Assembly (NCBI GenBank): GCA_963779415.1
Contig: CAVZYA010000001.1
Location: forward strand, 1,472,001-1,536,000
Direction: 5' to 3'
DNA: 64,000 bases
DNA from: an uncultured Acidobacteriota bacterium
Lineage (GTDB): Bacteria; Acidobacteriota; Thermoanaerobaculia; UBA5066
How positions within the stretch are numbered: position 1 is the stretch's first letter; each line of letters opens with the position of its first letter. Of this stretch, positions 1 to 64,000 are shown piece after piece. The position numbers were made by a program, and so were the translations under genes. The notes below the pieces were generated by a model. The model was not told the DNA's origin. It did not search any database and worked only from the letters and a program-made list of their open reading frames with translations.

Positions 1-1
1 C

Positions 2-133
2 GACCCCCTCGTGTCGCACCGCTCCTGGACGCGCCTTCTCTGGCGTTTCCTGACCGACCGGAACCTCACTCTCTGGTCGCGGGTCGTCCGCGAGAACCGC
101 GGCGGTATCGCGGTCGCGGCCGAGAGGGCCTAG
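2..133 (+). CDS. 3' end of a fatty acid desaturase, sphingolipid Delta4-desaturase (DES/DEGS)-like; partial
   Basis: Frame from base 2 reads DPLVSHRSWTRLLWRFLTDRNLTLWSRVVRENRGGIAVAAERA* (TAG 131-133). Resembles the H-x-SW...F-x-x-D...SR C-terminus of DES1-type desaturases; only 43 codons visible. Confidence 0.5.
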   Translation, partial: DPLVSHRSWTRLLWRFLTDRNLTLWSRVVRENRGGIAVAAERA

Positions 134-262
134 AGAGAGTCGGGGCTGGCCTCCGCCAGAAGGTGCGGGAAGCTGAAATTCTCCTGAAAAACCCTGAGGA
201 CTCGGGGGCGCTCGTGGCCCACCTTTCCCACGTCCCATCCGGTGGACCGAAAGGAAAAGGCC

Positions 263-1351
263 ATGAGAACACGAGCGAACTTCCTCACGATCCTGGCGGC
301 TCTCCTCGGGGCGCTCGCCCTCGCGGCAGCCCCGGCCGCCGGCGCGCCAGCCGAGAAAGCCCCGGTGACGATCATGACGTGGAACCTCTTCCCCGGCTTC
401 GACGACGGGCCCGTCGTCGCGGCCGCGATGTCGTGCAATTCGGAGGACCCTCCATCCTGCGTGCCTCTGACCGAGGCCGCCACCGTGGCGTGGCAGCAAG
501 TCCATGACACCGATTTTCACAGCCGCGTCCGCGACATCGCCGGCTGGATCCGGCTTGCCCGTCCCGACATCGTCTCGGTCAATGAAGCCGCGCGGTACGT
601 CGCGGCGAACGGGTCGGGGGTCACCGTCGAGACGATCGACTTCCTCGACATCCTCGTCGCCGCCATTCACGACGCGGGAGCATCGTACGAGGTCGTCTCG
701 ACCTCGGAGAACTACGAGATCCCGCTTCCGGTGATGCTCACGGACGGCCTCGGGACGGTCACTCTCCTCGACCGCGACGCCATCCTCGTCCGGACCAGAA
801 ACTCCCCCAACTTCTCAAACCCGCAGAACGGGCACTACACCTACAACCTCGGCCCGCCCGACTTCCCGCTGCCGCTCACCCGGGGCTGGGCGTCGATCGA
901 TATGGCGATCGGCGGGAAGAGCTTCCGGTTCGTGACGTCGCATCTCGAGGATGTCTCCGTAGATCCGGAGAACCTGACGCCGCTTCAGGAGGCCCAGGCC
1001 CAGGAGATGGTCGCAATCGGCCTCTCCGGCGGCATCCCGACGGTCTTCGCGGGGGACTTCAACACGGACGGCTTCCGGAAGTGGCCGACCTACCGGCTCC
1101 TGACGGGCGAACTCGGCCTGGACGACGCGTGGACGATCGCCCATCGGGGCCGCCCGGGCCTCACGTGGGGGAATTCTCCCGACCTCCTCAACCGCTTCCC
1201 CCGCTTCACCCAGCGCCTCGACCTCGTCCTCTTCTCCGGGCATTTCAAGGTCGAAAGCGCCGCCGTCATCGGGAACACACTGCTCGACCGCGCCGTGGCC
1301 GGCATGTGGCCTTCCGACCACGCGGGGCTTCTCGTGACGCTTCTGCCCTGA
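263..1351 (+). CDS. Secreted endonuclease/exonuclease/phosphatase (EEP) family protein
   Basis: ATG 263 after AAGGAAAAGG; signal peptide; motifs MTWN, VNE, SHLE, GDFN, RLD, SDH. Confidence 0.9.
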   Translation: MRTRANFLTILAALLGALALAAAPAAGAPAEKAPVTIMTWNLFPGFDDGPVVAAAMSCNSEDPPSCVPLTEAATVAWQQVHDTDFHSRVRDIAGWIRLARPDIVSVNEAARYVAANGSGVTVETIDFLDILVAAIHDAGASYEVVSTSENYEIPLPVMLTDGLGTVTLLDRDAILVRTRNSPNFSNPQNGHYTYNLGPPDFPLPLTRGWASIDMAIGGKSFRFVTSHLEDVSVDPENLTPLQEAQAQEMVAIGLSGGIPTVFAGDFNTDGFRKWPTYRLLTGELGLDDAWTIAHRGRPGLTWGNSPDLLNRFPRFTQRLDLVLFSGHFKVESAAVIGNTLLDRAVAGMWPSDHAGLLVTLLP

Positions 1352-1379
1352 ACGATCCGGCAGGTTCCGGGGTCCGTGG

Positions 1380-1406
1380 ATCGGGGCGGCTCGAAGCCGC
1401 CCCGAT
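1380..1406. terminator. GC-rich hairpin, probable intrinsic terminator between convergent genes
   Basis: ATCGGGGCGGC-tcgaa-GCCGCCCCGAT perfect 11-bp stem followed by TTCTCTT, between the EEP and ptrB stops. Confidence 0.7.
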
Positions 1407-1414
1407 TTCTCTTC

Positions 1415-3556
1415 CTACTTCGTGATCCCCAGCTCCGTCAGGACGAACGCGTAGTCGAAGGCGCGCTCCTTGTACCGGTCGTAGCGCCCCGAGGAGCCGC
1501 CGTGCCCGCCCGCCATGTTCGTCTTCAGGAGAAGCGGGTTCGAGTCGGTCTTGAGGGTCCGCAACTTCGCGACGTACTTGGCGGGCTCCCAGTACATCAC
1601 CTGGCTGTCGTTGAAAGAGGTCTTCACGAGGAGGGCGGGGTAGGCCTTCGCGGCCAGATTCGTGTAGGGGCAGTATGTCTTCATGTAGCCGTACTCGGCC
1701 TTGATCTTCGGGTTCCCCCACTCCTCGAACTCGCCCACCGTCAGCGGCAGCGTCTCGTCGCTCATCGTGTTGATGACGTCGACGAATGGCACGTACGAGA
1801 CGACGGCCTTGAAGAGGTCGGGGCGCATGTTCGTCACGGCGCCCATCAGGAGGCCGCCGGCGCTCCCGCCGCTGATGACGAGCTCCTCCTTCGAGGTTAC
1901 CTTCTTCGCGACGAGGTCCGCCGCGACGTCGACGAAGTCGTTGAAGGTGTTCTTCTTCGTCATCATCCGCCCGGCGTCGTGCCACGGCTTGCCGAGATCG
2001 CCGCCGCCGCGGACGTGGGCCCAGGCGTAGACGAAGCCACGGTCGAGGAGCGGGAGGAGGGCCGGATTGAACGACGGATCGATCGCGGCGCCGTAAGAGC
2101 CGTACCCGGTGAGGAGCATCGGGAACGGGCCGTCCTTGAGGCCACGCGCGGCGGCGTCCACGGAGGACTTCGCCTTCCATACGAGCGAGACGGGGACCTT
2201 CGTCCCGTCGCGCGCCACGACCCAGATCCGGTCGGAGCGGTAGAGGCCCCGGTCGTAGAGCGGCACCTCGGTCTCCTTCAGGAGCTTCGAGGTCCCCGCC
2301 TTCACGTCGTAGTCGAAGACGGAGTCGGGGGTGACGAACGACTGGTAACGGTACCGGAAGAAGGCCGTGTCGAACTCGCGGTTGTCGGACGGGTGGGTCG
2401 AGTAGGCCGGCTCGGGGAAGGTGACGGACTTCGACGCCCCGGTCGAAAAGTCGGTCACCCTGTACCGGACGAGGCCATCCTCCCGCTCCTCCGCGACCCA
2501 GAAGCTCCCGAAGACGTAGGCGTCCTGGAGCATGACGTTCGGCCGGTGCGGGAGAACCTCCTTCCAGCTCGCCCTCCCCGGGCTCGCGACGGGGGCCGTG
2601 ACTAGGCGGAAGTTCCGGCCTCCAGAGTTCGTCCGAATCCAGAACAGGTCGCCGCGATCCTCCGGGTAGTACTCGTGCTCCGCCTCGCGAGGCAGGAGCA
2701 CCGTCCACGCCCTTTCCGGATGGTGGGCGTCCAGAAAACGGTACTCCGAGGCCGTGTGACTGAACGAGCCGAGGTAGAGGAATCGCAGGCTCCGCGACCG
2801 TGAGACGGAGGAGACGAACCTCTCGTCCTTCTCCTCGAAGACGATCGCGTCCTTCCCGACCGGCTCGCCGAGGCGGTGGCGGTAGATCCGGTAGGGCCGC
2901 TTCGCCGCGTCCTCGACGCCGTAGAAGAGCGTCCTGCCATCGGCCGCCCAGGCGACGGAGGTCGCCTTTTCCACCCGCTCGGGGAGGATCTCCCCCGTCA
3001 CGAGGTTCTTCACCTGCAGACGGTACTGGCGGAAGCCCGTGTTGTCCGTGGAGAAGGCAAGGAGGTTCCCGTCGTCGCTCACGCTGTAAGCGCGGACGGC
3101 CATGAACTTCTCCCCTTCGGCCATCTTGTTGACGTCGAGGACGACCTGCTCGGGCCCTTCGGCCTCTCCCGACCCGGCCGGGAACTTCTTCCGGCAATAA
3201 AAGGGGTACTGCTTCCCCTTTTCGTAGCGCGTGTAATAGAGCCACCCGCCGAACCGGTACGGGACGGAGAGGTCGGTCTCCTTCACGTGGGAGACGATTT
3301 CCTTGTAGAGCGTCTCCTGAAGCGCTTCGGTCCCCTTCATCACCGCGTCGGTGTAAGCGTTCTCGGCGTCGAGGTATGCCTTCACTTCCGGGTCGGGCTT
3401 GTTCCGGAGCCAGAACCAGGGGTCGGTGAGGGTGTCTCCGTTCAGCTCGGTCCGGTGTTCAACCTGACGGGCGACAGGGGGTTTTGGGGCGTCCCCGGCG
3501 AGGAGGGCCCCCGGAAGAACGAAGGAAAGTCCGGCGATCAGCACCAATGTCTTCAC
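1415..3556 (-). CDS. ptrB: Oligopeptidase B (S9A prolyl oligopeptidase family) with signal peptide
   Basis: GYGSYG, HVRGGG, GGSAGG nucleophile, EFEEWGNP, NDSQV, GHGG; GTG start with GGAGGT SD. Confidence 0.93.
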   Translation of the reverse strand: MKTLVLIAGLSFVLPGALLAGDAPKPPVARQVEHRTELNGDTLTDPWFWLRNKPDPEVKAYLDAENAYTDAVMKGTEALQETLYKEIVSHVKETDLSVPYRFGGWLYYTRYEKGKQYPFYCRKKFPAGSGEAEGPEQVVLDVNKMAEGEKFMAVRAYSVSDDGNLLAFSTDNTGFRQYRLQVKNLVTGEILPERVEKATSVAWAADGRTLFYGVEDAAKRPYRIYRHRLGEPVGKDAIVFEEKDERFVSSVSRSRSLRFLYLGSFSHTASEYRFLDAHHPERAWTVLLPREAEHEYYPEDRGDLFWIRTNSGGRNFRLVTAPVASPGRASWKEVLPHRPNVMLQDAYVFGSFWVAEEREDGLVRYRVTDFSTGASKSVTFPEPAYSTHPSDNREFDTAFFRYRYQSFVTPDSVFDYDVKAGTSKLLKETEVPLYDRGLYRSDRIWVVARDGTKVPVSLVWKAKSSVDAAARGLKDGPFPMLLTGYGSYGAAIDPSFNPALLPLLDRGFVYAWAHVRGGGDLGKPWHDAGRMMTKKNTFNDFVDVAADLVAKKVTSKEELVISGGSAGGLLMGAVTNMRPDLFKAVVSYVPFVDVINTMSDETLPLTVGEFEEWGNPKIKAEYGYMKTYCPYTNLAAKAYPALLVKTSFNDSQVMYWEPAKYVAKLRTLKTDSNPLLLKTNMAGGHGGSSGRYDRYKERAFDYAFVLTELGITK

Positions 3557-3668
3557 ACCACCTCCGAGTGCGGAATCCCGCTCACCCTACTACGGGTCCA
3601 AGGGACTCTGTGTTTCCTGATTCGTCCGCATCCCGCGGCGTCCGATCGATTCGGTACCATTCCCCCCG

Positions 3669-4520
3669 ATGGCCCATCGGATCGTCGTCACGGGAGCCGG
3701 AGGACAGCTCGGGAAGGTACTCGTCCGGGATCTCCAGAAAGCGCACGAGGTCTTCGGCCTCACGCGTGAGAGCCTCGACGTGGCGGACCGTGCCGCAGTG
3801 CGCGAGAGAGTCGCGAAGCTCCGGCCCACGGTCGTCGTGAACGGCGCGGCCTTCAACGACGTCGACGGCGCCGAGGACGACCCGAAGGCGGCCATCGCGA
3901 CGAACGGCTTCGGGGTCGGAGCCCTCGCGGACGCCGCGGCGGCGGCGGATGCCATCCTCATCCACTTCTCGAGCGACTTCGTCTTCGACGGCAGGACGAC
4001 GCGCCCCTACACGGAGAAGGATCTCCCGAACCCCCTCAGCCTGTACGGCGCCTCGAAGCTCCTCGGCGACGTCCTCGCCCCGCGCGCGCCGAAGCACTGG
4101 ATCCTTCGTCTCGCGAGCGTCTTCGGCGGCGAAGGGCGGACGAGCAGCATCGGGAAGATGGCCGAAATGCTCGCGAAGGGGGAGCCCGTGAAGGCCTTCT
4201 ACGACCGGACCGTCACGCCGAGCTACGTCGAGGACGTCTCGCGCACCGTCCAGATGCTCTTCGAGCGAAAGCTTCGCTGGGGCCTCTATCACTGCGTCAG
4301 CTCGGGGACGGCCACGTGGCACGAGCTGGCGATGGAGCTGGCCCGGATGATGGGGTCGAAAGCGGCCGTCTCGGCCATCTCGATGGAGAAGGCCGGGCTC
4401 AAGGCGCCCCGCCCCCGATACTGCGCCCTCTCGAACAACCGGCTCGCGGATGCGGGGATCGAGCTTCCGGACTGGCGAAGCACTCTCTACCGGTTCGTGG
4501 AAGCGCGCGCGAAAGCCTGA
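3669..4520 (+). CDS. rfbD: dTDP-4-dehydrorhamnose reductase
   Basis: TGAGGQLG Rossmann motif, SSDFVFDG, YGASK, APRPRYCAL. Confidence 0.88.
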   Translation: MAHRIVVTGAGGQLGKVLVRDLQKAHEVFGLTRESLDVADRAAVRERVAKLRPTVVVNGAAFNDVDGAEDDPKAAIATNGFGVGALADAAAAADAILIHFSSDFVFDGRTTRPYTEKDLPNPLSLYGASKLLGDVLAPRAPKHWILRLASVFGGEGRTSSIGKMAEMLAKGEPVKAFYDRTVTPSYVEDVSRTVQMLFERKLRWGLYHCVSSGTATWHELAMELARMMGSKAAVSAISMEKAGLKAPRPRYCALSNNRLADAGIELPDWRSTLYRFVEARAKA

Positions 4521-4522
4521 CC

Positions 4523-5698
4523 TCAGAACCGGTCGCTCGCCCCTCCCCCGCCGAACGACCCGCCTCCCGGCGTGAAGCGCTCTTCCGGAGGCGGGCCGGT
4601 AGCCGGCGAGAGTGTCGTGGCGACGGGGATTGCCTGCAAGAGGCGCAGTTTCGCTTCGTCGGAAAAAAGCGGTTCGGCCGTGAAGCCCGAGCGCTCCCTT
4701 TCCGGGCCGCGCGAGAGCCACCTCTCGAGAACGAGGGCGAAAGCGAGAAGAACCGCTCCCATCACTCCGAGGATCGCCCAGAGAGGCGCGATGTGAACGT
4801 AGTGCCGCAGGGTGACGACGGATAGGATGAGGAAGACGGCTCCGGAATCGATCAGGAGAAGCCGTCTTGTCCGGATCCCCACGAAGAGGATGGCAGCCGG
4901 CATCAGGGCCGTCGCGATCATCGAGACGACGAGCACCGCACGCGGGGGATCCGTCCACTCGAACCCGGTCCGGAGCCTTTCGATCCACCAGCTCTCGACC
5001 GACCCGTAGTTCACCGCTGCATAGAGCGCGGCGAGTCCGGCGACACAGAGCGCCCCCGCGGAGATCCGGTGCGGCGGGGGCCATGACGGCTCGTCGAGAC
5101 GGCGCCACGCGAGGATCGCCATCCCGGCACCGAAAGCGACCAACAGAAGCCGCCCGTGAGGCTGCCTGCCGAGGAGCAGGAAGAGCGAGACCGCCGAGAA
5201 GAGAGCGAAGACCGGGTTTCCCCACCGCCACGAAGCCACCCCCCAGACGACGGCGGAGACTGCGAGGACGACGATCGTCCCCGGCTCGCCTCGAAGTGCT
5301 CCGAACTCCAGAAAATAGAGTCCCGCGGCGACGACGAGGAGGACACCCGCCCAGAGCGCCGTCGCCCCCGCGCCGCCCCGGAGCGCGAAACGCGGGGAGC
5401 GCTCCTGAAGCTCGGTCGCGTAGACGCACGCCCCCCCCACGAGGAGGCAGACGAAGGCCGCTCCCAGCGCCCCCCGGACTCCGCTCACCGCAAGGGCGAA
5501 AAGAACCCCGAAGACGATGACCGTCACGAAGAGAAAGGTCAGGATCTGCCAGATCGCCGACGGGCGAAGCCTTGGATCCGGGTACTCGCTTCCGATCGCC
5601 TCCTCGGTCCGGAGGTCGATCACCCCCGACTTCCGCCAGAGTCTCGCGGCATGGCGCACGGCGGCCGCACGTTCGAAGGCCGCGGTTCCGGCTCTCAC
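4523..5698 (-). CDS. Multi-pass membrane protein, partner of the DUF2157 gene
   Basis: GTG 5698 overlaps upstream TGA; many hydrophobic segments; C-terminal GGGSFGGGGAS tail. Confidence 0.7.
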   Translation of the reverse strand: MRAGTAAFERAAAVRHAARLWRKSGVIDLRTEEAIGSEYPDPRLRPSAIWQILTFLFVTVIVFGVLFALAVSGVRGALGAAFVCLLVGGACVYATELQERSPRFALRGGAGATALWAGVLLVVAAGLYFLEFGALRGEPGTIVVLAVSAVVWGVASWRWGNPVFALFSAVSLFLLLGRQPHGRLLLVAFGAGMAILAWRRLDEPSWPPPHRISAGALCVAGLAALYAAVNYGSVESWWIERLRTGFEWTDPPRAVLVVSMIATALMPAAILFVGIRTRRLLLIDSGAVFLILSVVTLRHYVHIAPLWAILGVMGAVLLAFALVLERWLSRGPERERSGFTAEPLFSDEAKLRLLQAIPVATTLSPATGPPPEERFTPGGGSFGGGGASDRF

Positions 5699-6668
5699 CG
5701 CTCCCTCATCCTTCGATGCGCGGCGAAAAGAAGCCCGAGGACGCCGGCCGCCGATGCCGTCACGACGAGAAAGAAGGCCGATCCGAGGTGAATCTTCCCG
5801 AACGCTTCGAACAGGAGTCGCAGGGATCCGAAATAGACCGCGACGACCCCCTCGGCGAAGGGGAGCATCCGGGCGCTGTGAAACGCGATCGCGATGATGA
5901 CCGCGGCGACGATGGCCAGGGCCAGCAACCACCAGCCCCAGAGGTACCGGTCGCCGAAGACGCCGGAGAGAAGACCGCCGAGAAGAAGAAGAAGTCCGAA
6001 ATTGATCCACGACGTCCTCGAAATGGGGTTTCCTTCCCGGCCCGGACGAGAAGGACGCCGCCGATGACGAAGAGAAGCCCGCAGACGACGGCGTTCCCTC
6101 GCGTCTCACCGGCGCGCCCGGGCCCGAAAGTCCCGTGCAGAACGTTCACGGAAACGCCTCTCCAGGCGGCGAACGAGCTCAAAGCGAAAGAGAGCGCGAC
6201 CGGGGAGTCCCATCGGAAGGCCGCGGCCCCTGAGAGAAGCGCCACGACAAGGAGGTGATACGGCCAGTCCGGTCCGAGGAGGCGGAACTGCACCTCGACA
6301 TAGGCAAGGTCCGCGGCGACGAGGAGAAGGCCGAGCAGAAGGACGTAGTCGAGGGCGACCCCCGACTCCGCAGCCCGCGCCCACGTGAACGGCGCGGCTC
6401 GCCGGATCACCTGGAAGAAACAGGCGGCGGCGGCGAGACCGAGCGCGGACGCGATCGTCGCCGGGCCGATCCGGCCGTGATTCTCCTTCACGAAGAGCCC
6501 GACGCCCGTCGTCAGGAGGAGGACTCCGAGATAGAGGAGCGTCCGGATCTCGAGCCGGACGGAGACGAGGTCGCCCCGCGCGACACGGAGGAGGTGCGAT
6601 GCCGGCGGGTCGCCGACGACCCCTTTCTCCTTCAGCGAGGAGAGGGCGTCGACGACCTCGGGCTGCAC
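5695..6668 (-). CDS. DUF2157-like membrane protein, two apparent +1 frameshifts near 6035 and 6010
   Basis: SVRLEIRTLLYLGVLLLTTGVG N-terminal motif. Joining frames gives RAG-RKPHFEDV-WINFGLLLLLGG...HRRMRER*. Confidence 0.7.
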
Positions 6669-6680
6669 GGGGCTCTCCGG

Positions 6681-9392
6681 CTACTTGGTCTCGATCCCCT
6701 CGGCGATCGCGACCTTCAGCTTCTGCTTCGCTTTCGTCTTCCCGTACGTCAGCGTCACCGTATAGTCGCCGGGCGGGACGAACTTCGGCTGCTCGCCGAA
6801 GCCCCCGCCTCCCCCGCCCCCGCTCCGCTCTCCGTCCGTCTCCCGGATCGGCCGGAGGTTCCAGACGACGCGACCGAAGCCGGGTGTTCCGGGAGCGTGA
6901 AGCGTGGCGACCTGCTGGTTCTCTCCGTTCGTGATCGCGATCCGGACCTCCTCGCCCGTGAATTCCTTCAGCCAGTAGTTCAGGATCGCCCCTTCCGGCG
7001 GGTTCTGGCCGCGGAAGTGGGCCTTTCCGTTCCACTCGCTCCAGCCGGGAAGCCGGTAGATGCCGAGGGCCGGCCGCGGCTCGAAGAGAACGGCGTCCTT
7101 CTCCCGCGCCTCCTTCGTCGCCTGCGCGAGCGGCGAGACGTCGTCGAGGACCCAGAGGCTCCGCCCGTGCGTCGCGACGACGAGGTCGCCGTCCCGCGGG
7201 TGGATCTTCAGGTCGTCCACGGCGACGGTCGGAAGCCCCCCGAACTTCGTCCAGCTCCCCCCGCGGTCGAGCGAGACGAAGAGGCCGAACTCCGTTCCGG
7301 CGAAGAGAACGTCGGGATTCTTCGGGTGCTCGCGGACGACCTTGGCCGGCCCGTTGGCCGGAAGGTTCGACGCGAGGCTGGTCCACGTCCTGCCGAGGTC
7401 CGCAGTCCGGTAGACGAGCGGCGCCTCGTTCCCCGTCCGGTACGCTTCGACGACGAGGTACGCCACGTTCGCATCGGCCGCCGAGGCCTCGATCGACTGG
7501 ATCCACTCCCCCTTCGCAGCCGCCGGAAGGCCCGCGGTCAGATCGATCCACTTCCCGCCGCCGTTCTCCGTCACCCAGAGCTTTCCGTCGTCGGTCCCGG
7601 CCCAGAGGAGGCCCGCCTTCACCGGAGACTCCGCGAGCGCGTAGACGACGCCGTAGTTCTCCGCCCCGCTCCCGGTCGTGAAGATCTTCTCGGGATCCCG
7701 CGCGGAGAGGTCGGGGCTGACGGGCGTCCACTCCTCGCCCCGCTTCGTCAGGCGGAAGACGCGGTTCCCGGCGAGATAGAGGACGTCCTTCTCGTGGCGG
7801 CTCGCGAAGAAGGGAGCGCACCAGTGGAAGCGGAAGCCCGGCTGTCCTTCTCCCGCCTCCGGGCGGAGACGCTTCGTCTCTCCGTTCCGGAGGTTGAGCC
7901 GGAAGACCGAGCCCCCCTGCGACTCGCCGTAGAGAACGTCCCGGTCCTCGGGGTCGAAGACGTCGTAGAAGCCGTCCCCCCCGCCGAGGTTCGTCCAGTC
8001 TCCGTTCATGATCCCGTCGCGGCTCCTCGTCGCGGAGGGGCCGACCCAGTTCAGGTTGTCCTGGAGGCCGCCGATGATCCGGTACGGGACGGAGTCGTCG
8101 AGCGAGATCCGGTAGTACTCCCCCGCCGCGAAGCGGTCGAGGTGCTGCCAGTTCTTCCCCCCCTCGAGGCTCATGTAGATCCCGCCGTCGTTTCCGAGGA
8201 ACAGGCGCTTCGGGTTCTTCGGATCGATGACCATGGCGTGCCCGTCCGGATGGACCTTGTCGCCGAGATCCTCCCGGAAATTCTGTCCGGCGTCGTCCGA
8301 AACGTAGAACGAGATTCCGAGGACCCAGACCCGCTTGTCGTTCGACGGGTCGACGCGGATCTGGCTGAAGTAGAACGGCCGCGGGTCGAGCGGGTTCGTC
8401 CGAGTCCACGTCTCGCCTCCATCCTCCGACCGGAAGACGCCGCCCCGCTTGCTCTTCGTGTCGCGGATCGTCGCGGTCCCCCCTTCGTCGCTCTGGACGA
8501 TGGCGTAGACGATCTTCGGGTTCTTCCGGAAGACGTCGAGGCCGATCCGCTGCGTCCGCGCCGGAAGACCGTTCGTCAGCTTCTTCCACGTCGCGCCGCC
8601 GTCGAGGGAACGGAAGATCCCGCCGACGTCGCGCCCTCCGGTCTCGTCGGCGCCCGAGACGAACGACCAGGGGGTCCGCTGCCTCGCGTAAAGGACCGCG
8701 TAAACCGTCTCGGGGTTCGAGGGGTCGAGGGCGACGTCGCCGCAGCCGGTCCTTGCATCGTCGGGCGCCGCGGCGGAGAGGACCTTCTTCCACGTCGTTC
8801 CGCCGTCTGCCGTCTTGAAGAGGCCCCGTTCGCCCCCGGGCTGCCAGAGATTTCCCGCCGCGCAGACGTACGCCGTCTTCGGGTCGGTCGGGTGGACGGC
8901 GATCCGGGCGATCGCCTTGCTCGTCGCGAGGCCCACGTTCGTCCACGTCGCCCCGCCGTCCGTCGACCGGTAGACGCCGTCCCCCCAGCCGGAGCTGTTC
9001 CGGTCGTTCGCCTCGCCCGTCCCGACCCAGACGGTCTTCGCATCCGACGGAGCGACCGCAACCGCCCCGATCGAGGCCACCGGCTCCTTATCGAAGACCG
9101 CCTCGAAGCTCCCGCCGTCGTTCACGCTCTTCATCACTCCCCCCGTGGCGAGACCGACCCAGAGCCCGTAAGGGTTCTCGGGATCGAGCGCGATGTCCGA
9201 GACACGCCCGCCCATCAGCGCCGGCCCGATCGACCGGGCCTTGAACGCCTTCAGGCTCGCGGCGGGAAGAGCGGCGGCTGGGGCCGCGCTCACGGCAGGC
9301 GCGGTAGCCGGCCGGGCTTTCGCCTTCGCTTTCTGGGCCGCGAGCGGGAAGGCGAGGAGGAGAGAGGCGAGGAGGAGAGAAGTCTTCTTCAT
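6681..9392 (-). CDS. Secreted VPS10/sortilin-like BNR (Asp-box) repeat beta-propeller, glycosyl-hydrolase-like
   Basis: Signal peptide; RSIGPALMGGR start motif; many S/T-x-DGG-x-TW repeats; GGLQDN, GGGDG, ATHGRS. Confidence 0.88.
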   Translation of the reverse strand: MKKTSLLLASLLLAFPLAAQKAKAKARPATAPAVSAAPAAALPAASLKAFKARSIGPALMGGRVSDIALDPENPYGLWVGLATGGVMKSVNDGGSFEAVFDKEPVASIGAVAVAPSDAKTVWVGTGEANDRNSSGWGDGVYRSTDGGATWTNVGLATSKAIARIAVHPTDPKTAYVCAAGNLWQPGGERGLFKTADGGTTWKKVLSAAAPDDARTGCGDVALDPSNPETVYAVLYARQRTPWSFVSGADETGGRDVGGIFRSLDGGATWKKLTNGLPARTQRIGLDVFRKNPKIVYAIVQSDEGGTATIRDTKSKRGGVFRSEDGGETWTRTNPLDPRPFYFSQIRVDPSNDKRVWVLGISFYVSDDAGQNFREDLGDKVHPDGHAMVIDPKNPKRLFLGNDGGIYMSLEGGKNWQHLDRFAAGEYYRISLDDSVPYRIIGGLQDNLNWVGPSATRSRDGIMNGDWTNLGGGDGFYDVFDPEDRDVLYGESQGGSVFRLNLRNGETKRLRPEAGEGQPGFRFHWCAPFFASRHEKDVLYLAGNRVFRLTKRGEEWTPVSPDLSARDPEKIFTTGSGAENYGVVYALAESPVKAGLLWAGTDDGKLWVTENGGGKWIDLTAGLPAAAKGEWIQSIEASAADANVAYLVVEAYRTGNEAPLVYRTADLGRTWTSLASNLPANGPAKVVREHPKNPDVLFAGTEFGLFVSLDRGGSWTKFGGLPTVAVDDLKIHPRDGDLVVATHGRSLWVLDDVSPLAQATKEAREKDAVLFEPRPALGIYRLPGWSEWNGKAHFRGQNPPEGAILNYWLKEFTGEEVRIAITNGENQQVATLHAPGTPGFGRVVWNLRPIRETDGERSGGGGGGGFGEQPKFVPPGDYTVTLTYGKTKAKQKLKVAIAEGIETK

Positions 9393-9449
9393 CGGGTCAT
9401 CTCCAAAGAAATAAAAATAGGCGCCGAGAATACGCCTCCCGGCGGCCGG

Positions 9450-9829
9450 TCAGCGTCCGTCCACGATCAGCCAGAGCCAGTTCGCGGCGAGGACGAGAAT
9501 CACGGCCGCGCGCGCCCAGCCCGGGATCCGCTCGGGCTCGCGCACGCCGCGCCCGGCGAGCGCGATCGCTCCCGCGACGAGTCCCCCCCGACGAGAAGGA
9601 CGAACGCGGCCGCGACGAGCGGGTTCGCGTGGAAGGCGCCGGCAAGGTCGCCCGAGAGAAGCGCGAGCGCGGCGCGCGTCCCGCCGCAGGTGGGACAGGG
9701 AATACCGGTGATCTCGCGGAAGAAGCAGGAAGGAAGCCGCGTGGCCGCGCCCGGGGCGAAAGGGGAGACGGCGACGAGCGCGAGCGCCGCCGCCCCCCAG
9801 AAGAAGCCGAGCTGGCGCTCGCGGCGCAC
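9450..9829 (-). CDS. DUF2752 membrane protein, frameshift in the G-run near 9585; start uncertain
   Basis: C-x-F...TGIPCPTCGGTRA...GD...AF-x-x-NPL signature; shifted frame continues GLVAGAIALA...LAANWLWLIVDGR*. Confidence 0.75.
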
Positions 9830-9852
9830 CGTCGTCGAACCCCGCTCCCTCT

Positions 9853-10599
9853 TCAGCGCATCCTGCCGAAGGCGCTCATCAGGGCCGCGCCGCCGAGGAC
9901 GATTCCGATCAGCGCGCAACCGCAGCAGAGAATGACCGGGATCAGGAGGGCGGCGAGCGCCTTTCCCGGCGTCGTCCGGTGGAGCCGTTCGATCCCCATG
10001 ACGTAGAGGACGGAGACCCAGACCAGGGCGATCAGCCCTCCGACGAGCGGGACGATCTGCGCGAGCTGGGCCACCCACGAGTAGCCGACGACGCGGACCG
10101 TTCCCTCGAAGCCGGCGTTCGAGTTCGAGAGCCCCCCGACGATCATGACGCAGAGGTGCATGACCGCCGCGCCGATGAAGAGGCCGCAGACGACGAAGAG
10201 CGGCGCGACGAGGATCTGGACCACGATCATTCCGACGGACCTCGCCGCGAACCCCGAGACCATCGCGCGCATCTCCGGAGGCAGGAAGCGGAGCCACGCC
10301 GCCCCGAACATCATTCCCCAGACGAGATTGAAGGCGGCTCCGACCCAGCCGACGCAGATGGCGAAGAGAAGCGGCTGTCCGTAATCCCCCTTCTCCCGCG
10401 TACGGCTCCATGCCTCCCGCGGGCTCGTCACGAAGAGACGGATCGTGTCGACGAGCGCGTCGGCGAACCCGACCTGCGGCCGCATCTCCCACGGGAGAGC
10501 GGCGGCCGGCGCCCCCGACGCGGGCGGATTCCAGCCCGGGGGTGGGGCGGACGGCGGAGGAGGCGGCGGCGGCGGGAGTTCCGGGGGGAGGCTGGACAT
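9853..10599 (-). CDS. YIP1 family membrane protein
   Basis: Pro-rich N-terminus, LPWE, FEGTVRVVGYS, IVPLVGG, five TM helices. Confidence 0.8.
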   Translation of the reverse strand: MSSLPPELPPPPPPPPSAPPPGWNPPASGAPAAALPWEMRPQVGFADALVDTIRLFVTSPREAWSRTREKGDYGQPLLFAICVGWVGAAFNLVWGMMFGAAWLRFLPPEMRAMVSGFAARSVGMIVVQILVAPLFVVCGLFIGAAVMHLCVMIVGGLSNSNAGFEGTVRVVGYSWVAQLAQIVPLVGGLIALVWVSVLYVMGIERLHRTTPGKALAALLIPVILCCGCALIGIVLGGAALMSAFGRMR

Positions 10600-10709
10600 C
10601 TCTCGACCCTCCTTCTTTCGGATGCGGGATTTCCGGCCGGATTCTATCGAGGAGGCGCGGAGGCTCTGTTACGCTCGCCGGTCCGCGGGCTCCGCTGGGA
10701 GGGTGAGCC

Positions 10710-11696
10710 ATGAAGTACACGACGCTCGGCCGGACCGGCGTGACCGTCTCCCGCCTCTGCCTCGGCTGCATGAGCTACGGTTCCAGCAGCTGGCGACCCT
10801 GGATCCTCGACGGCGAGGAGGCCGCGCGCCCTTTCTTCCGCGCCGCGGCGGAGGCCGGGATCAACTTCTTCGACACGGCTGACGGCTACTCGCTCGGCCG
10901 GTCGGAGGAGATCACCGGAAAGATGCTGAAGGAGTTCACGAGGCGTGAGGAGGCCGTCCTCGCGACGAAGGTCTTCTTCCCGATGGGAAAAGGGCCAAAC
11001 ACGAAGGGGCTCTCGAAAAAGCACGTCGTCGAAGGGTGCGAGGCCAGCCTCCGGCGCCTCGGCGTCGAGACGATCGACCTCTACCAGATCCACCGTTTCG
11101 ATCCCGAGACGCCGCTCGAGGAGACCCTCGCGGCCATGGACCTTCTCGTCGCGCAGGGGAAGGTTCGCTACACCGGGGCCAGCTCTGGGCCGGCCTGGAA
11201 GCTGATGAAAGCGCTCGGCCTCTCCGATCTCCACGGCCACCCGCGCTTCGTCTCGATGCAGAACCATTACAACCTCGTCTACCGCGAAGAAGAGCGCGAG
11301 ATGCTGCCGCTCTGCGCCGAGGAGGGGATCGGCGTCATCCCCTGGTCGCCCCTCGCGCGCGGCCTCCTCGCAGGGACGCGCCCGCGCCCCGACGACCGGA
11401 CCTCGACCCCGCGGGCCGCGAGCGACGACTACGCCTGGAAGCTCTACGACCACCCCTCGGACGCCGACGTGATGGAGGCGACGCGCAAGGTCGCCGCGGC
11501 GCGCGGCGTGGAGATGGCCGAGGTGGCGCTCGCATGGCTTCTTTCCAGGCCGGTCGTCACCGCGCCGATCATCGGAGCCACGAAGCTCCCCCACCTCGAA
11601 ACGGCCCTCCGTTCGCTCGATCTCTCGCTCACCGACGACGAGATCGCCGCCCTCGAAGCCCCTTACAGGCCTCACGCCGTACGCGGGTGGCACTAG
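10710..11696 (+). CDS. Aldo/keto reductase
   Basis: LCLGCMSYG, FDTADGY, LATK, IDLYQIHR, QNHYN, WSPLARG; GGGAGG SD. Confidence 0.95.
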   Translation: MKYTTLGRTGVTVSRLCLGCMSYGSSSWRPWILDGEEAARPFFRAAAEAGINFFDTADGYSLGRSEEITGKMLKEFTRREEAVLATKVFFPMGKGPNTKGLSKKHVVEGCEASLRRLGVETIDLYQIHRFDPETPLEETLAAMDLLVAQGKVRYTGASSGPAWKLMKALGLSDLHGHPRFVSMQNHYNLVYREEEREMLPLCAEEGIGVIPWSPLARGLLAGTRPRPDDRTSTPRAASDDYAWKLYDHPSDADVMEATRKVAAARGVEMAEVALAWLLSRPVVTAPIIGATKLPHLETALRSLDLSLTDDEIAALEAPYRPHAVRGWH

Positions 11697-12089
11697 ATGG
11701 AAGCGACCGCACCCCTGACGCCGGAGAGGTTCCACACCCTGATGGCCGAACTCGCCTCCGCCTGGAACGTCGGCGACGCCGACCGCGCGGCCGCCCTCTT
11801 CAGCGAGGACGCCGTCTACCTCGACCCGGGCAGCCGGAAGTTCTACCGGGGACGCGCCGTTCTCCGCGACCTCTTCGAGCGGACGGCGAGGCGCTCGCCG
11901 ATGACGACCACCTGGCGCCACGTTTTCTTCGACGAGCCTTCCCAGACCGGCGCGGCCGAGTTCACCTTCAACTGGGGCGCCCACGCCTACGCCGGCGTCG
12001 CCATCGTCGTTCTCGAAGACGGCCTCGTCTCCCGCTGGCGCGAATACCAGGTCGAGTCCGACAGCGCCTTCGACGTCATCTCGGGGTAG
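11697..12089 (+). CDS. SnoaL-like / NTF2 family protein
   Basis: AWNVGD...LFSEDAVY-x-DP...GR and WREY motifs; abuts the AKR stop. Confidence 0.8.
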   Translation: MEATAPLTPERFHTLMAELASAWNVGDADRAAALFSEDAVYLDPGSRKFYRGRAVLRDLFERTARRSPMTTTWRHVFFDEPSQTGAAEFTFNWGAHAYAGVAIVVLEDGLVSRWREYQVESDSAFDVISG

Positions 12090-12175
12090 GCGCGGAGAGA
12101 GTCGGGATGGCGCTCACGCGGCACCGGCACTTTTCTCCATGGCGGCCGAATCGTGACTAGCCAGCCGCAAGCACG

Positions 12176-12637
12176 ATGAAAACGACCTTTCTCCGCGACG
12201 CCTCGCCGGAAGACTCCTCCGACATCTCCGCCTTGCTCGCAGAACTCGGCCACCCGCTCTCTCCGGACCGGGTCGCGCAACAGCTCCGCCGGATCACCGA
12301 GCATGGAAGGGGATCCTTCGTCGTCGCGGCCCTCGTCGGCGGACGAACGGTTGGAGTTGTCTCCGGTTTCGCAACGCCCGTACTGCATCGGGAGCGTCCG
12401 GTGGGTCGCATCAGCGTCCTCGTCGTAGCCCGCTCCCACGCCCGCGAGGGGTTCGGCTCTGCTCTCCTCCGCGAGGCGGAGGAGCGTCTGCGAGCCCAGG
12501 GCTGCGTTCGCGTCGAGCTCACCAGCGCCGCTCACCGTACCGAGGCACATGAGTTCTACTGCCGCAAGGGATATCAGCAGCAAGGCCTTCGGTTTGCACG
12601 GGAGATTCGCGGAGAGAACACCGGGAGCGGCGCCTGA
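12176..12637 (+). CDS. GNAT family N-acetyltransferase
   Basis: LVV...AREGFGSALL acetyl-CoA motif; AHEFY...GY. Confidence 0.88.
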   Translation: MKTTFLRDASPEDSSDISALLAELGHPLSPDRVAQQLRRITEHGRGSFVVAALVGGRTVGVVSGFATPVLHRERPVGRISVLVVARSHAREGFGSALLREAEERLRAQGCVRVELTSAAHRTEAHEFYCRKGYQQQGLRFAREIRGENTGSGA

Positions 12638-12718
12638 CCCCGAATCACCGGTGGAGGCCGCCGTTCACCGGTTCTCTTCCGGAAGCCGTTCATCTGACAA
12701 GGGGCGAGGAGGACTTCC

Positions 12719-14014
12719 ATGACTTCCGATAAGCAGCACGACCTGATCATCGTCGGGGGCGGAATCGGCGGCATCATCAGCCTCAAATATGCGAAGGATG
12801 CCGGCCTTGACGCAATCCTCCTGGAAGGAGGCAATGCTGTCGGCGGCCTCTGGCGCGATCTTCCTGCCTGGCAGGACATCCAGTTCCGCAAGGAAGACTG
12901 GACGCTCGGGGACTTGCCGATCGCGGGAGAAGACCAGGCGAGCATTCTTGCCAACATCCGCTCATGGGTGGAGCGTTTCCGGCTTGCGGAATCGATTCGG
13001 CTCGGCACCCGGGTCACCTCGGCCCGGCCGAGCAATGGTGGCTGGAAGGTGTCTGCGGGAGCGTACAGCGGCCATTCGAAGTTTCTCATCGCCGCCACCG
13101 GCGGTTACAATCGGCCCGTCGTTCCGCAAATCGAGAGAGTCCTGCCGACGTTGGTCGAGTATCACTCCTCGGCGCTCCGCGACCCGGCAGAACTCACAGG
13201 CAAGGACGTCATCGTCGTGGGGGGTGGCGCCTCGGCCTTCGACCTCCTCGATCTCGGTTTCGAACGCCAGGCTCGCAACGTCACCTGGGTCTATCGGTCG
13301 CTCAAATGGATGCGCCCCACGCTCCGCCCGAAGTATTTCGGAACGGACATGCGCGCTCTCGCGAGAATGCAGATGCTCGGCGTTCCGCTCGCCACGCAGA
13401 ATGAACGGATCAATCGGGATCTGCGCGGCCGTTACAGGAAGGCTGGTCTGGATGACCTGATGCCCGATAAGGCGTTCGACCTCGGGAACCAGCAGCTCGT
13501 CCCCGGCCGTCGCCGCATGATCCAGAACTTCGCGCGAATCGTGCGTCACCAGAGCGAGATCGTGCGCATCGAGGGAAACACGGTGCGGCTCTCTTCCGGA
13601 CACTCATGCAATACCGATCTGTTGCTCTGGGGCACCGGATACCAGACGGACCTGAGCTACCTGGAGGTGGGAAACCTGTCGCGACTCACGCGACTCGACG
13701 CAATCGGCCGGCGCTGCGGCGCGCATTTTCTTGCTTTGGATGCGCCGAACCTCTTCATTCTCGCGCCGGGAGTCCTGGAAACCAACACCTCGACCCCCTG
13801 GGCTTACGCCCACGCCGCGAAATCGATCATGTCTCATATCCGTGGCAACGCCGTATTCGATTCGGTGCCGGTCGACACCAACCCAAACTACTTCGAGCTG
13901 GCTCGCTTTCTCGCGAAGCGGGACCGCGCCAACTATCCTGCCCTGCTCTGGTATCTGAAGTATCTTGGCCTGGCGTTCCGCCAACCAGATGATCGACCAA
14001 TGCCAATTCCCTGA
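12719..14014 (+). CDS. Flavin-containing monooxygenase-like FAD/NAD(P)-dependent oxidoreductase
   Basis: GGGIGG (FAD), GGLW, ATG, YHSS, GGGASA (NADPH), GTGY; GAGGAGG SD. Confidence 0.85.
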   Translation: MTSDKQHDLIIVGGGIGGIISLKYAKDAGLDAILLEGGNAVGGLWRDLPAWQDIQFRKEDWTLGDLPIAGEDQASILANIRSWVERFRLAESIRLGTRVTSARPSNGGWKVSAGAYSGHSKFLIAATGGYNRPVVPQIERVLPTLVEYHSSALRDPAELTGKDVIVVGGGASAFDLLDLGFERQARNVTWVYRSLKWMRPTLRPKYFGTDMRALARMQMLGVPLATQNERINRDLRGRYRKAGLDDLMPDKAFDLGNQQLVPGRRRMIQNFARIVRHQSEIVRIEGNTVRLSSGHSCNTDLLLWGTGYQTDLSYLEVGNLSRLTRLDAIGRRCGAHFLALDAPNLFILAPGVLETNTSTPWAYAHAAKSIMSHIRGNAVFDSVPVDTNPNYFELARFLAKRDRANYPALLWYLKYLGLAFRQPDDRPMPIP

Positions 14015-14057
14015 GGTAAAGATCAGGCCTTCGGCCGGTCTGACAGCCATGGTCTGT

Positions 14058-14819
14058 ATGAATGATGCGGACATAGAGGTTCTCCCCACGCCGAGGGGCG
14101 CGGGGAGCTATCTCGCCGTGAACAAGCCGGCGGGGCGCGTGGTCCACGGAAAGGGAGGGCTGCTCGAAGAGCTGCGTGCCGCGACGGGCGAGGAGCTCGC
14201 GCTCGTCCACCGTCTCGACCGCGAGACCTCGGGGGTGCTGCTTTTCGCGAGAGACTCCGCCGCTCTCCGCGCCGCCCACACAGCGTGGGTCCGCGACGTC
14301 ACGAAGGTCTACCTCGCGAGAACGCGCGGCGTGCCGTCCCCTCCCGAAGGGGTCGTGAGCGCTCCCCTCCTCGAGCACCACTCCTCGAAGCCCGAGCTGC
14401 TCCGCCGCGCGCTCAAGAGCGCTTACGGGTCTGCGCGCGCCGGACATCTTCTCGCCGGGCGCCGCGTCGGCGCGATCCCGGCGGTCCCGCCGCCGGGGCG
14501 GACGGCCGTTCACCCGGCCGGAAGGCCCGCCGCGACGGCGTACCGCGTCGTGGAGAGTCGCGGCGCCACCGCCCTCGTGGAGCTCGTCCCCGAGACCGGG
14601 CGGATGCACCAGCTGAGGGTCCATCTCGCCCATCTCGGCACGCCGCTCCTCGGCGACCGTCTCTACGACCCCGGCAGCGGTCCGGGGGCCCCGGCGCCCC
14701 TTCTTCACGCGAGCCGGCTCGTCTGGAAGAACCCGCCCGGCCGGCCCGAGGGAAGCGTCTGGATCTGGGAGGCTCCGCTCTCCGCCGCGGCCTCGCATGT
14801 TCGCCGCCAGATCGGCTAA
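14058..14819 (+). CDS. RluA family RNA pseudouridine synthase
   Basis: VNKPAG, HRLDRETSG with catalytic Asp, TGRMHQLRVH, GDRLY, LHA. Confidence 0.9.
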   Translation: MNDADIEVLPTPRGAGSYLAVNKPAGRVVHGKGGLLEELRAATGEELALVHRLDRETSGVLLFARDSAALRAAHTAWVRDVTKVYLARTRGVPSPPEGVVSAPLLEHHSSKPELLRRALKSAYGSARAGHLLAGRRVGAIPAVPPPGRTAVHPAGRPAATAYRVVESRGATALVELVPETGRMHQLRVHLAHLGTPLLGDRLYDPGSGPGAPAPLLHASRLVWKNPPGRPEGSVWIWEAPLSAAASHVRRQIG

Positions 14820-14863
14820 GGTGTCGAGGAGGCCCGCGTCCGCCTGCCTCAAGGAGGTGCCCC

Positions 14864-15025
14864 GTGACGCTCTGTCCCATCGCTCTCGCCGTCACTTGCA
14901 AGAAGTGCCCCGCGTTCTCCTTCTGCCCTCTCAAGACCGTCATCGGCGACGAGAAGGCCGCCCCGCCGGCGGCGAAGAGCGCCGGCCCGTCCGGCCGCTC
15001 CGGCGCCGGCAAGAAGAGGTCCTGA
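14864..15025 (+). CDS. Small Cys-rich protein (53 aa), not called separately in the ORF track
   Basis: Perfect SD AAGGAGGT 5 nt before GTG; MTLCPIALAVTCKKCPAFSFCPLKTVIGDEK...; GC3-rich codons. Confidence 0.75.
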   Translation: MTLCPIALAVTCKKCPAFSFCPLKTVIGDEKAAPPAAKSAGPSGRSGAGKKRS

Positions 15026-15091
15026 CCGGCTCTTTTTCGCGGATCTCCGTCACCGCCGCTGGCCCCGGCGACGTCCGGGGCGGAGGGTGCC

Positions 15092-15865
15092 ATGAGCTAT
15101 CAGTTCCTGAAGATCCGCATCGAGGAGAGCGTCGGGTGGATCGAGTATCACCGCCCTCCCGTCAACGCCATCGACTGGACGATGCTCCGGGAGATCCCCG
15201 TGGCTCTGGAGGCCTTTCTCCGGGACCCCGCGGTCCGGGTCGTCGTGATCGCCAGCGCGCTCGAGAGGTTCTTCTCCACCGGGGCGGACCTCCGCGTCCT
15301 CTCGGCGATGGGACCGGCGGAGTTGAAGGGGTGGGTCGAGGTCTGTCACGACATCGTCCGGCAGCTTCGTCGGGCCGAAAAGCCGATCCTCGCCGCGATC
15401 CACGGAACGGCCGTCGGCGGCGGGCTGGAAATCGTCCTGAACGGCGACGTCCGCTTCGCCGCCGCCAACGCGAGGCTCGGGCAGCCGGAGATCAACATTG
15501 CGTTCCTTCCGCCCGTGGGAACGACGCAATCCCTCCCGCGTCTTCTCGGCCGCCCGCGGGCGCTCCGCTTTCTCTACGAAGGGACGCTCGTCACGGCCGA
15601 GGAGGCCCTCGGGATGGGGCTCGTCGACTTCGTCGTCCCCCCGGAGAAGCTCCGCGGGGAGGTCCAGAAGTACGCGGCGGAGCTGGCCCGGAAGCCGGCA
15701 GAGGCTCTCGCGGCCATCCGCCGGTGCGTCACGCTGGGGCTCGATCTCCCCTACGACGAAGCTCTCGCCCTCGAGATGGAAGCGGCCGTGCACCTCGCCG
15801 GCACTCCCGACTTCTCCGAAGGGCTTCGCGCCTTCCTCGAGAAGCGGCCGCCGAAGTGGACATAG
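15092..15865 (+). CDS. Enoyl-CoA hydratase/isomerase family protein
   Basis: FSTGADL, AVGGGLE, GQPEI, FLEKRPP. Confidence 0.92.
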   Translation: MSYQFLKIRIEESVGWIEYHRPPVNAIDWTMLREIPVALEAFLRDPAVRVVVIASALERFFSTGADLRVLSAMGPAELKGWVEVCHDIVRQLRRAEKPILAAIHGTAVGGGLEIVLNGDVRFAAANARLGQPEINIAFLPPVGTTQSLPRLLGRPRALRFLYEGTLVTAEEALGMGLVDFVVPPEKLRGEVQKYAAELARKPAEALAAIRRCVTLGLDLPYDEALALEMEAAVHLAGTPDFSEGLRAFLEKRPPKWT

Positions 15866-15874
15866 GAGGGACCG

Positions 15875-16474
15875 ATGAAGCGGACATTCCCGATCCTCAT
15901 CCTCTTCGCGGCGTTTCTGGCCGGCTGCTCCTCGACGAGGTCTTCCCTTCCGCTGACCGACACCCCGCCCCCCGTCCCGTCGTCCTCGGCCGTCCTCGCC
16001 GGCCACGCCCGCGCGTTCCGATCCGTCGAGGGGGCGTGGGTCGCCGCCCCCGACTACGACTACGATTTCCTCGTCCTCGAACGGCGTTTCGCCGATCACT
16101 GGGAGGCGATCAAGGAGATCCACCGCCGTCACCCGAAGTACGACGGCCGGGCCGGCCCCCGCGATCAGACGATCTACTTCCTCGTCCGAACTTCGCCCGC
16201 GCCGGACGGAGGCCACGACCTCGTCGTGGAGAGCTCGCTGGGCAATGGCACGGGACACGAGAAGCCTGGCGGTGGTGGGCTGGCTCTGGAGCTGGACTAC
16301 GAAGGGAGGGGCTGGTTCGTTCCTTTCGATACGATTCGGATCCGGCAGGAGCGCCCCGCCGTGGAAGGACGGATCCAGGAGACCGTCGAGCTGCTGTCGA
16401 AGGGAAAAGGCCGCGAGATCCCGTTCATGAAGATGGAAGAGGAGGGCCTCGTCTACCGGCCTCTCCGTCCATAG
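15875..16474 (+). CDS. Hypothetical lipoprotein
   Basis: AGGAGG SD; lipobox LAGC after a hydrophobic stretch. Confidence 0.75.
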   Translation: MKRTFPILILFAAFLAGCSSTRSSLPLTDTPPPVPSSSAVLAGHARAFRSVEGAWVAAPDYDYDFLVLERRFADHWEAIKEIHRRHPKYDGRAGPRDQTIYFLVRTSPAPDGGHDLVVESSLGNGTGHEKPGGGGLALELDYEGRGWFVPFDTIRIRQERPAVEGRIQETVELLSKGKGREIPFMKMEEEGLVYRPLRP

Positions 16475-16562
16475 ACGATCGGCTCAGGTCCTGTCTCTGT
16501 TCGCGGGATCAGCCTGTTTCAGGGACTGATCCGTCCCCGGGCGCAATCCTCTCGGCTCTCTT

Positions 16563-16844
16563 TCAATGCCCATGCGGACGTGTCGGAATCGACGGAGCCG
16601 AGCGGGACGGAGGTGCCGGACGATAGGCATGCCGAGGCGACTGATGCGACGGCTCCGGGCGACGTTCGCCGCCGCGGGGCGGTGGTCCCACGTAATAACC
16701 CGGTCCCCAGCCGCCGTACTCGTACCCGGACGGACCGTAGGTGGCCCCGACATAGCCCCCGTCGGGTACCAGGCAGGCATACAGCACCGCGAGCAGCACG
16801 AAGCCGAGCGCGCGCACCCTCCAACGTCGAGGCACGATATTCAT
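16563..16844 (-). CDS. Small Gly/Tyr/Pro-rich putative lipoprotein
   Basis: ATGA overlap with the VOC gene stop, AAGGAG SD; LYAC lipobox-like; GGYVG...YGGWGPGYY low-complexity region. Confidence 0.6.
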   Translation of the reverse strand: MNIVPRRWRVRALGFVLLAVLYACLVPDGGYVGATYGPSGYEYGGWGPGYYVGPPPRGGERRPEPSHQSPRHAYRPAPPSRSAPSIPTRPHGH

Positions 16845-17764
16845 TTCGGCTCCTTTCTGATCTCGGTGTCCGACCACTCCATCAACCCGAAGAGCGCTCC
16901 CGCCGGGTCGGCGACGACGGAAACGATTTCACCGTGGCGATCGACGTGCGGTTCGACAACCACACGCCCACCCAGCGCAACGGCCTTCGCGGTCGCACTT
17001 GCGGTATCGACGACCCGCACGAAGTTGAGCCAGTGGGAGTGACGGCGGGACGACTTGCTGGGGAAGGAATTGATACTCGCGCGAGCGAAGTCTTCGGTCG
17101 AAAGGATCAGGTGGTCCAGACCGTCGGCACTCGGCAGATCGAAGACGTCATAGCCGAAGAGCGCCTGGTAAAACGCCGCGTCCGTGTCCGGGTCTGCAGC
17201 GATGAGCGAGCTCCAGATCCACTCTCCCGGCGCCGCCAGGAAGTCTGCCGGGTCCCCGCTGCTGGAGGCGAGCACCGCGAAGAGAGCCCCCTCGGGATCG
17301 GCAAGAATCGCCTGCCGGCCCCGTTGCGGGTAACTCTTCGTCTCGGAGACGACCTTGCCGCCGTGCTCCAGTGCCGTCCGTTTCGCAGCCTCGACATCGC
17401 GAACGGCGATGAATGTCAGCCACGCCGGCTGCCGGTTCTTGCCGGACGGCACGGCCCGGTGGAAAAGGCCTCCGACCGGCCGGCCATCGAGAGTGGCGAC
17501 GGCGTAGTCCGTCGTACCGATAAGGGTGTCGCGGAAGGTCCAGCCGAACAGCCCTGCATAGAAAGTCTTCGCGCTGGCGAGGTCCGGCGTCACCAGATCA
17601 GCCCAGATCACCTTGCCGACGTGGTGCTCGGCGTTCGCGGGATCAACGAGCGGGGGCAGTTCAGGCGGCGCCGCCATGACTGTGGCGCCGCAAGCGGCGA
17701 AGAGGAACAACACACACAGGCCGTGCGCGAGGAACCGTCGGGCTCGATGGCAACAGATCTTCAT
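16841..17764 (-). CDS. Exported VOC (glyoxalase/bleomycin-resistance) family protein, tandem domains
   Basis: WADLVT...FYAGLFGW, DPEGALF and second repeat FYQALFGY, DPAGALFG; ATG 17764 with GGAGG SD; signal peptide. Confidence 0.88.
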   Translation of the reverse strand: MKICCHRARRFLAHGLCVLFLFAACGATVMAAPPELPPLVDPANAEHHVGKVIWADLVTPDLASAKTFYAGLFGWTFRDTLIGTTDYAVATLDGRPVGGLFHRAVPSGKNRQPAWLTFIAVRDVEAAKRTALEHGGKVVSETKSYPQRGRQAILADPEGALFAVLASSSGDPADFLAAPGEWIWSSLIAADPDTDAAFYQALFGYDVFDLPSADGLDHLILSTEDFARASINSFPSKSSRRHSHWLNFVRVVDTASATAKAVALGGRVVVEPHVDRHGEIVSVVADPAGALFGLMEWSDTEIRKEPK

Positions 17765-17934
17765 TCTCGTGCCTCCACAACAACCGTCCGCCGAACAGTC
17801 GGCCCGCTTGGACGCCGACCGCCGGGGCCACAAACAGGTCCCGCAATCGGGATGCCATGTCGCCCACCCGCCTTCGGACGCTTGCGGAAAGGCTTATGGC
17901 GGGCACGTTGTAGATTCTTCATCGCGCCCTGCAT
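17761..17934 (-). CDS. Possible small basic ORF (57 aa) coupled to the VOC gene
   Basis: GGAGGT immediately before ATG 17934; stop overlaps the VOC start (ATGA); no recognisable domain. Confidence 0.3.
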   Translation of the reverse strand: MQGAMKNLQRARHKPFRKRPKAGGRHGIPIAGPVCGPGGRRPSGPTVRRTVVVEARE

Positions 17935-17986
17935 AACCTCCACCTTCGAGACACGATGTCTCCCGGGACGTCGCGAAGAATCCGGG

Positions 17987-18413
17987 CTAGCCGGCCTTCC
18001 CGAGGAAGAACGAGGCGATGAGGATGGACAGGACCGCGGTCGTGATGACGACGAACGCATGGTCCCGCTCGAGAGCGAAGAGGACGATGGAGATGGCGAC
18101 CCGGAGGATCGGCGTCAGGATCAGGATCAGGAGCCCGAGGGCGACGACGCTCTGGCCATGCCGGTCCCGGAGGCCGGCAATCACGTCCGGGAGGGCATGC
18201 GGGAAATGCCGCCCCCGGGCTCGTGAGCCGCTGGAGCGCCTCCGCCGAGCGGACGTAGGACGGGTTGTGGAGGAACATCAGCGCGAGGCCGATGAAGATG
18301 AGCGCCATGCTCAGGAGGACGCCGCTTCGAAGGAGGGTGCTGATGACCAGGTCCATCCGCCCGGGCTCGGAGCGGGGATCGATTCCGGGCGGGACCGGAT
18401 CCGTGGCGCTCAT
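17987..18413 (-). CDS. DUF1634 membrane protein, +1 frameshift near 18202
   Basis: ISTLLRSGV N-part and LGLLILILTPILRV...ERD C-part lie in different frames; typical partner of TauE/SafE genes. Confidence 0.8.
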
Positions 18414-19244
18414 CGGAAGGCCTTCCAGATCATCTGCGCGGAGACGAAGAGAAGCACGGCGAGAAAGACGCCGCGGAGAACCCGGCTGTCGGTCCGGCCG
18501 AGGACCCGCGAGCCGGCGAACGAGCCGACCACGACGCCGAGAGCGACCGGAGCGGCGATGATCGGGTCGATGTCGCCCCGCAGAAAGTAGACTCCGGCGC
18601 TGGCCGCGGCCGTCACCCCGATCATCAGGTTGCTCGTGGCCGTGGAGATCTTGATCGGCATCCGCATGGCCACGTCCATGGCCGAGACCTTCAGCGTCCC
18701 GGAACCGAGGCCGAGGAGGCCGCTGAAGACGCCCGCCAGCCACATGATGACGAGGCCGAGCACCGTGTTCGTGACCCGGTAGGAGACCTGGCAGTCCGCG
18801 CGCTTCGTCGAAGTAGCTTCCGTGGAGCTGGAGCTGGTCGGCCCAGCGGTCGGGCGGCACGGGACCGGCCGGGACGGTCATCCGGCGGAGCATCCCGAGC
18901 GCCGACGGCGCGAGGACGAGTCCGAAGAGCAGGTAGAGCCATCGCCCGTGCAGGAGGCCGGCGAGGTAGGCCCCGGTCACGGCGCCGGCGGTGGTGCCGA
19001 GCTCCAGGAACATGGCGGCACGCAGATTCGTGAGGTGTTCGCGGACGTAGGCGGCGGCCGCGCCGCTCGACGTACCGATGACGGAGACGATGGACGCCCC
19101 GATGGCGTAGCGGATGTCGATGCCGAAGAGGAGGGTCAGGGCGGGAACGACGACGATCCCGCCGCCCAGCCCGACGAGCGAGCCGAGGAACCCTGCCGCG
19201 ACGGAAATTCCGGAAAGGGCAAACACGAATTCGAGTGGTGACAT
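18410..19244 (-). CDS. Sulfite exporter TauE/SafE family, +1 frameshift near 18796
   Basis: GSLVGLGGG...VP, AIGASIVSVIGTSSG, SGLLGLGSG, STATSNLMIGVTA. Confidence 0.88.
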
Positions 19245-19311
19245 GCACTTCGGATCGTAGCGCGAGGGGGCCGTTTGACCCTCCCCTTCCGTTCCGGCAA
19301 CATCCGCCGCC

Positions 19312-20230
19312 GTGACAGCCGGCGAGAGCCTTTCCCGCGCTCCCGGAGTCCGGATCGGCATCCCGGTCCAGCGCCCGACGTCGTGGTGGCTCGACATCCT
19401 GAAGCGCCGGGCCGCGAAGATGTACGAGGAGAAGCTCGACCTCTCGAAGCCGGTCACGTTCTCGTCGGACGAAGAGCGGAAGGCCTGCATCGCCTTTTTC
19501 AACGCCGCGTACCGGGCGGAGGAGTCGGGCCTTGCCGGAGCGCACAAGCTGGCCGCCGAGGTGCGGGAGTGGGACCCGGAGCTGGCCGAGTGCCTCGTCC
19601 TCTACGGGAACGAGGAGGGGTGGCACCGCGAGCTTCTGGAGGAGTTCCTCCGACACATCGGCGGCGGCGTGACCCCGATGGGATGGATGGTCGGCTCCTT
19701 TTACAGGACGTACGGAAAGGCGGAGCGGATGGAGTCGATCATGCTCACGAACCTGATGTTCGAGACGATCGGCGCCACGACGTACCGCCTCTCCCTCCGG
19801 GACGTTTCACAGCCCCTCCCCCGGCAGGTGCTGAAGATCCTGACGCGCGACGAGTCGTTCCACATACCGCTCAACGTCCATTTCATCCGGGAAATCCTCA
19901 AGAGGCACCCGGAGCGCAGCCGGTTGCGCCTCAAGGCCATCTACCAGGTCGTCTTTCACTCGCTCGTCCTGATGTCGTACGGAAGCCGGAAGGTCGCCCG
20001 GGAGTTCGACCACGTCACACCGAGGGAGCTGACGACGGCCTACGTCGAGAACCTCGGGCGGCTCTTCGCCCACGAAGCCGACCTCGACTTCCGGCCGCCC
20101 GAGGCATCTCCTCCGCGCCTACGGCATCAGCGACGCGAAGCTGGCCGCAGACGACGGCCCGAGCGCCATCTCCGTGGAGGCCGCCGAAAACGCCGCCCGA
20201 CGGGAGAAAGTCGAGGTCACGGCGCTCTGA
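19312..20230 (+). CDS. Ferritin-like diiron protein; probable +1 frameshift near 20100 (unshifted frame ends at 20256)
   Basis: E...EEGWH and E...DESFH diiron ligand sets; shifted frame gives a GC3-rich tail RHLLRAYGIS...EVTAL* (TGA 20228-20230). Confidence 0.75.
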
Positions 20231-20314
20231 GCCGAGGGGCAAGCCGTACGGGATAAAGCAGTTGCACCATATCCGCCGCAGAGAGAAGAGCGGATAGTCT
20301 CGCGGCCTCGAAGG

Positions 20315-23305
20315 ATGGGGGGAATCTTGTATCAGATCGTCAAGCGCGAACAGTTCTCCGATGTGACCTTTCTCTGGGATGTTCACGCGCCGGACGTGGC
20401 GAACGCGGCGCGGCCGGGCCACTTCGTCATGGTCCGTCTTCGCGACGGGGGCGAGCGGATTCCCCTCACCATCGCCGACTACGACCGGGACTGGGGGACC
20501 GTGACCATCGTCGTCCAGGCTCTCGGCAAGACGACCCGGGAAATGATGCGGGACTTCAAGGAGGGCGACACCTTCTCCGACTTCGTCGGGCCGCTCGGCC
20601 TCGAGAGCCACATCGGGAAGGTGGGACACGTCGTCCTCGTCGGCGGCGGCCTCGGCGTGGCGCCGGTCTTCCCGCAGCTTCGCGCTTTCAAGGAGGCCGG
20701 CAACCGGACGACGGGGATCATCGGCTTCCGGTCGAAGGAGCTCGTCTTCTGGGAAGACCGGTTCCGGCGCTACTGCGACGACCTGATCGTCTGCACGGAC
20801 GACGGCTCGTACGGCAAGCCCGGCTTCGTGACCGTCGCGCTGAAGGAGCTGATCGAGAAGGAGAAGCCCGACCTCGTCGTCGCGATCGGGCCCCTCCCGA
20901 TGATGCGCGCCTGCTCCGAGGTGACCCGCCCCGCCGGCATCAGGACGATGGTCTCGCTGAACGCGATCATGGTGGACGGGACCGGGATGTGCGGCTCCTG
21001 CCGCGTCTCGATCGGTGGCGAGACGAAGTTCGCCTGCGTGGACGGGCCCGACTTCGACGGACACCTCGTCGACTTCCCCGAGCTTCAGAACCGGCAGGAG
21101 CGCTTCAAGTCGCAGGAGGCGGTGGCCTCGAAGGACTTCGAGAAGGTCTGCTCCATCGAGACGCAGCTCTTCGAGCTGAACAAGCGGAACTACAAGAAGT
21201 TCAAGCAGCTGGCGGAGCACGCCACGAAGATGCCGGAGCGAGACGCCGGAGAGCGTTCCCGCAACTTCGAAGAGGTGAACCTCGGCTACACGATGGCCGA
21301 CGCCCTCGTCGAGGCCGACCGGTGCATTCAGTGCACGGTGCCGACCTGCATCGCGGGCTGCCCCGTGGCCATCGACATCCCCCGCTTCATCCGCCACCTC
21401 CTCATCCGCGACCTCCCGGGCGCGCTCGCCGTCATCCAGGAGACCAACCTCTTTCCGTCCGTCTGCGGCCGCGTCTGCCCTCAAGAGACGCAGTGCGAGA
21501 TCCAGTGCGTCCTCGAGAAGAAGATGGAGCCGGTGGCCATCGGGCGCCTCGAGCGCTTCGTCGGCGATCACGCCCCGCTTCCCGAGATCCATCCCCCCGC
21601 AAACGCCGGCCAGCTCGGGCGAGTGGCCATCGTCGGCTCCGGCCCCGCCGGCCTCGCCTGCGCGGGGGACATCGCCCGCAAGGGAGCGGACGTCACGATC
21701 TACGAGGCGCTCCACGTCATCGGCGGCGTCCTGAACTACGGCATCCCGTCGTTCCGGCTGCCGCGGACGACGATCGAGCGCGAAGTGAGCGCCCTCAGGA
21801 AGCTCGGCGTGAAGATCGAGACGAACAAGGTCATCGGAAAGACCTTCACGATCCCGCAGCTTCTCGGTGAGATGAAGTACGACGCCGTCTTCATCGGGAC
21901 GGGCGCCGGCTTCCCCACCTTCCTCGGCATCCCCGGCGAGCAGGCGCGGCAGGTCTACAGCGCCAACGAGTTCCTCACCCGCGTCAACCTGATGGGAGGG
22001 GACCGTTTCCCCTTCGAGGACACGCCCGTGGCGATCGGGAAGAGAGTCGTCGTCCTCGGCGCCGGGAACACGGCGATGGACTGCCTCCGCGTCTCCCGGC
22101 GGCTCGGGGCGGAGGAGGTCCACTGCCTCTACCGCCGGACGGAGGCCGAGGCCCCCTGCCGAGTCGAGGAGCTGCGCCACGCCAAGGAGGAAGGGATCCA
22201 CTTCCACTGGCTGATGAGCCCCACGGAGATCCGGACCGACGACAAGGGGAACGTCCAGGCGATCGTCGTCCAGAAGATGGAGCTGGGCGAGCCGGACAAG
22301 TCGGGGCGGCGCCGTCCGGTCCCGATCAAGGACGCCTACGAGACCTTCGAGTGCGAGACGGTCATCTATGCGCTCGGGACACGCGCCAATCCCGTCATCT
22401 CGCGGACGACGCCGAACCTCTCGGTCCGCGGCGAGGGGTACATCAACGTCGACCCGAAGACCCAGGCGGCCTCGATCCCGGGCATCTTCGCCGGCGGCGA
22501 CATCGTCACCGGCGGCGCGACGGTCATCCTCGCGCTCGGCGCGGGGCGGCGGGCCGCCAAGGCAATCGAGAAGTACCTGAAGACGCGGGAGTGGCCGGTC
22601 GTTCTCGAGGAAGAGGCCGCACCGGCCCGCCGCGCGGCGCCGAAGGTCGTCGTCGAGGCGGCTTGCCCGAAGTGCCAGCGCCCGTTCGAGCCGGGAGACG
22701 ACGAGCACATCTGCTGCGCGGGCGAGACGATCGTCTGGACCTGCGAGAGCTGCCAGAAGGTCTCCGAAGGCTTCGCGTTCCCCTACGGGCTCTGCCCCGC
22801 CTGCGGCGGCAAGCTGACGCCGGGGCACGACACGAAGGTGGAGTCCGAGGCGGCCGTGATCGCGGTCCGGCAGGCCTTCGAGATCGAGCTGGGGGGCCTC
22901 TCCTTCTACGCGCGGGGCGCCGACGAGATGGAGGCGAAGGACCCGGACCTCGCAAGGCTCTTCCGCGACCTCTCGGAGATGGAGCGGGGGCACATGGACA
23001 CCCTTTCGCGCCGCTACCACATCGCGGTGCCCGAGGGAGCCGTCACGAAGAATCTCTCACCGGCCCAGGTGGCCGTCTTCGCCGGAGCCGAGATGAAGGA
23101 CCTGTCCGGGGCCGCGCTGCTCCGTCTCGCCGTCCATCTCGAGAAGCGGGCGCGGAGCTTCTTCCTCGAGGCCGGCGGGCAGTTCCCGGCCGGCTCTCCC
23201 GAGTGGAAGCTCTACCGCGAGCTGGAGGCCGAGGAGCGCGAGCACGTCGACCTCCTCACCACCGCCCTCGCCCGCCATCTCGCCGAGAAACCGATGGTCG
23301 TGTAG
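20315..23305 (+). CDS. Fused NfnA-NfnB (SudB/GltD-like electron-bifurcating transhydrogenase) with C-terminal Cys-rich and rubrerythrin-like domains
   Basis: ERIPLTIAD, GPLG, GGGLG, MVDGTGMCGSCRV, FACVDGP (NfnA); EADRCIQC, GCPV, CGRVCPQETQC, GSGPAG, GAGNTAMD, GGDIVTGGATVI (NfnB); CPKC/CESC/CPAC; EMERGH, EEREH. Confidence 0.88.
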   Translation: MGGILYQIVKREQFSDVTFLWDVHAPDVANAARPGHFVMVRLRDGGERIPLTIADYDRDWGTVTIVVQALGKTTREMMRDFKEGDTFSDFVGPLGLESHIGKVGHVVLVGGGLGVAPVFPQLRAFKEAGNRTTGIIGFRSKELVFWEDRFRRYCDDLIVCTDDGSYGKPGFVTVALKELIEKEKPDLVVAIGPLPMMRACSEVTRPAGIRTMVSLNAIMVDGTGMCGSCRVSIGGETKFACVDGPDFDGHLVDFPELQNRQERFKSQEAVASKDFEKVCSIETQLFELNKRNYKKFKQLAEHATKMPERDAGERSRNFEEVNLGYTMADALVEADRCIQCTVPTCIAGCPVAIDIPRFIRHLLIRDLPGALAVIQETNLFPSVCGRVCPQETQCEIQCVLEKKMEPVAIGRLERFVGDHAPLPEIHPPANAGQLGRVAIVGSGPAGLACAGDIARKGADVTIYEALHVIGGVLNYGIPSFRLPRTTIEREVSALRKLGVKIETNKVIGKTFTIPQLLGEMKYDAVFIGTGAGFPTFLGIPGEQARQVYSANEFLTRVNLMGGDRFPFEDTPVAIGKRVVVLGAGNTAMDCLRVSRRLGAEEVHCLYRRTEAEAPCRVEELRHAKEEGIHFHWLMSPTEIRTDDKGNVQAIVVQKMELGEPDKSGRRRPVPIKDAYETFECETVIYALGTRANPVISRTTPNLSVRGEGYINVDPKTQAASIPGIFAGGDIVTGGATVILALGAGRRAAKAIEKYLKTREWPVVLEEEAAPARRAAPKVVVEAACPKCQRPFEPGDDEHICCAGETIVWTCESCQKVSEGFAFPYGLCPACGGKLTPGHDTKVESEAAVIAVRQAFEIELGGLSFYARGADEMEAKDPDLARLFRDLSEMERGHMDTLSRRYHIAVPEGAVTKNLSPAQVAVFAGAEMKDLSGAALLRLAVHLEKRARSFFLEAGGQFPAGSPEWKLYRELEAEEREHVDLLTTALARHLAEKPMVV

Positions 23306-23331
23306 TCCCAAGGACGCTTCCGGGGCGTAGT

Positions 23332-23364
23332 TTGACTTCCCCGAGACATGGACTAAGCTTAGTC
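23332..23364 (+). promoter_or_regulatory. Sigma70 promoter and palindromic operator of the toxin-antitoxin operon
   Basis: TTGACT (23332-23337)-16 nt-TAAGCT (23354-23359); perfect 14-bp palindrome GACTAAGCTTAGTC (23351-23364) covers the -10. Confidence 0.65.
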
Positions 23365-23383
23365 TAGTCTGATGAGAGTCCGT

Positions 23384-23638
23384 ATGCGCATGGTCAACAT
23401 CCACGAAGCCAAGACCCACCTCTCCCGGCTCGTCGAGGACGCGGCGGGGGGCGACGAGATCGTCATTGCGAAGGCGGGGCGCCCGGTCGCGCGGCTCGTC
23501 CCCGTCAAGCCGGGCGGAAAGAGCCGGAAGCTCGGCTTCCTCGCGGGGAAGCTCAAAGTGCCGGAAGCGCTCGACGCCCCGCTGCCCGAGGACGTCCTAG
23601 AGGAGTTCGAGGGGGGCGGCATTGCGCCTTCTCGTTGA
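23384..23638 (+). CDS. Phd/YefM family antitoxin
   Basis: VNIHEAKTHLSRLV...GDEIVIAKAGRPVARLVP. Confidence 0.93.
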   Translation: MRMVNIHEAKTHLSRLVEDAAGGDEIVIAKAGRPVARLVPVKPGGKSRKLGFLAGKLKVPEALDAPLPEDVLEEFEGGGIAPSR

Positions 23639-24011
23639 TACGCACGTCCTCCTCTGGGCGGCGGCCGAGCCGGAGCGGCTCCCCCCTACCGTGCGCCGCC
23701 GACTCGAATCGCTCGAGAACGAGGTCCTCTTCTCGGCGGCGAGCATCTGGGAGCTGGCGATCAAGCTCCAGATCGGTCGGATCACGCTCGGGGTCGAGCC
23801 CGAGGAACTTGCCGAGGTAGCCGTCCGCCGGGGATTCGCCGAGCTTCCGGTGACCTCCGCTCACGCCGCCGCCGTCCGGCGCCTCCCCCTCCACCACCGG
23901 GACCCATTCGACCGTCTTCTCGTCGCTCAGGCCCAGCACGAGCCCGCCCGGCTCCTGACCGCGGACCGCGCCCTGGCACGGTACGGCGCGTTCGTCGAGG
24001 TCATCGCATGA
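23622..24011 (+). CDS. vapC: VapC family PIN-domain toxin
   Basis: LLVDTHVLLW, SAASIWE, HRDPFDRLLVAQA, LTAD; overlaps the antitoxin. Confidence 0.93.
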   Translation: MRLLVDTHVLLWAAAEPERLPPTVRRRLESLENEVLFSAASIWELAIKLQIGRITLGVEPEELAEVAVRRGFAELPVTSAHAAAVRRLPLHHRDPFDRLLVAQAQHEPARLLTADRALARYGAFVEVIA

Positions 24012-25384
24012 AGCCCTTCCGGACGATCATCGAGCCGTTCCGGATCAAGTCGGTGGAGCCTCTGCGCTTCACCCACCGGGACGAGCGGGAGGCGGCGCTG
24101 CGCGAGGCGGGCTGGAACGTCTTCTGCCTTCACGCGGACGACGTCCTGATCGATCTCCTGACAGACTCGGGAACCGGCGCCATGTCGTCGGCCCAGTGGG
24201 GGGCCCTGATTCAGGGGGACGAGTCGTACGCGGGAAGCCGGTCGTTCTACCGCTTTCGCGACGTGGTCAAGGACCTGACAGGCTACGAGCACATCATCCC
24301 GACGCACCAGGGACGGGCGGCCGAGCGGATCCTCTTCCACACGATCCTGAAGCCCGGAGAGGTCGTCCCGAACAACAACCACTTCGACACGACGCGCGCC
24401 AACATCGAGGTGGAAAAAGCCGAGGCGCGCGACCTCGTCATCCCCGAGGGGAAGGTCCCGTCGGCGCTCCATCCCTTCAAGGGGAACATGGACCTCGCCG
24501 TCCTGGAAAGGACGCTGGCCGAGGAGGGAGAGCGCATCCCCCTCGTCATGGTCACCGTCACGAACAACTCGGGGGGCGGGCAGCCGGTCTCGATGGAGAA
24601 CCTGCGCGGCGTCCGTGCGCTCTGCGATCGGTACAAAAAGCCCTTCTTCCTCGACGCCTGCCGCTTCGCCGAGAATTCGTATTTCATCAAGCTCCGCGAA
24701 CCGGGTTACGCCGGGAAGAGCCCGAAGTCGATCGCGAAGGAGATGTTCTCCCTGGCCGACGGCTGCACGATGTCGGCCAAGAAGGACGGTCTCGCGAACA
24801 TCGGCGGTTTCCTCGCGATGAACGACGACCGGTGGGCCGAGAGCTGCCGGAACCTACTGATCCTGACCGAGGGCTTCCCGACGTACGGCGGCCTCGCTGG
24901 ATACGACCTCGAGGCGATCGCGCGCGGGCTCGAGGAGGTCGTCGAGGAGCCGTATCTCCGGTACCGCCTCCGCTCGACGGCCTACCTCGCCGAGAAGATC
25001 GACGCGGCGGGGGTCCCGACGATCAAGCCGGCCGGGGGCCACGCCGTCTACCTCGACGCGCGGGCTCTCCTCCCGCAGATCCCGCCACTCCACTATCCCG
25101 GCATCGCCCTCACGAACGCGCTCTACGTAGAAGGGGGGATCCGCGGCGTCGAGATCGGGACGGTGATGTTCGGCCTTCACCCCGACGGGAACGAGACGCC
25201 GGCCGCGATGGACCTCGTCCGGCTCGCCATTCCCCGCCGCGTCTACACGCAGTCGCACATCGACTACGTGGCGGAGGTGGTCCTCATGGTCGCCGCGAAG
25301 AAGGAGACCCTCCGCGGCTACCGGATCGCCTCGGCTCCGAAGGTCCTCCGCCACTTCACGGCGACCTTCGAGCCGCTCGGCTGA
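24008..25384 (+). CDS. tnaA: Tryptophanase (beta-eliminating lyase)
   Basis: DLLTDSG, GDESYAG, HQGR, SAKKD (PLP Lys). HFDTT, VEIG and LRHF match tryptophanase rather than tyrosine phenol-lyase (FTTT, MERG, LRFF). Confidence 0.85.
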   Translation: MKPFRTIIEPFRIKSVEPLRFTHRDEREAALREAGWNVFCLHADDVLIDLLTDSGTGAMSSAQWGALIQGDESYAGSRSFYRFRDVVKDLTGYEHIIPTHQGRAAERILFHTILKPGEVVPNNNHFDTTRANIEVEKAEARDLVIPEGKVPSALHPFKGNMDLAVLERTLAEEGERIPLVMVTVTNNSGGGQPVSMENLRGVRALCDRYKKPFFLDACRFAENSYFIKLREPGYAGKSPKSIAKEMFSLADGCTMSAKKDGLANIGGFLAMNDDRWAESCRNLLILTEGFPTYGGLAGYDLEAIARGLEEVVEEPYLRYRLRSTAYLAEKIDAAGVPTIKPAGGHAVYLDARALLPQIPPLHYPGIALTNALYVEGGIRGVEIGTVMFGLHPDGNETPAAMDLVRLAIPRRVYTQSHIDYVAEVVLMVAAKKETLRGYRIASAPKVLRHFTATFEPLG

Positions 25385-25441
25385 GACGCCGTCTCCCGCC
25401 GCTTTTCTCCTTGCGGCAGAATAGGCGGGGAGGAGTTCGCA

Positions 25442-26119
25442 ATGGGTGAGAAGGTCTCGTTCGCGTCCAACGGCCATACGTGCGAGGGGTACCTCGCGAA
25501 GCCCGCCCTCGGGAAGGGGCCGGGGGTCGTCGTGATCCAGGAGTGGTGGGGGCTTGTGCCCCACATCATGGACATCTGCGACCGGTTCGCGAAGGAGGGC
25601 TTCGTCGCCATCGCCCCCGATCTCTACCACGGACAGACGACGACGGCGCCCGACGAGGCCGGACGCCTCCTGATGGAGCTGGACGTGGAACGCGCCAGCG
25701 CTGAGATCGCCGGCGCCGGGGCCTTCGTCCTCTCCCGGCCGGAGTGCTCCTCGAAAAGCTTCGGCGTGGTCGGCTTCTGCATGGGCGGGGCTCTCGCGCA
25801 GTACGCGGCGACGACGAACGACAAGGTCGGCGCGGCGGTCAGCTTCTACGGCGGCTTCAGGAAGGTGCCGATCCGCCTCGAGAACCTGAAGGCCCCGGCC
25901 CTGCTCATCTACGGAGAGCGGGACGAGAGCGTCCCGGCCGCGGACGCCGCTCCGCTCGAGAAGAAACTCCGGGAGATGGGGAAGCAGGTGGAGACCGTGA
26001 TCTACCGGGGCGCCCCGCACGCCTTCTTCAACGACTCGCGGCCGCAGGTCTACCGCGAGGAGTGCGCCCGGGACGCCTGGAACCGGACTGTCGACCTCTT
26101 CAAGAAGCACGTCCGGTGA
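25442..26119 (+). CDS. Dienelactone hydrolase family protein
   Basis: QEWWGL, APDLY, GFCMGG, HAFFND. Confidence 0.93.
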   Translation: MGEKVSFASNGHTCEGYLAKPALGKGPGVVVIQEWWGLVPHIMDICDRFAKEGFVAIAPDLYHGQTTTAPDEAGRLLMELDVERASAEIAGAGAFVLSRPECSSKSFGVVGFCMGGALAQYAATTNDKVGAAVSFYGGFRKVPIRLENLKAPALLIYGERDESVPAADAAPLEKKLREMGKQVETVIYRGAPHAFFNDSRPQVYREECARDAWNRTVDLFKKHVR

Positions 26120-28053
26120 CCGTCCACCGGACCGTCTGCAACCGCGACTGCCCGGACGCCTGCGGGCTCCTCGTCACCGTCGAGGAGGGGAAGGTCGTCC
26201 GGGTGGGAGGGGATCCGGAGCATCCGGTGACGCAGGGATTCCTCTGCTCCCGGACCTCGCAGTTCCCCGCGCGGCAGAATTCCCCGGACCGCATCACGAC
26301 GCCGCTCCGGAAGACCGCCTCCGGATTCGTCCCGGTATCCTGGGAAGAGGCTCTCGGCACGATCGCGGAGCGGCTTCTCGCGATCCGCGCCGAGTCGGGG
26401 CCGGCGGCGATCCTCCATTACCGGTCGGGCGGATCGCTCGGCGTCCTGAAGTACGTCGTCGACCTCTTCTGGGAGTCGTTCGGCCCGGTCACGGTGAAGC
26501 GCGGCGACATCTGCTCGGGAGCGGGCGACGCGGCACAGGAGACCGACTTCGGCCACGAGGATTCGCACGACCTCTTCGACCTTCTGAACTCGAAGAACAT
26601 CCTCCTCTGGGGGAAGAACCCGAACGTCTCGAACGTTCACCTCCTCCCCCTGCTTCAGAAAGCGAAGAGAGCGGGGGCACGGATCCTCCTCGTCGATCCC
26701 GTCCGGCACAAGGGGGAGAAGCTCGCGGACCGGACGATCCTCGTCCGCCCCGGCGGCGACTTCGACCTGGCGATGGGGGCCGCCGCGCTTCTCTTCGAAC
26801 GCAGCGAGACCGACCCGGACGCGCCGTCGTACTGCGACGGCTTCGGGGCGTTCCGGACGCTGGCCCTGTCGCGCTCCCCCGTGGCGTGGGCGCAGGCCGC
26901 CGACGTGAGCCTCGACGACGTCGGCGCGGTCGCCTCCGCGCTCGCCCGGAAGCCGTGCTCGATCCAGGTCGGCTGGGGGATGGGCCGACGAACCAACGGC
27001 TCCGCCATCGTCCGCGCCCTCGATGCGCTCGCCGGCGTGAGCGGCAACATCGGGATTGCCGGCGGCGGCGTCTCCTTCTATTTCAGGAGGCGCGGCGCCT
27101 TCGACACCTCCTTTCTCGCGAAGAAGCCGCCGCGGACCCTCTGCGAGCCGCTCCTCGGAGAGGAGATCCTTCGGGCGCGCGATCCCGTCGTCCGTGCCGT
27201 CTGGGTCACGGCGGGAAACCCGGTCGCCATGCTTCCCGACTCGGCGGCCGTCGCGCGCGCTCTCGAGTCGCGCGAGATGGTCGTCGTCGTCGACGCGTTC
27301 CTGACCGACACGGCGCACCGCGCGCATTTCGTCCTTCCGACGACGACGCTCGTGGAGGACGACGACCTCCTCGGGGCCTACGGACACCACTGGCTCGGCG
27401 TCTCCACCCCCGCCATCGCACCTCCCGAAAGCGTCCGATCCGACCTCGAGATCGTCCAAGCACTCGCAAAGGCCATCGACGAGAGAACGGGAATGAGCGA
27501 CCGGGAGATTTCTTCGAAAGTAAGAGGGACCGCACGGGAATGGAAGGAAAGGATGCTTTCCCGGGTCGTGCCGCACGGCATCACGCTGTCGATGCTCGAG
27601 CGCTCCTCCGTCCGCAACCCTTTCGCAGAAAAGGTCCTCTTCGCAGACCGTCGGTTCCCGACCGGTACCGGTCGGATGAGGCTGGTGAGTTCGCTGCCGC
27701 CTTCGCCTCCCGAAGAGCCGGGCTTCCCGCTCTGGCTCTTCTCGAACTCGACCGAGAAATCGCAAAGTTCCCAGTGGGCCGGGCCACCGCCGGAGATGCT
27801 GACCGCCACCTGCCATCCCGACGCGGCGAACGGATTCGCCGAGGGCGGGGTCGTCTTCCTCGAAAGCGCGCTGGGACGCCTCCGCGCGAGGCTGAAGCTC
27901 GATCCGTCCCAGCGCCGAGACGTCGTCATCGTCCCGAAGGGGGGACACTTCGACTCGGGCACTTCGGCCAACGCCCTCATTCGCGCCCGGACGACAGACG
28001 CCGGCGAAGGCGCTGCTTACCAGGACTGCCGCGTCCGGATCGTCGGAGCCTGA
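26116..28053 (+). CDS. Molybdopterin-dependent oxidoreductase (DMSO reductase superfamily)
   Basis: GTG 26116 overlaps the upstream TGA; CNRDCPDAC...GFLC 4Fe-4S motif, WGKNP, AGNP, DAFLTDTA. Confidence 0.9.
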   Translation: MTVHRTVCNRDCPDACGLLVTVEEGKVVRVGGDPEHPVTQGFLCSRTSQFPARQNSPDRITTPLRKTASGFVPVSWEEALGTIAERLLAIRAESGPAAILHYRSGGSLGVLKYVVDLFWESFGPVTVKRGDICSGAGDAAQETDFGHEDSHDLFDLLNSKNILLWGKNPNVSNVHLLPLLQKAKRAGARILLVDPVRHKGEKLADRTILVRPGGDFDLAMGAAALLFERSETDPDAPSYCDGFGAFRTLALSRSPVAWAQAADVSLDDVGAVASALARKPCSIQVGWGMGRRTNGSAIVRALDALAGVSGNIGIAGGGVSFYFRRRGAFDTSFLAKKPPRTLCEPLLGEEILRARDPVVRAVWVTAGNPVAMLPDSAAVARALESREMVVVVDAFLTDTAHRAHFVLPTTTLVEDDDLLGAYGHHWLGVSTPAIAPPESVRSDLEIVQALAKAIDERTGMSDREISSKVRGTAREWKERMLSRVVPHGITLSMLERSSVRNPFAEKVLFADRRFPTGTGRMRLVSSLPPSPPEEPGFPLWLFSNSTEKSQSSQWAGPPPEMLTATCHPDAANGFAEGGVVFLESALGRLRARLKLDPSQRRDVVIVPKGGHFDSGTSANALIRARTTDAGEGAAYQDCRVRIVGA

Positions 28054-28056
28054 GGG

Positions 28057-29403
28057 CTACTCCCCGGCCGCGAACGGGGACAACTCTTCACGGATCAATG
28101 CCGCGTCGCCCACGGCCACGACCTGCGCCCGCGGAGCGGCGAGATACCTCTTCGAGACGCGCTTCACGTCGGACTTCGCGACCTTCGCGAGATCTTCGGT
28201 CGTCCGGCCGATCTCCGACGGCGGAAGGCCGAGGACCCAGAGTCGCGAGAGCTCGTCCGCGAGCCCCGGGCTCGTCTGGAGCGAGATGGCCTTGAGGCCG
28301 GCGAAGACGCGGCGGGAGCGCTCCATCTCCTCGTCGGTCGGCTCCGTCGTCCCCATCCGGGTCATCTCGCAGAGGATCTCGCCGAGCGCGGCACCCGTGA
28401 CGTCGCTCCGAACGGCGGCGCGGCTCCGGACCGTCCCGCGCCCGGCGAGCCACCGGACTCCCGCCCCCGGCGAATAGGTGTAGCCCTTCTCCTCACGCAG
28501 GTTCTGGACGAGTCGCGAGCTGAAGGCACCACCGTAGATCGTCATGGCCAGCTCGAGGGCGGCGGCGTCCTCACTCGTCCGGCGAGGCCCGAGGAGACCC
28601 ACGACGAGGACCGACTGGACGGAGCCCGGGCGGTCGAGGATCTGGATCTTCCGGGGCGGCGCGGGGAGCTTCGCTTCCGGCGTCGGTGACGGGGCGAGGC
28701 CGCTCCCCTCCCAGGTTCCGAAGAGGCGGATCGCCTCCGCCGTGACGTCGGCCGGGTCGACGGCCCCGACGACGAGGAGGAGGCTCCGCTCGGGCCGCAG
28801 CCGGCGGCGGCTCTCGATCCGGAGGCGTTCGGAGGTGACGGCGTCGATCGAGGCGGCCGTCGGCGCGATCACGCCGTACGGATGGCTTCCGTAGAGCGCC
28901 TTCGCGAAGGCGCGCGCGGCGACGAACGCCGGATCCGACTCGTCGGTCTCGAGACGCTCGTGGGCGAGCGCCTTCACGCGGGCGACTCCCTCGGCCGGGA
29001 AAGAGGCGTTTCGCGCGACGTCGGCGACGAGGTCGAGAAGAGAGGGCATCTCTCCGGCGAGGCCGGAGACGCCGATCGTGAGGGAGTCCGGAAGGGCGCC
29101 GGTCGCGAGGTCCCCTCCCGCTCCCTGAGCGGCCGTCGCGAGCTCCGGCCCGCTCCGTCCCTCCGTCCCCTCCTTGACTGCGTCGACGAGAAGCTGGGCG
29201 AAGCCCGGCTCGGCGGGGGCATCGTCGGAGAGGCCCCCCCGGACGACGAGGCGGACGGTCACGAGCGGAACGCCGTCCCTCCGGACGACCTCGACGGCGA
29301 GACCGTTCGGAAGGGCCGCCCTGACGACGTCGGGAGAAGGGAGCGGCCTCGCCGGAAGGAGAGGAGGGAGGTCGCCCGGAAGCGTCATCGAATCGGCCTT
29401 CAC
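28057..29403 (-). CDS. M16 family peptidase, non-catalytic partner subunit
   Basis: LPNGL, SRLVQNLREEKGYTY; lacks HxxEH; GTGA overlap with the upstream M16 gene. Confidence 0.85.
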   Translation of the reverse strand: MKADSMTLPGDLPPLLPARPLPSPDVVRAALPNGLAVEVVRRDGVPLVTVRLVVRGGLSDDAPAEPGFAQLLVDAVKEGTEGRSGPELATAAQGAGGDLATGALPDSLTIGVSGLAGEMPSLLDLVADVARNASFPAEGVARVKALAHERLETDESDPAFVAARAFAKALYGSHPYGVIAPTAASIDAVTSERLRIESRRRLRPERSLLLVVGAVDPADVTAEAIRLFGTWEGSGLAPSPTPEAKLPAPPRKIQILDRPGSVQSVLVVGLLGPRRTSEDAAALELAMTIYGGAFSSRLVQNLREEKGYTYSPGAGVRWLAGRGTVRSRAAVRSDVTGAALGEILCEMTRMGTTEPTDEEMERSRRVFAGLKAISLQTSPGLADELSRLWVLGLPPSEIGRTTEDLAKVAKSDVKRVSKRYLAAPRAQVVAVGDAALIREELSPFAAGE

Positions 29404-30692
29404 GATGCCGGGGCCCCCGTTCTCGCCGGCGTCACGACGACCGTCGCGCGGGCCGAGGGACGGAGCCACGCCGCAGCGCGGCGAAGATCCGCGCCGGTCA
29501 CGGCCTCGACGCGTTTCGGGAACTCCAGGAGGCCGTCCGGAAGTCCGTCGAAGGCGGTCGCCTGGGCAAGTTCCACGGAGAGACCGAGACGGGACTCGAG
29601 GTTCGCGTACCAGTCGGCGAGGATCTTCGTCTTCACACGCGCGAGCTCCCCGGCGCCGACCCCTTCGGACGCGATCCGGCCGGCCTCCCCGTCGAAGCCG
29701 GCGAGCACCTTCTCGTGCGGGACGTTCCGCCGGTATCCGACGCGGGAGAGGAAGAGCGTCGTCCCGTCGTACCAGGCGCCCCCCTGGAACGGGTTGAAGC
29801 CGCCGGAGACGTCCGTCGCGATCTCGCTCCCTTCCACGAGGGCGGTGTAGAGGCGTGCCGCGCGGCCGTTGTGGAGAAGCTCGCCGAGGACGAGGAGCGG
29901 AATGGCGTCCGCGTCCGTCCGGGAGGGCATGCGCCAGCCCATCCCGAGCGCGGGCGTCTTCGCGAGAGCCGATTCCTTCACGACGACGGAGCTCTTCTCG
30001 CGCGGCGGCTCCGAGAGGTCGGGTGGCGTCGGGGTCCTGCCTCCCGGGATCGCGCCGAACCAGCGTTCGACCTTCGAGAAGACCTCCTCCGCCGGGACGT
30101 CCCCGACGACGGCGAGAACGGCGTTGTTCGGGCGGTAGTAGTCCGAGAAGAAGCTCTTCACGTCCGCCACCGACGCGGCGTCGAGGTCGTGGAAGTCGCC
30201 GTAGCCGTCGTGGGCGTTCTCCCACTTCCCGTAGAGCGCCTTCGGGAGATCCTGGTACTCGAAGAGTCCGTACGGATCGTTCTGGACGTTGACGCGGATC
30301 TCCTCCTTGACGACGTCCCGCTGGTTGTCGAGGGCGGCGGGCTCGAAGGCGAGTCCCTTCATCCGGTCCGCCTCCAGCCAGAGAAAGCGGTCGAGCGCCG
30401 GGGAGGGGAACGACTCGACGTAGATCGTCACGTCGGGGCGCGTCTGTCCGTTGTTCGTCCCGCCGGATCCCTCGCAGACCCGGTCGAAGATCCCTTTCGG
30501 CGCGTTTGGCGTCCCCTCGAACATCAGGTGCTCGAAGAGATGGGCGAAGCCGGTCCGGTTCTTCGGCTCGAGGCGCGAGCCGATCCGGTAGAGAACGGTG
30601 AGCCCCACGACCGGGCTGCCCGTCTTGGAAGAGACGACGACGACGAGGCCGTTCCGGAGACGACGGGAGATCGAAGAGAGGTTGAAGCTCAC
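29400..30692 (-). CDS. M16 family zinc peptidase, catalytic subunit
   Basis: TGFAHLFEHLMF inverzincin motif, LEADRM, VVKEE, YYRPNNA. Confidence 0.92.
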   Translation of the reverse strand: MSFNLSSISRRLRNGLVVVVSSKTGSPVVGLTVLYRIGSRLEPKNRTGFAHLFEHLMFEGTPNAPKGIFDRVCEGSGGTNNGQTRPDVTIYVESFPSPALDRFLWLEADRMKGLAFEPAALDNQRDVVKEEIRVNVQNDPYGLFEYQDLPKALYGKWENAHDGYGDFHDLDAASVADVKSFFSDYYRPNNAVLAVVGDVPAEEVFSKVERWFGAIPGGRTPTPPDLSEPPREKSSVVVKESALAKTPALGMGWRMPSRTDADAIPLLVLGELLHNGRAARLYTALVEGSEIATDVSGGFNPFQGGAWYDGTTLFLSRVGYRRNVPHEKVLAGFDGEAGRIASEGVGAGELARVKTKILADWYANLESRLGLSVELAQATAFDGLPDGLLEFPKRVEAVTGADLRRAAAWLRPSARATVVVTPARTGAPAS

Positions 30693-30708
30693 TCCGGAAA
30701 AGAGGATC

Positions 30709-31896
30709 TCACGCCTTCACGAGCTCGCGGGCGATCACCATCCGCTGGATCTCGGAAGTCCCTTCGCCGATCGTGCAGAGCTTCACGTCGCGGTAGAACT
30801 TCTCGACCGGGAAGTCCTTCGTGAAGCCGTACCCGCCGTGGATCTGGACCGCGAGGTTCGCGACGCTCACGGCGACCTCTCCGGCGAAGAGCTTCGCCAT
30901 CGCCGACTCCTTCGTCGTCTTCGCTCCCCGGTCCTTCAGCCAGGCGGCCCGCCAGGTCAGGAGGCGCGCCGCCTCGATGCCGGTCGCCATGTCGGCGAGG
31001 TGATTCTGGATCGACTGGAACTCGGCGATCGGCTTGCCGAACTGCTCGCGCTGCTTCGCGTACTTCAGGGACGCGTCGAGGGCCCCCTGCGCCATCCCGA
31101 CCGCGAGCGCCGCGATCGAGATCCGGCCGCCGTCCAGCACCTTCATCGCCTGGACGAATCCCTCGCCGGGACGCCCGATCAGGTTCTCCTTCGGGATCCG
31201 GCACTCTTCCATCACGAGCGTCGCCGTGTCCGAGGCGCGAAGCCCCAGCTTGTTCTCTTTCTTGCCCGCCCGGATTCCGTCCTGGTGCAGGTCGACGACG
31301 AATGCCGAGATGCCGTGCGTCCCGGCCGTCCGGTCCGTCACGGCGAGGATCACCGCCACGTCCCCCACGGAGCCGTGCGTGATGAAGTTCTTCGACCCGG
31401 AGAGGACCCACGAGTTCCCGTCCGCAATCGCCGTCGTCCGCGTCCCCTTCGCGTCGCTTCCGGCGCCGGCCTCCGTAAGGCCCCAGGCCCCGAGCAGCTT
31501 CCCTTCGGCGAGAGGGACCACCCAACGCCGCCGCAGATCCTCCGAGCCGAAGAGGAAGATGTGGTTCGTGCAGAGGCTGTTGTGCGCGGCGATCGAAATC
31601 CCGACCGAGCCGTCGACGCGCGACAGCTCCTCGATCACGTTGACGTAGTCGATGTACGAGAGGCCCGCCCCACCGTACTCCTCCGGGAAGATCACCCCCA
31701 TCATCCCCAGCTCGCCGAGCCGCGCCATCACCTCTCGCGGGTACGTCTGAGACTCGTCCCACTCCATGACGTGCGGCGCGATCTCGCTCTCGGCGAACTC
31801 GCGCACCATCCGTTTCACGGCGAGCTGCTCCTCCGTGAGGGAGAAGCCGGTGGGAGCGGTGCTGTTCTGGACGACTTCTTCGAGGACGGGACTCAT
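30709..31896 (-). CDS. Acyl-CoA dehydrogenase
   Basis: [48 protein letters not shown]. Confidence 0.95.
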
Positions 31897-31947
31897 CGGG
31901 CGCTCCGGAGACGCCCCGATTTTTGACAGGGGCGTCAAATTTCCTCG

Positions 31948-33927
31948 CTATCTTACCGCGGGCGCTCCGGAGGCGGAAGGAAGCGATTCGAAGGAAACGA
32001 CCTCGGTCCCCGGGTAGTAGTGGCCGAGGATTTCGGCCGCCGACTTTCCCGCGAGAGCCATTCCGAAGGCTCCGTTCTGGCAGAGGCCGACGCCATGCCC
32101 CCAGCCTCTTCCGTAGAACGTGAAGACCGGAGCGCCTCCCGGCTCCTTCCCCCGCACGACGGAGAAGAGCGTCTCGGGAAGCCCGAGGGAGAACCGGATC
32201 TCGAGTCCCGCCAGAACGGTCGGCCCGGCGTCCGTCGTGACTTGGACTCTCCGGGCCCGTCCCGACGGCGTCCGCTCGAGGACCTCCACCTTCCGGACGA
32301 CGGTGACCGGGCGCGACGGATCGCGCTCCCTCAGCTTCGCCGCGAGGTCGGCGCCGGTGAAGCGGCGCGTCCAGTGGATCCACGCCGACTCACGGTCGCT
32401 CATCCCTTCCGCCGGGGCGGGCGCCCGCAGGAAACCGACGACACCCCCTCCGCGGAGGAAGAGGTGCACCCGGTCGCCGGGATAGACCCGAAGGGCGGCC
32501 ACGGGAGTGGCCGCGTCCGCCGATCCGGAAAGGAGCGCCGGGACGGCGAACGGATACGAGCTTCTCCCCTTCGCCGTCTTCACGGTGATCTGCGGCGGCG
32601 CGACGCTGACGAGCCGCCCCTCGATCTCGTCGAAATCGCCGAGGCGGGAAAGGATTCCGGCCCAGATGCCGGCGGCCTCCTCGGGCGAGAGAGCGCGTGT
32701 CGTGGGGAGCGCGGTGCCCTCCGTGAACTGGAAGCGCGAAAGGAGCGCCCACGCCGAGCGCGCTTTCCGGCTCCATCCCTCCGGTGCCCCGGCACGCTCG
32801 ACCTCCTCGGTCAGGAGATCGGCATCGGGAATGCCGGCCGCCTCGACGATCTCCGTGTAAGCCGACGCCGGCCAGAGAGGGTGCGCGCCGCTTCTCGGAG
32901 GAAGGCCGAGCCGGGCGCGCACGGCGTTCCGTACCGCGACGAGACCGGCCGGAGTCGGGTCCTTCCCGAGCGCGGCGAGGAGCGCTCGTCCGCGGGCGCC
33001 GAGGAGCGTCGTCGGGCGCGACGTCCCCCGGGGCACCGCTCGTCCGGCGAGCGTCCACGGCATCTCCCCCGAGCAGGCGACCGAGACCAGGTACGGGCGC
33101 GGCGGAGATCCGTTCGGAAAGACCTCCGACGCGCTCTCCGTCCGCCCCCCGCACGTCGAGGTGAAGAGCGTCTCCGCGAGCGCCCCCTGGAAGACGAGGA
33201 CGAGTCCGGCCGTCTCCTCGACGGCCCGGGACGAGAGCGGCTGCTCGACGGCCGTTCCTCCGTAGACCTGGCAGCGCGGCGTCGCGCAGAGGTCGTACCC
33301 TTCCGCCGCCGATTCACCCCGGTGTCGGAGCGCGTAGCTGCGCGCCGCCACCGCCTGAGCTTTCAGCGCCTCCACCTCGTCGTAGACACGCGGCCCCATC
33401 TCGGCGGGAACGACCCCCTTGAGGTAGTCCTCCAGATTCACCCGGTTCACGACGTGGAGCGTTCCCCGCGGCGTCGCCCGGATGAAGAGAACGCCGCGAT
33501 ACGACGAATCGCCGAACGGGACGGGGCTTCCGTCCGGGCGGGCGAGGCCGACCGGAGACGGCTGTTCCTCGCTCCGGCCGTTCCCCTCGATGACGACGCT
33601 GCCGGCAGTCGCTGACGGACGGAAGACGAGGGCGCCCTTGCGGGCCTCGGTCCCCGGACCCGCCCGGAGGAGCCAGTCGCCGGGAGGAAAGGCAGCCGAA
33701 CGCCGGTCGATCCCGATCGCGACGTCGAGGACGACGGGCTTCACTTCCGGGAAGACGGGAGGCGGAGAGGGCGTCGGTGTCGGAACGGCCGTGGCCTTCG
33801 GACCGGGCGTCGGTGTCGGAACGGGGGGCGTGACGGGGGCAGGCGCCGGCGCGCAGGCCACCTCAAGCAGAAGGAGAAGCGACGCAGCCAACGGCGAGAG
33901 GCGGAGAAAACTCCGGCGGTACGTCAC
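31948..33927 (-). CDS. SpoIID/LytB domain lipoprotein (lytic transglycosylase-like)
   Basis: Lipobox-like EVAC; LEDYLKGVVPAEM, EALKAQAVAARSY, CQVYGG, GRGWGHGVGLCQNGA, ILGHYY. Confidence 0.88.
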   Translation of the reverse strand: MTYRRSFLRLSPLAASLLLLLEVACAPAPAPVTPPVPTPTPGPKATAVPTPTPSPPPVFPEVKPVVLDVAIGIDRRSAAFPPGDWLLRAGPGTEARKGALVFRPSATAGSVVIEGNGRSEEQPSPVGLARPDGSPVPFGDSSYRGVLFIRATPRGTLHVVNRVNLEDYLKGVVPAEMGPRVYDEVEALKAQAVAARSYALRHRGESAAEGYDLCATPRCQVYGGTAVEQPLSSRAVEETAGLVLVFQGALAETLFTSTCGGRTESASEVFPNGSPPRPYLVSVACSGEMPWTLAGRAVPRGTSRPTTLLGARGRALLAALGKDPTPAGLVAVRNAVRARLGLPPRSGAHPLWPASAYTEIVEAAGIPDADLLTEEVERAGAPEGWSRKARSAWALLSRFQFTEGTALPTTRALSPEEAAGIWAGILSRLGDFDEIEGRLVSVAPPQITVKTAKGRSSYPFAVPALLSGSADAATPVAALRVYPGDRVHLFLRGGGVVGFLRAPAPAEGMSDRESAWIHWTRRFTGADLAAKLRERDPSRPVTVVRKVEVLERTPSGRARRVQVTTDAGPTVLAGLEIRFSLGLPETLFSVVRGKEPGGAPVFTFYGRGWGHGVGLCQNGAFGMALAGKSAAEILGHYYPGTEVVSFESLPSASGAPAVR

Positions 33928-34652
33928 GAATTCGCGCGCCGCTGCTTGACCTCTCGCCGGTAGTCGGGGCCTGTGAGCGGGATCAGATCGCACATCTCGG
34001 CGAGCCGGCTCCGCATGGCCGTCCCAACACGGAGTTCGAGCGTCTCGCCCCCGGGTTTCTCCGGCGTGTCGCCGTAGTTCGTCGTCAGGAGAGTGATTCG
34101 CTTCCGGTTGTATCTCGTGTTCAGGAGACCATAGAGAATGTCGCGCGCCCAGTCGGTCGGGCGCCGGGCACCGAGCTCGTCGAGGACGAGAAGGTCCGCG
34201 TCCCGGTAGATCGCGAGAATCCCGTCCTCGCTCTCGTCGGACCCCTTCGAGAACGTCGCCTGAATCCGGGCCAGGAGGTCGGTGAAGTCGCAGAAGACCC
34301 CGCAGACGCCCATCGTGTCGACGAGTTCGGCGAGGACAGCGACGGCGAGGTGCGTCTTCCCGACGCCCACCGGCCCGACGATGAGAAGGCCGCGGTCGAG
34401 CGCGGGCCACTCGCGGACGAAGCGCCGCGCCACGGCTTTCGCGGCGCGCTGCGAGTCGGTAAGCTCGTTGAAGTTCGTCAGGCCGCAGTTGCGGTACCGC
34501 TCGGGGATCCGCGCCGCCCGCCGGCGCGCGTCGCGCTCGACCCCCGCGCGGCAGCGGCACGGCACGAGCTTCCGCCCGTCCGGCGACTCGAGCATGCCGA
34601 ACCCCTTGCAGACGGGGCACGCGGCCGGAGATTCAAGAAGGGGAAAAGCCAC
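33924..34652 (-). CDS. DnaC/DnaI/IstB-like AAA+ ATPase with N-terminal Cys motif
   Basis: CPVC...CRC, IPERY, Walker A GPVGVGKT, LLVLDELG, TTN, SRLAEMC, GPDYR. Confidence 0.85.
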   Translation of the reverse strand: MAFPLLESPAACPVCKGFGMLESPDGRKLVPCRCRAGVERDARRRAARIPERYRNCGLTNFNELTDSQRAAKAVARRFVREWPALDRGLLIVGPVGVGKTHLAVAVLAELVDTMGVCGVFCDFTDLLARIQATFSKGSDESEDGILAIYRDADLLVLDELGARRPTDWARDILYGLLNTRYNRKRITLLTTNYGDTPEKPGGETLELRVGTAMRSRLAEMCDLIPLTGPDYRREVKQRRANS

Positions 34653-34733
34653 GAAGGGATTCTAAGAGGAAGACCCTCACCGGAGATCGATTCACTTTCA
34701 AAGAAATGCGACGAGGCGATCGCCGGGGGCGTT

Positions 34734-35621
34734 TCAGTTGAGGTACGCCCGGAGCGCCCGGGACTTCAGGGTCCGCTTGATCCGGGCGATGGCCTGCGCC
34801 TCGATCTGCCGGACCCGCTCGCGCGAGAGCTTCAGCTCCTCGCCGATCTCCTGCAGCGTCATCGGCTCCCGCTCGCCGTCGCTCCCGTCCTCCGGGATGC
34901 CGAATCGCCGGCAGAGGATGGCCCGCTCCTTCCCGGGAAGGACGTCGAGGAGCTGGCGTGTCTGCTCGATCGAAGAGCGTCGCAGGAGCTGCTCGTCGGC
35001 GGCCGCGACGGTCGTCTGTTCGAGCGTGTCCTCGAGCGTCCGCTCCTCCTCGAGGCCGTAACTCTCGGAGAGCGACTCGGAGGTCCGTGACATCGCGAGG
35101 AGCATCTCGACCTCGGGGGGCGTGAGCGCCGCCTCCTCGGCGATTTCGGGCACCGTCGGCTCGCGCCCCAGGCTGCGCGCGAGCATCTCGCGGACGCGGA
35201 CGACCCGCGCGTGGAGGGTCGCCTGCTTGTGCGGGAGGCGGATCGCTCCCCACTGCTCCGACAGGGCGTGCGAGATGGCCTGACGGACCCACCAGACGGC
35301 GTACGTGATGAACTTCACTCCCCGCTCCGGATCGAAGCGGCGAGCCGCCTGGATGAGCCCGATGTTCCCCTCGTTGATCAGGTCGAGGAACGAGATCTCC
35401 GGGGAGTGAAACCGCTTCGCGTACGAGACGACGAACCGGAGGTTTCCGCGGACGAGCTCGTCCACGGCCTCCTTCCTCGCCTCCTCCGCGGACGCCGGAT
35501 CCTGGATCAGCCGCCCCAGCTCGCGTTCGCGCTCGGGGGTCAGGACGGGGTAGCGCGCGATGTCTTCGAGGTACTTCCGAAGGACCTTCGACTCGTCGTC
35601 GCCGCGGGGTCGGGTGGTCAC
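34734..35621 (-). CDS. Sigma-70 family alternative sigma factor (RpoD/RpoS/RpoH-like, no region 1.1)
   Basis: NLRFVVSYAK, DLINEGNIGL, KFITYAVWWVRQAI, TLQEIGEELKLSRERVRQIE. Confidence 0.92.
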   Translation of the reverse strand: MTTRPRGDDESKVLRKYLEDIARYPVLTPERERELGRLIQDPASAEEARKEAVDELVRGNLRFVVSYAKRFHSPEISFLDLINEGNIGLIQAARRFDPERGVKFITYAVWWVRQAISHALSEQWGAIRLPHKQATLHARVVRVREMLARSLGREPTVPEIAEEAALTPPEVEMLLAMSRTSESLSESYGLEEERTLEDTLEQTTVAAADEQLLRRSSIEQTRQLLDVLPGKERAILCRRFGIPEDGSDGEREPMTLQEIGEELKLSRERVRQIEAQAIARIKRTLKSRALRAYLN

Positions 35622-35656
35622 GCGAGGCCGATTATCCCCTCGCCTCGTCCGGCGCG

Positions 35657-36091
35657 TCAGTCGTGCCGGCGCACGAGGTCGCCGCGCGGCCGGACCGCGA
35701 GGGCAATCGAGTGGCCTCCCCCGCGCCCCGCGTGCTCGGCCGCCACCGCGCGGATCGCCTCCATGAGCCGCTCGACCTCCCCTTCCATCTTCTTCAGGCG
35801 CGACTTGAGGTCGAGGATGACCTCGACGCCGGCGAGGTTCACTCCCAGCTCGCGGGTCAGCGTGAGGATGATCTCGAGCCGTTCGACGGTGTCCTGGTCG
35901 TAGAGCCTCGTGTTTCCGGTGGAGCGCGGCGGGCGGATGAGCCCCTCACGCTCGTAGAGGCGCAGCGTCTGGGGATGGACGCCGAAACGGCGCGCCACGA
36001 CCCCGATCAGCACGTAGGAGGTCTCCCGGGGGCCTCGGGAGGGGGCCGAGGCCCGGCCGTGAGGCCGGGCCTCGTGTCGCTCGTGCCTCAT
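35657..36091 (-). CDS. hspR: MerR family heat-shock repressor HspR
   Basis: VHPQTLRLYEREGLI-x-P-x-RS-x-GNTRLY, ELGVNLAGVEVIL; directly follows dnaK. Confidence 0.85.
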   Translation of the reverse strand: MRHERHEARPHGRASAPSRGPRETSYVLIGVVARRFGVHPQTLRLYEREGLIRPPRSTGNTRLYDQDTVERLEIILTLTRELGVNLAGVEVILDLKSRLKKMEGEVERLMEAIRAVAAEHAGRGGGHSIALAVRPRGDLVRRHD

Positions 36092-36098
36092 GGCCGGG

Positions 36099-38000
36099 TC
36101 ACTTCTTCTCCTCAACGACCTCGGCGTCGATCACGTCGTCGGCCTTCGTCTTCGGCCCTCCCTCCGGCGTGCCGGCCGGCGGCGCCTCCGGGGCGGGCGC
36201 CGACTTGTAGAGCGCCTCGGCGATCTTGTAGCTCGCCTTCTGGAGATCCTGCGCCGCGCGGCGGAGTGCCTCCGCGTCGCCGGCCTTCTCTTCGAGCACC
36301 TTCTTCGCGTCCGCGATGGCGCTCTTGACGCTCTCCTTCTCGGAGGGCGGGACCTTTTCCCCGCTCTCTTCCACGAGCTTCTCCGTCGCGTAGACGAGAG
36401 AGTCGAGCTGGTTCTTCGCCTCCACGGCGTCGCGGCGCGTCTTGTCCTCGGCCCGGTGAGACTCGGCCTGTTTCACGGCGCCCTCGACCTCGTCCTTCGA
36501 CAGGCCGGACGAGCCCTCGATCCGGATCCGCTGCTCCTTGCCGGTGCCGCGGTCCTTCGCCGCGACATGGAGGATGCCGTTCGCGTCGATGTCGAAGGTC
36601 ACCTCGATCTGCGGCATGCCGCGCGGGGCCGGCGGGATGCCGAGGAGCTGGAACGTTCCGAGCCTCTTGTTGTCGGTCGCCATCTCGCGCTCGCCCTGCA
36701 GAACGACGATCTCGACCGACGTCTGCCCGTCGCTCGCGGTCGAGAAGACCTCGGACTTCTTCGTGGGGATCGTCGTGTTCCTCTCGATGAGACGCGTCAT
36801 GACGCCGCCGAGCGTCTCGACGCCGAGAGACAGCGGCGTCACGTCGAGGAGAAGGAGGTCCTTCACGTCGCCCGCGAGGACGCCCCCCTGAAGGGCCGCG
36901 CCGACGGCGACGACCTCGTCCGGGTTCACGCCCTTGTGCGGCTCCTTGCCGAACAGCTCCTTGACGAGCGCCTGGATCCGCGGCATCCGCGTCTGGCCGC
37001 CCACGAGGACGACCTCGTCGATCTTCTCGGCCGTCAGGTCTGCATCCTTGAGCGCCTGCCGACAGGGGGCGACCGACCGCTGCACGATCTCCTCGACCAT
37101 CGACTCGAGCTTGGCCCGGGTCAGCTTGATCGTCATGTGCTTCGGGCCCGCCGCGTCGGCGGTGATGAAGGGAAGGTTGATCTCCGACTCCAGCGTCGTC
37201 GAGAGCTCGATCTTGGCCTTCTCCGAAGCCTCCTTCAGTCGCTGCATCGCCATCGGGTCCTTCCCGAGGTCGATCCCCTGGTCCTTCCGGAACTCGGCGA
37301 GGAGCCAGTCGGCGATCTTCTGGTCGATGTTGTCGCCGCCGAGGTGCGTGTCGCCGTTCGTCGACTTCACCTCGACGACCCCCTCGCCCACCTCGAGGAT
37401 CGAGATGTCGAACGTGCCGCCGCCGAAGTCGTAGACGGCGATCGTCTCGTTCTTCTTCTTGTCGAGGCCGTACGCGAGCGCGGCCGCCGTCGGCTCGTTG
37501 ACGAGCCGCTCCACCTTCAGGCCGGCGATCTGTCCCGCGTCCTTGGTGGCCTGGCGCTGAGCGTCGTTGAAGTAGGCCGGGACGGTAATGACCGCCCGCT
37601 CGACCTTCTCCCCGAGGTAGGCCTCTGCGGCCTCCTTGAGCTTCGTGAGGATCATCGCCGAGATCTCGGGGGGCGAGAACTCCTTCCCCTGGACCTGGAC
37701 GCGCGCGTCTCCGTTCGACGAGCGGACGACCTTGTAGGGGACCATCTTCATCTCGGCGCTCACCTCGTCGTAGCGGCGCCCCATGAACCGTTTGATCGAG
37801 TAGACCGTGTTCTCGGGGTTCGTCACGGCCTGCCTCTTGGCGACCTGGCCGACGAGCCGCTCGCCCGACTTGGCGAAACCGACGACCGAGGGCGTCGTCC
37901 GTCCCCCCTCCGAGTTCGCGATGACCTCCGCGCTTCCCCCCTCGAGGACGGAGACGACGCTGTTCGTCGTCCCGAGGTCGATTCCGATGATCTTGCTCAT
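36099..38000 (-). CDS. dnaK: Molecular chaperone DnaK
   Basis: [52 protein letters not shown]. Confidence 0.98.
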
Positions 38001-38030
38001 GAAACCCTCCGGTCGTTGTCGACCGGGAGC

Positions 38031-38060
38031 AAGATAAAACCTTAGTCAAATATTGTCAAG
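38031..38060 (-). promoter_or_regulatory. Sigma70 promoter of the dnaK operon with overlapping imperfect inverted repeat
   Basis: Minus strand TTGACA (38059-38054)-17 nt-TATCTT (38036-38031); imperfect dyad CTTGACAATATTTGACTAAG over the -35 and spacer. Confidence 0.75.
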
Positions 38061-38106
38061 TCGATCTCATCAAAAAATCTTCATTGCCACTGTATACTGC
38101 TGTAAA

Positions 38107-39393
38107 TCATTTGAATTCAATGGCTTCTTTGTCGGTCTTGTGGTCAGGTTGCTGGGCTTCCGGAGCTTTCAGGACCAGCGCCCTCGAGAAGAGGAGGTCC
38201 ACGTCGGTCCGGCCGTCCCGGTCGAAGCCGACGACGTAGAACTTGTTCCCCTGGACGATGTACCGATACTTGTTTCCGGACGGATCGGAAAGATCCCCCG
38301 GCTTGAGGATGTGGGACGAGACGAGGGGCTGGAGCGAGTCCGGAAAGCGGCCCGAGAGGAGACCATACAGGTCGACCCCTTCCGCCACGCGGCGAAGCCG
38401 CAGGAGCGACTCGGTCTTCCGGGCATCGTCGAGGATGGTCGACGGCCGCCGCGGAATCGCGACGAGGTTGAGGGGGTTTTGCGCCTGAAAGTGGAGCGCG
38501 ACCAGGCCGAGAAGAGCGAGGCCGAGACCGACGAAGAGTGTGATGTCGACGGGGCGCCGGGCCGCGGCCGGCGGCGCCGTGGGCGCCGCCGCCTCGCGGC
38601 GCGGCATGCCGATCTCTTCGATCAGACCGCGGCTCACGAGATCGTAGAACGCCTTGCACCCGTCGAACTCGGAGAGGAAGGTGACTTCGTTGATCTCCGC
38701 CACCGTCCGACGCCCGTCCACGAGCTCGTAGACGGCCCATTCCGCGCGGGAGATCCGGATCGGCTCGAGGCGGGATTCCCTCCCCACACGGTCGCCGGAC
38801 CCTTCGGCGTCGTCCACCAGCTCCTCGTCGTCGGCGGGGATCACGGGCTGGGCGACCGGGACGCGCTGGTAGACGAGGTCGAGAGAGCGGACGACCTTCT
38901 CGACGATGGGCCACTCGTCCACCATCCGGGCGCCTTCCATGAGGACCTGCTCGACGCCGAGCGGAGTCGTCGACTCGTGGTCGTAATCCACATGGTCGGT
39001 CTGCTCGAAGACGTAGTCACCGTCCGTCCACCGGAAGAGGCCGTACGCGATCCGGCGGATCTGGATGTCGAGTCCGTCCCGGAGGTCCTGCGCCGTGCAG
39101 AAGCCGTTCTTGAGGAGGATGAAGCCGAGGCGTTGCAGCGTCTGGGACTGGATCTCGAGGGCGCGCTGAAGGTCGTCCGGCGAAAGCCTCCGCGTCTTGA
39201 CGAGCACCGTGCCGAGGCGCGTGTCGAGACGCTGGGCCGACGACTCGGCCGAGACGAGCATTCCGTCGACGAACCCGAGCGTAACCGTGTCGGAAGGGCT
39301 CCGGACGTTCAGGAGCCCGGTCTTGTGCTGCAGCGCGATGAGCTGGAGGATGTCGGCGAGAGAGAAGTCGCTGAGGGTGCCTTCGAGCGCCAT
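38107..39393 (-). CDS. DUF4388 domain membrane protein with C-terminal GspG/pseudopilin-like domain
   Basis: MALEGTLSDFSLADILQLI...KTGLL, RLGTVLV, LFRWTDGDYVF, VLMEGARMVDEW; one TM; Y...GRFPDSL-x-x-LV...DPSGNKYRY. Confidence 0.8.
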   Translation of the reverse strand: MALEGTLSDFSLADILQLIALQHKTGLLNVRSPSDTVTLGFVDGMLVSAESSAQRLDTRLGTVLVKTRRLSPDDLQRALEIQSQTLQRLGFILLKNGFCTAQDLRDGLDIQIRRIAYGLFRWTDGDYVFEQTDHVDYDHESTTPLGVEQVLMEGARMVDEWPIVEKVVRSLDLVYQRVPVAQPVIPADDEELVDDAEGSGDRVGRESRLEPIRISRAEWAVYELVDGRRTVAEINEVTFLSEFDGCKAFYDLVSRGLIEEIGMPRREAAAPTAPPAAARRPVDITLFVGLGLALLGLVALHFQAQNPLNLVAIPRRPSTILDDARKTESLLRLRRVAEGVDLYGLLSGRFPDSLQPLVSSHILKPGDLSDPSGNKYRYIVQGNKFYVVGFDRDGRTDVDLLFSRALVLKAPEAQQPDHKTDKEAIEFK

Positions 39394-39395
39394 CG

Positions 39396-41336
39396 TCAGC
39401 CTCTCCGCGCCGTCGTCTGTCCGAGCGTCCAGCCGGCGGCGGCCACGGCGCCCCAGAACACGAGACCCGGCAGCGACGTCATCAGCCCCGGCCTGGGAAT
39501 GACCGCGAATTGGTGGCGGAAAAAGAGCCCGATGAGCCCCGCGGAAAAGAGCAGGAGCGCGAAGAGGCCGGCGAGAACCCGCGACTCGAGGAACGCGGAG
39601 GTCCCGGGCAGGAAGAAGTTGAGCCCCGAATGGAGCCGGTCCTGGGCGGTCTTGCGGCGCCGCACGTCCTCCAGCTTCTGGAGCTTCGTCTCGATGGCGA
39701 CGCCGTCCTTCTTCAGGTAGACGTGAATGCACTGGGAGCAGAGGAGGCTGCTTTCGCCCGAGGGCTTGCAGAGCCGGCAGAACGTCCGGCCGCACTTCTG
39801 GCACTCGGAAGCGTAGCCGCGCCCGCGCTGCCGCCGTCGGTCGAGCAGGACGGCGGCCACCACGGCGAGGGGAATTCCGGCGAGGATCGGCGCGCTCCAG
39901 CCGACCGCCGGACGATAGGAACGGAAGAGACCCAGGAGGTGCCGTCCCCGCTCGTCCTTCTCGAGGGCCGCCGACTTCCGATGCGCCTCCTCGATCGTAT
40001 AGCCGATCGAGACGACGCGCACGAGCGTCGGGGCTTCCTGATACGACTGGATCATGGCGGCATCGAGCGCCCGCGCCTCGTTCAGCATCTTGACGGCTTC
40101 GACGGTCCGAAACGTCTCCGCATAGAGAAGGGCGAGGTTGTAGCGGGCCGGGACGTTCCGCGGATCGCGCCGCACGGCCTCCTGATAGTCCTCCTGCGCG
40201 GAACCGAGGTCGCCGTCCACGAACCGGATGTTCCCCCGGTTGATGAGAGCCCGGCTCTCGCGCGCCGAGATCTGCGCGGCCGAGGAGTACTCGACGACCG
40301 CCCGTTCGTTCTGCCCGAGCGCCTGGTAGACCCTCCCCAGGAGGAAGCGAAGGTCGGCGTCCTCGGGGAGAAGGGTTCGCGCCTGCTCGAGGCTGTCCAC
40401 GACGCGCTGGTCGTAGCGCGCCTCCTCGAGAGCCTCCGCGCTCCGGACGACCGGCGACGATGCCACGGCCAGCTCGTACGACGTCCGGTCGACGAGCGGG
40501 AGGATCGGCACGGTCAGCGCGAGCGCGGCGATCGCGCCTACGCGCTGCGGCCACGTCGCGTAGCCGAAGACGAGGACGAAGAGATAGAGGAGGAACCAGA
40601 GGACGTCGAGGGAGAGGAGAAGCGGCGCAAGGAGGAGGGCGATGACGAGAATGTCGGTTCCGAATCCCCCCGGGACGACGCGGCTCGCCGTCTCGGCAAG
40701 GTCGTGGACGAGACGCCGCCCGTGGCGGATGTAGAGGATCACGAGAACCGCCGCCGCGGTGGCAAGACCGGAGAATGCGAGGACGAGGATCCCCCGGGCC
40801 GCAAGAACGCGGCGCGACTCGCCGTCCGCGAGAGTCGCGCGGAAGGCCCCGAGGAGTTCCGGCACCACCCCCCGGTACTGCCGCGTCCGGATCGCGAGCG
40901 CGAGGCGCGCCCAGCGCGGCTCCGAGAGGTCCGGGTCGAGGCGGCTCGCGGACTGGAAGGCCTCGCGCGCGAGATCCGTCTTCCCTTCCTCCAGCTGGCG
41001 CCGGCCGAGGATCGTCGCCGCGAGGGCGAGGTCCGTGATCCGCCGGATCTCGATCCGCTGCGAGTACTTCAGGATCTCGTCGACCTTCGCCCGCGCCGTG
41101 ATCGGGTCCCCCTCCTCCTGCGCGGAGAGCCACGCGAACCACTGGCCCCGGATCTGCCGGCGGAAGGTCAGCTCGTTCGACTCACCCGGTCCGACGAGCG
41201 CCTGCGCGACCGCAGGTGCCGCGGCGAGGAGTCCGGCCAGGGCGACCCCAGCCGCGAGCGCCGCACGGCCGAGGCCTCTCTTCCCGCGGCCGCCCCGCGG
41301 CTCGATCCGGGCGGGAACGCCATCGCGTCCTCTCAG
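39396..41336 (-). CDS. Membrane TPR protein with Cys-rich zinc-finger segment; start probably CTG 41336 (or ATG 41323 with a frameshift)
   Basis: Frame stays open upstream of the called GTG 40868 through a signal peptide (LAGLLAAAPAVAQA); TM block, TPRs, CQKCGRTFCRLC...CSQC. Confidence 0.75.
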   Translation of the reverse strand: MRGRDGVPARIEPRGGRGKRGLGRAALAAGVALAGLLAAAPAVAQALVGPGESNELTFRRQIRGQWFAWLSAQEEGDPITARAKVDEILKYSQRIEIRRITDLALAATILGRRQLEEGKTDLAREAFQSASRLDPDLSEPRWARLALAIRTRQYRGVVPELLGAFRATLADGESRRVLAARGILVLAFSGLATAAAVLVILYIRHGRRLVHDLAETASRVVPGGFGTDILVIALLLAPLLLSLDVLWFLLYLFVLVFGYATWPQRVGAIAALALTVPILPLVDRTSYELAVASSPVVRSAEALEEARYDQRVVDSLEQARTLLPEDADLRFLLGRVYQALGQNERAVVEYSSAAQISARESRALINRGNIRFVDGDLGSAQEDYQEAVRRDPRNVPARYNLALLYAETFRTVEAVKMLNEARALDAAMIQSYQEAPTLVRVVSIGYTIEEAHRKSAALEKDERGRHLLGLFRSYRPAVGWSAPILAGIPLAVVAAVLLDRRRQRGRGYASECQKCGRTFCRLCKPSGESSLLCSQCIHVYLKKDGVAIETKLQKLEDVRRRKTAQDRLHSGLNFFLPGTSAFLESRVLAGLFALLLFSAGLIGLFFRHQFAVIPRPGLMTSLPGLVFWGAVAAAGWTLGQTTARRG

Positions 41337-41785
41337 CCTCGCCTCGCGGGGGGCGGAGCCGGCGGACGGCCGGCGGGAGGAGCGGCGAGACGGGCGAAGA
41401 GGAGCTGAAGCTCGCCCAGAAGGTTTTCGAGGGCGTCGCTCTCCTGGAACGAGAGCCGACCGCGCGTCTTGTCGCGCAGGGCGGTCAGCGAGTCGATGAT
41501 CTGCCGCGCCCCCGCGAGGTCGATCTGCCGCCGTCCCGTGGCGGGATCGGGAAAGCCCTCCATGTAGAGCGCCGCCGTCTGACCCAGCATGTCGAGGAGC
41601 CGGAGGAACGCGGGCTGCGTCTCGGGGAGCGGCTCGGCGGGGCGCGCCGTCGCGGCGGGAGCGGTTGCCGGCGGCGGCGCGGCTTCCGGCTCCTCCATCT
41701 CGGCGCGGTATTCCTCCCGGACCTCCCCGTCCGCTGTGAAGAGTCGGCGGTCCACCACTTTGATCGTCTTCTCGCCTTCGGCCAT
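41333..41785 (-). CDS. DUF1844 domain protein
   Basis: IKVVDRRLF N-terminus; DLAGARQIIDSL-x-x-L-x-x-KTRGRLS-x-x-E signature. Confidence 0.82.
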   Translation of the reverse strand: MAEGEKTIKVVDRRLFTADGEVREEYRAEMEEPEAAPPPATAPAATARPAEPLPETQPAFLRLLDMLGQTAALYMEGFPDPATGRRQIDLAGARQIIDSLTALRDKTRGRLSFQESDALENLLGELQLLFARLAAPPAGRPPAPPPARRG

Positions 41786-41834
41786 AGATCCCCTTTAAGG
41801 AGTCATTATTCTACGCAACGAGGAGGGCGAAGGC

Positions 41835-42665
41835 GTGAGCGAAGAGAGACCGCACCCCGGACGCGCCGCAGAGGCCGGCGCCGCCGTATCGGAGCTGGTC
41901 CGCCTGATGGACCGGCTCCGGACGGAGTGCCCGTGGGATCAAAAGCAGACGTTCGGGACCCTCTCGGGCTACCTTCTCGAGGAGTGCTACGAGGCGCTCG
42001 ACGCCCTCTCGCGCGAGGACTGGGACGAAACCGAGGCCGAACTCGGCGACCTCCTCTTCGAGATCGTCTTTCTCGCCCGGCTCGGAAGCGAGACGGGCTC
42101 GTTCGATCTCGCCTCCTCGGCAAGGCGGATCCACGCGAAGATGGTCGCCCGCCACCCGCACGTCTTCGGCGAGGCCGAGGTGCACGACGCAGACGCCGTC
42201 CGGACACAATGGGAGGCGATCAAGGAGAAAGAACGGGAGGCGACGGGAGCTTCCCCCTTTGACGGCGTCCCGAACGCCCTTCCCGCGCTCCTCAAGGCGG
42301 TCCGGATGACCTCGCGTGCGGCCGACCTCGGCTTCGACTGGGAGCGGGATTCCGACGTTCTCGCAAAGCTGGACGAGGAGGTGGCCGAGTTCAAGGCCGA
42401 GCTGACCGCCCCCGGCGGCGAGCGGAAGGAGCGCGTCGAGTCGGAGATCGGAGATCTGCTCTTCACCGTCGTCAACGTCGCCCGCCGGCACGGCGTCGAC
42501 CCCGAGGGCGCCCTCCAGCGGACGAACGAAAGGTTCCGCCGCCGCTTCGAGGAGGTGGTCCGGCGCGTCCGCGCGGCCGGAAAGGATGTCAAGGGGACGC
42601 CCCTCGTCGAGCTGGACGCGCTCTGGGACGAGGTCAAGTCCGCGGAGCGTCCGGGAGATTCCTGA
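41835..42665 (+). CDS. mazG: Nucleoside triphosphate pyrophosphohydrolase MazG
   Basis: CPWDQKQT, EECYE, ELGDLL, RHPHVF, GFDW, EIGDLLF. Confidence 0.95.
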   Translation: MSEERPHPGRAAEAGAAVSELVRLMDRLRTECPWDQKQTFGTLSGYLLEECYEALDALSREDWDETEAELGDLLFEIVFLARLGSETGSFDLASSARRIHAKMVARHPHVFGEAEVHDADAVRTQWEAIKEKEREATGASPFDGVPNALPALLKAVRMTSRAADLGFDWERDSDVLAKLDEEVAEFKAELTAPGGERKERVESEIGDLLFTVVNVARRHGVDPEGALQRTNERFRRRFEEVVRRVRAAGKDVKGTPLVELDALWDEVKSAERPGDS

Positions 42666-42670
42666 CGACG

Positions 42671-43582
42671 TCAGGGAACGAGCTCCGAGACCCGGACGGC
42701 TCTCGGCTCATTCTTCCCTCTCCCCATCGCCTCCAGCTTCGGTCCGAGGTACGCGAGCGTCTCCTTGCGCGGGTGGCCGATCACGATCGCCTGGCCGTTC
42801 TTAGCCGCCACGTCGAGGGCGCCTTTCCACGCCGCGTCGAGCGCTTTCGGGGCGCCCCCCTTCGCGGCGGTCTCGGCAGCTACGTCGTCGAGAAAGACGT
42901 CCCGGGCGAGAAACGGCACGCCGAGCGAGGCGGCCTCCCGGGCGGCGACCGAGGCGTTCGTCGTCCGGGAGTCGAGGAAAAAGAGCCCCCGTTCCTTGAC
43001 GACCGCGAGGACGGCACGCATGACGCGAGGATCGGCCGTCGCCTTCGAGCCCTCGTGGTTGTTGAGGCCGATGGCCCCCGGCACCCTTGCGAGAGCGGCG
43101 AAGATCCGGGCGCGGATGGCCGCGTCATCATCCCGCGTCCCGATCGAGTCCGCCTCCGAAGGCCCCGACTCCGGCTCCATCGGAAGGTGGACGAGGAGGT
43201 CCCATCTCCTTTCTCTCGCGAGAGAGACGGCGCGCTCCGCGTGCGGCGCGCCCGGAATCACGGCCACCGCAAGGGGCACGTTCCAGCGCGCGAGAGTCTC
43301 GAGCGCGCGCTCGTCGTAGCCGAGGTCGTCCAGGACGACGGCCACGACACCTCCGGTGCCCCGCTCCCGCTCCACCGACTCGAAATCCGACGGGACGCCC
43401 GGCGGACGGGGCTCGCTCCGGGGCGCCGCGGGCGCGGCGCGGGACGCCCGCGCCGGGACCGGGCCGGCGCTCTCGCGTCCACGGAAGTAGAAGACGCCCG
43501 CCGCGATCGCTCCGGCCGCGACGAGGAAGAAGGCGGCGCGCCGGACGGCGCCGGTCCGTCCGCGCTTCCGCCCCCTCGTCAC
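42671..43582 (-). CDS. Divergent polysaccharide deacetylase family (YibQ-like)
   Basis: VLDDLG, HLPMEP, NNHEGS, FLDSRT, RDVFLD, IGHP; N-terminal TM. Confidence 0.9.
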   Translation of the reverse strand: MTRGRKRGRTGAVRRAAFFLVAAGAIAAGVFYFRGRESAGPVPARASRAAPAAPRSEPRPPGVPSDFESVERERGTGGVVAVVLDDLGYDERALETLARWNVPLAVAVIPGAPHAERAVSLARERRWDLLVHLPMEPESGPSEADSIGTRDDDAAIRARIFAALARVPGAIGLNNHEGSKATADPRVMRAVLAVVKERGLFFLDSRTTNASVAAREAASLGVPFLARDVFLDDVAAETAAKGGAPKALDAAWKGALDVAAKNGQAIVIGHPRKETLAYLGPKLEAMGRGKNEPRAVRVSELVP

Positions 43583-44874
43583 GCCGCGGCTTTCGGTCGC
43601 GACTCGGAGAGGATCTTGACGGCCCGATCGAGGAACGGATCGGCGGGCATGGTGGGGAGCGTCTCGTCGGGGGGGACGTGATAGACACGGTCGTCCGGGA
43701 TGATCCCCTTGGGCGAGAGCGCGCGTCCGGCGAGCGTCCGTATCTTCCCGACGGAGAGCTTCAGCGACCCGCCGCTCTGAAGCTTCACCGTCTCCTGGAC
43801 GAAGCCCATCCCGACGGTCGGCTCACCGACGAGCCGGACCTGCTTGCCGTTCCACGAGGGCGGCGAGCCGCCTTCGTCAGGGATCTCTTCGTCCTCCTCG
43901 GAATCGGCCTTCGGCTTCGACGTCCCCTTCTTTCCGACGGAGACGTTCATCGACTCCGCCACCGCCGCGGCGAAGAGCTCCGCCGGCCCGGCCGTCCCGC
44001 TGTCGACGATCAGGACGAGGCGGCTCTCGTGCACGCGCTCGCCCGGCTCGGCGCGAAACGCCTTCGTTTCGATCTTCCGCCCCTTCAGCTCGCCGAGCGG
44101 CCCGGCCGGGACGAAGAGCGCCGCCGCGCGGGCGGCCTCCTCGAAGGAACCCCAGGCGTTGTCCCTGAGGTCGAGGACGAGCGGCCGGGTCCTGTCAAGC
44201 GGCGCGAGGATCGTCTTCACCGCGGCCGCCGTTCCCGGGGCGAACGAGGGGATCTTCACCGCGGTCTCGCCGCCCGCGCGGCTCGCCGACGGAGTCGCCG
44301 GGGTCCAGCTTCCCCGGACGATGTCGATGGTGTGGCGCCGGGGTTTTCCCTCGCGGACGACGAGAAGGCGGACGCGCCCACCGGGCTTTCCTTCGAGGAG
44401 CGCTTCCACTTCCCAGAGGGCGAGACCCCTCGCCGGGTGGTCGTCGATCTTCTCGATCAGGTCGTCGCTCATCAGCCCGGCGGCCGCCGCCGGGCTTCCC
44501 GCGATCGGAGCCACCACGACGGGATAGTTCATCCGGCGCGCCAGGACGATCCCGAGCTCCGGAAGCTCCTTCGACCGCAACGCCTGGTAGCTCTTGAAAG
44601 CCGGCATCCGGTCGGGGGGAATGTATTCGGCGAACGGATCCATCGCCTCGGTCATCCCCGAAAAGGCTCCGGAGAGAAGTGCCTTGGTGTCGACCTGCTC
44701 GACGTAGTTGCCACGAACGAGCGAGATGACCTCCGTGAAGAGGCCGAGGGGTCGGTAGAGGCTCTCCCTCCCCGCCTTCTCCTTTTCGTCCGCCCCGATT
44801 CCGGGAAGAACGACGAAGAGCGCGAGAAGGAGCGTGGCGGAAGCGGCGACGCCGAGGAGACGGTTGCGGCTCAC
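43579..44874 (-). CDS. S41/CtpA-like PDZ protein with degenerate catalytic dyad
   Basis: GTG 44874 overlaps the dinB stop; signal anchor, NYVE, DP, PDZ (GSPAAAAGL), LVLDLRDN; GTAGPAE and TVGMG replace the usual SASASE and TFGKG. Confidence 0.82.
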   Translation of the reverse strand: MSRNRLLGVAASATLLLALFVVLPGIGADEKEKAGRESLYRPLGLFTEVISLVRGNYVEQVDTKALLSGAFSGMTEAMDPFAEYIPPDRMPAFKSYQALRSKELPELGIVLARRMNYPVVVAPIAGSPAAAAGLMSDDLIEKIDDHPARGLALWEVEALLEGKPGGRVRLLVVREGKPRRHTIDIVRGSWTPATPSASRAGGETAVKIPSFAPGTAAAVKTILAPLDRTRPLVLDLRDNAWGSFEEAARAAALFVPAGPLGELKGRKIETKAFRAEPGERVHESRLVLIVDSGTAGPAELFAAAVAESMNVSVGKKGTSKPKADSEEDEEIPDEGGSPPSWNGKQVRLVGEPTVGMGFVQETVKLQSGGSLKLSVGKIRTLAGRALSPKGIIPDDRVYHVPPDETLPTMPADPFLDRAVKILSESRPKAAA

Positions 44875-46002
44875 GGGCGGATGATACCCGCCCCGAGGAG
44901 CGGAAGGTCCAGCGGGAGCTGCGGGTCGTCCGCCGCTCTCTCCTCGCGATCGGGGGATTCGAAGCCGTGCACCGAGACGCCCAGAAGGCGGACCGGCCGT
45001 CCCCCGGCCTCGGTCCTCGCGAGAAGCGCGGCGGCGCGCCGTCCGATCTCCGCAGCATCGCGCGTCGCCGGCCGGCGCGTTTCGCTCCGGGTGATCGTCG
45101 CAAAGTCGGCATAGCGGACCTTGAGCGTCACCGTCCGCGCGAAAAGGCTCCGCCGCGAGAGCCACCCGGCGACCTCCACCGCCATCCGCTCGATCTCGCT
45201 CCGCATCAGCCGGCGGTCGACGAGATCGCGCGAGTAGGTCTCCTCCGTGCCGCACGATTTCGCCGCGCGGTCGGGGACGACGGGGCGCTCGTCGATCCCC
45301 TGCGCGAGAGCGACGAGCGTCTCCGCCCAGCTCCCGACCGTCCGGCGGAGGAGCCCCGGGTCCGCCGTCCGGAGGTCGCACGAGCCTCTCGATCCCCGCC
45401 GCGCGGAGCTTCGCCGCCGTGACCGGGCCGACACCCCAGAGCGCATCGACCGGGAGCTTCGCGAGAAACGCCTCGACCTTTTCCGGGGCGATGACGGTCA
45501 GTCCGTCCGGCTTCTTCCAGCCGGAGGCAATCTTCGCGAGGAACTTGTTCGGCGCGACGCCGGCCGAGGCGGTGAGGCGCGTCGCGGCGAGGATCTCCGC
45601 CTTCAGCCTCCGGGCGACGTCCCGGCCGAGCGGCTCATGCCAGGCGTTCTCCGTCACGTCGAGGTACGCCTCGTCGAGGGAGAGGGGCTCGACGAGCGGC
45701 GTGACGGCGCGGAAGAGGTCGAAGACCTGCCGCGAGACGGCACGGTAGCGGGCGAAATCGGGCCTCACGACGACGAGCGAGGGGCAGAGGCGGACGGCCC
45801 GCGCCATCGGGATCGCCGAACGGACGCCGTACTCACGCGCCTCGTAGCTCGCCGCCGCGACGACCCCGCGCCCTTTCGGATCGCCCCCGACGGCCACGGG
45901 CTTTCCCTTCAGCTTCGGGTCGTCGCGCTGCTCCACGGACGCGTAGAACGCGTCCATGTCGACGTGCACGATCCGCCGGACGGGGCGTTCCGCGTCCCCC
46001 AC
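44871..46002 (-). CDS. dinB: DNA polymerase IV, +1 frameshift near 45379
   Basis: HVDMDAFYASVE, AASYEAR, SLDEAYLD, NKFLAKIAS...KPDG; little-finger domain (KSCGTEETY, TLKVRY, VRLLGV) in the adjacent frame. Confidence 0.92.
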
Positions 46003-46026
46003 CCCTTCATTCTGCGACGGCGGCGC

Positions 46027-47236
46027 CTACCGCAGCCAGGCCGCCGGGTCGACGGAGGCGCGGTTGTCGCGGATCTCGAAGTAGAGGCCCGGGATCTCGT
46101 CCTCGGACGACGGCGAGGCGAGGACGCCGACGGCTTCGCCGAGCGAGACGCGCTGGCCGCGCAGGAGCGTCGTCGGCGTGAGCCGCCCGTAGAGGGTGAA
46201 GACGCCGTCGCCGTGGTCGAGGACGACGAGGTTGCCGTATCCCCTCAGCCATTGGGCATAGACGACCTCCCCCGCGAAGATCGCCCGGACGGTCGAATCG
46301 GGAGGCGCGTCGATCGTCCAGCCCGACGAGCGGAGGAAGGTGTTCGGAAAGTTCGGGTTCGCGATCCGGCCGAACGGAGAGCGCGACTTTCCCCTTCGCG
46401 GGCCAGTCGAGCGCCCCGCGGAAATTCCGGATGGAGGCGGCGCCGGGGGGAAGGGTCCGCCCATGACTCTCGAGAAGGTCGAGGAGGGAGGCGAGTCGCT
46501 GCGACTTCTCCTCGAGCGTCGAGACGGCCTCCCGTTCCTCTTCGGAGCTCTTGCGGACCCGGGCAAGGAGAGCGGCCTGCTCCGCCCGCGCCGCCGCCAG
46601 GCCGCGCTCGCGCCGCCGCTCCTCGACGGCGAGGGCGGCGAGCTCGCGCCGCCGCTCCGAGAGCCCGAACTCGAGGGACGTGAGCGACCGGAGTGCTTCC
46701 TCGTAACGCGACAGCAGCGCCGCGTCGTGGCGCACGAGATGCGCGAGGACCTTGATCCCCTCGAGAAGCGCCGGGGCGCTCTCGGCCGCGACGATCGGGC
46801 GCAGGTAGCCGAGCCTTCCGAGGCGGTAGAGCGCCGCCATCCGGGCCGAGAGATCGGACCGGAGCGTCGTGACCGAGGCGGCCGCGGCGGAAAGCTCCGC
46901 TTTCGCCCGCGCGGCGCTCTGTTCGGTCTCGGCCTTTCGCAGCTCCACGACCCGGCGCTCGGCCGTCTGGATCTCGAGATTCAGCTCCGCGGCCGCAAGG
47001 GCCTCCTTCAGGTCCTTCTCCTTCTGCCGTGTCGCGTCGTACCGGCCCTTCAGCTCCGTGAGACGTCGCCGGAGAGCCGCCAGCTCCCGCTTCCGATCCT
47101 CGACCGCGACCGGCTCCTCGGGGCGCGGAGAGGAGGCTTCGGCCGGAAGGGGAACGGGAGCGTCCGGCGGAGGCGCCTGCGCCAGGAGCGTCCCGGCGCC
47201 GGCGAAGAGGAGCGCGGCGGCGAGAGCCCGTCTCAG
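46027..47236 (-). CDS. envC: EnvC-like murein hydrolase activator (coiled coil plus degenerate M23), +1 frameshift near 46378; probable CTG start
   Basis: Signal peptide, long coiled coil, RGALDWP, GEVVYAQWLRGYGNLVVLDHG, LYFEIR...DPAAWL. Confidence 0.8.
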
Positions 47237-49392
47237 AACAGAGGCTCTCCGTCGAGCTTCTCGGGCGGCGGGACGCCGAGGGCCTTGAGGATCGTCGCCG
47301 GAACGTCGGCGATGGCGGCCGCATGGCCTGCCGGAAGCTTCCGGCTCGAGAAGAGGATTCCCGGGACGAGGTCCGGGTCGAGCGAGCAATGGTCGCCCGA
47401 CCAGACCTGCCGGTTGTCCTCGAACATCTCCTTGGTCACGACGCCGAGGCTGCTCTGCCAGCTCACCCGGTAGCCGCGTGTATTCGTCACGAAGAGGTCG
47501 GGGATGATGTCGGCGTCGAAGGCGCCGTAGGCCTCCTCGCGCGTGAAGACGCGCGAGACCGGGTGTTCGCCGCTCTTCGGGTCGACGACCGCGAGAAGTC
47601 CGTCGGCGATCTCCTTGCGTACCTTCTCGTACTCGGCGCCGGGCGCGACCGTCCCCTTCCCCTCGCGTCCCTTCAGGTTGATGTAGATCTCCCCGAGCCC
47701 CATCGAGTAGGCCTTCGTCCGCGACCAGTCGACGTTGGGCCAGAACTCCCCCTGTCCGAAGAGCTGCTCGAGGTCGGCCTGCTTCCCCTCCGCGCCCGTC
47801 AGGGCGAGGAAGCCGTGATCGACGAGCCACGTGTTGTAGTTTACCGACCGCCGCCACGTGGAGAAGCCGTGGTCGGAAAGGACGAGGAAGAGGTCGTCCG
47901 GACCGAGCCTCTTCATCGCGTCGCCCACGATGTCGTCCATCTTCTGGTAGGTCTCGAGGACCGCCGGGGCCCACCGGGCCGCCTCCGAAGCGTCGTAGGC
48001 GGGGTGCTTCGGGTCGAGGAAGCGCCAGAAGCAGTGCGCCACGCGGTCGGGGAACTCGTAGATCTGGACGAAGAGGTCGAGGTCCTTCTCGTCGAGAAAG
48101 CCGTCCATCATCTGGCGGAACTTGGCCTGGGTGAAGTCGACGTCCTCGAGAAAGGTCTTCTCGTCGATCGTCTGCTCGCTCATCGACCAGGTGTCGATCA
48201 GCCACCCCATCGTCTTGTAGAGGCCGTACGTCCTCACGAGCCGCTTCGAGAGGGACGCGGGCGCGGTGATCTTCACGGAGGGGGGGAGGTCGGCCGGATT
48301 GAAGTGGATCGGCGAGAGGTAGAGCTGGATCTCCGGCGCGAGGGTCGCGAGATGGAATCGGCCGATGCCGGTCATCTTCACGAGCGAATTGAAGGGAAAG
48401 GTGAAGACGACCCAGGGCGACCACTCCCCCGGCTTCAGCGTCACCGCTCCGGAGCCCTGGGGCTCGATCCGGAGCGCCGTGCCCCCCTCCTCCACCGTCA
48501 GCGTCATCGGAATCTTGATGACCGGCGGTTCCTTGAAGAGCTTGTTGTACGGGCCGAAGACCTCCGTCCGGATCGTCCCCGTGTTCGACTCGAGGCGGAT
48601 CAGCTCCACGGAGAACTCGTTCTTGTTCTTCGGCGCGAAGAACGGGTCCGACGTGTAGTAGCTCGGCGTCCCGATCCGCCCGCGGATGTCGGGGACGCCG
48701 AGGCCGGACATCAGGCGGCCGGCCGAAAAGTCGGCGGCCGGAAAGGTCACCGGCACGTGCATGACGACCGAGCGGATCCCCTGCTTCGCCGCGGCCTCCC
48801 AGAAGGGAACGCCGCGCCGGTTGTTCTTCACCGTGGGGATCTCCGTCGGAAGGAGCGCCGAGAGCCGGACCCCGAGAAAGCCCGCCCCGATCGCGGCCAC
48901 GAGCCCCCCCGCGAGCGCCACCTTCCCTCGCCGTCCCGGAAGGGCCTTCAGGAGCCCGCCGACGACCGCGAACGCGAGAAGACCGAGCAGGGCCGGCACC
49001 GCCACGCGGTTCCCTTTTCCGAGGAGAAACGGCTTCGTACCCTCCTCGGCGATGGCGAACTCCGGACGGTACGTCTTCGGATCCCGCTTGAGGAAGTCGA
49101 AGATCATCGTCCGCCCGGGGCAGAGCCCCGTCGAGAAGGTCGACCACGAGACGGGCGTCTGGGCCGGAATCGTCGGGCGGAGCTTCTCGAACGTCCCCTT
49201 CTCGGCCAGCTTCGCGAGGTTCGGAAGCTTCCCCTCGGCCATCCATTTCGACACCAGCTCGTAATCCGCGCCGTCGAAGCCGAGGACGACGACTCTTCCA
49301 TGCGGCGCGGCGGCCGCCCCCGACGCGGCGAGGAGGACGACGAGAAGGAGGACGCGGGCGCTCCGGGTGAAGAGCTGCGGTTTGATGTGCAC
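47233..49392 (-). CDS. Alkaline phosphatase superfamily (type I phosphodiesterase/nucleotide pyrophosphatase) protein
   Basis: LGFDGAD, QTPVSW-x-x-FSTG, DRVAH, SDHGF, VDWSRT, WSGDH; two internal TM helices. Confidence 0.88.
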   Translation of the reverse strand: MHIKPQLFTRSARVLLLVVLLAASGAAAAPHGRVVVLGFDGADYELVSKWMAEGKLPNLAKLAEKGTFEKLRPTIPAQTPVSWSTFSTGLCPGRTMIFDFLKRDPKTYRPEFAIAEEGTKPFLLGKGNRVAVPALLGLLAFAVVGGLLKALPGRRGKVALAGGLVAAIGAGFLGVRLSALLPTEIPTVKNNRRGVPFWEAAAKQGIRSVVMHVPVTFPAADFSAGRLMSGLGVPDIRGRIGTPSYYTSDPFFAPKNKNEFSVELIRLESNTGTIRTEVFGPYNKLFKEPPVIKIPMTLTVEEGGTALRIEPQGSGAVTLKPGEWSPWVVFTFPFNSLVKMTGIGRFHLATLAPEIQLYLSPIHFNPADLPPSVKITAPASLSKRLVRTYGLYKTMGWLIDTWSMSEQTIDEKTFLEDVDFTQAKFRQMMDGFLDEKDLDLFVQIYEFPDRVAHCFWRFLDPKHPAYDASEAARWAPAVLETYQKMDDIVGDAMKRLGPDDLFLVLSDHGFSTWRRSVNYNTWLVDHGFLALTGAEGKQADLEQLFGQGEFWPNVDWSRTKAYSMGLGEIYINLKGREGKGTVAPGAEYEKVRKEIADGLLAVVDPKSGEHPVSRVFTREEAYGAFDADIIPDLFVTNTRGYRVSWQSSLGVVTKEMFEDNRQVWSGDHCSLDPDLVPGILFSSRKLPAGHAAAIADVPATILKALGVPPPEKLDGEPLF

Positions 49393-49531
49393 GCGGAATT
49401 CTAGCCTCTGGCATCTCGCGGGACTCTCGATCGCCGTCCACGCGGCGGGTCTCGCCGATGTCGAGACGATCGACCTCTTCGGCGACCTCACCTTTCTGAA
49501 GAACGTCGGGAGGAAGTGAGCGGAGCGGGCG

Positions 49532-50371
49532 TCACTTCCGCTGCAGCGCCCCATGGACCGTCCGGGCGGCGACGGCGGAAAGGACGATGGCGCCGCCGAG
49601 GGCGGCCCACGCCGTGGGGCGCTCGCCGATCCCGATGAGGACCCAGATCGGCGAGAGGACCGGCTCGAGCATCGAGAGAAGCGACGCCTCGGCCGCCGGC
49701 ACGACGCTGAGGCCCTTCACGTAGAGGAGGTAGCTGATTCCCATCTGGACGACGCCGAGGAAGACGACGAGAGCCGCCCCTTTCGCGTCGAGCGCGAGGT
49801 TCCCCCACGAGAACGGCAGGGCGAAGAGCGCGGCGAGGAGGTTCCCGAGGAGGACCGACGCCATGGCGTCCCGGGACGTGTCGCGCCGGAGGAAGAGGAT
49901 GACCCCCCCGAAGAAGAGGCCGGAGAAGACCGCGACGACGTTTCCGGCCAGCGCCCCCGCCTCGAGCCTGCCGACGAAAAAGAGCGTCATCCCTAGGAGC
50001 GACACGACGAGCGTCACGAGGTCGGCCCGGCGGAACGGCTCCTTGAGAAGGATCGGCGCGAAGAGGAGGACATAGACCGGCGCGGTGTACTGGAGAAAGA
50101 TCGCGTTGGCGGCCGTCGTCATCTTCGTCGCCGAGATGAAGCTCAGGATCATCGCGGCGTAGATGAGGGCCGTCGTCCACGAGGCACGCCGCCACCGGTC
50201 CATGCCGGGCCGGAGGACGACGATCAGAAAGAGCGCCGTCAGAAGAGAGCGCCAGAAGGCGACGCCGACGGCCGGCAGCGGGACGAGCTTGATGGCGAGA
50301 CCGCCGGTCGACCAGAGGAGCGCGGCGGCCGTGATCAGGAGACGGCCCTTTCGGGGCGTGACCGGGTTCAA
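49532..50371 (-). CDS. EamA/DMT family transporter
   Basis: TTGA overlap start; LWSTGG, TTAANAIFLQYTAP, LEPVLSPIWV, GERP. Confidence 0.88.
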   Translation of the reverse strand: MNPVTPRKGRLLITAAALLWSTGGLAIKLVPLPAVGVAFWRSLLTALFLIVVLRPGMDRWRRASWTTALIYAAMILSFISATKMTTAANAIFLQYTAPVYVLLFAPILLKEPFRRADLVTLVVSLLGMTLFFVGRLEAGALAGNVVAVFSGLFFGGVILFLRRDTSRDAMASVLLGNLLAALFALPFSWGNLALDAKGAALVVFLGVVQMGISYLLYVKGLSVVPAAEASLLSMLEPVLSPIWVLIGIGERPTAWAALGGAIVLSAVAARTVHGALQRK

Positions 50372-51495
50372 GCTCCGGGGATTCTGCGCCGGATCGCCGC
50401 GATCGAGACGTCGTCTTCCGGCGGCTCGATGCCGAGGAACCGCCGGAGCTCCTCCGAGAGCGCCGCGACGAGGAGCGACGGGGTCGCGAAGGCCCTCGAC
50501 GCGACCGCTTCCGCCCGCGGGTCGCCGAACTCCTCGCCGGAAGCGCTCCGCGCTTCGGGAAGGCCGTCGGAATAGAAGAGAAGCATCTCTCCGGTACCGA
50601 GCGCCCCCTCGAACGTCTTCCACTCCCCCTTCTCGCGGACGCCAAAGGGGTAGGCACCCGTCCCGATCCGCTCGGCGACCCGCCCGTCCGGGCCGAGGCG
50701 GAGAACCGGCGGATGCCCCGCCACGACAGCGGACCAGCCCCCTTCGGGCGAGAGGAGCATGACGATTCCCGCGAAGAAGGCACGCCCGCCTGAGGTCCGG
50801 CAGGCGCCGGTCCGGCAGAGCACCCGGTTCAGGGCGAAGGCAACGGCTGCGGGCGACGGGTCGCTCTCGATCTGCGTCCGGAAGGCCGACTGCGTGACGG
50901 CCATCAGGAGCCCGGCGGCCATTCCATGCCCCGAGGCGTCCCCGAAGAGGACGACGAGGCGGCCGTCCGGGAGGGGGACGAAGTCGTACAGGTCCCCGCC
51001 GACGGTGTTGGCGACGCGGTTGAAGCCCGCCAGCTCCCAGTGCGGCGTCTCCGGAAGGGCCTCGGGGACGAGATCGGCTTGCAGGTCGCGTGCCATCAGG
51101 AGCTCGTCCCGGAAGTGGAGCTTGTCGACCAGCTCGAGAGCGACGAGGACGATGAGGAGGATCACCGCGAGGAAGACGAGCCCGAACCCGCGGCTCGCGT
51201 CCGTGACCCGGTCCGGCGGGGCCACGACCCCGAGAAGGGCGAGGAGGAGTGCAAGGGTGAAGAGGATCCGACGGGCGGGAGTCAGCCTCCGGACCATTCC
51301 GTAAAGGAGGGCGTTCGCCCTCTTCAGCCCGCGCCGGAACCTTCGCGGCTCGGCGTCGATCTCGTCCCGGTGCTCCGCGAGAAAAACGCGGACCGCCTTC
51401 CGCCACTCGACGTCGTAGAGACCCTGGACGTCGCGCGCCTCGACGCCCCGGGCCGTCTCCCGGACCAGGGCCTTCCAATCCGAGCGGCTCGGCAT
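50368..51495 (-). CDS. Membrane PP2C/SpoIIE (RsbU-like) phosphatase
   Basis: Two TMs; ARDLQ, VGGDLYD, GDASGHG, AGHPP, YSDGLPEA, EDDVS. Confidence 0.9.
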   Translation of the reverse strand: MPSRSDWKALVRETARGVEARDVQGLYDVEWRKAVRVFLAEHRDEIDAEPRRFRRGLKRANALLYGMVRRLTPARRILFTLALLLALLGVVAPPDRVTDASRGFGLVFLAVILLIVLVALELVDKLHFRDELLMARDLQADLVPEALPETPHWELAGFNRVANTVGGDLYDFVPLPDGRLVVLFGDASGHGMAAGLLMAVTQSAFRTQIESDPSPAAVAFALNRVLCRTGACRTSGGRAFFAGIVMLLSPEGGWSAVVAGHPPVLRLGPDGRVAERIGTGAYPFGVREKGEWKTFEGALGTGEMLLFYSDGLPEARSASGEEFGDPRAEAVASRAFATPSLLVAALSEELRRFLGIEPPEDDVSIAAIRRRIPGA

Positions 51496-51537
51496 ACGTT
51501 CTCTTGTACGCGCCCGGCGGGCGCGAGTTTCCGCGCC

Positions 51538-52173
51538 TCAGCCGGCCGGAGTCGGCGGAAGGAGCGGCAGAAGCTCCGCGAGCGAATCGATCCGTGCCCC
51601 GTCTCCGTACCGGTAGCCGACGAACGGGACGGGAGCCCGGAGGGCGGCCTCGGCGTCGTAGCGGGAGTCGCCGACGAAGAGCGACTCGGCGAGCGGAACC
51701 CCGAGGCGGGAGGCCGCGAGGTGGAGAAGGGCCGGATCGGGCTTTCCCGCCCCCGCCTCGTCCGCCGCGGCGACGTCGTCGACGAGCGGGAGAAGGCCGG
51801 CTCCCGCGAGAATCCTTCCCGCGAGGGGGCGCGTCGTGTTCGTGGCCACACACGTCGAGACGCCGCGCGCGCGCGCCTCGGCCAGAAGCGCCGGCGCCTC
51901 CGCGTTCGGCCGGATCCGGTCGAGGCGCCTCTCGAAGAAGCGGGCATAGGCGACGTTGATCTCCTCGACGGTCCGCTCGGGCATGTACATCGCCCGGTCC
52001 GCTTCCGTCCCGTTGCCGTAGATCTCCTCGAAAGCCTCCCGCGGGATCGCGGGATGGCCGAAGAATCCGAGCGTCTCGTTGTAGACGGCGTACCAGGCGT
52101 CCTCGGAGAAGACGAGGACCCCGTCCATGTCGAGGAGAAGGGCCCGTACGGTCACCGCTGGCGATCTTGACAT
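51538..52173 (-). CDS. HAD family hydrolase (phosphoglycolate phosphatase-like)
   Basis: DMDGVL, ATN, KPDP, VGDS-x-x-D. Confidence 0.9.
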   Translation of the reverse strand: MSRSPAVTVRALLLDMDGVLVFSEDAWYAVYNETLGFFGHPAIPREAFEEIYGNGTEADRAMYMPERTVEEINVAYARFFERRLDRIRPNAEAPALLAEARARGVSTCVATNTTRPLAGRILAGAGLLPLVDDVAAADEAGAGKPDPALLHLAASRLGVPLAESLFVGDSRYDAEAALRAPVPFVGYRYGDGARIDSLAELLPLLPPTPAG

Positions 52174-52196
52174 GGCCGGGTGAGAATCCGCCCCCC

Positions 52197-53591
52197 ATGG
52201 AGAAGCTCGATCTCCTCGTCGTCGGAACGGGGCCCGGCGGCCAGCGCGCCGCCGTCCAGGCCGCCAAGCTCGGAAAGAACGTCGCCATCTGCGAGCGCCG
52301 GGAGGTGGTCGGCGGCGTCTGCACGAACACGGGCACGATCCCCTCGAAGACCTTCCGCGAGGCCGTCCTCCACCTTTCCGGCATCGCCCAGCGGGGGATG
52401 TACGGCGCCTCGTACACCGTCAAGGAGAAAATCACCGCCGGGGATCTTCTCTTCCGCTGCAACGTCGTGATCCAGAGGGAGATCGAGAACATCCGCCTGC
52501 AGATGAGGCGCAACGGCGTCTCCGTCCTGACCGGGACGGCGTCCTTCGTCGATCCGCACCGCCTCGCCGTCACGAGCCGGGCCGGCACGGCGGAGGTCGA
52601 GGCGGAGAAGATCGTCATCGCGACCGGCTCCACCCCGGCGCGCCCGGAAGGGATCGAGGTGGACGGAGCCACGGTCCTCGACTCCGACGGGATCCTCCAC
52701 CTCACGGCGCTGCCGAGGACCTTGACGGTCGTCGGCGCCGGCGTCATCGGGACCGAGTACGCGACGATGTTCGCGGTTCTCGGGATCGACGTCACCCTCG
52801 TCGACAGGCGGCCGCGCCTCCTCGAGTTCGTGGACGGCGAGATCTCCGAGGCCCTCCAGTTCCTCATGCGGCAGTGGAACGTCACCCTGCGCCTCGGGGA
52901 AGAGGTCGCGACCGTGGCCATCGAGAGGCCGGGGCGCGCCGTCGCCCGCCTGAGGTCCGGCAAGCAGATCGACTCGGAGATGCTCCTCTTCTCGATCGGC
53001 CGGCAGGGGGCGACGGCGGAGCTGAACCTCGCCGCCGCCGGCCTCGCGGCCGACGCGCGCGGCCGGCTCCGGGTGAACGAGCGTTACGAGACGGAGGCTC
53101 CCCATATCTACGCCGTCGGCGACGTCATCGGCTTCCCCGCCCTCGCCTCCACGTCGCAGGAGCAGGGACGCCTCGCGGCCTGCCACGCCTTCGGAGTCCC
53201 GGCGTCTTCGATCCCCGCGCTCTTTCCGCTCGGCATCTACTCGATCCCCGAGATCTCGATGGTCGGAAAAACGGAGGAGGAGCTGACGAAGGAAGGGGTC
53301 CCGTACGAGTCGGGGGTCGCGCACTTCCGCGAGACCGCGCGCGGCGCCATCGTCGGGGACGTCTCGGGGTTCCTGAAGCTCCTCTTCCACCGTGAGACGC
53401 GGAAGCTCCTCGGGGTCCACATCCTCGGGACGAGCGCGACGGAGCTGGTCCACGTGGGGCAGGCCGTCATGGCCCTCGGCGGAACTCTCGACTACTTCGT
53501 CGAGACCGTCTTCAACTACCCGACCTTCGCGGAAAGCTACAAAGTCGCCGCGCTCGACGCCTGGAACAAGCTCGGTCCGAAGCCCGCCTGA
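52197..53591 (+). CDS. sthA: Soluble (Si-specific) pyridine nucleotide transhydrogenase
   Basis: GTGPGG, GGVCTNTGTIPSK (CxxxxT in place of the redox disulfide), GAGVIGTEYA, GDVIGFPALAS, FNYPTFAESYKVAA. Confidence 0.92.
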   Translation: MEKLDLLVVGTGPGGQRAAVQAAKLGKNVAICERREVVGGVCTNTGTIPSKTFREAVLHLSGIAQRGMYGASYTVKEKITAGDLLFRCNVVIQREIENIRLQMRRNGVSVLTGTASFVDPHRLAVTSRAGTAEVEAEKIVIATGSTPARPEGIEVDGATVLDSDGILHLTALPRTLTVVGAGVIGTEYATMFAVLGIDVTLVDRRPRLLEFVDGEISEALQFLMRQWNVTLRLGEEVATVAIERPGRAVARLRSGKQIDSEMLLFSIGRQGATAELNLAAAGLAADARGRLRVNERYETEAPHIYAVGDVIGFPALASTSQEQGRLAACHAFGVPASSIPALFPLGIYSIPEISMVGKTEEELTKEGVPYESGVAHFRETARGAIVGDVSGFLKLLFHRETRKLLGVHILGTSATELVHVGQAVMALGGTLDYFVETVFNYPTFAESYKVAALDAWNKLGPKPA

Positions 53592-53668
53592 AGTCCCGGG
53601 GAGTCCGTTGTGCGAAACTCGCGTGCGCCGGCAGGTGATTCCGCGCTCCGGCGCCACCTGGAGGGAAA

Positions 53669-54586
53669 TTGGAGACTGTGTGGGGCGTCCGGGATGAGGG
53701 CCTCCTGCGCGAGATCCTCGAGACCGTCGGGGACGGCGTCTACTTCGTCGACCGCGGCCGCCGGATCCTCTGGTGGAACCGCGGCGCCGAGCGAATCGCC
53801 GGTTTCACGCGGGGCGAGATCGTCCAGAGTCTCTGCTACGAAGACAAACTCCGCCACGTGGACGCCCGGGGAACACCCCTTTGTGTCAGCCACTGTCCGC
53901 TGGTCCACTCCATGGAGGAGGGCGTCCCACACACCAATCGGGTCTTCCTCCACCACAAGAGCGGGCACCGCGTGCCCGTCGAGGTCCACGTCTTTCCGCT
54001 TCGAAACGCGGAGGGATCCATCGTCGGCGCCGTCGAGGTCTTCCGAGACCTTTCGGTGCAGGAGGGGTCCGCGACGGACGAGGAGCTGCGGCGGATGGCC
54101 CTTCTGGATCCACTCACGGAACTCGCGAACCGCCGGTACGCCGAGATCAGCCTCGGCAGCCGGCTCAGCGAGATGAACCGTTACGGATCGACTCTTGGCG
54201 TTCTCTTCGTCGACATCGACCGCTTCAAGGAAATCAACGACCGGCACGGCCACGTCGTGGGCGACGACGCGCTCCGGATGGTCGCCCGCACGCTCCGGAA
54301 CACGGCCCGCGCCTCGGACACCGTCGGGCGCTGGGGCGGCGAGGAGTTCATCGTGCTTCTGCCCAACGCGAGCCACGTGGAGCTGACGGCGGCGGCCGAA
54401 CGGTTTCGGGCGCTGATCGAGAGCTCCGGATTGCGCCTTCCGTCGGGTCTCCTGAACGTCACCGCCTCGATCGGCGCCACGCTCGCCCGCCCGGAGGAGA
54501 CGCCGGAAGGCGTCGTTCATCGCGCCGACGCCCTCATGTATCAGGCCAAGCGGGAGGGTCGGAACCGCGTGGTCGTCGCCGTCTGA
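53669..54586 (+). CDS. PAS-GGDEF diguanylate cyclase
   Basis: PAS (WNRGAERIAG), DPLT...NRR, DIDRFK, RASD I-site, GGEEF, AD-x-x-MY-x-AK. Confidence 0.93.
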   Translation: METVWGVRDEGLLREILETVGDGVYFVDRGRRILWWNRGAERIAGFTRGEIVQSLCYEDKLRHVDARGTPLCVSHCPLVHSMEEGVPHTNRVFLHHKSGHRVPVEVHVFPLRNAEGSIVGAVEVFRDLSVQEGSATDEELRRMALLDPLTELANRRYAEISLGSRLSEMNRYGSTLGVLFVDIDRFKEINDRHGHVVGDDALRMVARTLRNTARASDTVGRWGGEEFIVLLPNASHVELTAAAERFRALIESSGLRLPSGLLNVTASIGATLARPEETPEGVVHRADALMYQAKREGRNRVVVAV

Positions 54587-54608
54587 GGGCGGGGAAGGCG
54601 GCCCGGGG

Positions 54609-56249
<1,641 letters not shown>

Positions 56250-56498
56250 GGTGCGGTCACTTTTTGCGAGTCGGCCCGAGATGTCAAGAGTCTGTTCGTC
56301 CGGCGTCCTCGCCGGCCTGGAATCGCGCGGCCTCGTCATGGAGGAGCAGCGGCGCCACGAGGAAGACGAGATCCGGAGACATTGAGTCCGATTCTCAAAA
56401 TCCCGTTGAGGAAAGCCGCCTCGCGGGGGTAGACTCTTCAACGTGCCGGATCGCGGAGGAGCCGCGCCGACGACGAGTTTCTCGAAGGGAGATCAAAG

Positions 56499-56831
56499 AT
56501 GAAAATGAAGTCGAAGCTGTTCGTCGCCATCGCTCTCGTGGCCGCTCTCGGGCTCGCCTCCGCGGCTTTCGCCGCGGACGTGACGCTCACCGGGAATGTC
56601 GCCTGCGCCAAATGCACCCTGAAGAAGGCCGACGCCAAGGAGTGCCAGGACGTTCTCGTCGTCGCCGGAGCGAACGGCGCCACGACCGAGTACTACATCG
56701 TCAAGAACGCCGTCCTGAAGGATTTCGGCCACACGTGCACGGGCGAGAAGGCGGTCACGGTCACCGGCACCGTCTCCGAGAAGGACGGGAAGAAGTGGAT
56801 CACCCCGTCCAGGATGAACGCCAAGAGCTGA
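56499..56831 (+). CDS. Small secreted Cys-containing OB-fold-like protein (DUF6370-like)
   Basis: AAGGGAG SD; signal peptide AFA/AD; CAKC, C, HTC; VTVTGTV-x-EKDGKKWI. Confidence 0.7.
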   Translation: MKMKSKLFVAIALVAALGLASAAFAADVTLTGNVACAKCTLKKADAKECQDVLVVAGANGATTEYYIVKNAVLKDFGHTCTGEKAVTVTGTVSEKDGKKWITPSRMNAKS

Positions 56832-56834
56832 CGA

Positions 56835-58352
56835 TCAGACCGTCCGCATGCTCCCCGTCCGGAGGAGGTTCCGGTGCCAGCCGAAGGCCTCCTCGAGGAG
56901 GTGCGGGGTGTGCTTGCCGGGAGAGGTGAGAAGAGCGCGGCGGAAGTAGTCCCGGAGCGCCGGCCGGTAGTCGGGGTGGGCGCAGTTTTCGATGATCCGC
57001 TCGGCCCGCTGCTTGGGCGCGAGGCCCCGGAGATCCGCGAGGCCCTGCTCGGTCACGATGACGTGGACGTCGTGCTCCGTGTGGTCGACGTGGGTGACCA
57101 TCGGAATGATGCAGGAGACCGTCCCCTTCTTGGCCGTCGAGGGGGTCATGAAGAAGGAGATGTAGGCGTTCCGGGCGAAGTCGCCGGAGCCCCCGATCCC
57201 GTTCATGATCGCGGTCCCGTTCACGTGGGTCGAGTTGACGTTCCCGTAGATGTCGGCCTCGATCATCCCGTTCATGGAAAGGCAGCCGAGTCGCCGGATC
57301 AGCTCGGGGTGGTTCGAGATCTCCTGCGGGCGGAGGATGATGGCGCTCCGGTACCGGTCCATCTGCGCGCTGAGCTCGTCGTTCTTCTGCGGGCTGAGCG
57401 AGAAGGCCGTGGCCGAGGCGACGAGCATCTTCCCGGAGCGGATCAGCTCCAGCATCCCGTCCTGAAGCACCTCCGTATAGGAGGTCAGGTGGTCGAACGG
57501 CCCTTCCTGGAGGCCGAAGAGGACGGCGTTCGCGATGTTCCCGACGCCGGACTGGATCGGCAGCAGCTCGTGCGGAAGGCGCCCCTTCTTCACCTCGCTC
57601 CCGAGGAACTCCAGGATGTGGCCGGCGATCCGCCGCGACGCGTCGTCCGGAAGCGCGAACGGCGTGTTCCGGTCGGGCGCGTTGGTCTCGACGATGGCGA
57701 CGATCTTCTCCTGCGGGCAGTGGAAGTACGGCGTCCCGATCCGGTCCGACGGGTGGATGAGCGGGATCGGCCTCCGGTGGGGCGGGAGCGCGAACCCCTC
57801 GTAGATGTCGTGCATCCCCTCGAGCTTCTCGGACTGCGCGGAGTTGACCTCCAGGATCACCTTGTCGGCGTAGTCGAGCCAGACCTTGTTGTTGCCGACC
57901 GAGGACGACGGGATCAGGTCGCCGTTCGGAAGGATCCCCGTCACCTCGACGACCGCGAGGTCGAGCTTGCCGAGAAAGCCGGAGCGGACGAAGGCCCCGA
58001 CGTGGGAGAGGTGGATGTCGATGTACTCCATCTCTCCCGCGTTGATCTTCTTCCGGCAGACCGGGTCCGACTGGTACGGAAGCCGGAGCTCGACGCCGTC
58101 CACCATCGCGAGGGCGCCGTCCAGCTCGGGGGCCGTGGACGCTCCCGTCCAGATGCTGATCCGGAACTTCTCGCCGCGCAGGTTGGCGTCCATGATCCGC
58201 TTGGCCAGCGCCAGCGGAACCGCCTTCGGGTATCCGGCGCCCGTGAAACCGCTCATCCCGACGGTGACCCCCGCCGGGATCAGGGCCGCGGCTTCCTCGG
58301 CCGTCACGACCTTGTCGAGCAGGGCCTTGTTCAGAATCCGTGCGCCATCCAT
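56835..58352 (-). CDS. Acetyl-CoA hydrolase / succinyl-CoA:acetate CoA-transferase (AarC/Ach1 family)
   Basis: SGFTGAGYPK, TGAS, DIHLS, QSGVGNIANAV, YTEVLQD, NGIGGSGDF, HVDHTEHD. Confidence 0.93.
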   Translation of the reverse strand: MDGARILNKALLDKVVTAEEAAALIPAGVTVGMSGFTGAGYPKAVPLALAKRIMDANLRGEKFRISIWTGASTAPELDGALAMVDGVELRLPYQSDPVCRKKINAGEMEYIDIHLSHVGAFVRSGFLGKLDLAVVEVTGILPNGDLIPSSSVGNNKVWLDYADKVILEVNSAQSEKLEGMHDIYEGFALPPHRRPIPLIHPSDRIGTPYFHCPQEKIVAIVETNAPDRNTPFALPDDASRRIAGHILEFLGSEVKKGRLPHELLPIQSGVGNIANAVLFGLQEGPFDHLTSYTEVLQDGMLELIRSGKMLVASATAFSLSPQKNDELSAQMDRYRSAIILRPQEISNHPELIRRLGCLSMNGMIEADIYGNVNSTHVNGTAIMNGIGGSGDFARNAYISFFMTPSTAKKGTVSCIIPMVTHVDHTEHDVHVIVTEQGLADLRGLAPKQRAERIIENCAHPDYRPALRDYFRRALLTSPGKHTPHLLEEAFGWHRNLLRTGSMRTV

Positions 58353-58537
58353 CGCTCTTCTCCCTTCCGTCTCCCCGGGACCGCGGGGGCTGGAGGCGGA
58401 GCTTACGTCCCTCGGGGAGAAACCGTGCCGGCTGAAACGACGAGGCGCGCGGACCGTGGGATCGGGTGGACGTTTCAGCAGACCTGGCCCCGGCTTTTGG
58501 AAATGGGATCGAGCCTTCCTCACTTGAAGGTACGATT

Positions 58538-58570
58538 GCCTGTCTGAATTCGACCCCCGAAAAGGTACTT
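58538..58570 (+). promoter_or_regulatory. Putative ECF promoter, copy 1 (upstream of the sigma gene)
   Basis: GCCTGTCTGAA (58538-58548)...ACCCCCG...ACTT (58567-58570), 5 nt before the ATG; repeated at 60519-60551. Confidence 0.65.
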
Positions 58571-58575
58571 AGTTC

Positions 58576-59091
58576 ATGGATGTCGTTCCCGAGCCGCCGA
58601 AGGCCAGCGTAGAGGTGGCCGAGGCTCTCATGGCCGACCGCGAGCGGCGTCGCCGGCTCTGCGCGTATGCCCGGGTCAGGTTCGGGATCGACATGGAGGA
58701 CGCGGAGGACGTGCTGCAGGAGACGGCGATGGACGTGATGCGGGCGGTCGGCCCGATCCTCCGTCCGGAGGGGTTCGTCTTTCAGGTCTTTCACGCCAAA
58801 TGCTGCCGGCATCTGCGCGGAAGGCCGGCCCGGCGGGCCGTCGTGGCTCTGGCGGACGCTCACGGCGCCGTGCTCGCGCAATCGCCGGTCGGCCCCGGGT
58901 CAGAAGAGATTCTGGCGCTCCAGCAAGGACTGTCACGGATCTCGGCCAAATGTCGGCAGCTACTCCGGGCGCATTACCTCGAGGGGAAGAGCCTCCGGGA
59001 AACCGCGGACGAGATGTCCGTGGCCGGAAGCGGCGTCTGGAACCTCATCAACCGGTGCTTGCGGAGACTGAAGCAATGTCTGCAGCCCTGA
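58576..59091 (+). CDS. ECF family RNA polymerase sigma factor
   Basis: 171 aa; region 2 DAEDVLQE; region 4 CRQLL...YLEGKSLRETADEM...INRCLRRL. Confidence 0.88.
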   Translation: MDVVPEPPKASVEVAEALMADRERRRRLCAYARVRFGIDMEDAEDVLQETAMDVMRAVGPILRPEGFVFQVFHAKCCRHLRGRPARRAVVALADAHGAVLAQSPVGPGSEEILALQQGLSRISAKCRQLLRAHYLEGKSLRETADEMSVAGSGVWNLINRCLRRLKQCLQP

Positions 59092-60503
59092 ACCACCTCG
59101 ACGATTGCACCCTTCTGCGCCACGTCGCCAGGGACCTGAGCGACTTCGAGGAGAGGGCGGCGCGGCGACACCTCCTTTCGTGCGACGTCTGCCGGAAGAA
59201 TCTAGAGAAGATCGAGGAACTCGATCACCTCCTCCGGGAAGCGGGTCCCGAGCTGTTCGGGGAAACGGAAATGGAGGGGCTGCCTTCCGGCGACCCCTTT
59301 TGCCTCCGGCCCGTACCTCGTGCACTGACGAAGCCGGCCGCCGCCGCCCAAGGCCGGGCGCGGGCGACCGAGTGTCTCGCCGCGGCGAAGGAGGCCTCCC
59401 GGAGAAAGAACTCGCTTCTCTCCTGCCGGGACGCGGGCGAGAAGGTTCTTCGGAACGCCTTCGATGGGTTGCGACTTTCCGAGCCGACAGACCGGTACAC
59501 CCTCGGTTATGCGCTCGAGGAGGCGGTTTCGCGGATGGTCGAAGCGCCAGCCCTCTGGCTCCGGTTCGCCGAGGCTGCCGTCTCCCGGCTGGCCGCGGAG
59601 CCGAAGGGCCGCCGATCGCCCTCGGTGGCCGATTCGGCCTACCCCCTCGCCGACCTCGTCGGCCGTGCGCACCTCCTGGCCGGCATCGCCCGGAACTGGA
59701 CCGGGGAGTTCGAGAGGGGTGGGCGCGACCTTCTCCTCGCCTACCGGGCCTTTGCAAGGGGAACCGCCTCCGAGGTCGAGCTGGCGCGCGTCGAGCTGGC
59801 CGAGGCCACGCGCCGGTCGTTCGTCGAGCGGGCGCCCGAGGGGCTGATCCTGGCCTCGCGGGCCGCGCAGACGTTCTCCGACTTCGGGATCGCGGACGAG
59901 GAGGCGCGGGCCCTGGCTGTGAAGGGGCTGGCGCTCTCGCGCGATGGACGCGGCGAAGAGGCCCTTCTCGCCTACCGGGAGGCGCTGCCCGCCTTCGAGC
60001 GACTCGGCCTCTGGAACGCCTACGTCTCGACGCTGCAAAACGTCGGGGCCACCCTGATGCACCTCGGCCGCCTCGCCGAGGCCCGGCGCGAGTACGCCCG
60101 GGCTCTCAGGAACGTCTCGCGCACCGAGCGTCCCGCCGTCCACGCCTTCATCCGGCGGAACCTCGCCCGGACGCTCTTCGAGGCCGGGAAATTCGCCCAG
60201 GCGGCCCTTGGGTTCGGTTCCGCCACGTCTCTCTTCGAACAGCAGGGGGCGACCGCCGACGCCCTCCTGACGCTCCTCTACCAGATAGAGTCCTTCGCCC
60301 GCGCCGGGGCCGGCGTGAAGGCGAGGTCCCTGATGGCCGGCTTTGAGCGGCGCGTCGGGGAGCTGGGCGTCCTGGACGCTTCGACCCTGAAGGAGCTCGC
60401 CGCCGCCCTGTCGGGCCGCAATCCGGATCTCGCCTCTCTCGTCCGCCTGCGCGACGGGGTCGAGGAGACTCTGCGAGATCGCCTCGAGAGGTCCGCCGGC
60501 TAG
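59076..60503 (+). CDS. Zinc-binding anti-sigma (ZAS/zf-HC2) domain fused to TPR-like repeats, no TM segment
   Basis: ATG 59076 overlaps the sigma 3' end; H...HLLSCDVC; Ala/Leu-rich TPR-like helices (GRGEEALLAYREA, LGRLAEARREYARA, GKFAQAA). Confidence 0.8.
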   Translation: MSAALNHLDDCTLLRHVARDLSDFEERAARRHLLSCDVCRKNLEKIEELDHLLREAGPELFGETEMEGLPSGDPFCLRPVPRALTKPAAAAQGRARATECLAAAKEASRRKNSLLSCRDAGEKVLRNAFDGLRLSEPTDRYTLGYALEEAVSRMVEAPALWLRFAEAAVSRLAAEPKGRRSPSVADSAYPLADLVGRAHLLAGIARNWTGEFERGGRDLLLAYRAFARGTASEVELARVELAEATRRSFVERAPEGLILASRAAQTFSDFGIADEEARALAVKGLALSRDGRGEEALLAYREALPAFERLGLWNAYVSTLQNVGATLMHLGRLAEARREYARALRNVSRTERPAVHAFIRRNLARTLFEAGKFAQAALGFGSATSLFEQQGATADALLTLLYQIESFARAGAGVKARSLMAGFERRVGELGVLDASTLKELAAALSGRNPDLASLVRLRDGVEETLRDRLERSAG

Positions 60504-60518
60504 AAAAAGAATCCACCC

Positions 60519-60551
60519 GCCTGTCTGAAAACACCCCCGGACCGGCCACTT
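60519..60551 (+). promoter_or_regulatory. Putative ECF promoter, copy 2 (upstream of the peptide gene)
   Basis: GCCTGTCTGAA (60519-60529)...ACCCCCG...ACTT (60548-60551); same 18-nt spacing as copy 1. Confidence 0.65.
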
Positions 60552-60630
60552 TACGGAATGGAAGACGTCCGTAGAGCGCTCTCACCCGGCTTCCACGATT
60601 TCCCGGGAGCGGGAAATCAAGGAGGAGATA

Positions 60631-60909
60631 GTGAGAACACGTCCGGCCCTGCTGCTTTCATGCGCTCTTTTTCTGGCGCCTTCGGCCGCCCTCTACGCCG
60701 CTGACGCCCCCCGGCCCGTCCCTCCGGCGGTAACGGCCCCCAAGCCGGCCATCGGCGGCATCCTTCTGGACTTCGGCCAGTGGCTGAGGGATCGAGCCAG
60801 GGACCTGGGCAACCCCTTCGGGGCCCTGAGCAAGACGACCAGTCCGACCGCCCCCAAGCCTGTCCCTCTGGGGGATTGCGTCGATCGGTCGCACTGCCCG
60901 ATCGGATGA
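60631..60909 (+). CDS. Small secreted peptide precursor (92 aa) with Cys-pair C-terminus
   Basis: AAGGAGGAG SD before GTG; Sec signal peptide ending ALYA; Pro-rich linkers; ends GDCVDRSHCPIG. Confidence 0.75.
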   Translation: MRTRPALLLSCALFLAPSAALYAADAPRPVPPAVTAPKPAIGGILLDFGQWLRDRARDLGNPFGALSKTTSPTAPKPVPLGDCVDRSHCPIG

Positions 60910-60942
60910 GGGTCCCGGCACCTGAATGAGACGAATCGGTCT

Positions 60943-62580
60943 GTGAAAGGCGACACCCGGATTCCCCCCGGCGCCGAGGAGGAGGGGGGCTGCCAGGCCG
61001 CAGCGCACAGCCCCCCGCCCCCGGGCGAATCTCCGACCCGGCCCGACAGCGCCACCCGCTTCCAGGCCCTCGTGAGCGGCGGGCTGGACGCTTTCTTCGT
61101 CTTCCGCAGCGTGCGCGACGAGAAGGGACGGATCGTCGACTTCGAGCTGTTCGACCTGAACAGACGAGGCGAGGAGCGCCTCGGCTTGACGCGGAACCAG
61201 CTCGTCTCGTCGCGCCTGCGCGAGATCCTGCCGGCGTTCCCTCCCGGCTTTCAGGAGAAGTGCCTCCGCGTGGCCGCCTCCGGCGAGATGCTGGAGGAGG
61301 AGGTCGCCCTCACCTCCAGCGGGCCCCAGGCGTCGTGGCTTCAGCTTCAGGTGGTCCGGATGGAGGACGGGGTCGGCGTGTCCCTGCGCGACATCAGCGA
61401 GCGAAAGCGGCTGGAGCGGCAGCTTCTCCACTCACAGAAAATGGAGGCCGTGGGCCGGCTGGCCGGCGGCGTCGCCCACGACTTCAACAACCTTCTGACG
61501 ACGATCCTCGGCTACAGCGAGCTGATGCTGATCAAGCTGCCCGAGTCGAGCCCGGCGCGCGCCGACGTCGAGGAGATCCTGAAGGCCGGCCAGCGGGCCG
61601 TGGGCCTCACCCGCCAGCTCCTTGCCTTCAGCCGCAAGCAGGTCGTCGAGCCGAAGGTCGTCAACCTGAACGCCGTCATCGAGGAGGCCGCCAAGATGCT
61701 GCGCCGCCTCATCGGCGAGGACGTCGACCTCGCGACGATTCTCGATCTCTCGCTCGGGACCGTCCGGGTCGATCCGGGCCAGATGGAACAGGTCCTGATG
61801 AACCTGGCCGTCAACAGCCGCGACGCCATGCCACGGGGCGGCCGGCTCACGCTGGAGACCTGGAACGTCACCATCGACGCCTCGGCCTCGCGCCTTCACT
61901 TCGGCGCCCCGCCGGGGGCCTACGTCCTTCTGGCCGTCAGCGACACCGGGACGGGGATGGACGTCGAGACCCGCTCCCACCTCTTCGAGCCCTTCTACAC
62001 GACCAAGGAGAAAGGGAAGGGGACGGGGCTGGGCCTGGCCACCGTCTACGGCATCGTCAAGCAGAGCGACGGCTACATCTTCGTCTACAGCGAGCCGGGT
62101 AAGGGGACGACCTTCAAGATCTACCTGCCGCGCGTGGAAGGCGTCGGGACGGACGCCGCCGCCGCCGTCCCGGCCTCGGCCGTGGCCGACGGAAAGGAGA
62201 CCCTCCTCCTCGTCGAGGACGAGGAAGCGGTCCGCCGCCTCATGCACCGCAGCCTCAGGGAACGCGGCTACAACGTCCTCGACGCACCGAGCGGCGAGGC
62301 CGCCCTCGCCGTCGCCACCTCCCACCCCGGGCCGATCGACCTCCTCATCACCGACGTCGTCCTCACCGGCGTCTCGGGCAAGAGCCTGGCCACGCTCCTC
62401 CTCACCTCTCGCCCCAAACTGAAGCTCCTCTTCATCTCCGGCTACACCGACGACACCGTCGTCCACCACGGCGTCCTCGCCAAGGAAGAGGCCTTCCTCC
62501 AGAAGCCCTTCACCCCCGACGCCCTCGCCCGAAGGGTCCGGGAGGTGCTGGATGCGAAACCGGCCGGAGCAGCCGGATGA
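60943..62580 (+). CDS. Cytoplasmic PAS hybrid histidine kinase / receiver
   Basis: [23 protein letters not shown]-box, NSRDAM, DTGTGM, FYTTK, GTGLGL; receiver VEDE, ITDVVL, SGY, KPF. Confidence 0.93.
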
Positions 62581-62889
62581 CACTCGCTCCGTCCGGCGCC
62601 CCAGCTCCGCAGCCGCCGAGGGGTCACTCGCTCTAGAACGAACCGCCGGCAGGAGGCGGGAAGCGACCGTCACTACCGAAGTCGGCAGGTCATTCAAAAG
62701 TAAATTGCGGTGCGACACTAAGGCCCGCTCAATACACCTAACGACTTCATCCCGCGATGGTGTAGTTTTGTTCGATGGCTCCCATCACATGCGTTGCCTG
62801 CGTCGGCCCTTCCTACGGGAGCCGGCCTTCGGCGTTACCAGCGTGAATTACGATTTCGCGGCGCTGCCCGGGAGTGCCGAGGCACCACG

Positions 62890-64000
62890 GTGAACCCTGG
62901 ACTGCGTGTCTTCGTCAGCTCTGTCCAGGAAGAACTGAAGGACGAGCGCCTCATCGTCCAGAACCTTCTAATACCGACTCGTATCTAGCTGCGCATTGCG
63001 CGCCGGTTCTCTATGAATACGAGCCGGCATCTTCGGAAAAGGCCCTGGAGGGCTGCCTCAGGGCGCTCGAAGGCTGCAACGCGGTCATCCTCATAATCGG
63101 CATCCGTTACGGGAAATCGGTAGGCGGACTTTCCAGTACGCACTCTGGTATAGGCGCGCAAAGGAATCGGGCTGTTGATATTCGGTTCATTAGCGGTAAT
63201 GCAGCGTTGAGCGCGAGGCGGAGACGGCTTTATTCTTGAATGAGGTGGATTCTGACTGCCTCAAGTACAAGCGCTTCGGCGACGTGGTCCAGCTCCCAGA
63301 AAGAGGTACGTGCTGCGCTCGTAAAACTCCTTCGAGAGAAGTTTGGCATCGTCCCAACCACAGATGAGAACGAGGTCGCAGCTCAGACCATCGAGGCGAC
63401 CTCACTCTTCGAATCTCAACCGCTGGAGCGAATCCCTTGGGTCGACCTCGACCACTCTGTCGCGCGCCGGCTTGTTGCCTCAGCCGAGGGGCTGGATGCC
63501 AACAGCCTTTCAGACGCGCAGGTACTCGCCGGGTCTTCGGTTCGTGGCCTCGTCTGGAGGAAATCCGAATCGGGCGAGTCTTTTGCGACTGCGGCTGGCA
63601 TCGTGCTTCTCGCGAGGGATCCGTCAGCGGTGTTTCCGCAATGCCGCGTCCTCGCGGACGCGTACCGCGGTTCCGAAGCGGACGGCGCGCCCCGCGACCA
63701 TGAGGACCTTCGGGGCCCGATGTCGGTCGTCATCGAACGTGCGCTCGCCTTCATCGACCGAAACACACGGCACCCGATGCGGGTAGTGGGATTCAATCGA
63801 GTTCGTCTTGACGAGTACCCGGAAGAAGCGCTGCGTGAGGCCTTAGTCAACGCTGTGGCACATAGACGTTACGACGACGCTGGCCGCAAGGTGCTTCTCG
63901 AGGTCTTCAGTGACCGCGTCGTCGTCCTGAGCCCCGGGCTTCCGCCTAGTCCGATCACGCTTCCGAACCTCCGGAATGGAAAGTGCCGACCCTGCTCACG
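62890..64000 (+). pseudogene. DUF4062 plus HATPase_c_4 (RecG-C-like ATP-binding) protein; several frameshifts at 62970-63300; runs off the window
   Basis: RVFVSSVQEEL, ILIIGIRYG (DUF4062); intact downstream frame TAAGIVLL, EYPEEALREALVNAVAHRRY, EVFSDRVVVLSPG; visibly lower GC. Confidence 0.7.

Follow-up and report, generated by a model that had tools for sequence, protein, structure and literature searches.

An ECF sigma factor gene, a gene for an anti-sigma factor with a TPR domain and a tiny peptide gene travel together within a single order of Acidobacteria. This association suggests a regulatory loop, based on a peptide, of an undescribed kind. No description of such a sigma/TPR-anti-sigma/peptide module was found in the literature searched. 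Pairs of ECF sigma and anti-sigma factors belong to the most frequent signalling devices of bacteria, but the signal perceived by the soluble anti-sigma factors is rarely known. Comparative genomics yielded a concrete ligand candidate for one such protein, a conserved hexapeptide.

The window, i.e. the whole stretch of DNA that was analysed, comprises 64,000 nucleotides from an uncultured Acidobacteriota bacterium. Three co-oriented ORFs at positions 58576-60909 (Table 1) code for the ECF sigma factor, for a soluble anti-sigma factor whose gene overlaps the sigma gene, and for a 92-residue polypeptide with a signal peptide. ORF calling and domain searches confirmed this arrangement, which had been the starting point of the original prediction. 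The small ORF, whose absence from homologous loci had been named as one observation that would speak against that prediction, follows the anti-sigma gene in 42 of the 44 orthologous loci for which this could be determined, across both major clades. The three genes thus form a conserved module. The two exceptions are the locus of the closest relative (L002/L033, 71% identity) and L044; in five further genomes of the same genus the small ORF found no match with an E value below 0.1. The sigma ORF lies upstream of the anti-sigma gene in all related loci whose contig extends far enough. The module is conserved in one order of Thermoanaerobaculia, with protein identities of 36-49% order-wide.

Table 1. 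Features of the sigma/anti-sigma/small ORF locus (window coordinates)
Feature	Position	Strand	Evidence
Promoter-like site 1, before the sigma gene	58538..58572	+	TGTCTGAA 58541-58548, TACTTAG 58566-58572
ECF (group IV) sigma factor, 171 aa	58576..59091	+	Sigma70_r4_2, Sigma70_r4, Sigma70_r2, TIGR02937
Soluble anti-sigma factor, 475 aa	59076..60503	+	Profile searches, alignment, AF2 model
Promoter-like site 2, before the small ORF	60519..60553	+	TGTCTGAA 60522-60529, CACTTTA 60547-60553
Structured 5' leader of the small ORF	60558..60630	+	Sequence elements, leader comparisons
Small ORF, 92 aa, GTG start after AGGAGG	60631..60909	+	ORF call, alignments, hydrophobicity
Conserved C-terminal motif of the small ORF, C-x5-C loop ending H-C-P-I-G	60874..60906	+	Alignments
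Cytoplasmic hybrid histidine kinase, PAS-HisKA-HATPase-REC	60943..62580	+	Profile searches

Sigma factor and anti-sigma factor

The sigma factor consists of the sigma-2 and sigma-4 regions only and, with 171 residues, is of the size typical of ECF group IV proteins (about 170-200 residues). It scored above the cut-off with Sigma70_r4_2 (26.5 bits, cut-off 25.7) and with the sigma70-ECF model TIGR02937 (50.3 bits, cut-off 42.9), and slightly below it with Sigma70_r2 (23.2 bits, cut-off 24). None of the NCBIfam subfamily models reached its cut-off, the top match being TIGR02989 (48 bits vs 124.55). In the window the sigma gene overlaps the anti-sigma gene by 16 nt.

The anti-sigma factor begins with a ChrR-like zinc-binding domain (residues 1-60), which a linker with the conserved motif GDPFxxRP (residues 72-79) connects to a TPR superhelix (residues 89-474). 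The helical N-terminal domain carries the zinc-ligand pattern H32-x3-C36-x2-C39 with H7 as upstream fourth ligand, and the gene lies directly 3' of, and overlaps, that of its ECF sigma factor, as is characteristic of ZAS proteins. H7, H32, C36 and C39 align with H6, H31, C35 and C38 of ChrR and are invariant or nearly so in alignments of 16 and 50 sequences. Profile searches matched ChrR (E 8.5e-5), RslA (4e-4), DdvA (9e-4) and RsiW (2e-3); Pfam zf-HC2 gave no match at E<=0.1.

The Pfam families TPR_12 and TPR_2 matched residues 277-390. The highest 19-residue Kyte-Doolittle mean of the protein is 0.99, so a membrane segment is not expected. In the AF2 model (pLDDT 93.4) residues 89-474 form an all-helical repeat domain. 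Conserved residues of the TPR domain include E240, E243, R246, R247, R337, R338, E339, R360, E405 and R409. In its lack of a hydrophobic segment, its modelled repeats and its Pfam TPR matches the protein agrees with the cytoplasmic TPR receptors of RRNPP systems. In Foldseek searches with the TPR domain LGN/Pins ranked first (E 6e-6), followed by the Rap-Phr complexes 4gyo, 8rsv, 6t46 and 4i9c and by KLC1 with its cargo peptide; the closest folds of known structure are TPR superhelices with a bound peptide, and the likeness to Rap and LGN is generic (TM about 0.4-0.5, 13-16% identity). The profile of the anti-sigma factor also reached NprR (E 0.005) and Rap (E 0.017), the Foldseek TMq values against these folds being 0.38-0.42, and a search of the protein atlas returned generic TPR clusters only. 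The TPR-bearing soluble ZAS protein that had been postulated is borne out by its ChrR-type ligands, its TPR matches, the absence of a membrane segment and a fold resembling LGN and Rap. The GDPFxxRP segment, which is conserved and placed intramolecularly with high pLDDT in the model, may already fill a binding surface.

Promoter-like sites

The motif GCCTGTCTGAA-N4/5-CCCCCG was found at 58538 and 60519 (two matches vs 0.01 expected from shuffles), that is, before the first and the third gene, where a shared bipartite motif had been described. In its strict form the motif has only these two copies in the 4,359,815 bases of the genome, and ACTT stands at the same offset in both. A looser motif scan of the genome gave one extra site (C2:376882, minus strand) in front of an AraC-like ORF, which is likely a chance match. 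Since the ATG of the sigma gene begins only 4 nt past site 1, the arrangement suggests that the sigma transcript would be leaderless.

The two sites differ in their conservation. The site-1 arrangement was recognised by eye in eight loci of family f1, to which the window belongs. When local similarity to site 2 was compared with that of control windows, site 1 exceeded all controls in 3 of 10 f1 loci (the window's included) and in 0 of 17 f2 loci; the sigma genes of family f2 are preceded by TAGAAT-like sites instead, as judged by eye. A site homologous to site 2, TGTC-N2-AA ... CACTT, precedes the small ORF in related loci, and an ECF-type promoter is present before the small ORF in every locus that has the ORF. 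Because the f2 sigma genes carry different sites, the small ORF appears as the conserved target. If, as we infer, the sigma factor reads this motif, then the proposal that it transcribes both itself and the peptide gene holds for the peptide gene in all ORF-bearing loci; the autoregulatory half applies to the window's family and finds no counterpart in f2.

The small ORF and its C-terminal motif

The product of the small ORF begins with a signal peptide (about residues 1-24, with a hydrophobic stretch at 6-24, KD 1.91). An amphipathic helix (44-59) and a linker rich in Pro follow, and the C-terminus reads CVDRSHCPIG (82-92). It had no match in Pfam or NCBIfam. A reading as a lipoprotein was rejected, the Cys at residue 11 not being conserved in relatives.

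Three forms of the ORF were distinguished. Exported-type products of 75-115 residues are encoded in 22 loci. The other 20 of the 42 loci lack a signal peptide: 19 of them have ORFs of only 7-19 codons (e.g. MNGPIPN), and L055 encodes a 49-residue form made of four tandem LHGPIPS units, reminiscent of multi-copy peptide precursors. The C-terminal motif is the sole part that the small ORF of the window has in common with the 7-19-residue ORFs of sister lineages, and the conserved coding part of the gene is limited to the terminal [H/N]-x-P-[I/V]-[P/G] (5-6 residues). Family-f1 peptides end in Cys-(x3-8)-His-Cys, whereas the short forms and the long forms of family f2 are without cysteines and often without histidine (NGPIPN, IIPIPI, DYGPVP). 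Standard annotation misses the 7-19-residue ORFs and the leader, and lists the long forms only as hypothetical proteins.

Among 34 distinct ORFs the invariant Pro is encoded by all four codons (CCG 21, CCC 9, CCA 2, CCT 2), and eight codons are used at the I/V position. This codon turnover at an invariant motif shows that selection acts on the peptide itself. Both clades of the anti-sigma tree contain forms with a signal peptide and a homologous helix, and the short forms lie within clade f2. The export part has therefore probably been lost and the C-terminal hexapeptide retained, which argues for the hexapeptide as the active part, with a site of action accessible to a cytoplasmic product. 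The type of peptide follows the phylogeny, and for this reason co-variation of receptor and peptide is inseparable from common descent.

These observations modify the idea of a quorum-sensing loop. The exported form with its conserved C-terminus is present in 22 loci. However, with 20 of 42 loci devoid of an export signal, secretion or quorum sensing cannot be the conserved mechanism. Likewise, the downstream signal-peptide ORF with a co-varying C-terminus that the original prediction called for was there as an ORF, but with a signal peptide in just 22 of the 42 cases, and its C-terminal motif was conserved rather than diversified.

Proposed regulatory loop

In the loop that we propose, the sigma factor would be held by the cytoplasmic ChrR-like zinc domain, which is joined through the GDPFxxRP linker to a TPR sensor of roughly 390 residues. 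Once freed, it would transcribe the small gene, its one conserved target, from the TGTC-N2-AA / CACTT-type promoter and, in the window's family only, its own operon as well, whose mRNA would apparently lack a leader. The C-terminal [H/N]-x-P-[I/V]-[P/G] peptide would bind the TPR domain and so feed back on sigma release, the sign of this feedback being likewise presumptive. In the lineage of the window the product would be a Sec-exported 92-residue precursor with a two-cysteine loop, requiring processing and re-uptake in the manner of RRNPP systems. In sister lineages the 7-19-codon ORF would be translated directly in the cytoplasm, giving a cell-autonomous loop. Translation would be gated by the structured leader, which is able to pair with the Shine-Dalgarno site.

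The core of this reading is that the TPR sensor recognises the C-terminal peptide as its ligand, which feeds back on the release of the sigma factor, and that some lineages secrete the peptide whereas others keep it in the cytoplasm; we put this at somewhat short of an even chance. It is unlikely that the loop holds in its full form, with the TPR domain of the ZAS anti-sigma factor as receptor for a ribosomally made hexapeptide induced by its own ECF sigma factor, lineages switching between secreted disulfide-looped and 7-10-residue cytoplasmic forms, and a new, switch-like leader RNA gating translation. The generic nature of the TPR likeness, the two loci without the ORF, the undiversified motif and the possible occupancy of the binding surface by GDPFxxRP all count against a ligand role. 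So does the fact that the signal peptide and the conserved Cys pair in the window's family fit an extracytoplasmic life, from which the ligand would have to be imported across two membranes.

An alternative is that the peptide is output only. The TPR domain may sense some other cytoplasmic signal and the peptide may be a regulon product with another target and no feedback on the anti-sigma factor; its site of action would be extracytoplasmic in the long-form lineages, and in the short-form lineages it would be either exported by other means or intracellular. The presence of the ECF promoter wherever the ORF is present suits this explanation, as do the signal peptide and conserved Cys pair of the long forms, which are typical of stable periplasmic or extracellular peptides. 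ChrR offers a precedent, for the C-terminal domain of this ZAS anti-sigma factor senses a signal unrelated to the products of the regulon. An output-only role is possible, if doubtful, in our estimate: it leaves unexplained why the peptide gene has stayed next to the TPR anti-sigma gene over a range of 36-49% identity while all other neighbours change, and why a secreted product was swapped for a cytoplasmic one of seven residues with the same C-terminus.

The leader of the small ORF

The leader contains, in 5' to 3' order, a GGAAG element (60560-60564), the palindrome AGAGCGCTCT (60573-60582), an anti-SD sequence CTTCC (60590-60594), the hairpin TTTCCCG/CGGGAAA (60599-60616) and the SD sequence AGGAGG (60620-60625). 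The anti-SD sequence has two possible partners by predicted pairing, the SD sequence and the 5' GGAAG, and some trigger might flip the leader from one to the other. Pairing of the Shine-Dalgarno site was predicted in all loci with the small ORF, with a probability modestly over that of shuffles (0.77 vs 0.60) and exceeding 0.8 in 18 of 34 leaders.

RNAalifold applied to a MAFFT alignment of 33 leaders returned no consensus structure, as the leaders were not aligned in structural register; only a subgroup of eight sequences yielded a structure. The core of the leader is invariant, and the hairpin varies in sequence with the pairing kept, four of the five pairs of helix 4 being altered on both sides. 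A leader model built from one subgroup (R1) matched in 6 of 61 genomes, once per genome and always directly 3' of the anti-sigma gene; the window's own leader scored only E 0.13 with it, and the genome scan gave no match in G000. Rfam 15, searched over 58300-61100, yielded only a chance-level P35 match inside the anti-sigma gene (E 2.2).

The invariant core and the preserved pairing could also point to an effector role of the RNA itself: the sigma-dependent transcript of about 150 nt, made up of leader, mini-ORF and hairpin, would then be a regulatory or dual-function small RNA for which the peptide is secondary. The transcription unit is indeed short and ends with a hairpin in many loci, and Pos19 of Rhodobacter provides a precedent, at least according to the available part of the report (PMC5036791). 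We nevertheless consider an RNA effector improbable. Synonymous codon turnover at the invariant motif indicates selection on the protein, the long forms are ordinary protein genes, and the layout of anti-SD, SD and start codon looks like a cis-acting element of translational control.

Downstream genes

In the window the small ORF is followed after 34 nt by the gene of the hybrid histidine kinase. No terminator-like hairpin lies in this gap, so the kinase gene is possibly co-transcribed with the small ORF. A related hybrid kinase is encoded 3' of the small ORF in L059/L060 and in L051, the hairpin being absent also from L059/L060. Elsewhere the genes 3' of the small ORF vary, often lying in convergent orientation (S46 peptidase, antiporter, patatin-like protein and others); the hybrid kinase is an accessory gene outside the conserved module. 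Reading the small ORF as a leader peptide was rejected on the ground that the downstream genes are not conserved. A strong GC hairpin directly follows the ORF in 11 of 17 short forms, indicating that the small ORF stands alone.

The linked kinase genes bear on yet another explanation, in which the Pro-containing end would stall the ribosome at or near the stop codon and control the genes downstream, the long forms being monitors of the SecM/VemP/MifM kind. The conserved C-terminal Pro motif does abut the stop codon, in the long forms a spacer of about 60 residues separates the signal peptide from the motif, and no hairpin lies between small ORF and kinase gene in the window and L059/L060. We regard ribosome arrest as a shade more improbable still, given the variable and often convergent downstream genes and the hairpins behind the short forms. 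No Sec or YidC component, of the kind that a secretion monitor controls, was seen among the downstream genes of the loci surveyed, and the C-terminal Pro motif is not known to cause arrest. Least credible is a metal or redox module, with the ZAS motif sensing thiol or zinc stress and a C-x-n-H-C peptide as periplasmic metal-binding output: the H/C zinc ligands of the anti-sigma factor and the Cys-His-Cys end of the f1 peptides would fit it, but the cysteines, and often the histidine, are missing from the short forms and the f2 long forms, and the ligand set H,H,C,C is of the ChrR type, which is not known as a redox-switch type.

Significance and comparison with known systems

So far, TPR-peptide signalling is documented in Firmicutes and their phages. 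Should the peptide bind the TPR domain, as in the loop proposed here, this kind of signalling would extend to Acidobacteria and to the control of sigma factors. There would then be a TPR-peptide system with sigma output in a diderm phylum, the secreted form serving population-level sensing and the 7-10-residue form acting as a cell-autonomous switch, and a quorum-type loop would have been shown able to collapse into a cell-autonomous one. The circuit is compact enough to be rebuilt in E. coli, and the seven-codon ORF found in some genomes is among the shortest conserved ORFs that can be annotated.

A close parallel to the peptide side is with the RRNPP systems (Rap-Phr, NprR-NprX, PlcR-PapR, AimR-AimP). 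In both, a cytoplasmic TPR protein adjoins a small gene of which the C-terminal 5-7 residues are conserved and presumably active. A Sec signal peptide combined with a conserved C-terminus, as in the RRNPP propeptides, is found in the window and 21 other loci, whereas 20 of the 42 have no export signal. The module also differs in that its output domain is an anti-sigma factor and not, as in RRNPP members, an HTH domain or a Rap phosphatase, that its host is a diderm Acidobacterium, that the peptide motif is conserved instead of being split into specificity types, and that sequence similarity is marginal. In its available part, the RRNPP_Detector survey makes no mention of sigma factors or Acidobacteria (PMC10075063).

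The best structural match, the TPR domain of LGN/Pins (E 6e-6, TMq 0.50), is an eight-repeat superhelix that holds extended peptides of NuMA, Inscuteable and Frmpd in its channel. LGN is auto-inhibited through an intramolecular motif, as stated in the accessible part of the source (4jhr), and the conserved and, in the model, confidently placed GDPFxxRP linker may recall this. LGN is a eukaryotic polarity protein, and with 15% identity the analogy is one of fold only.

TPR repeats have been linked to ECF regulation as a C-terminal extension of the sigma factor in ECF42 and as part of a FecR-like anti-sigma factor in ECF267, and the portion of that report available describes no peptide partner for either (PMC7826278). 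In the present module the TPR domain is fused to a soluble ZAS domain, not to a sigma factor or a FecR-like membrane protein. Pos19 is described, in the part of the source at hand, as an RpoE/ChrR-dependent small coding RNA and direct ECF target (PMC5036791). It shares with the module a short transcript with a small ORF in the setting of a ZAS-controlled ECF sigma factor. As there described, it differs in not being adjacent to the sigma operon and in having no tie to a TPR protein, and its ORF, of about 150 nt, is unrelated.

The Sigma-E/ChrR pair of Rhodobacter sphaeroides resembles the sigma side of the module in its soluble two-domain anti-sigma factor, in the H/H/C/C spacing and in the overlap of the anti-sigma gene with the sigma gene. 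The sensor domains differ, that of ChrR being a cupin and the one described here a TPR superhelix of roughly 390 residues, and, unlike in Sigma-E/ChrR, the conserved member of the regulon is the adjoining micropeptide gene.

The ECF locus of the window

Three co-oriented genes had been noted, with a common motif before the first and the third, and this arrangement was borne out (Table). The motif was seen twice against 0.01 matches expected, and no further copy was found in the whole 4.36-Mb genome. The gene 1 product scored above the cut-offs of the region 4 models, and region 2 reached 23.2 (cut-off 24). The N-terminus of the gene 3 product is signal-peptide-like (19-residue Kyte-Doolittle mean 1.91, residues 6-24), and a search with protein-family models returned no family match for it. 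Folded alone, this small protein was mostly disordered (pLDDT 67), with helices at 4-22 and 44-59. Further upstream, at 56499-56831 (+), lies a gene for a 110-aa secreted protein with DUF6370 (E 5.8e-8) and a CAKC motif, flanked by malate synthase-like and acetyl-CoA hydrolase/transferase-like genes, both on the opposite strand.

Table. Positions of the three genes and of the shared motif in the window
Feature	Position	Strand	Remark
ECF sigma (gene 1)	58576-59091	+	TIGR02937 50.3 bits (cut-off 42.9)
Anti-sigma (gene 2)	59076-60503	+	16-nt overlap with gene 1
Small ORF (gene 3)	60631-60909	+	92 aa, start GTG behind AGGAGG
Shared motif, first copy	58538	+	before gene 1
Shared motif, second copy	60519	+	before gene 3

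Distribution of the module

Anti-sigma orthologues matching over the full length, at 36-71% identity, were found in two families of the window's order, its own (f1) and a second one (f2). In a sample of 301 genomes evenly spread over the phylum, six matched at E<=1e-40, and all six belong to f1 or f2. Among 1.84 billion representative proteins 117 matched at E<=1e-30, about 45 of them over the full length. Inside the window's genus the module is patchy, with a close orthologue only in the window's genome and one other (G006).

From 49 distinct locus rows five were dropped: L024 (truncated match), L027 and L029 (paralogues), and L010/L046 and L047, where a second sigma gene follows the anti-sigma before the contig ends. 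At L010/L046 and L054 the sigma/anti-sigma pair is duplicated in tandem, the second sigma gene lying directly behind the first anti-sigma gene; L054 has a single small ORF, behind the second pair. The remaining 44 loci are relatives and not independent samples; 42 carry a small ORF behind the anti-sigma gene, three of these read by eye (the frameshifted L008, L025 and L057). No small ORF was found at L044, a second copy inside one genome, or at L002/L033, the closest relative (71% identity), where the promoter motif was also not found. L033, which groups with the window's genus, has in this place (4069-4311, +) an 80-aa ORF resembling, by eye only, a phage baseplate/spike (gp5-like) protein. 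The genomes of L015/L078 (G037) and L030 (G042) are flagged as unpublished, and no conclusion hangs on these loci; the short form of L015 was also found in a separate record (L052). L072 and L030 may be one contig, and the 19-aa form of L072 was seen only there. The locus is a genuine and conserved ECF module that includes a dedicated micropeptide gene.

Forms of the small ORF and their conserved end

Long forms (22 of the 42; 75-115 aa) carry a signal peptide and, behind it, an amphipathic helix (LD[FL]xRWLxRRL or RLWKRL); a Pro-rich stretch then leads to the conserved end. They make up 30 clusters in a large protein collection; all but one lack a Pfam domain, and the few named by their source are called hypothetical. 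Short forms (19/42; 7-19 aa), such as MNGPIPN, MIGPIPQ, MPNGPIPS and MNSLNGPIPQ, have no signal peptide. The single repeat form (L055:4025-4174, +; 49 aa), in which four tandem copies of LHGPIPS precede an unrelated tail, resembles a multi-copy peptide precursor.

Conservation is limited to the C-terminal end. In 34 distinct ORFs the common core is [H16 N10 I4 Y2]-[G16 C10 ...]-P34-[I22 V11 L1]-[P22 G11 T1], after which comes the stop codon, directly or one residue later. Since the invariant Pro is encoded by all four of its codons and the I/V position by eight, the pattern of codon use shows selection on the peptide. Among close relatives of the window's peptide the loop between the cysteines varies in length and DR-x-HCPIG is kept.

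Promoters

A TGTC-N2-AA ... CACTT-like site precedes every small ORF at a fixed distance (19 of 34 loci recovered by a rigid regular expression, the rest read by eye). A similar site, read by eye at eight f1 loci, ends 3-5 nt short of the ATG of the sigma gene, which suggests that the sigma mRNA is leaderless there. When sites were compared with control windows in a local-similarity test, the sigma-upstream site exceeded all controls in 3/10 f1 loci, the window included, and in 0/17 f2 loci; f2 sigma genes have TAGAAT-like sites instead (12 loci, by eye). Because the site stands before all small ORFs but before the sigma gene only in f1, the small ORF appears to be the conserved target and autoregulation a feature of one family. 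We infer that the motif is read by this sigma. The proposal that the sigma transcribes both itself and the peptide gene was supported for the promoter of the small ORF and not as a general rule of autoregulation.

Outside the window, the sole further site in its genome (G000:C2:376882, -) of a loosened promoter pattern, TGTCCGAA-N17-CACTCTA, lies ~150 nt ahead of an AraC-like ORF and could be a chance match.

Leader RNA

The leader between promoter and start codon is ~70 nt long, and its GAGCGCTC core is almost invariant. An anti-Shine-Dalgarno (SD) stretch of pyrimidines has two alternative pairing partners, the SD and a 5' GGAAG/GGCGG stretch, and a hairpin of variable sequence stands immediately ahead of the SD. 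RNAalifold paired the SD and start codon in eight leaders and gave no consensus structure from a MAFFT alignment of 33. In a 15-leader alignment, which was fitted to the model and leans towards it, 89.7% of cells pair versus 84.1% in shuffles (none of 500 reached the observed value) and 33-52% after sliding of the partners; both sides of the variable hairpin change in four of five pairs. The pairing probability of the SD exceeded that of shuffles only modestly (0.77 versus 0.60). A leader model (R1), biased to the one subgroup from which it was built, matched in 6/61 genomes, once in each and directly behind the anti-sigma gene, and matched the window's own leader only at E 0.13. Rfam has no family for the leader.

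Genes downstream of the small ORF

A leader-peptide role of the small ORF was rejected because the genes behind it vary among loci and are often convergent. A strong hairpin lies 3' of short forms in 11/17 and of long forms in 6/17 cases; none follows the window's small ORF, where a cytoplasmic hybrid kinase gene begins after 34 nt. Related kinases (59-65% identity in the kinase core) lie behind the small ORF at L051, L059 and L060. The kinase gene recurs as an accessory; it does not belong to the conserved module.

In one subclade (L034, L037, L062) a convergent peptidase gene on the opposite strand, resembling by eye dipeptidyl-peptidase family S46, ends near the small ORF; this neighbour is probably lineage-specific. 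At L063:4120-4160 (+), ~50 nt past the mini-ORF, there is a stretch like a tRNA/tmRNA 3'-end with a T-arm-like GGTCGCCAGTTCGATCCTGGC.

Probable origin of the short forms and proposed site of action

A quick tree of 35 anti-sigmas gave two clades. Clade f1 contains solely long forms with a Cys pair, plus two loci without the ORF, and clade f2 splits three ways, into two groups of short forms and one of long forms. As homologous long forms occur in both clades, the ancestral form was probably the exported one, from which the short forms would have arisen by loss of all but the end. That the hexapeptide was kept across this move from periplasm to cytoplasm makes it most likely that the small product acts through it, at a site accessible from the cytoplasm. 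The TPR anti-sigma is the only conserved cytoplasmic partner; these two points are the main argument for a feedback model in which the peptide would act on the anti-sigma. The proposed peptide circuit is partly supported: linkage, promoter and an active C-terminal part stood. Its quorum-sensing form does not apply as a general mechanism, because 20 of the 42 loci carry no export signal.

The anti-sigma as proposed sensor

The gene 2 product proved, as predicted, to be a soluble TPR protein: it has no hydrophobic segment (maximum Kyte-Doolittle mean 0.99), and beyond a class I anti-sigma domain in its first 60 residues it is TPR (Pfam TPR_12, TPR_2). Pfam zf-HC2 gave no match at E<=0.1. In the AF2 model (pLDDT 93.4) helices of the anti-sigma domain (10-60) are accompanied by about nine helix pairs, and a conserved GDPFxxRP block in the linker is confidently placed (pLDDT 94).

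A paralogous pair elsewhere in the window's genome, outside the window (G000:C2:1289204-1292193), consists of a 235-aa sigma-like ORF and, behind it, a 765-aa protein. This protein (37% identity over residues 6-387) has the same ZAS start and the linker motif ADPFARRP, and its TPR region is longer. No P-[IV]-P mini-ORF turned up there in a pattern search.

The sensor architecture of the module is new. No description of the ECF/ZAS-TPR/micropeptide combination was found in the literature searched (including PMC7826278, PMC10075063 and PMC5036791, in the parts available); supplements of the ECF classification paper could list the group. For the anti-sigma domain, a profile of 16 orthologues matched ChrR (E 8.5e-5), RslA (4e-4), DdvA (9e-4) and RsiW (2e-3), and H7, H32, C36 and C39 align with the ligands H6/H31/C35/C38 of ChrR. 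In superhelix fold the TPR part is like LGN/Pins (E 6e-6, TMq 0.5), followed in the Foldseek ranking by Rap-Phr complexes and KLC1 with its cargo peptide. All three are peptide-bound TPR superhelices, and a peptide ligand for the modelled TPR domain is plausible.
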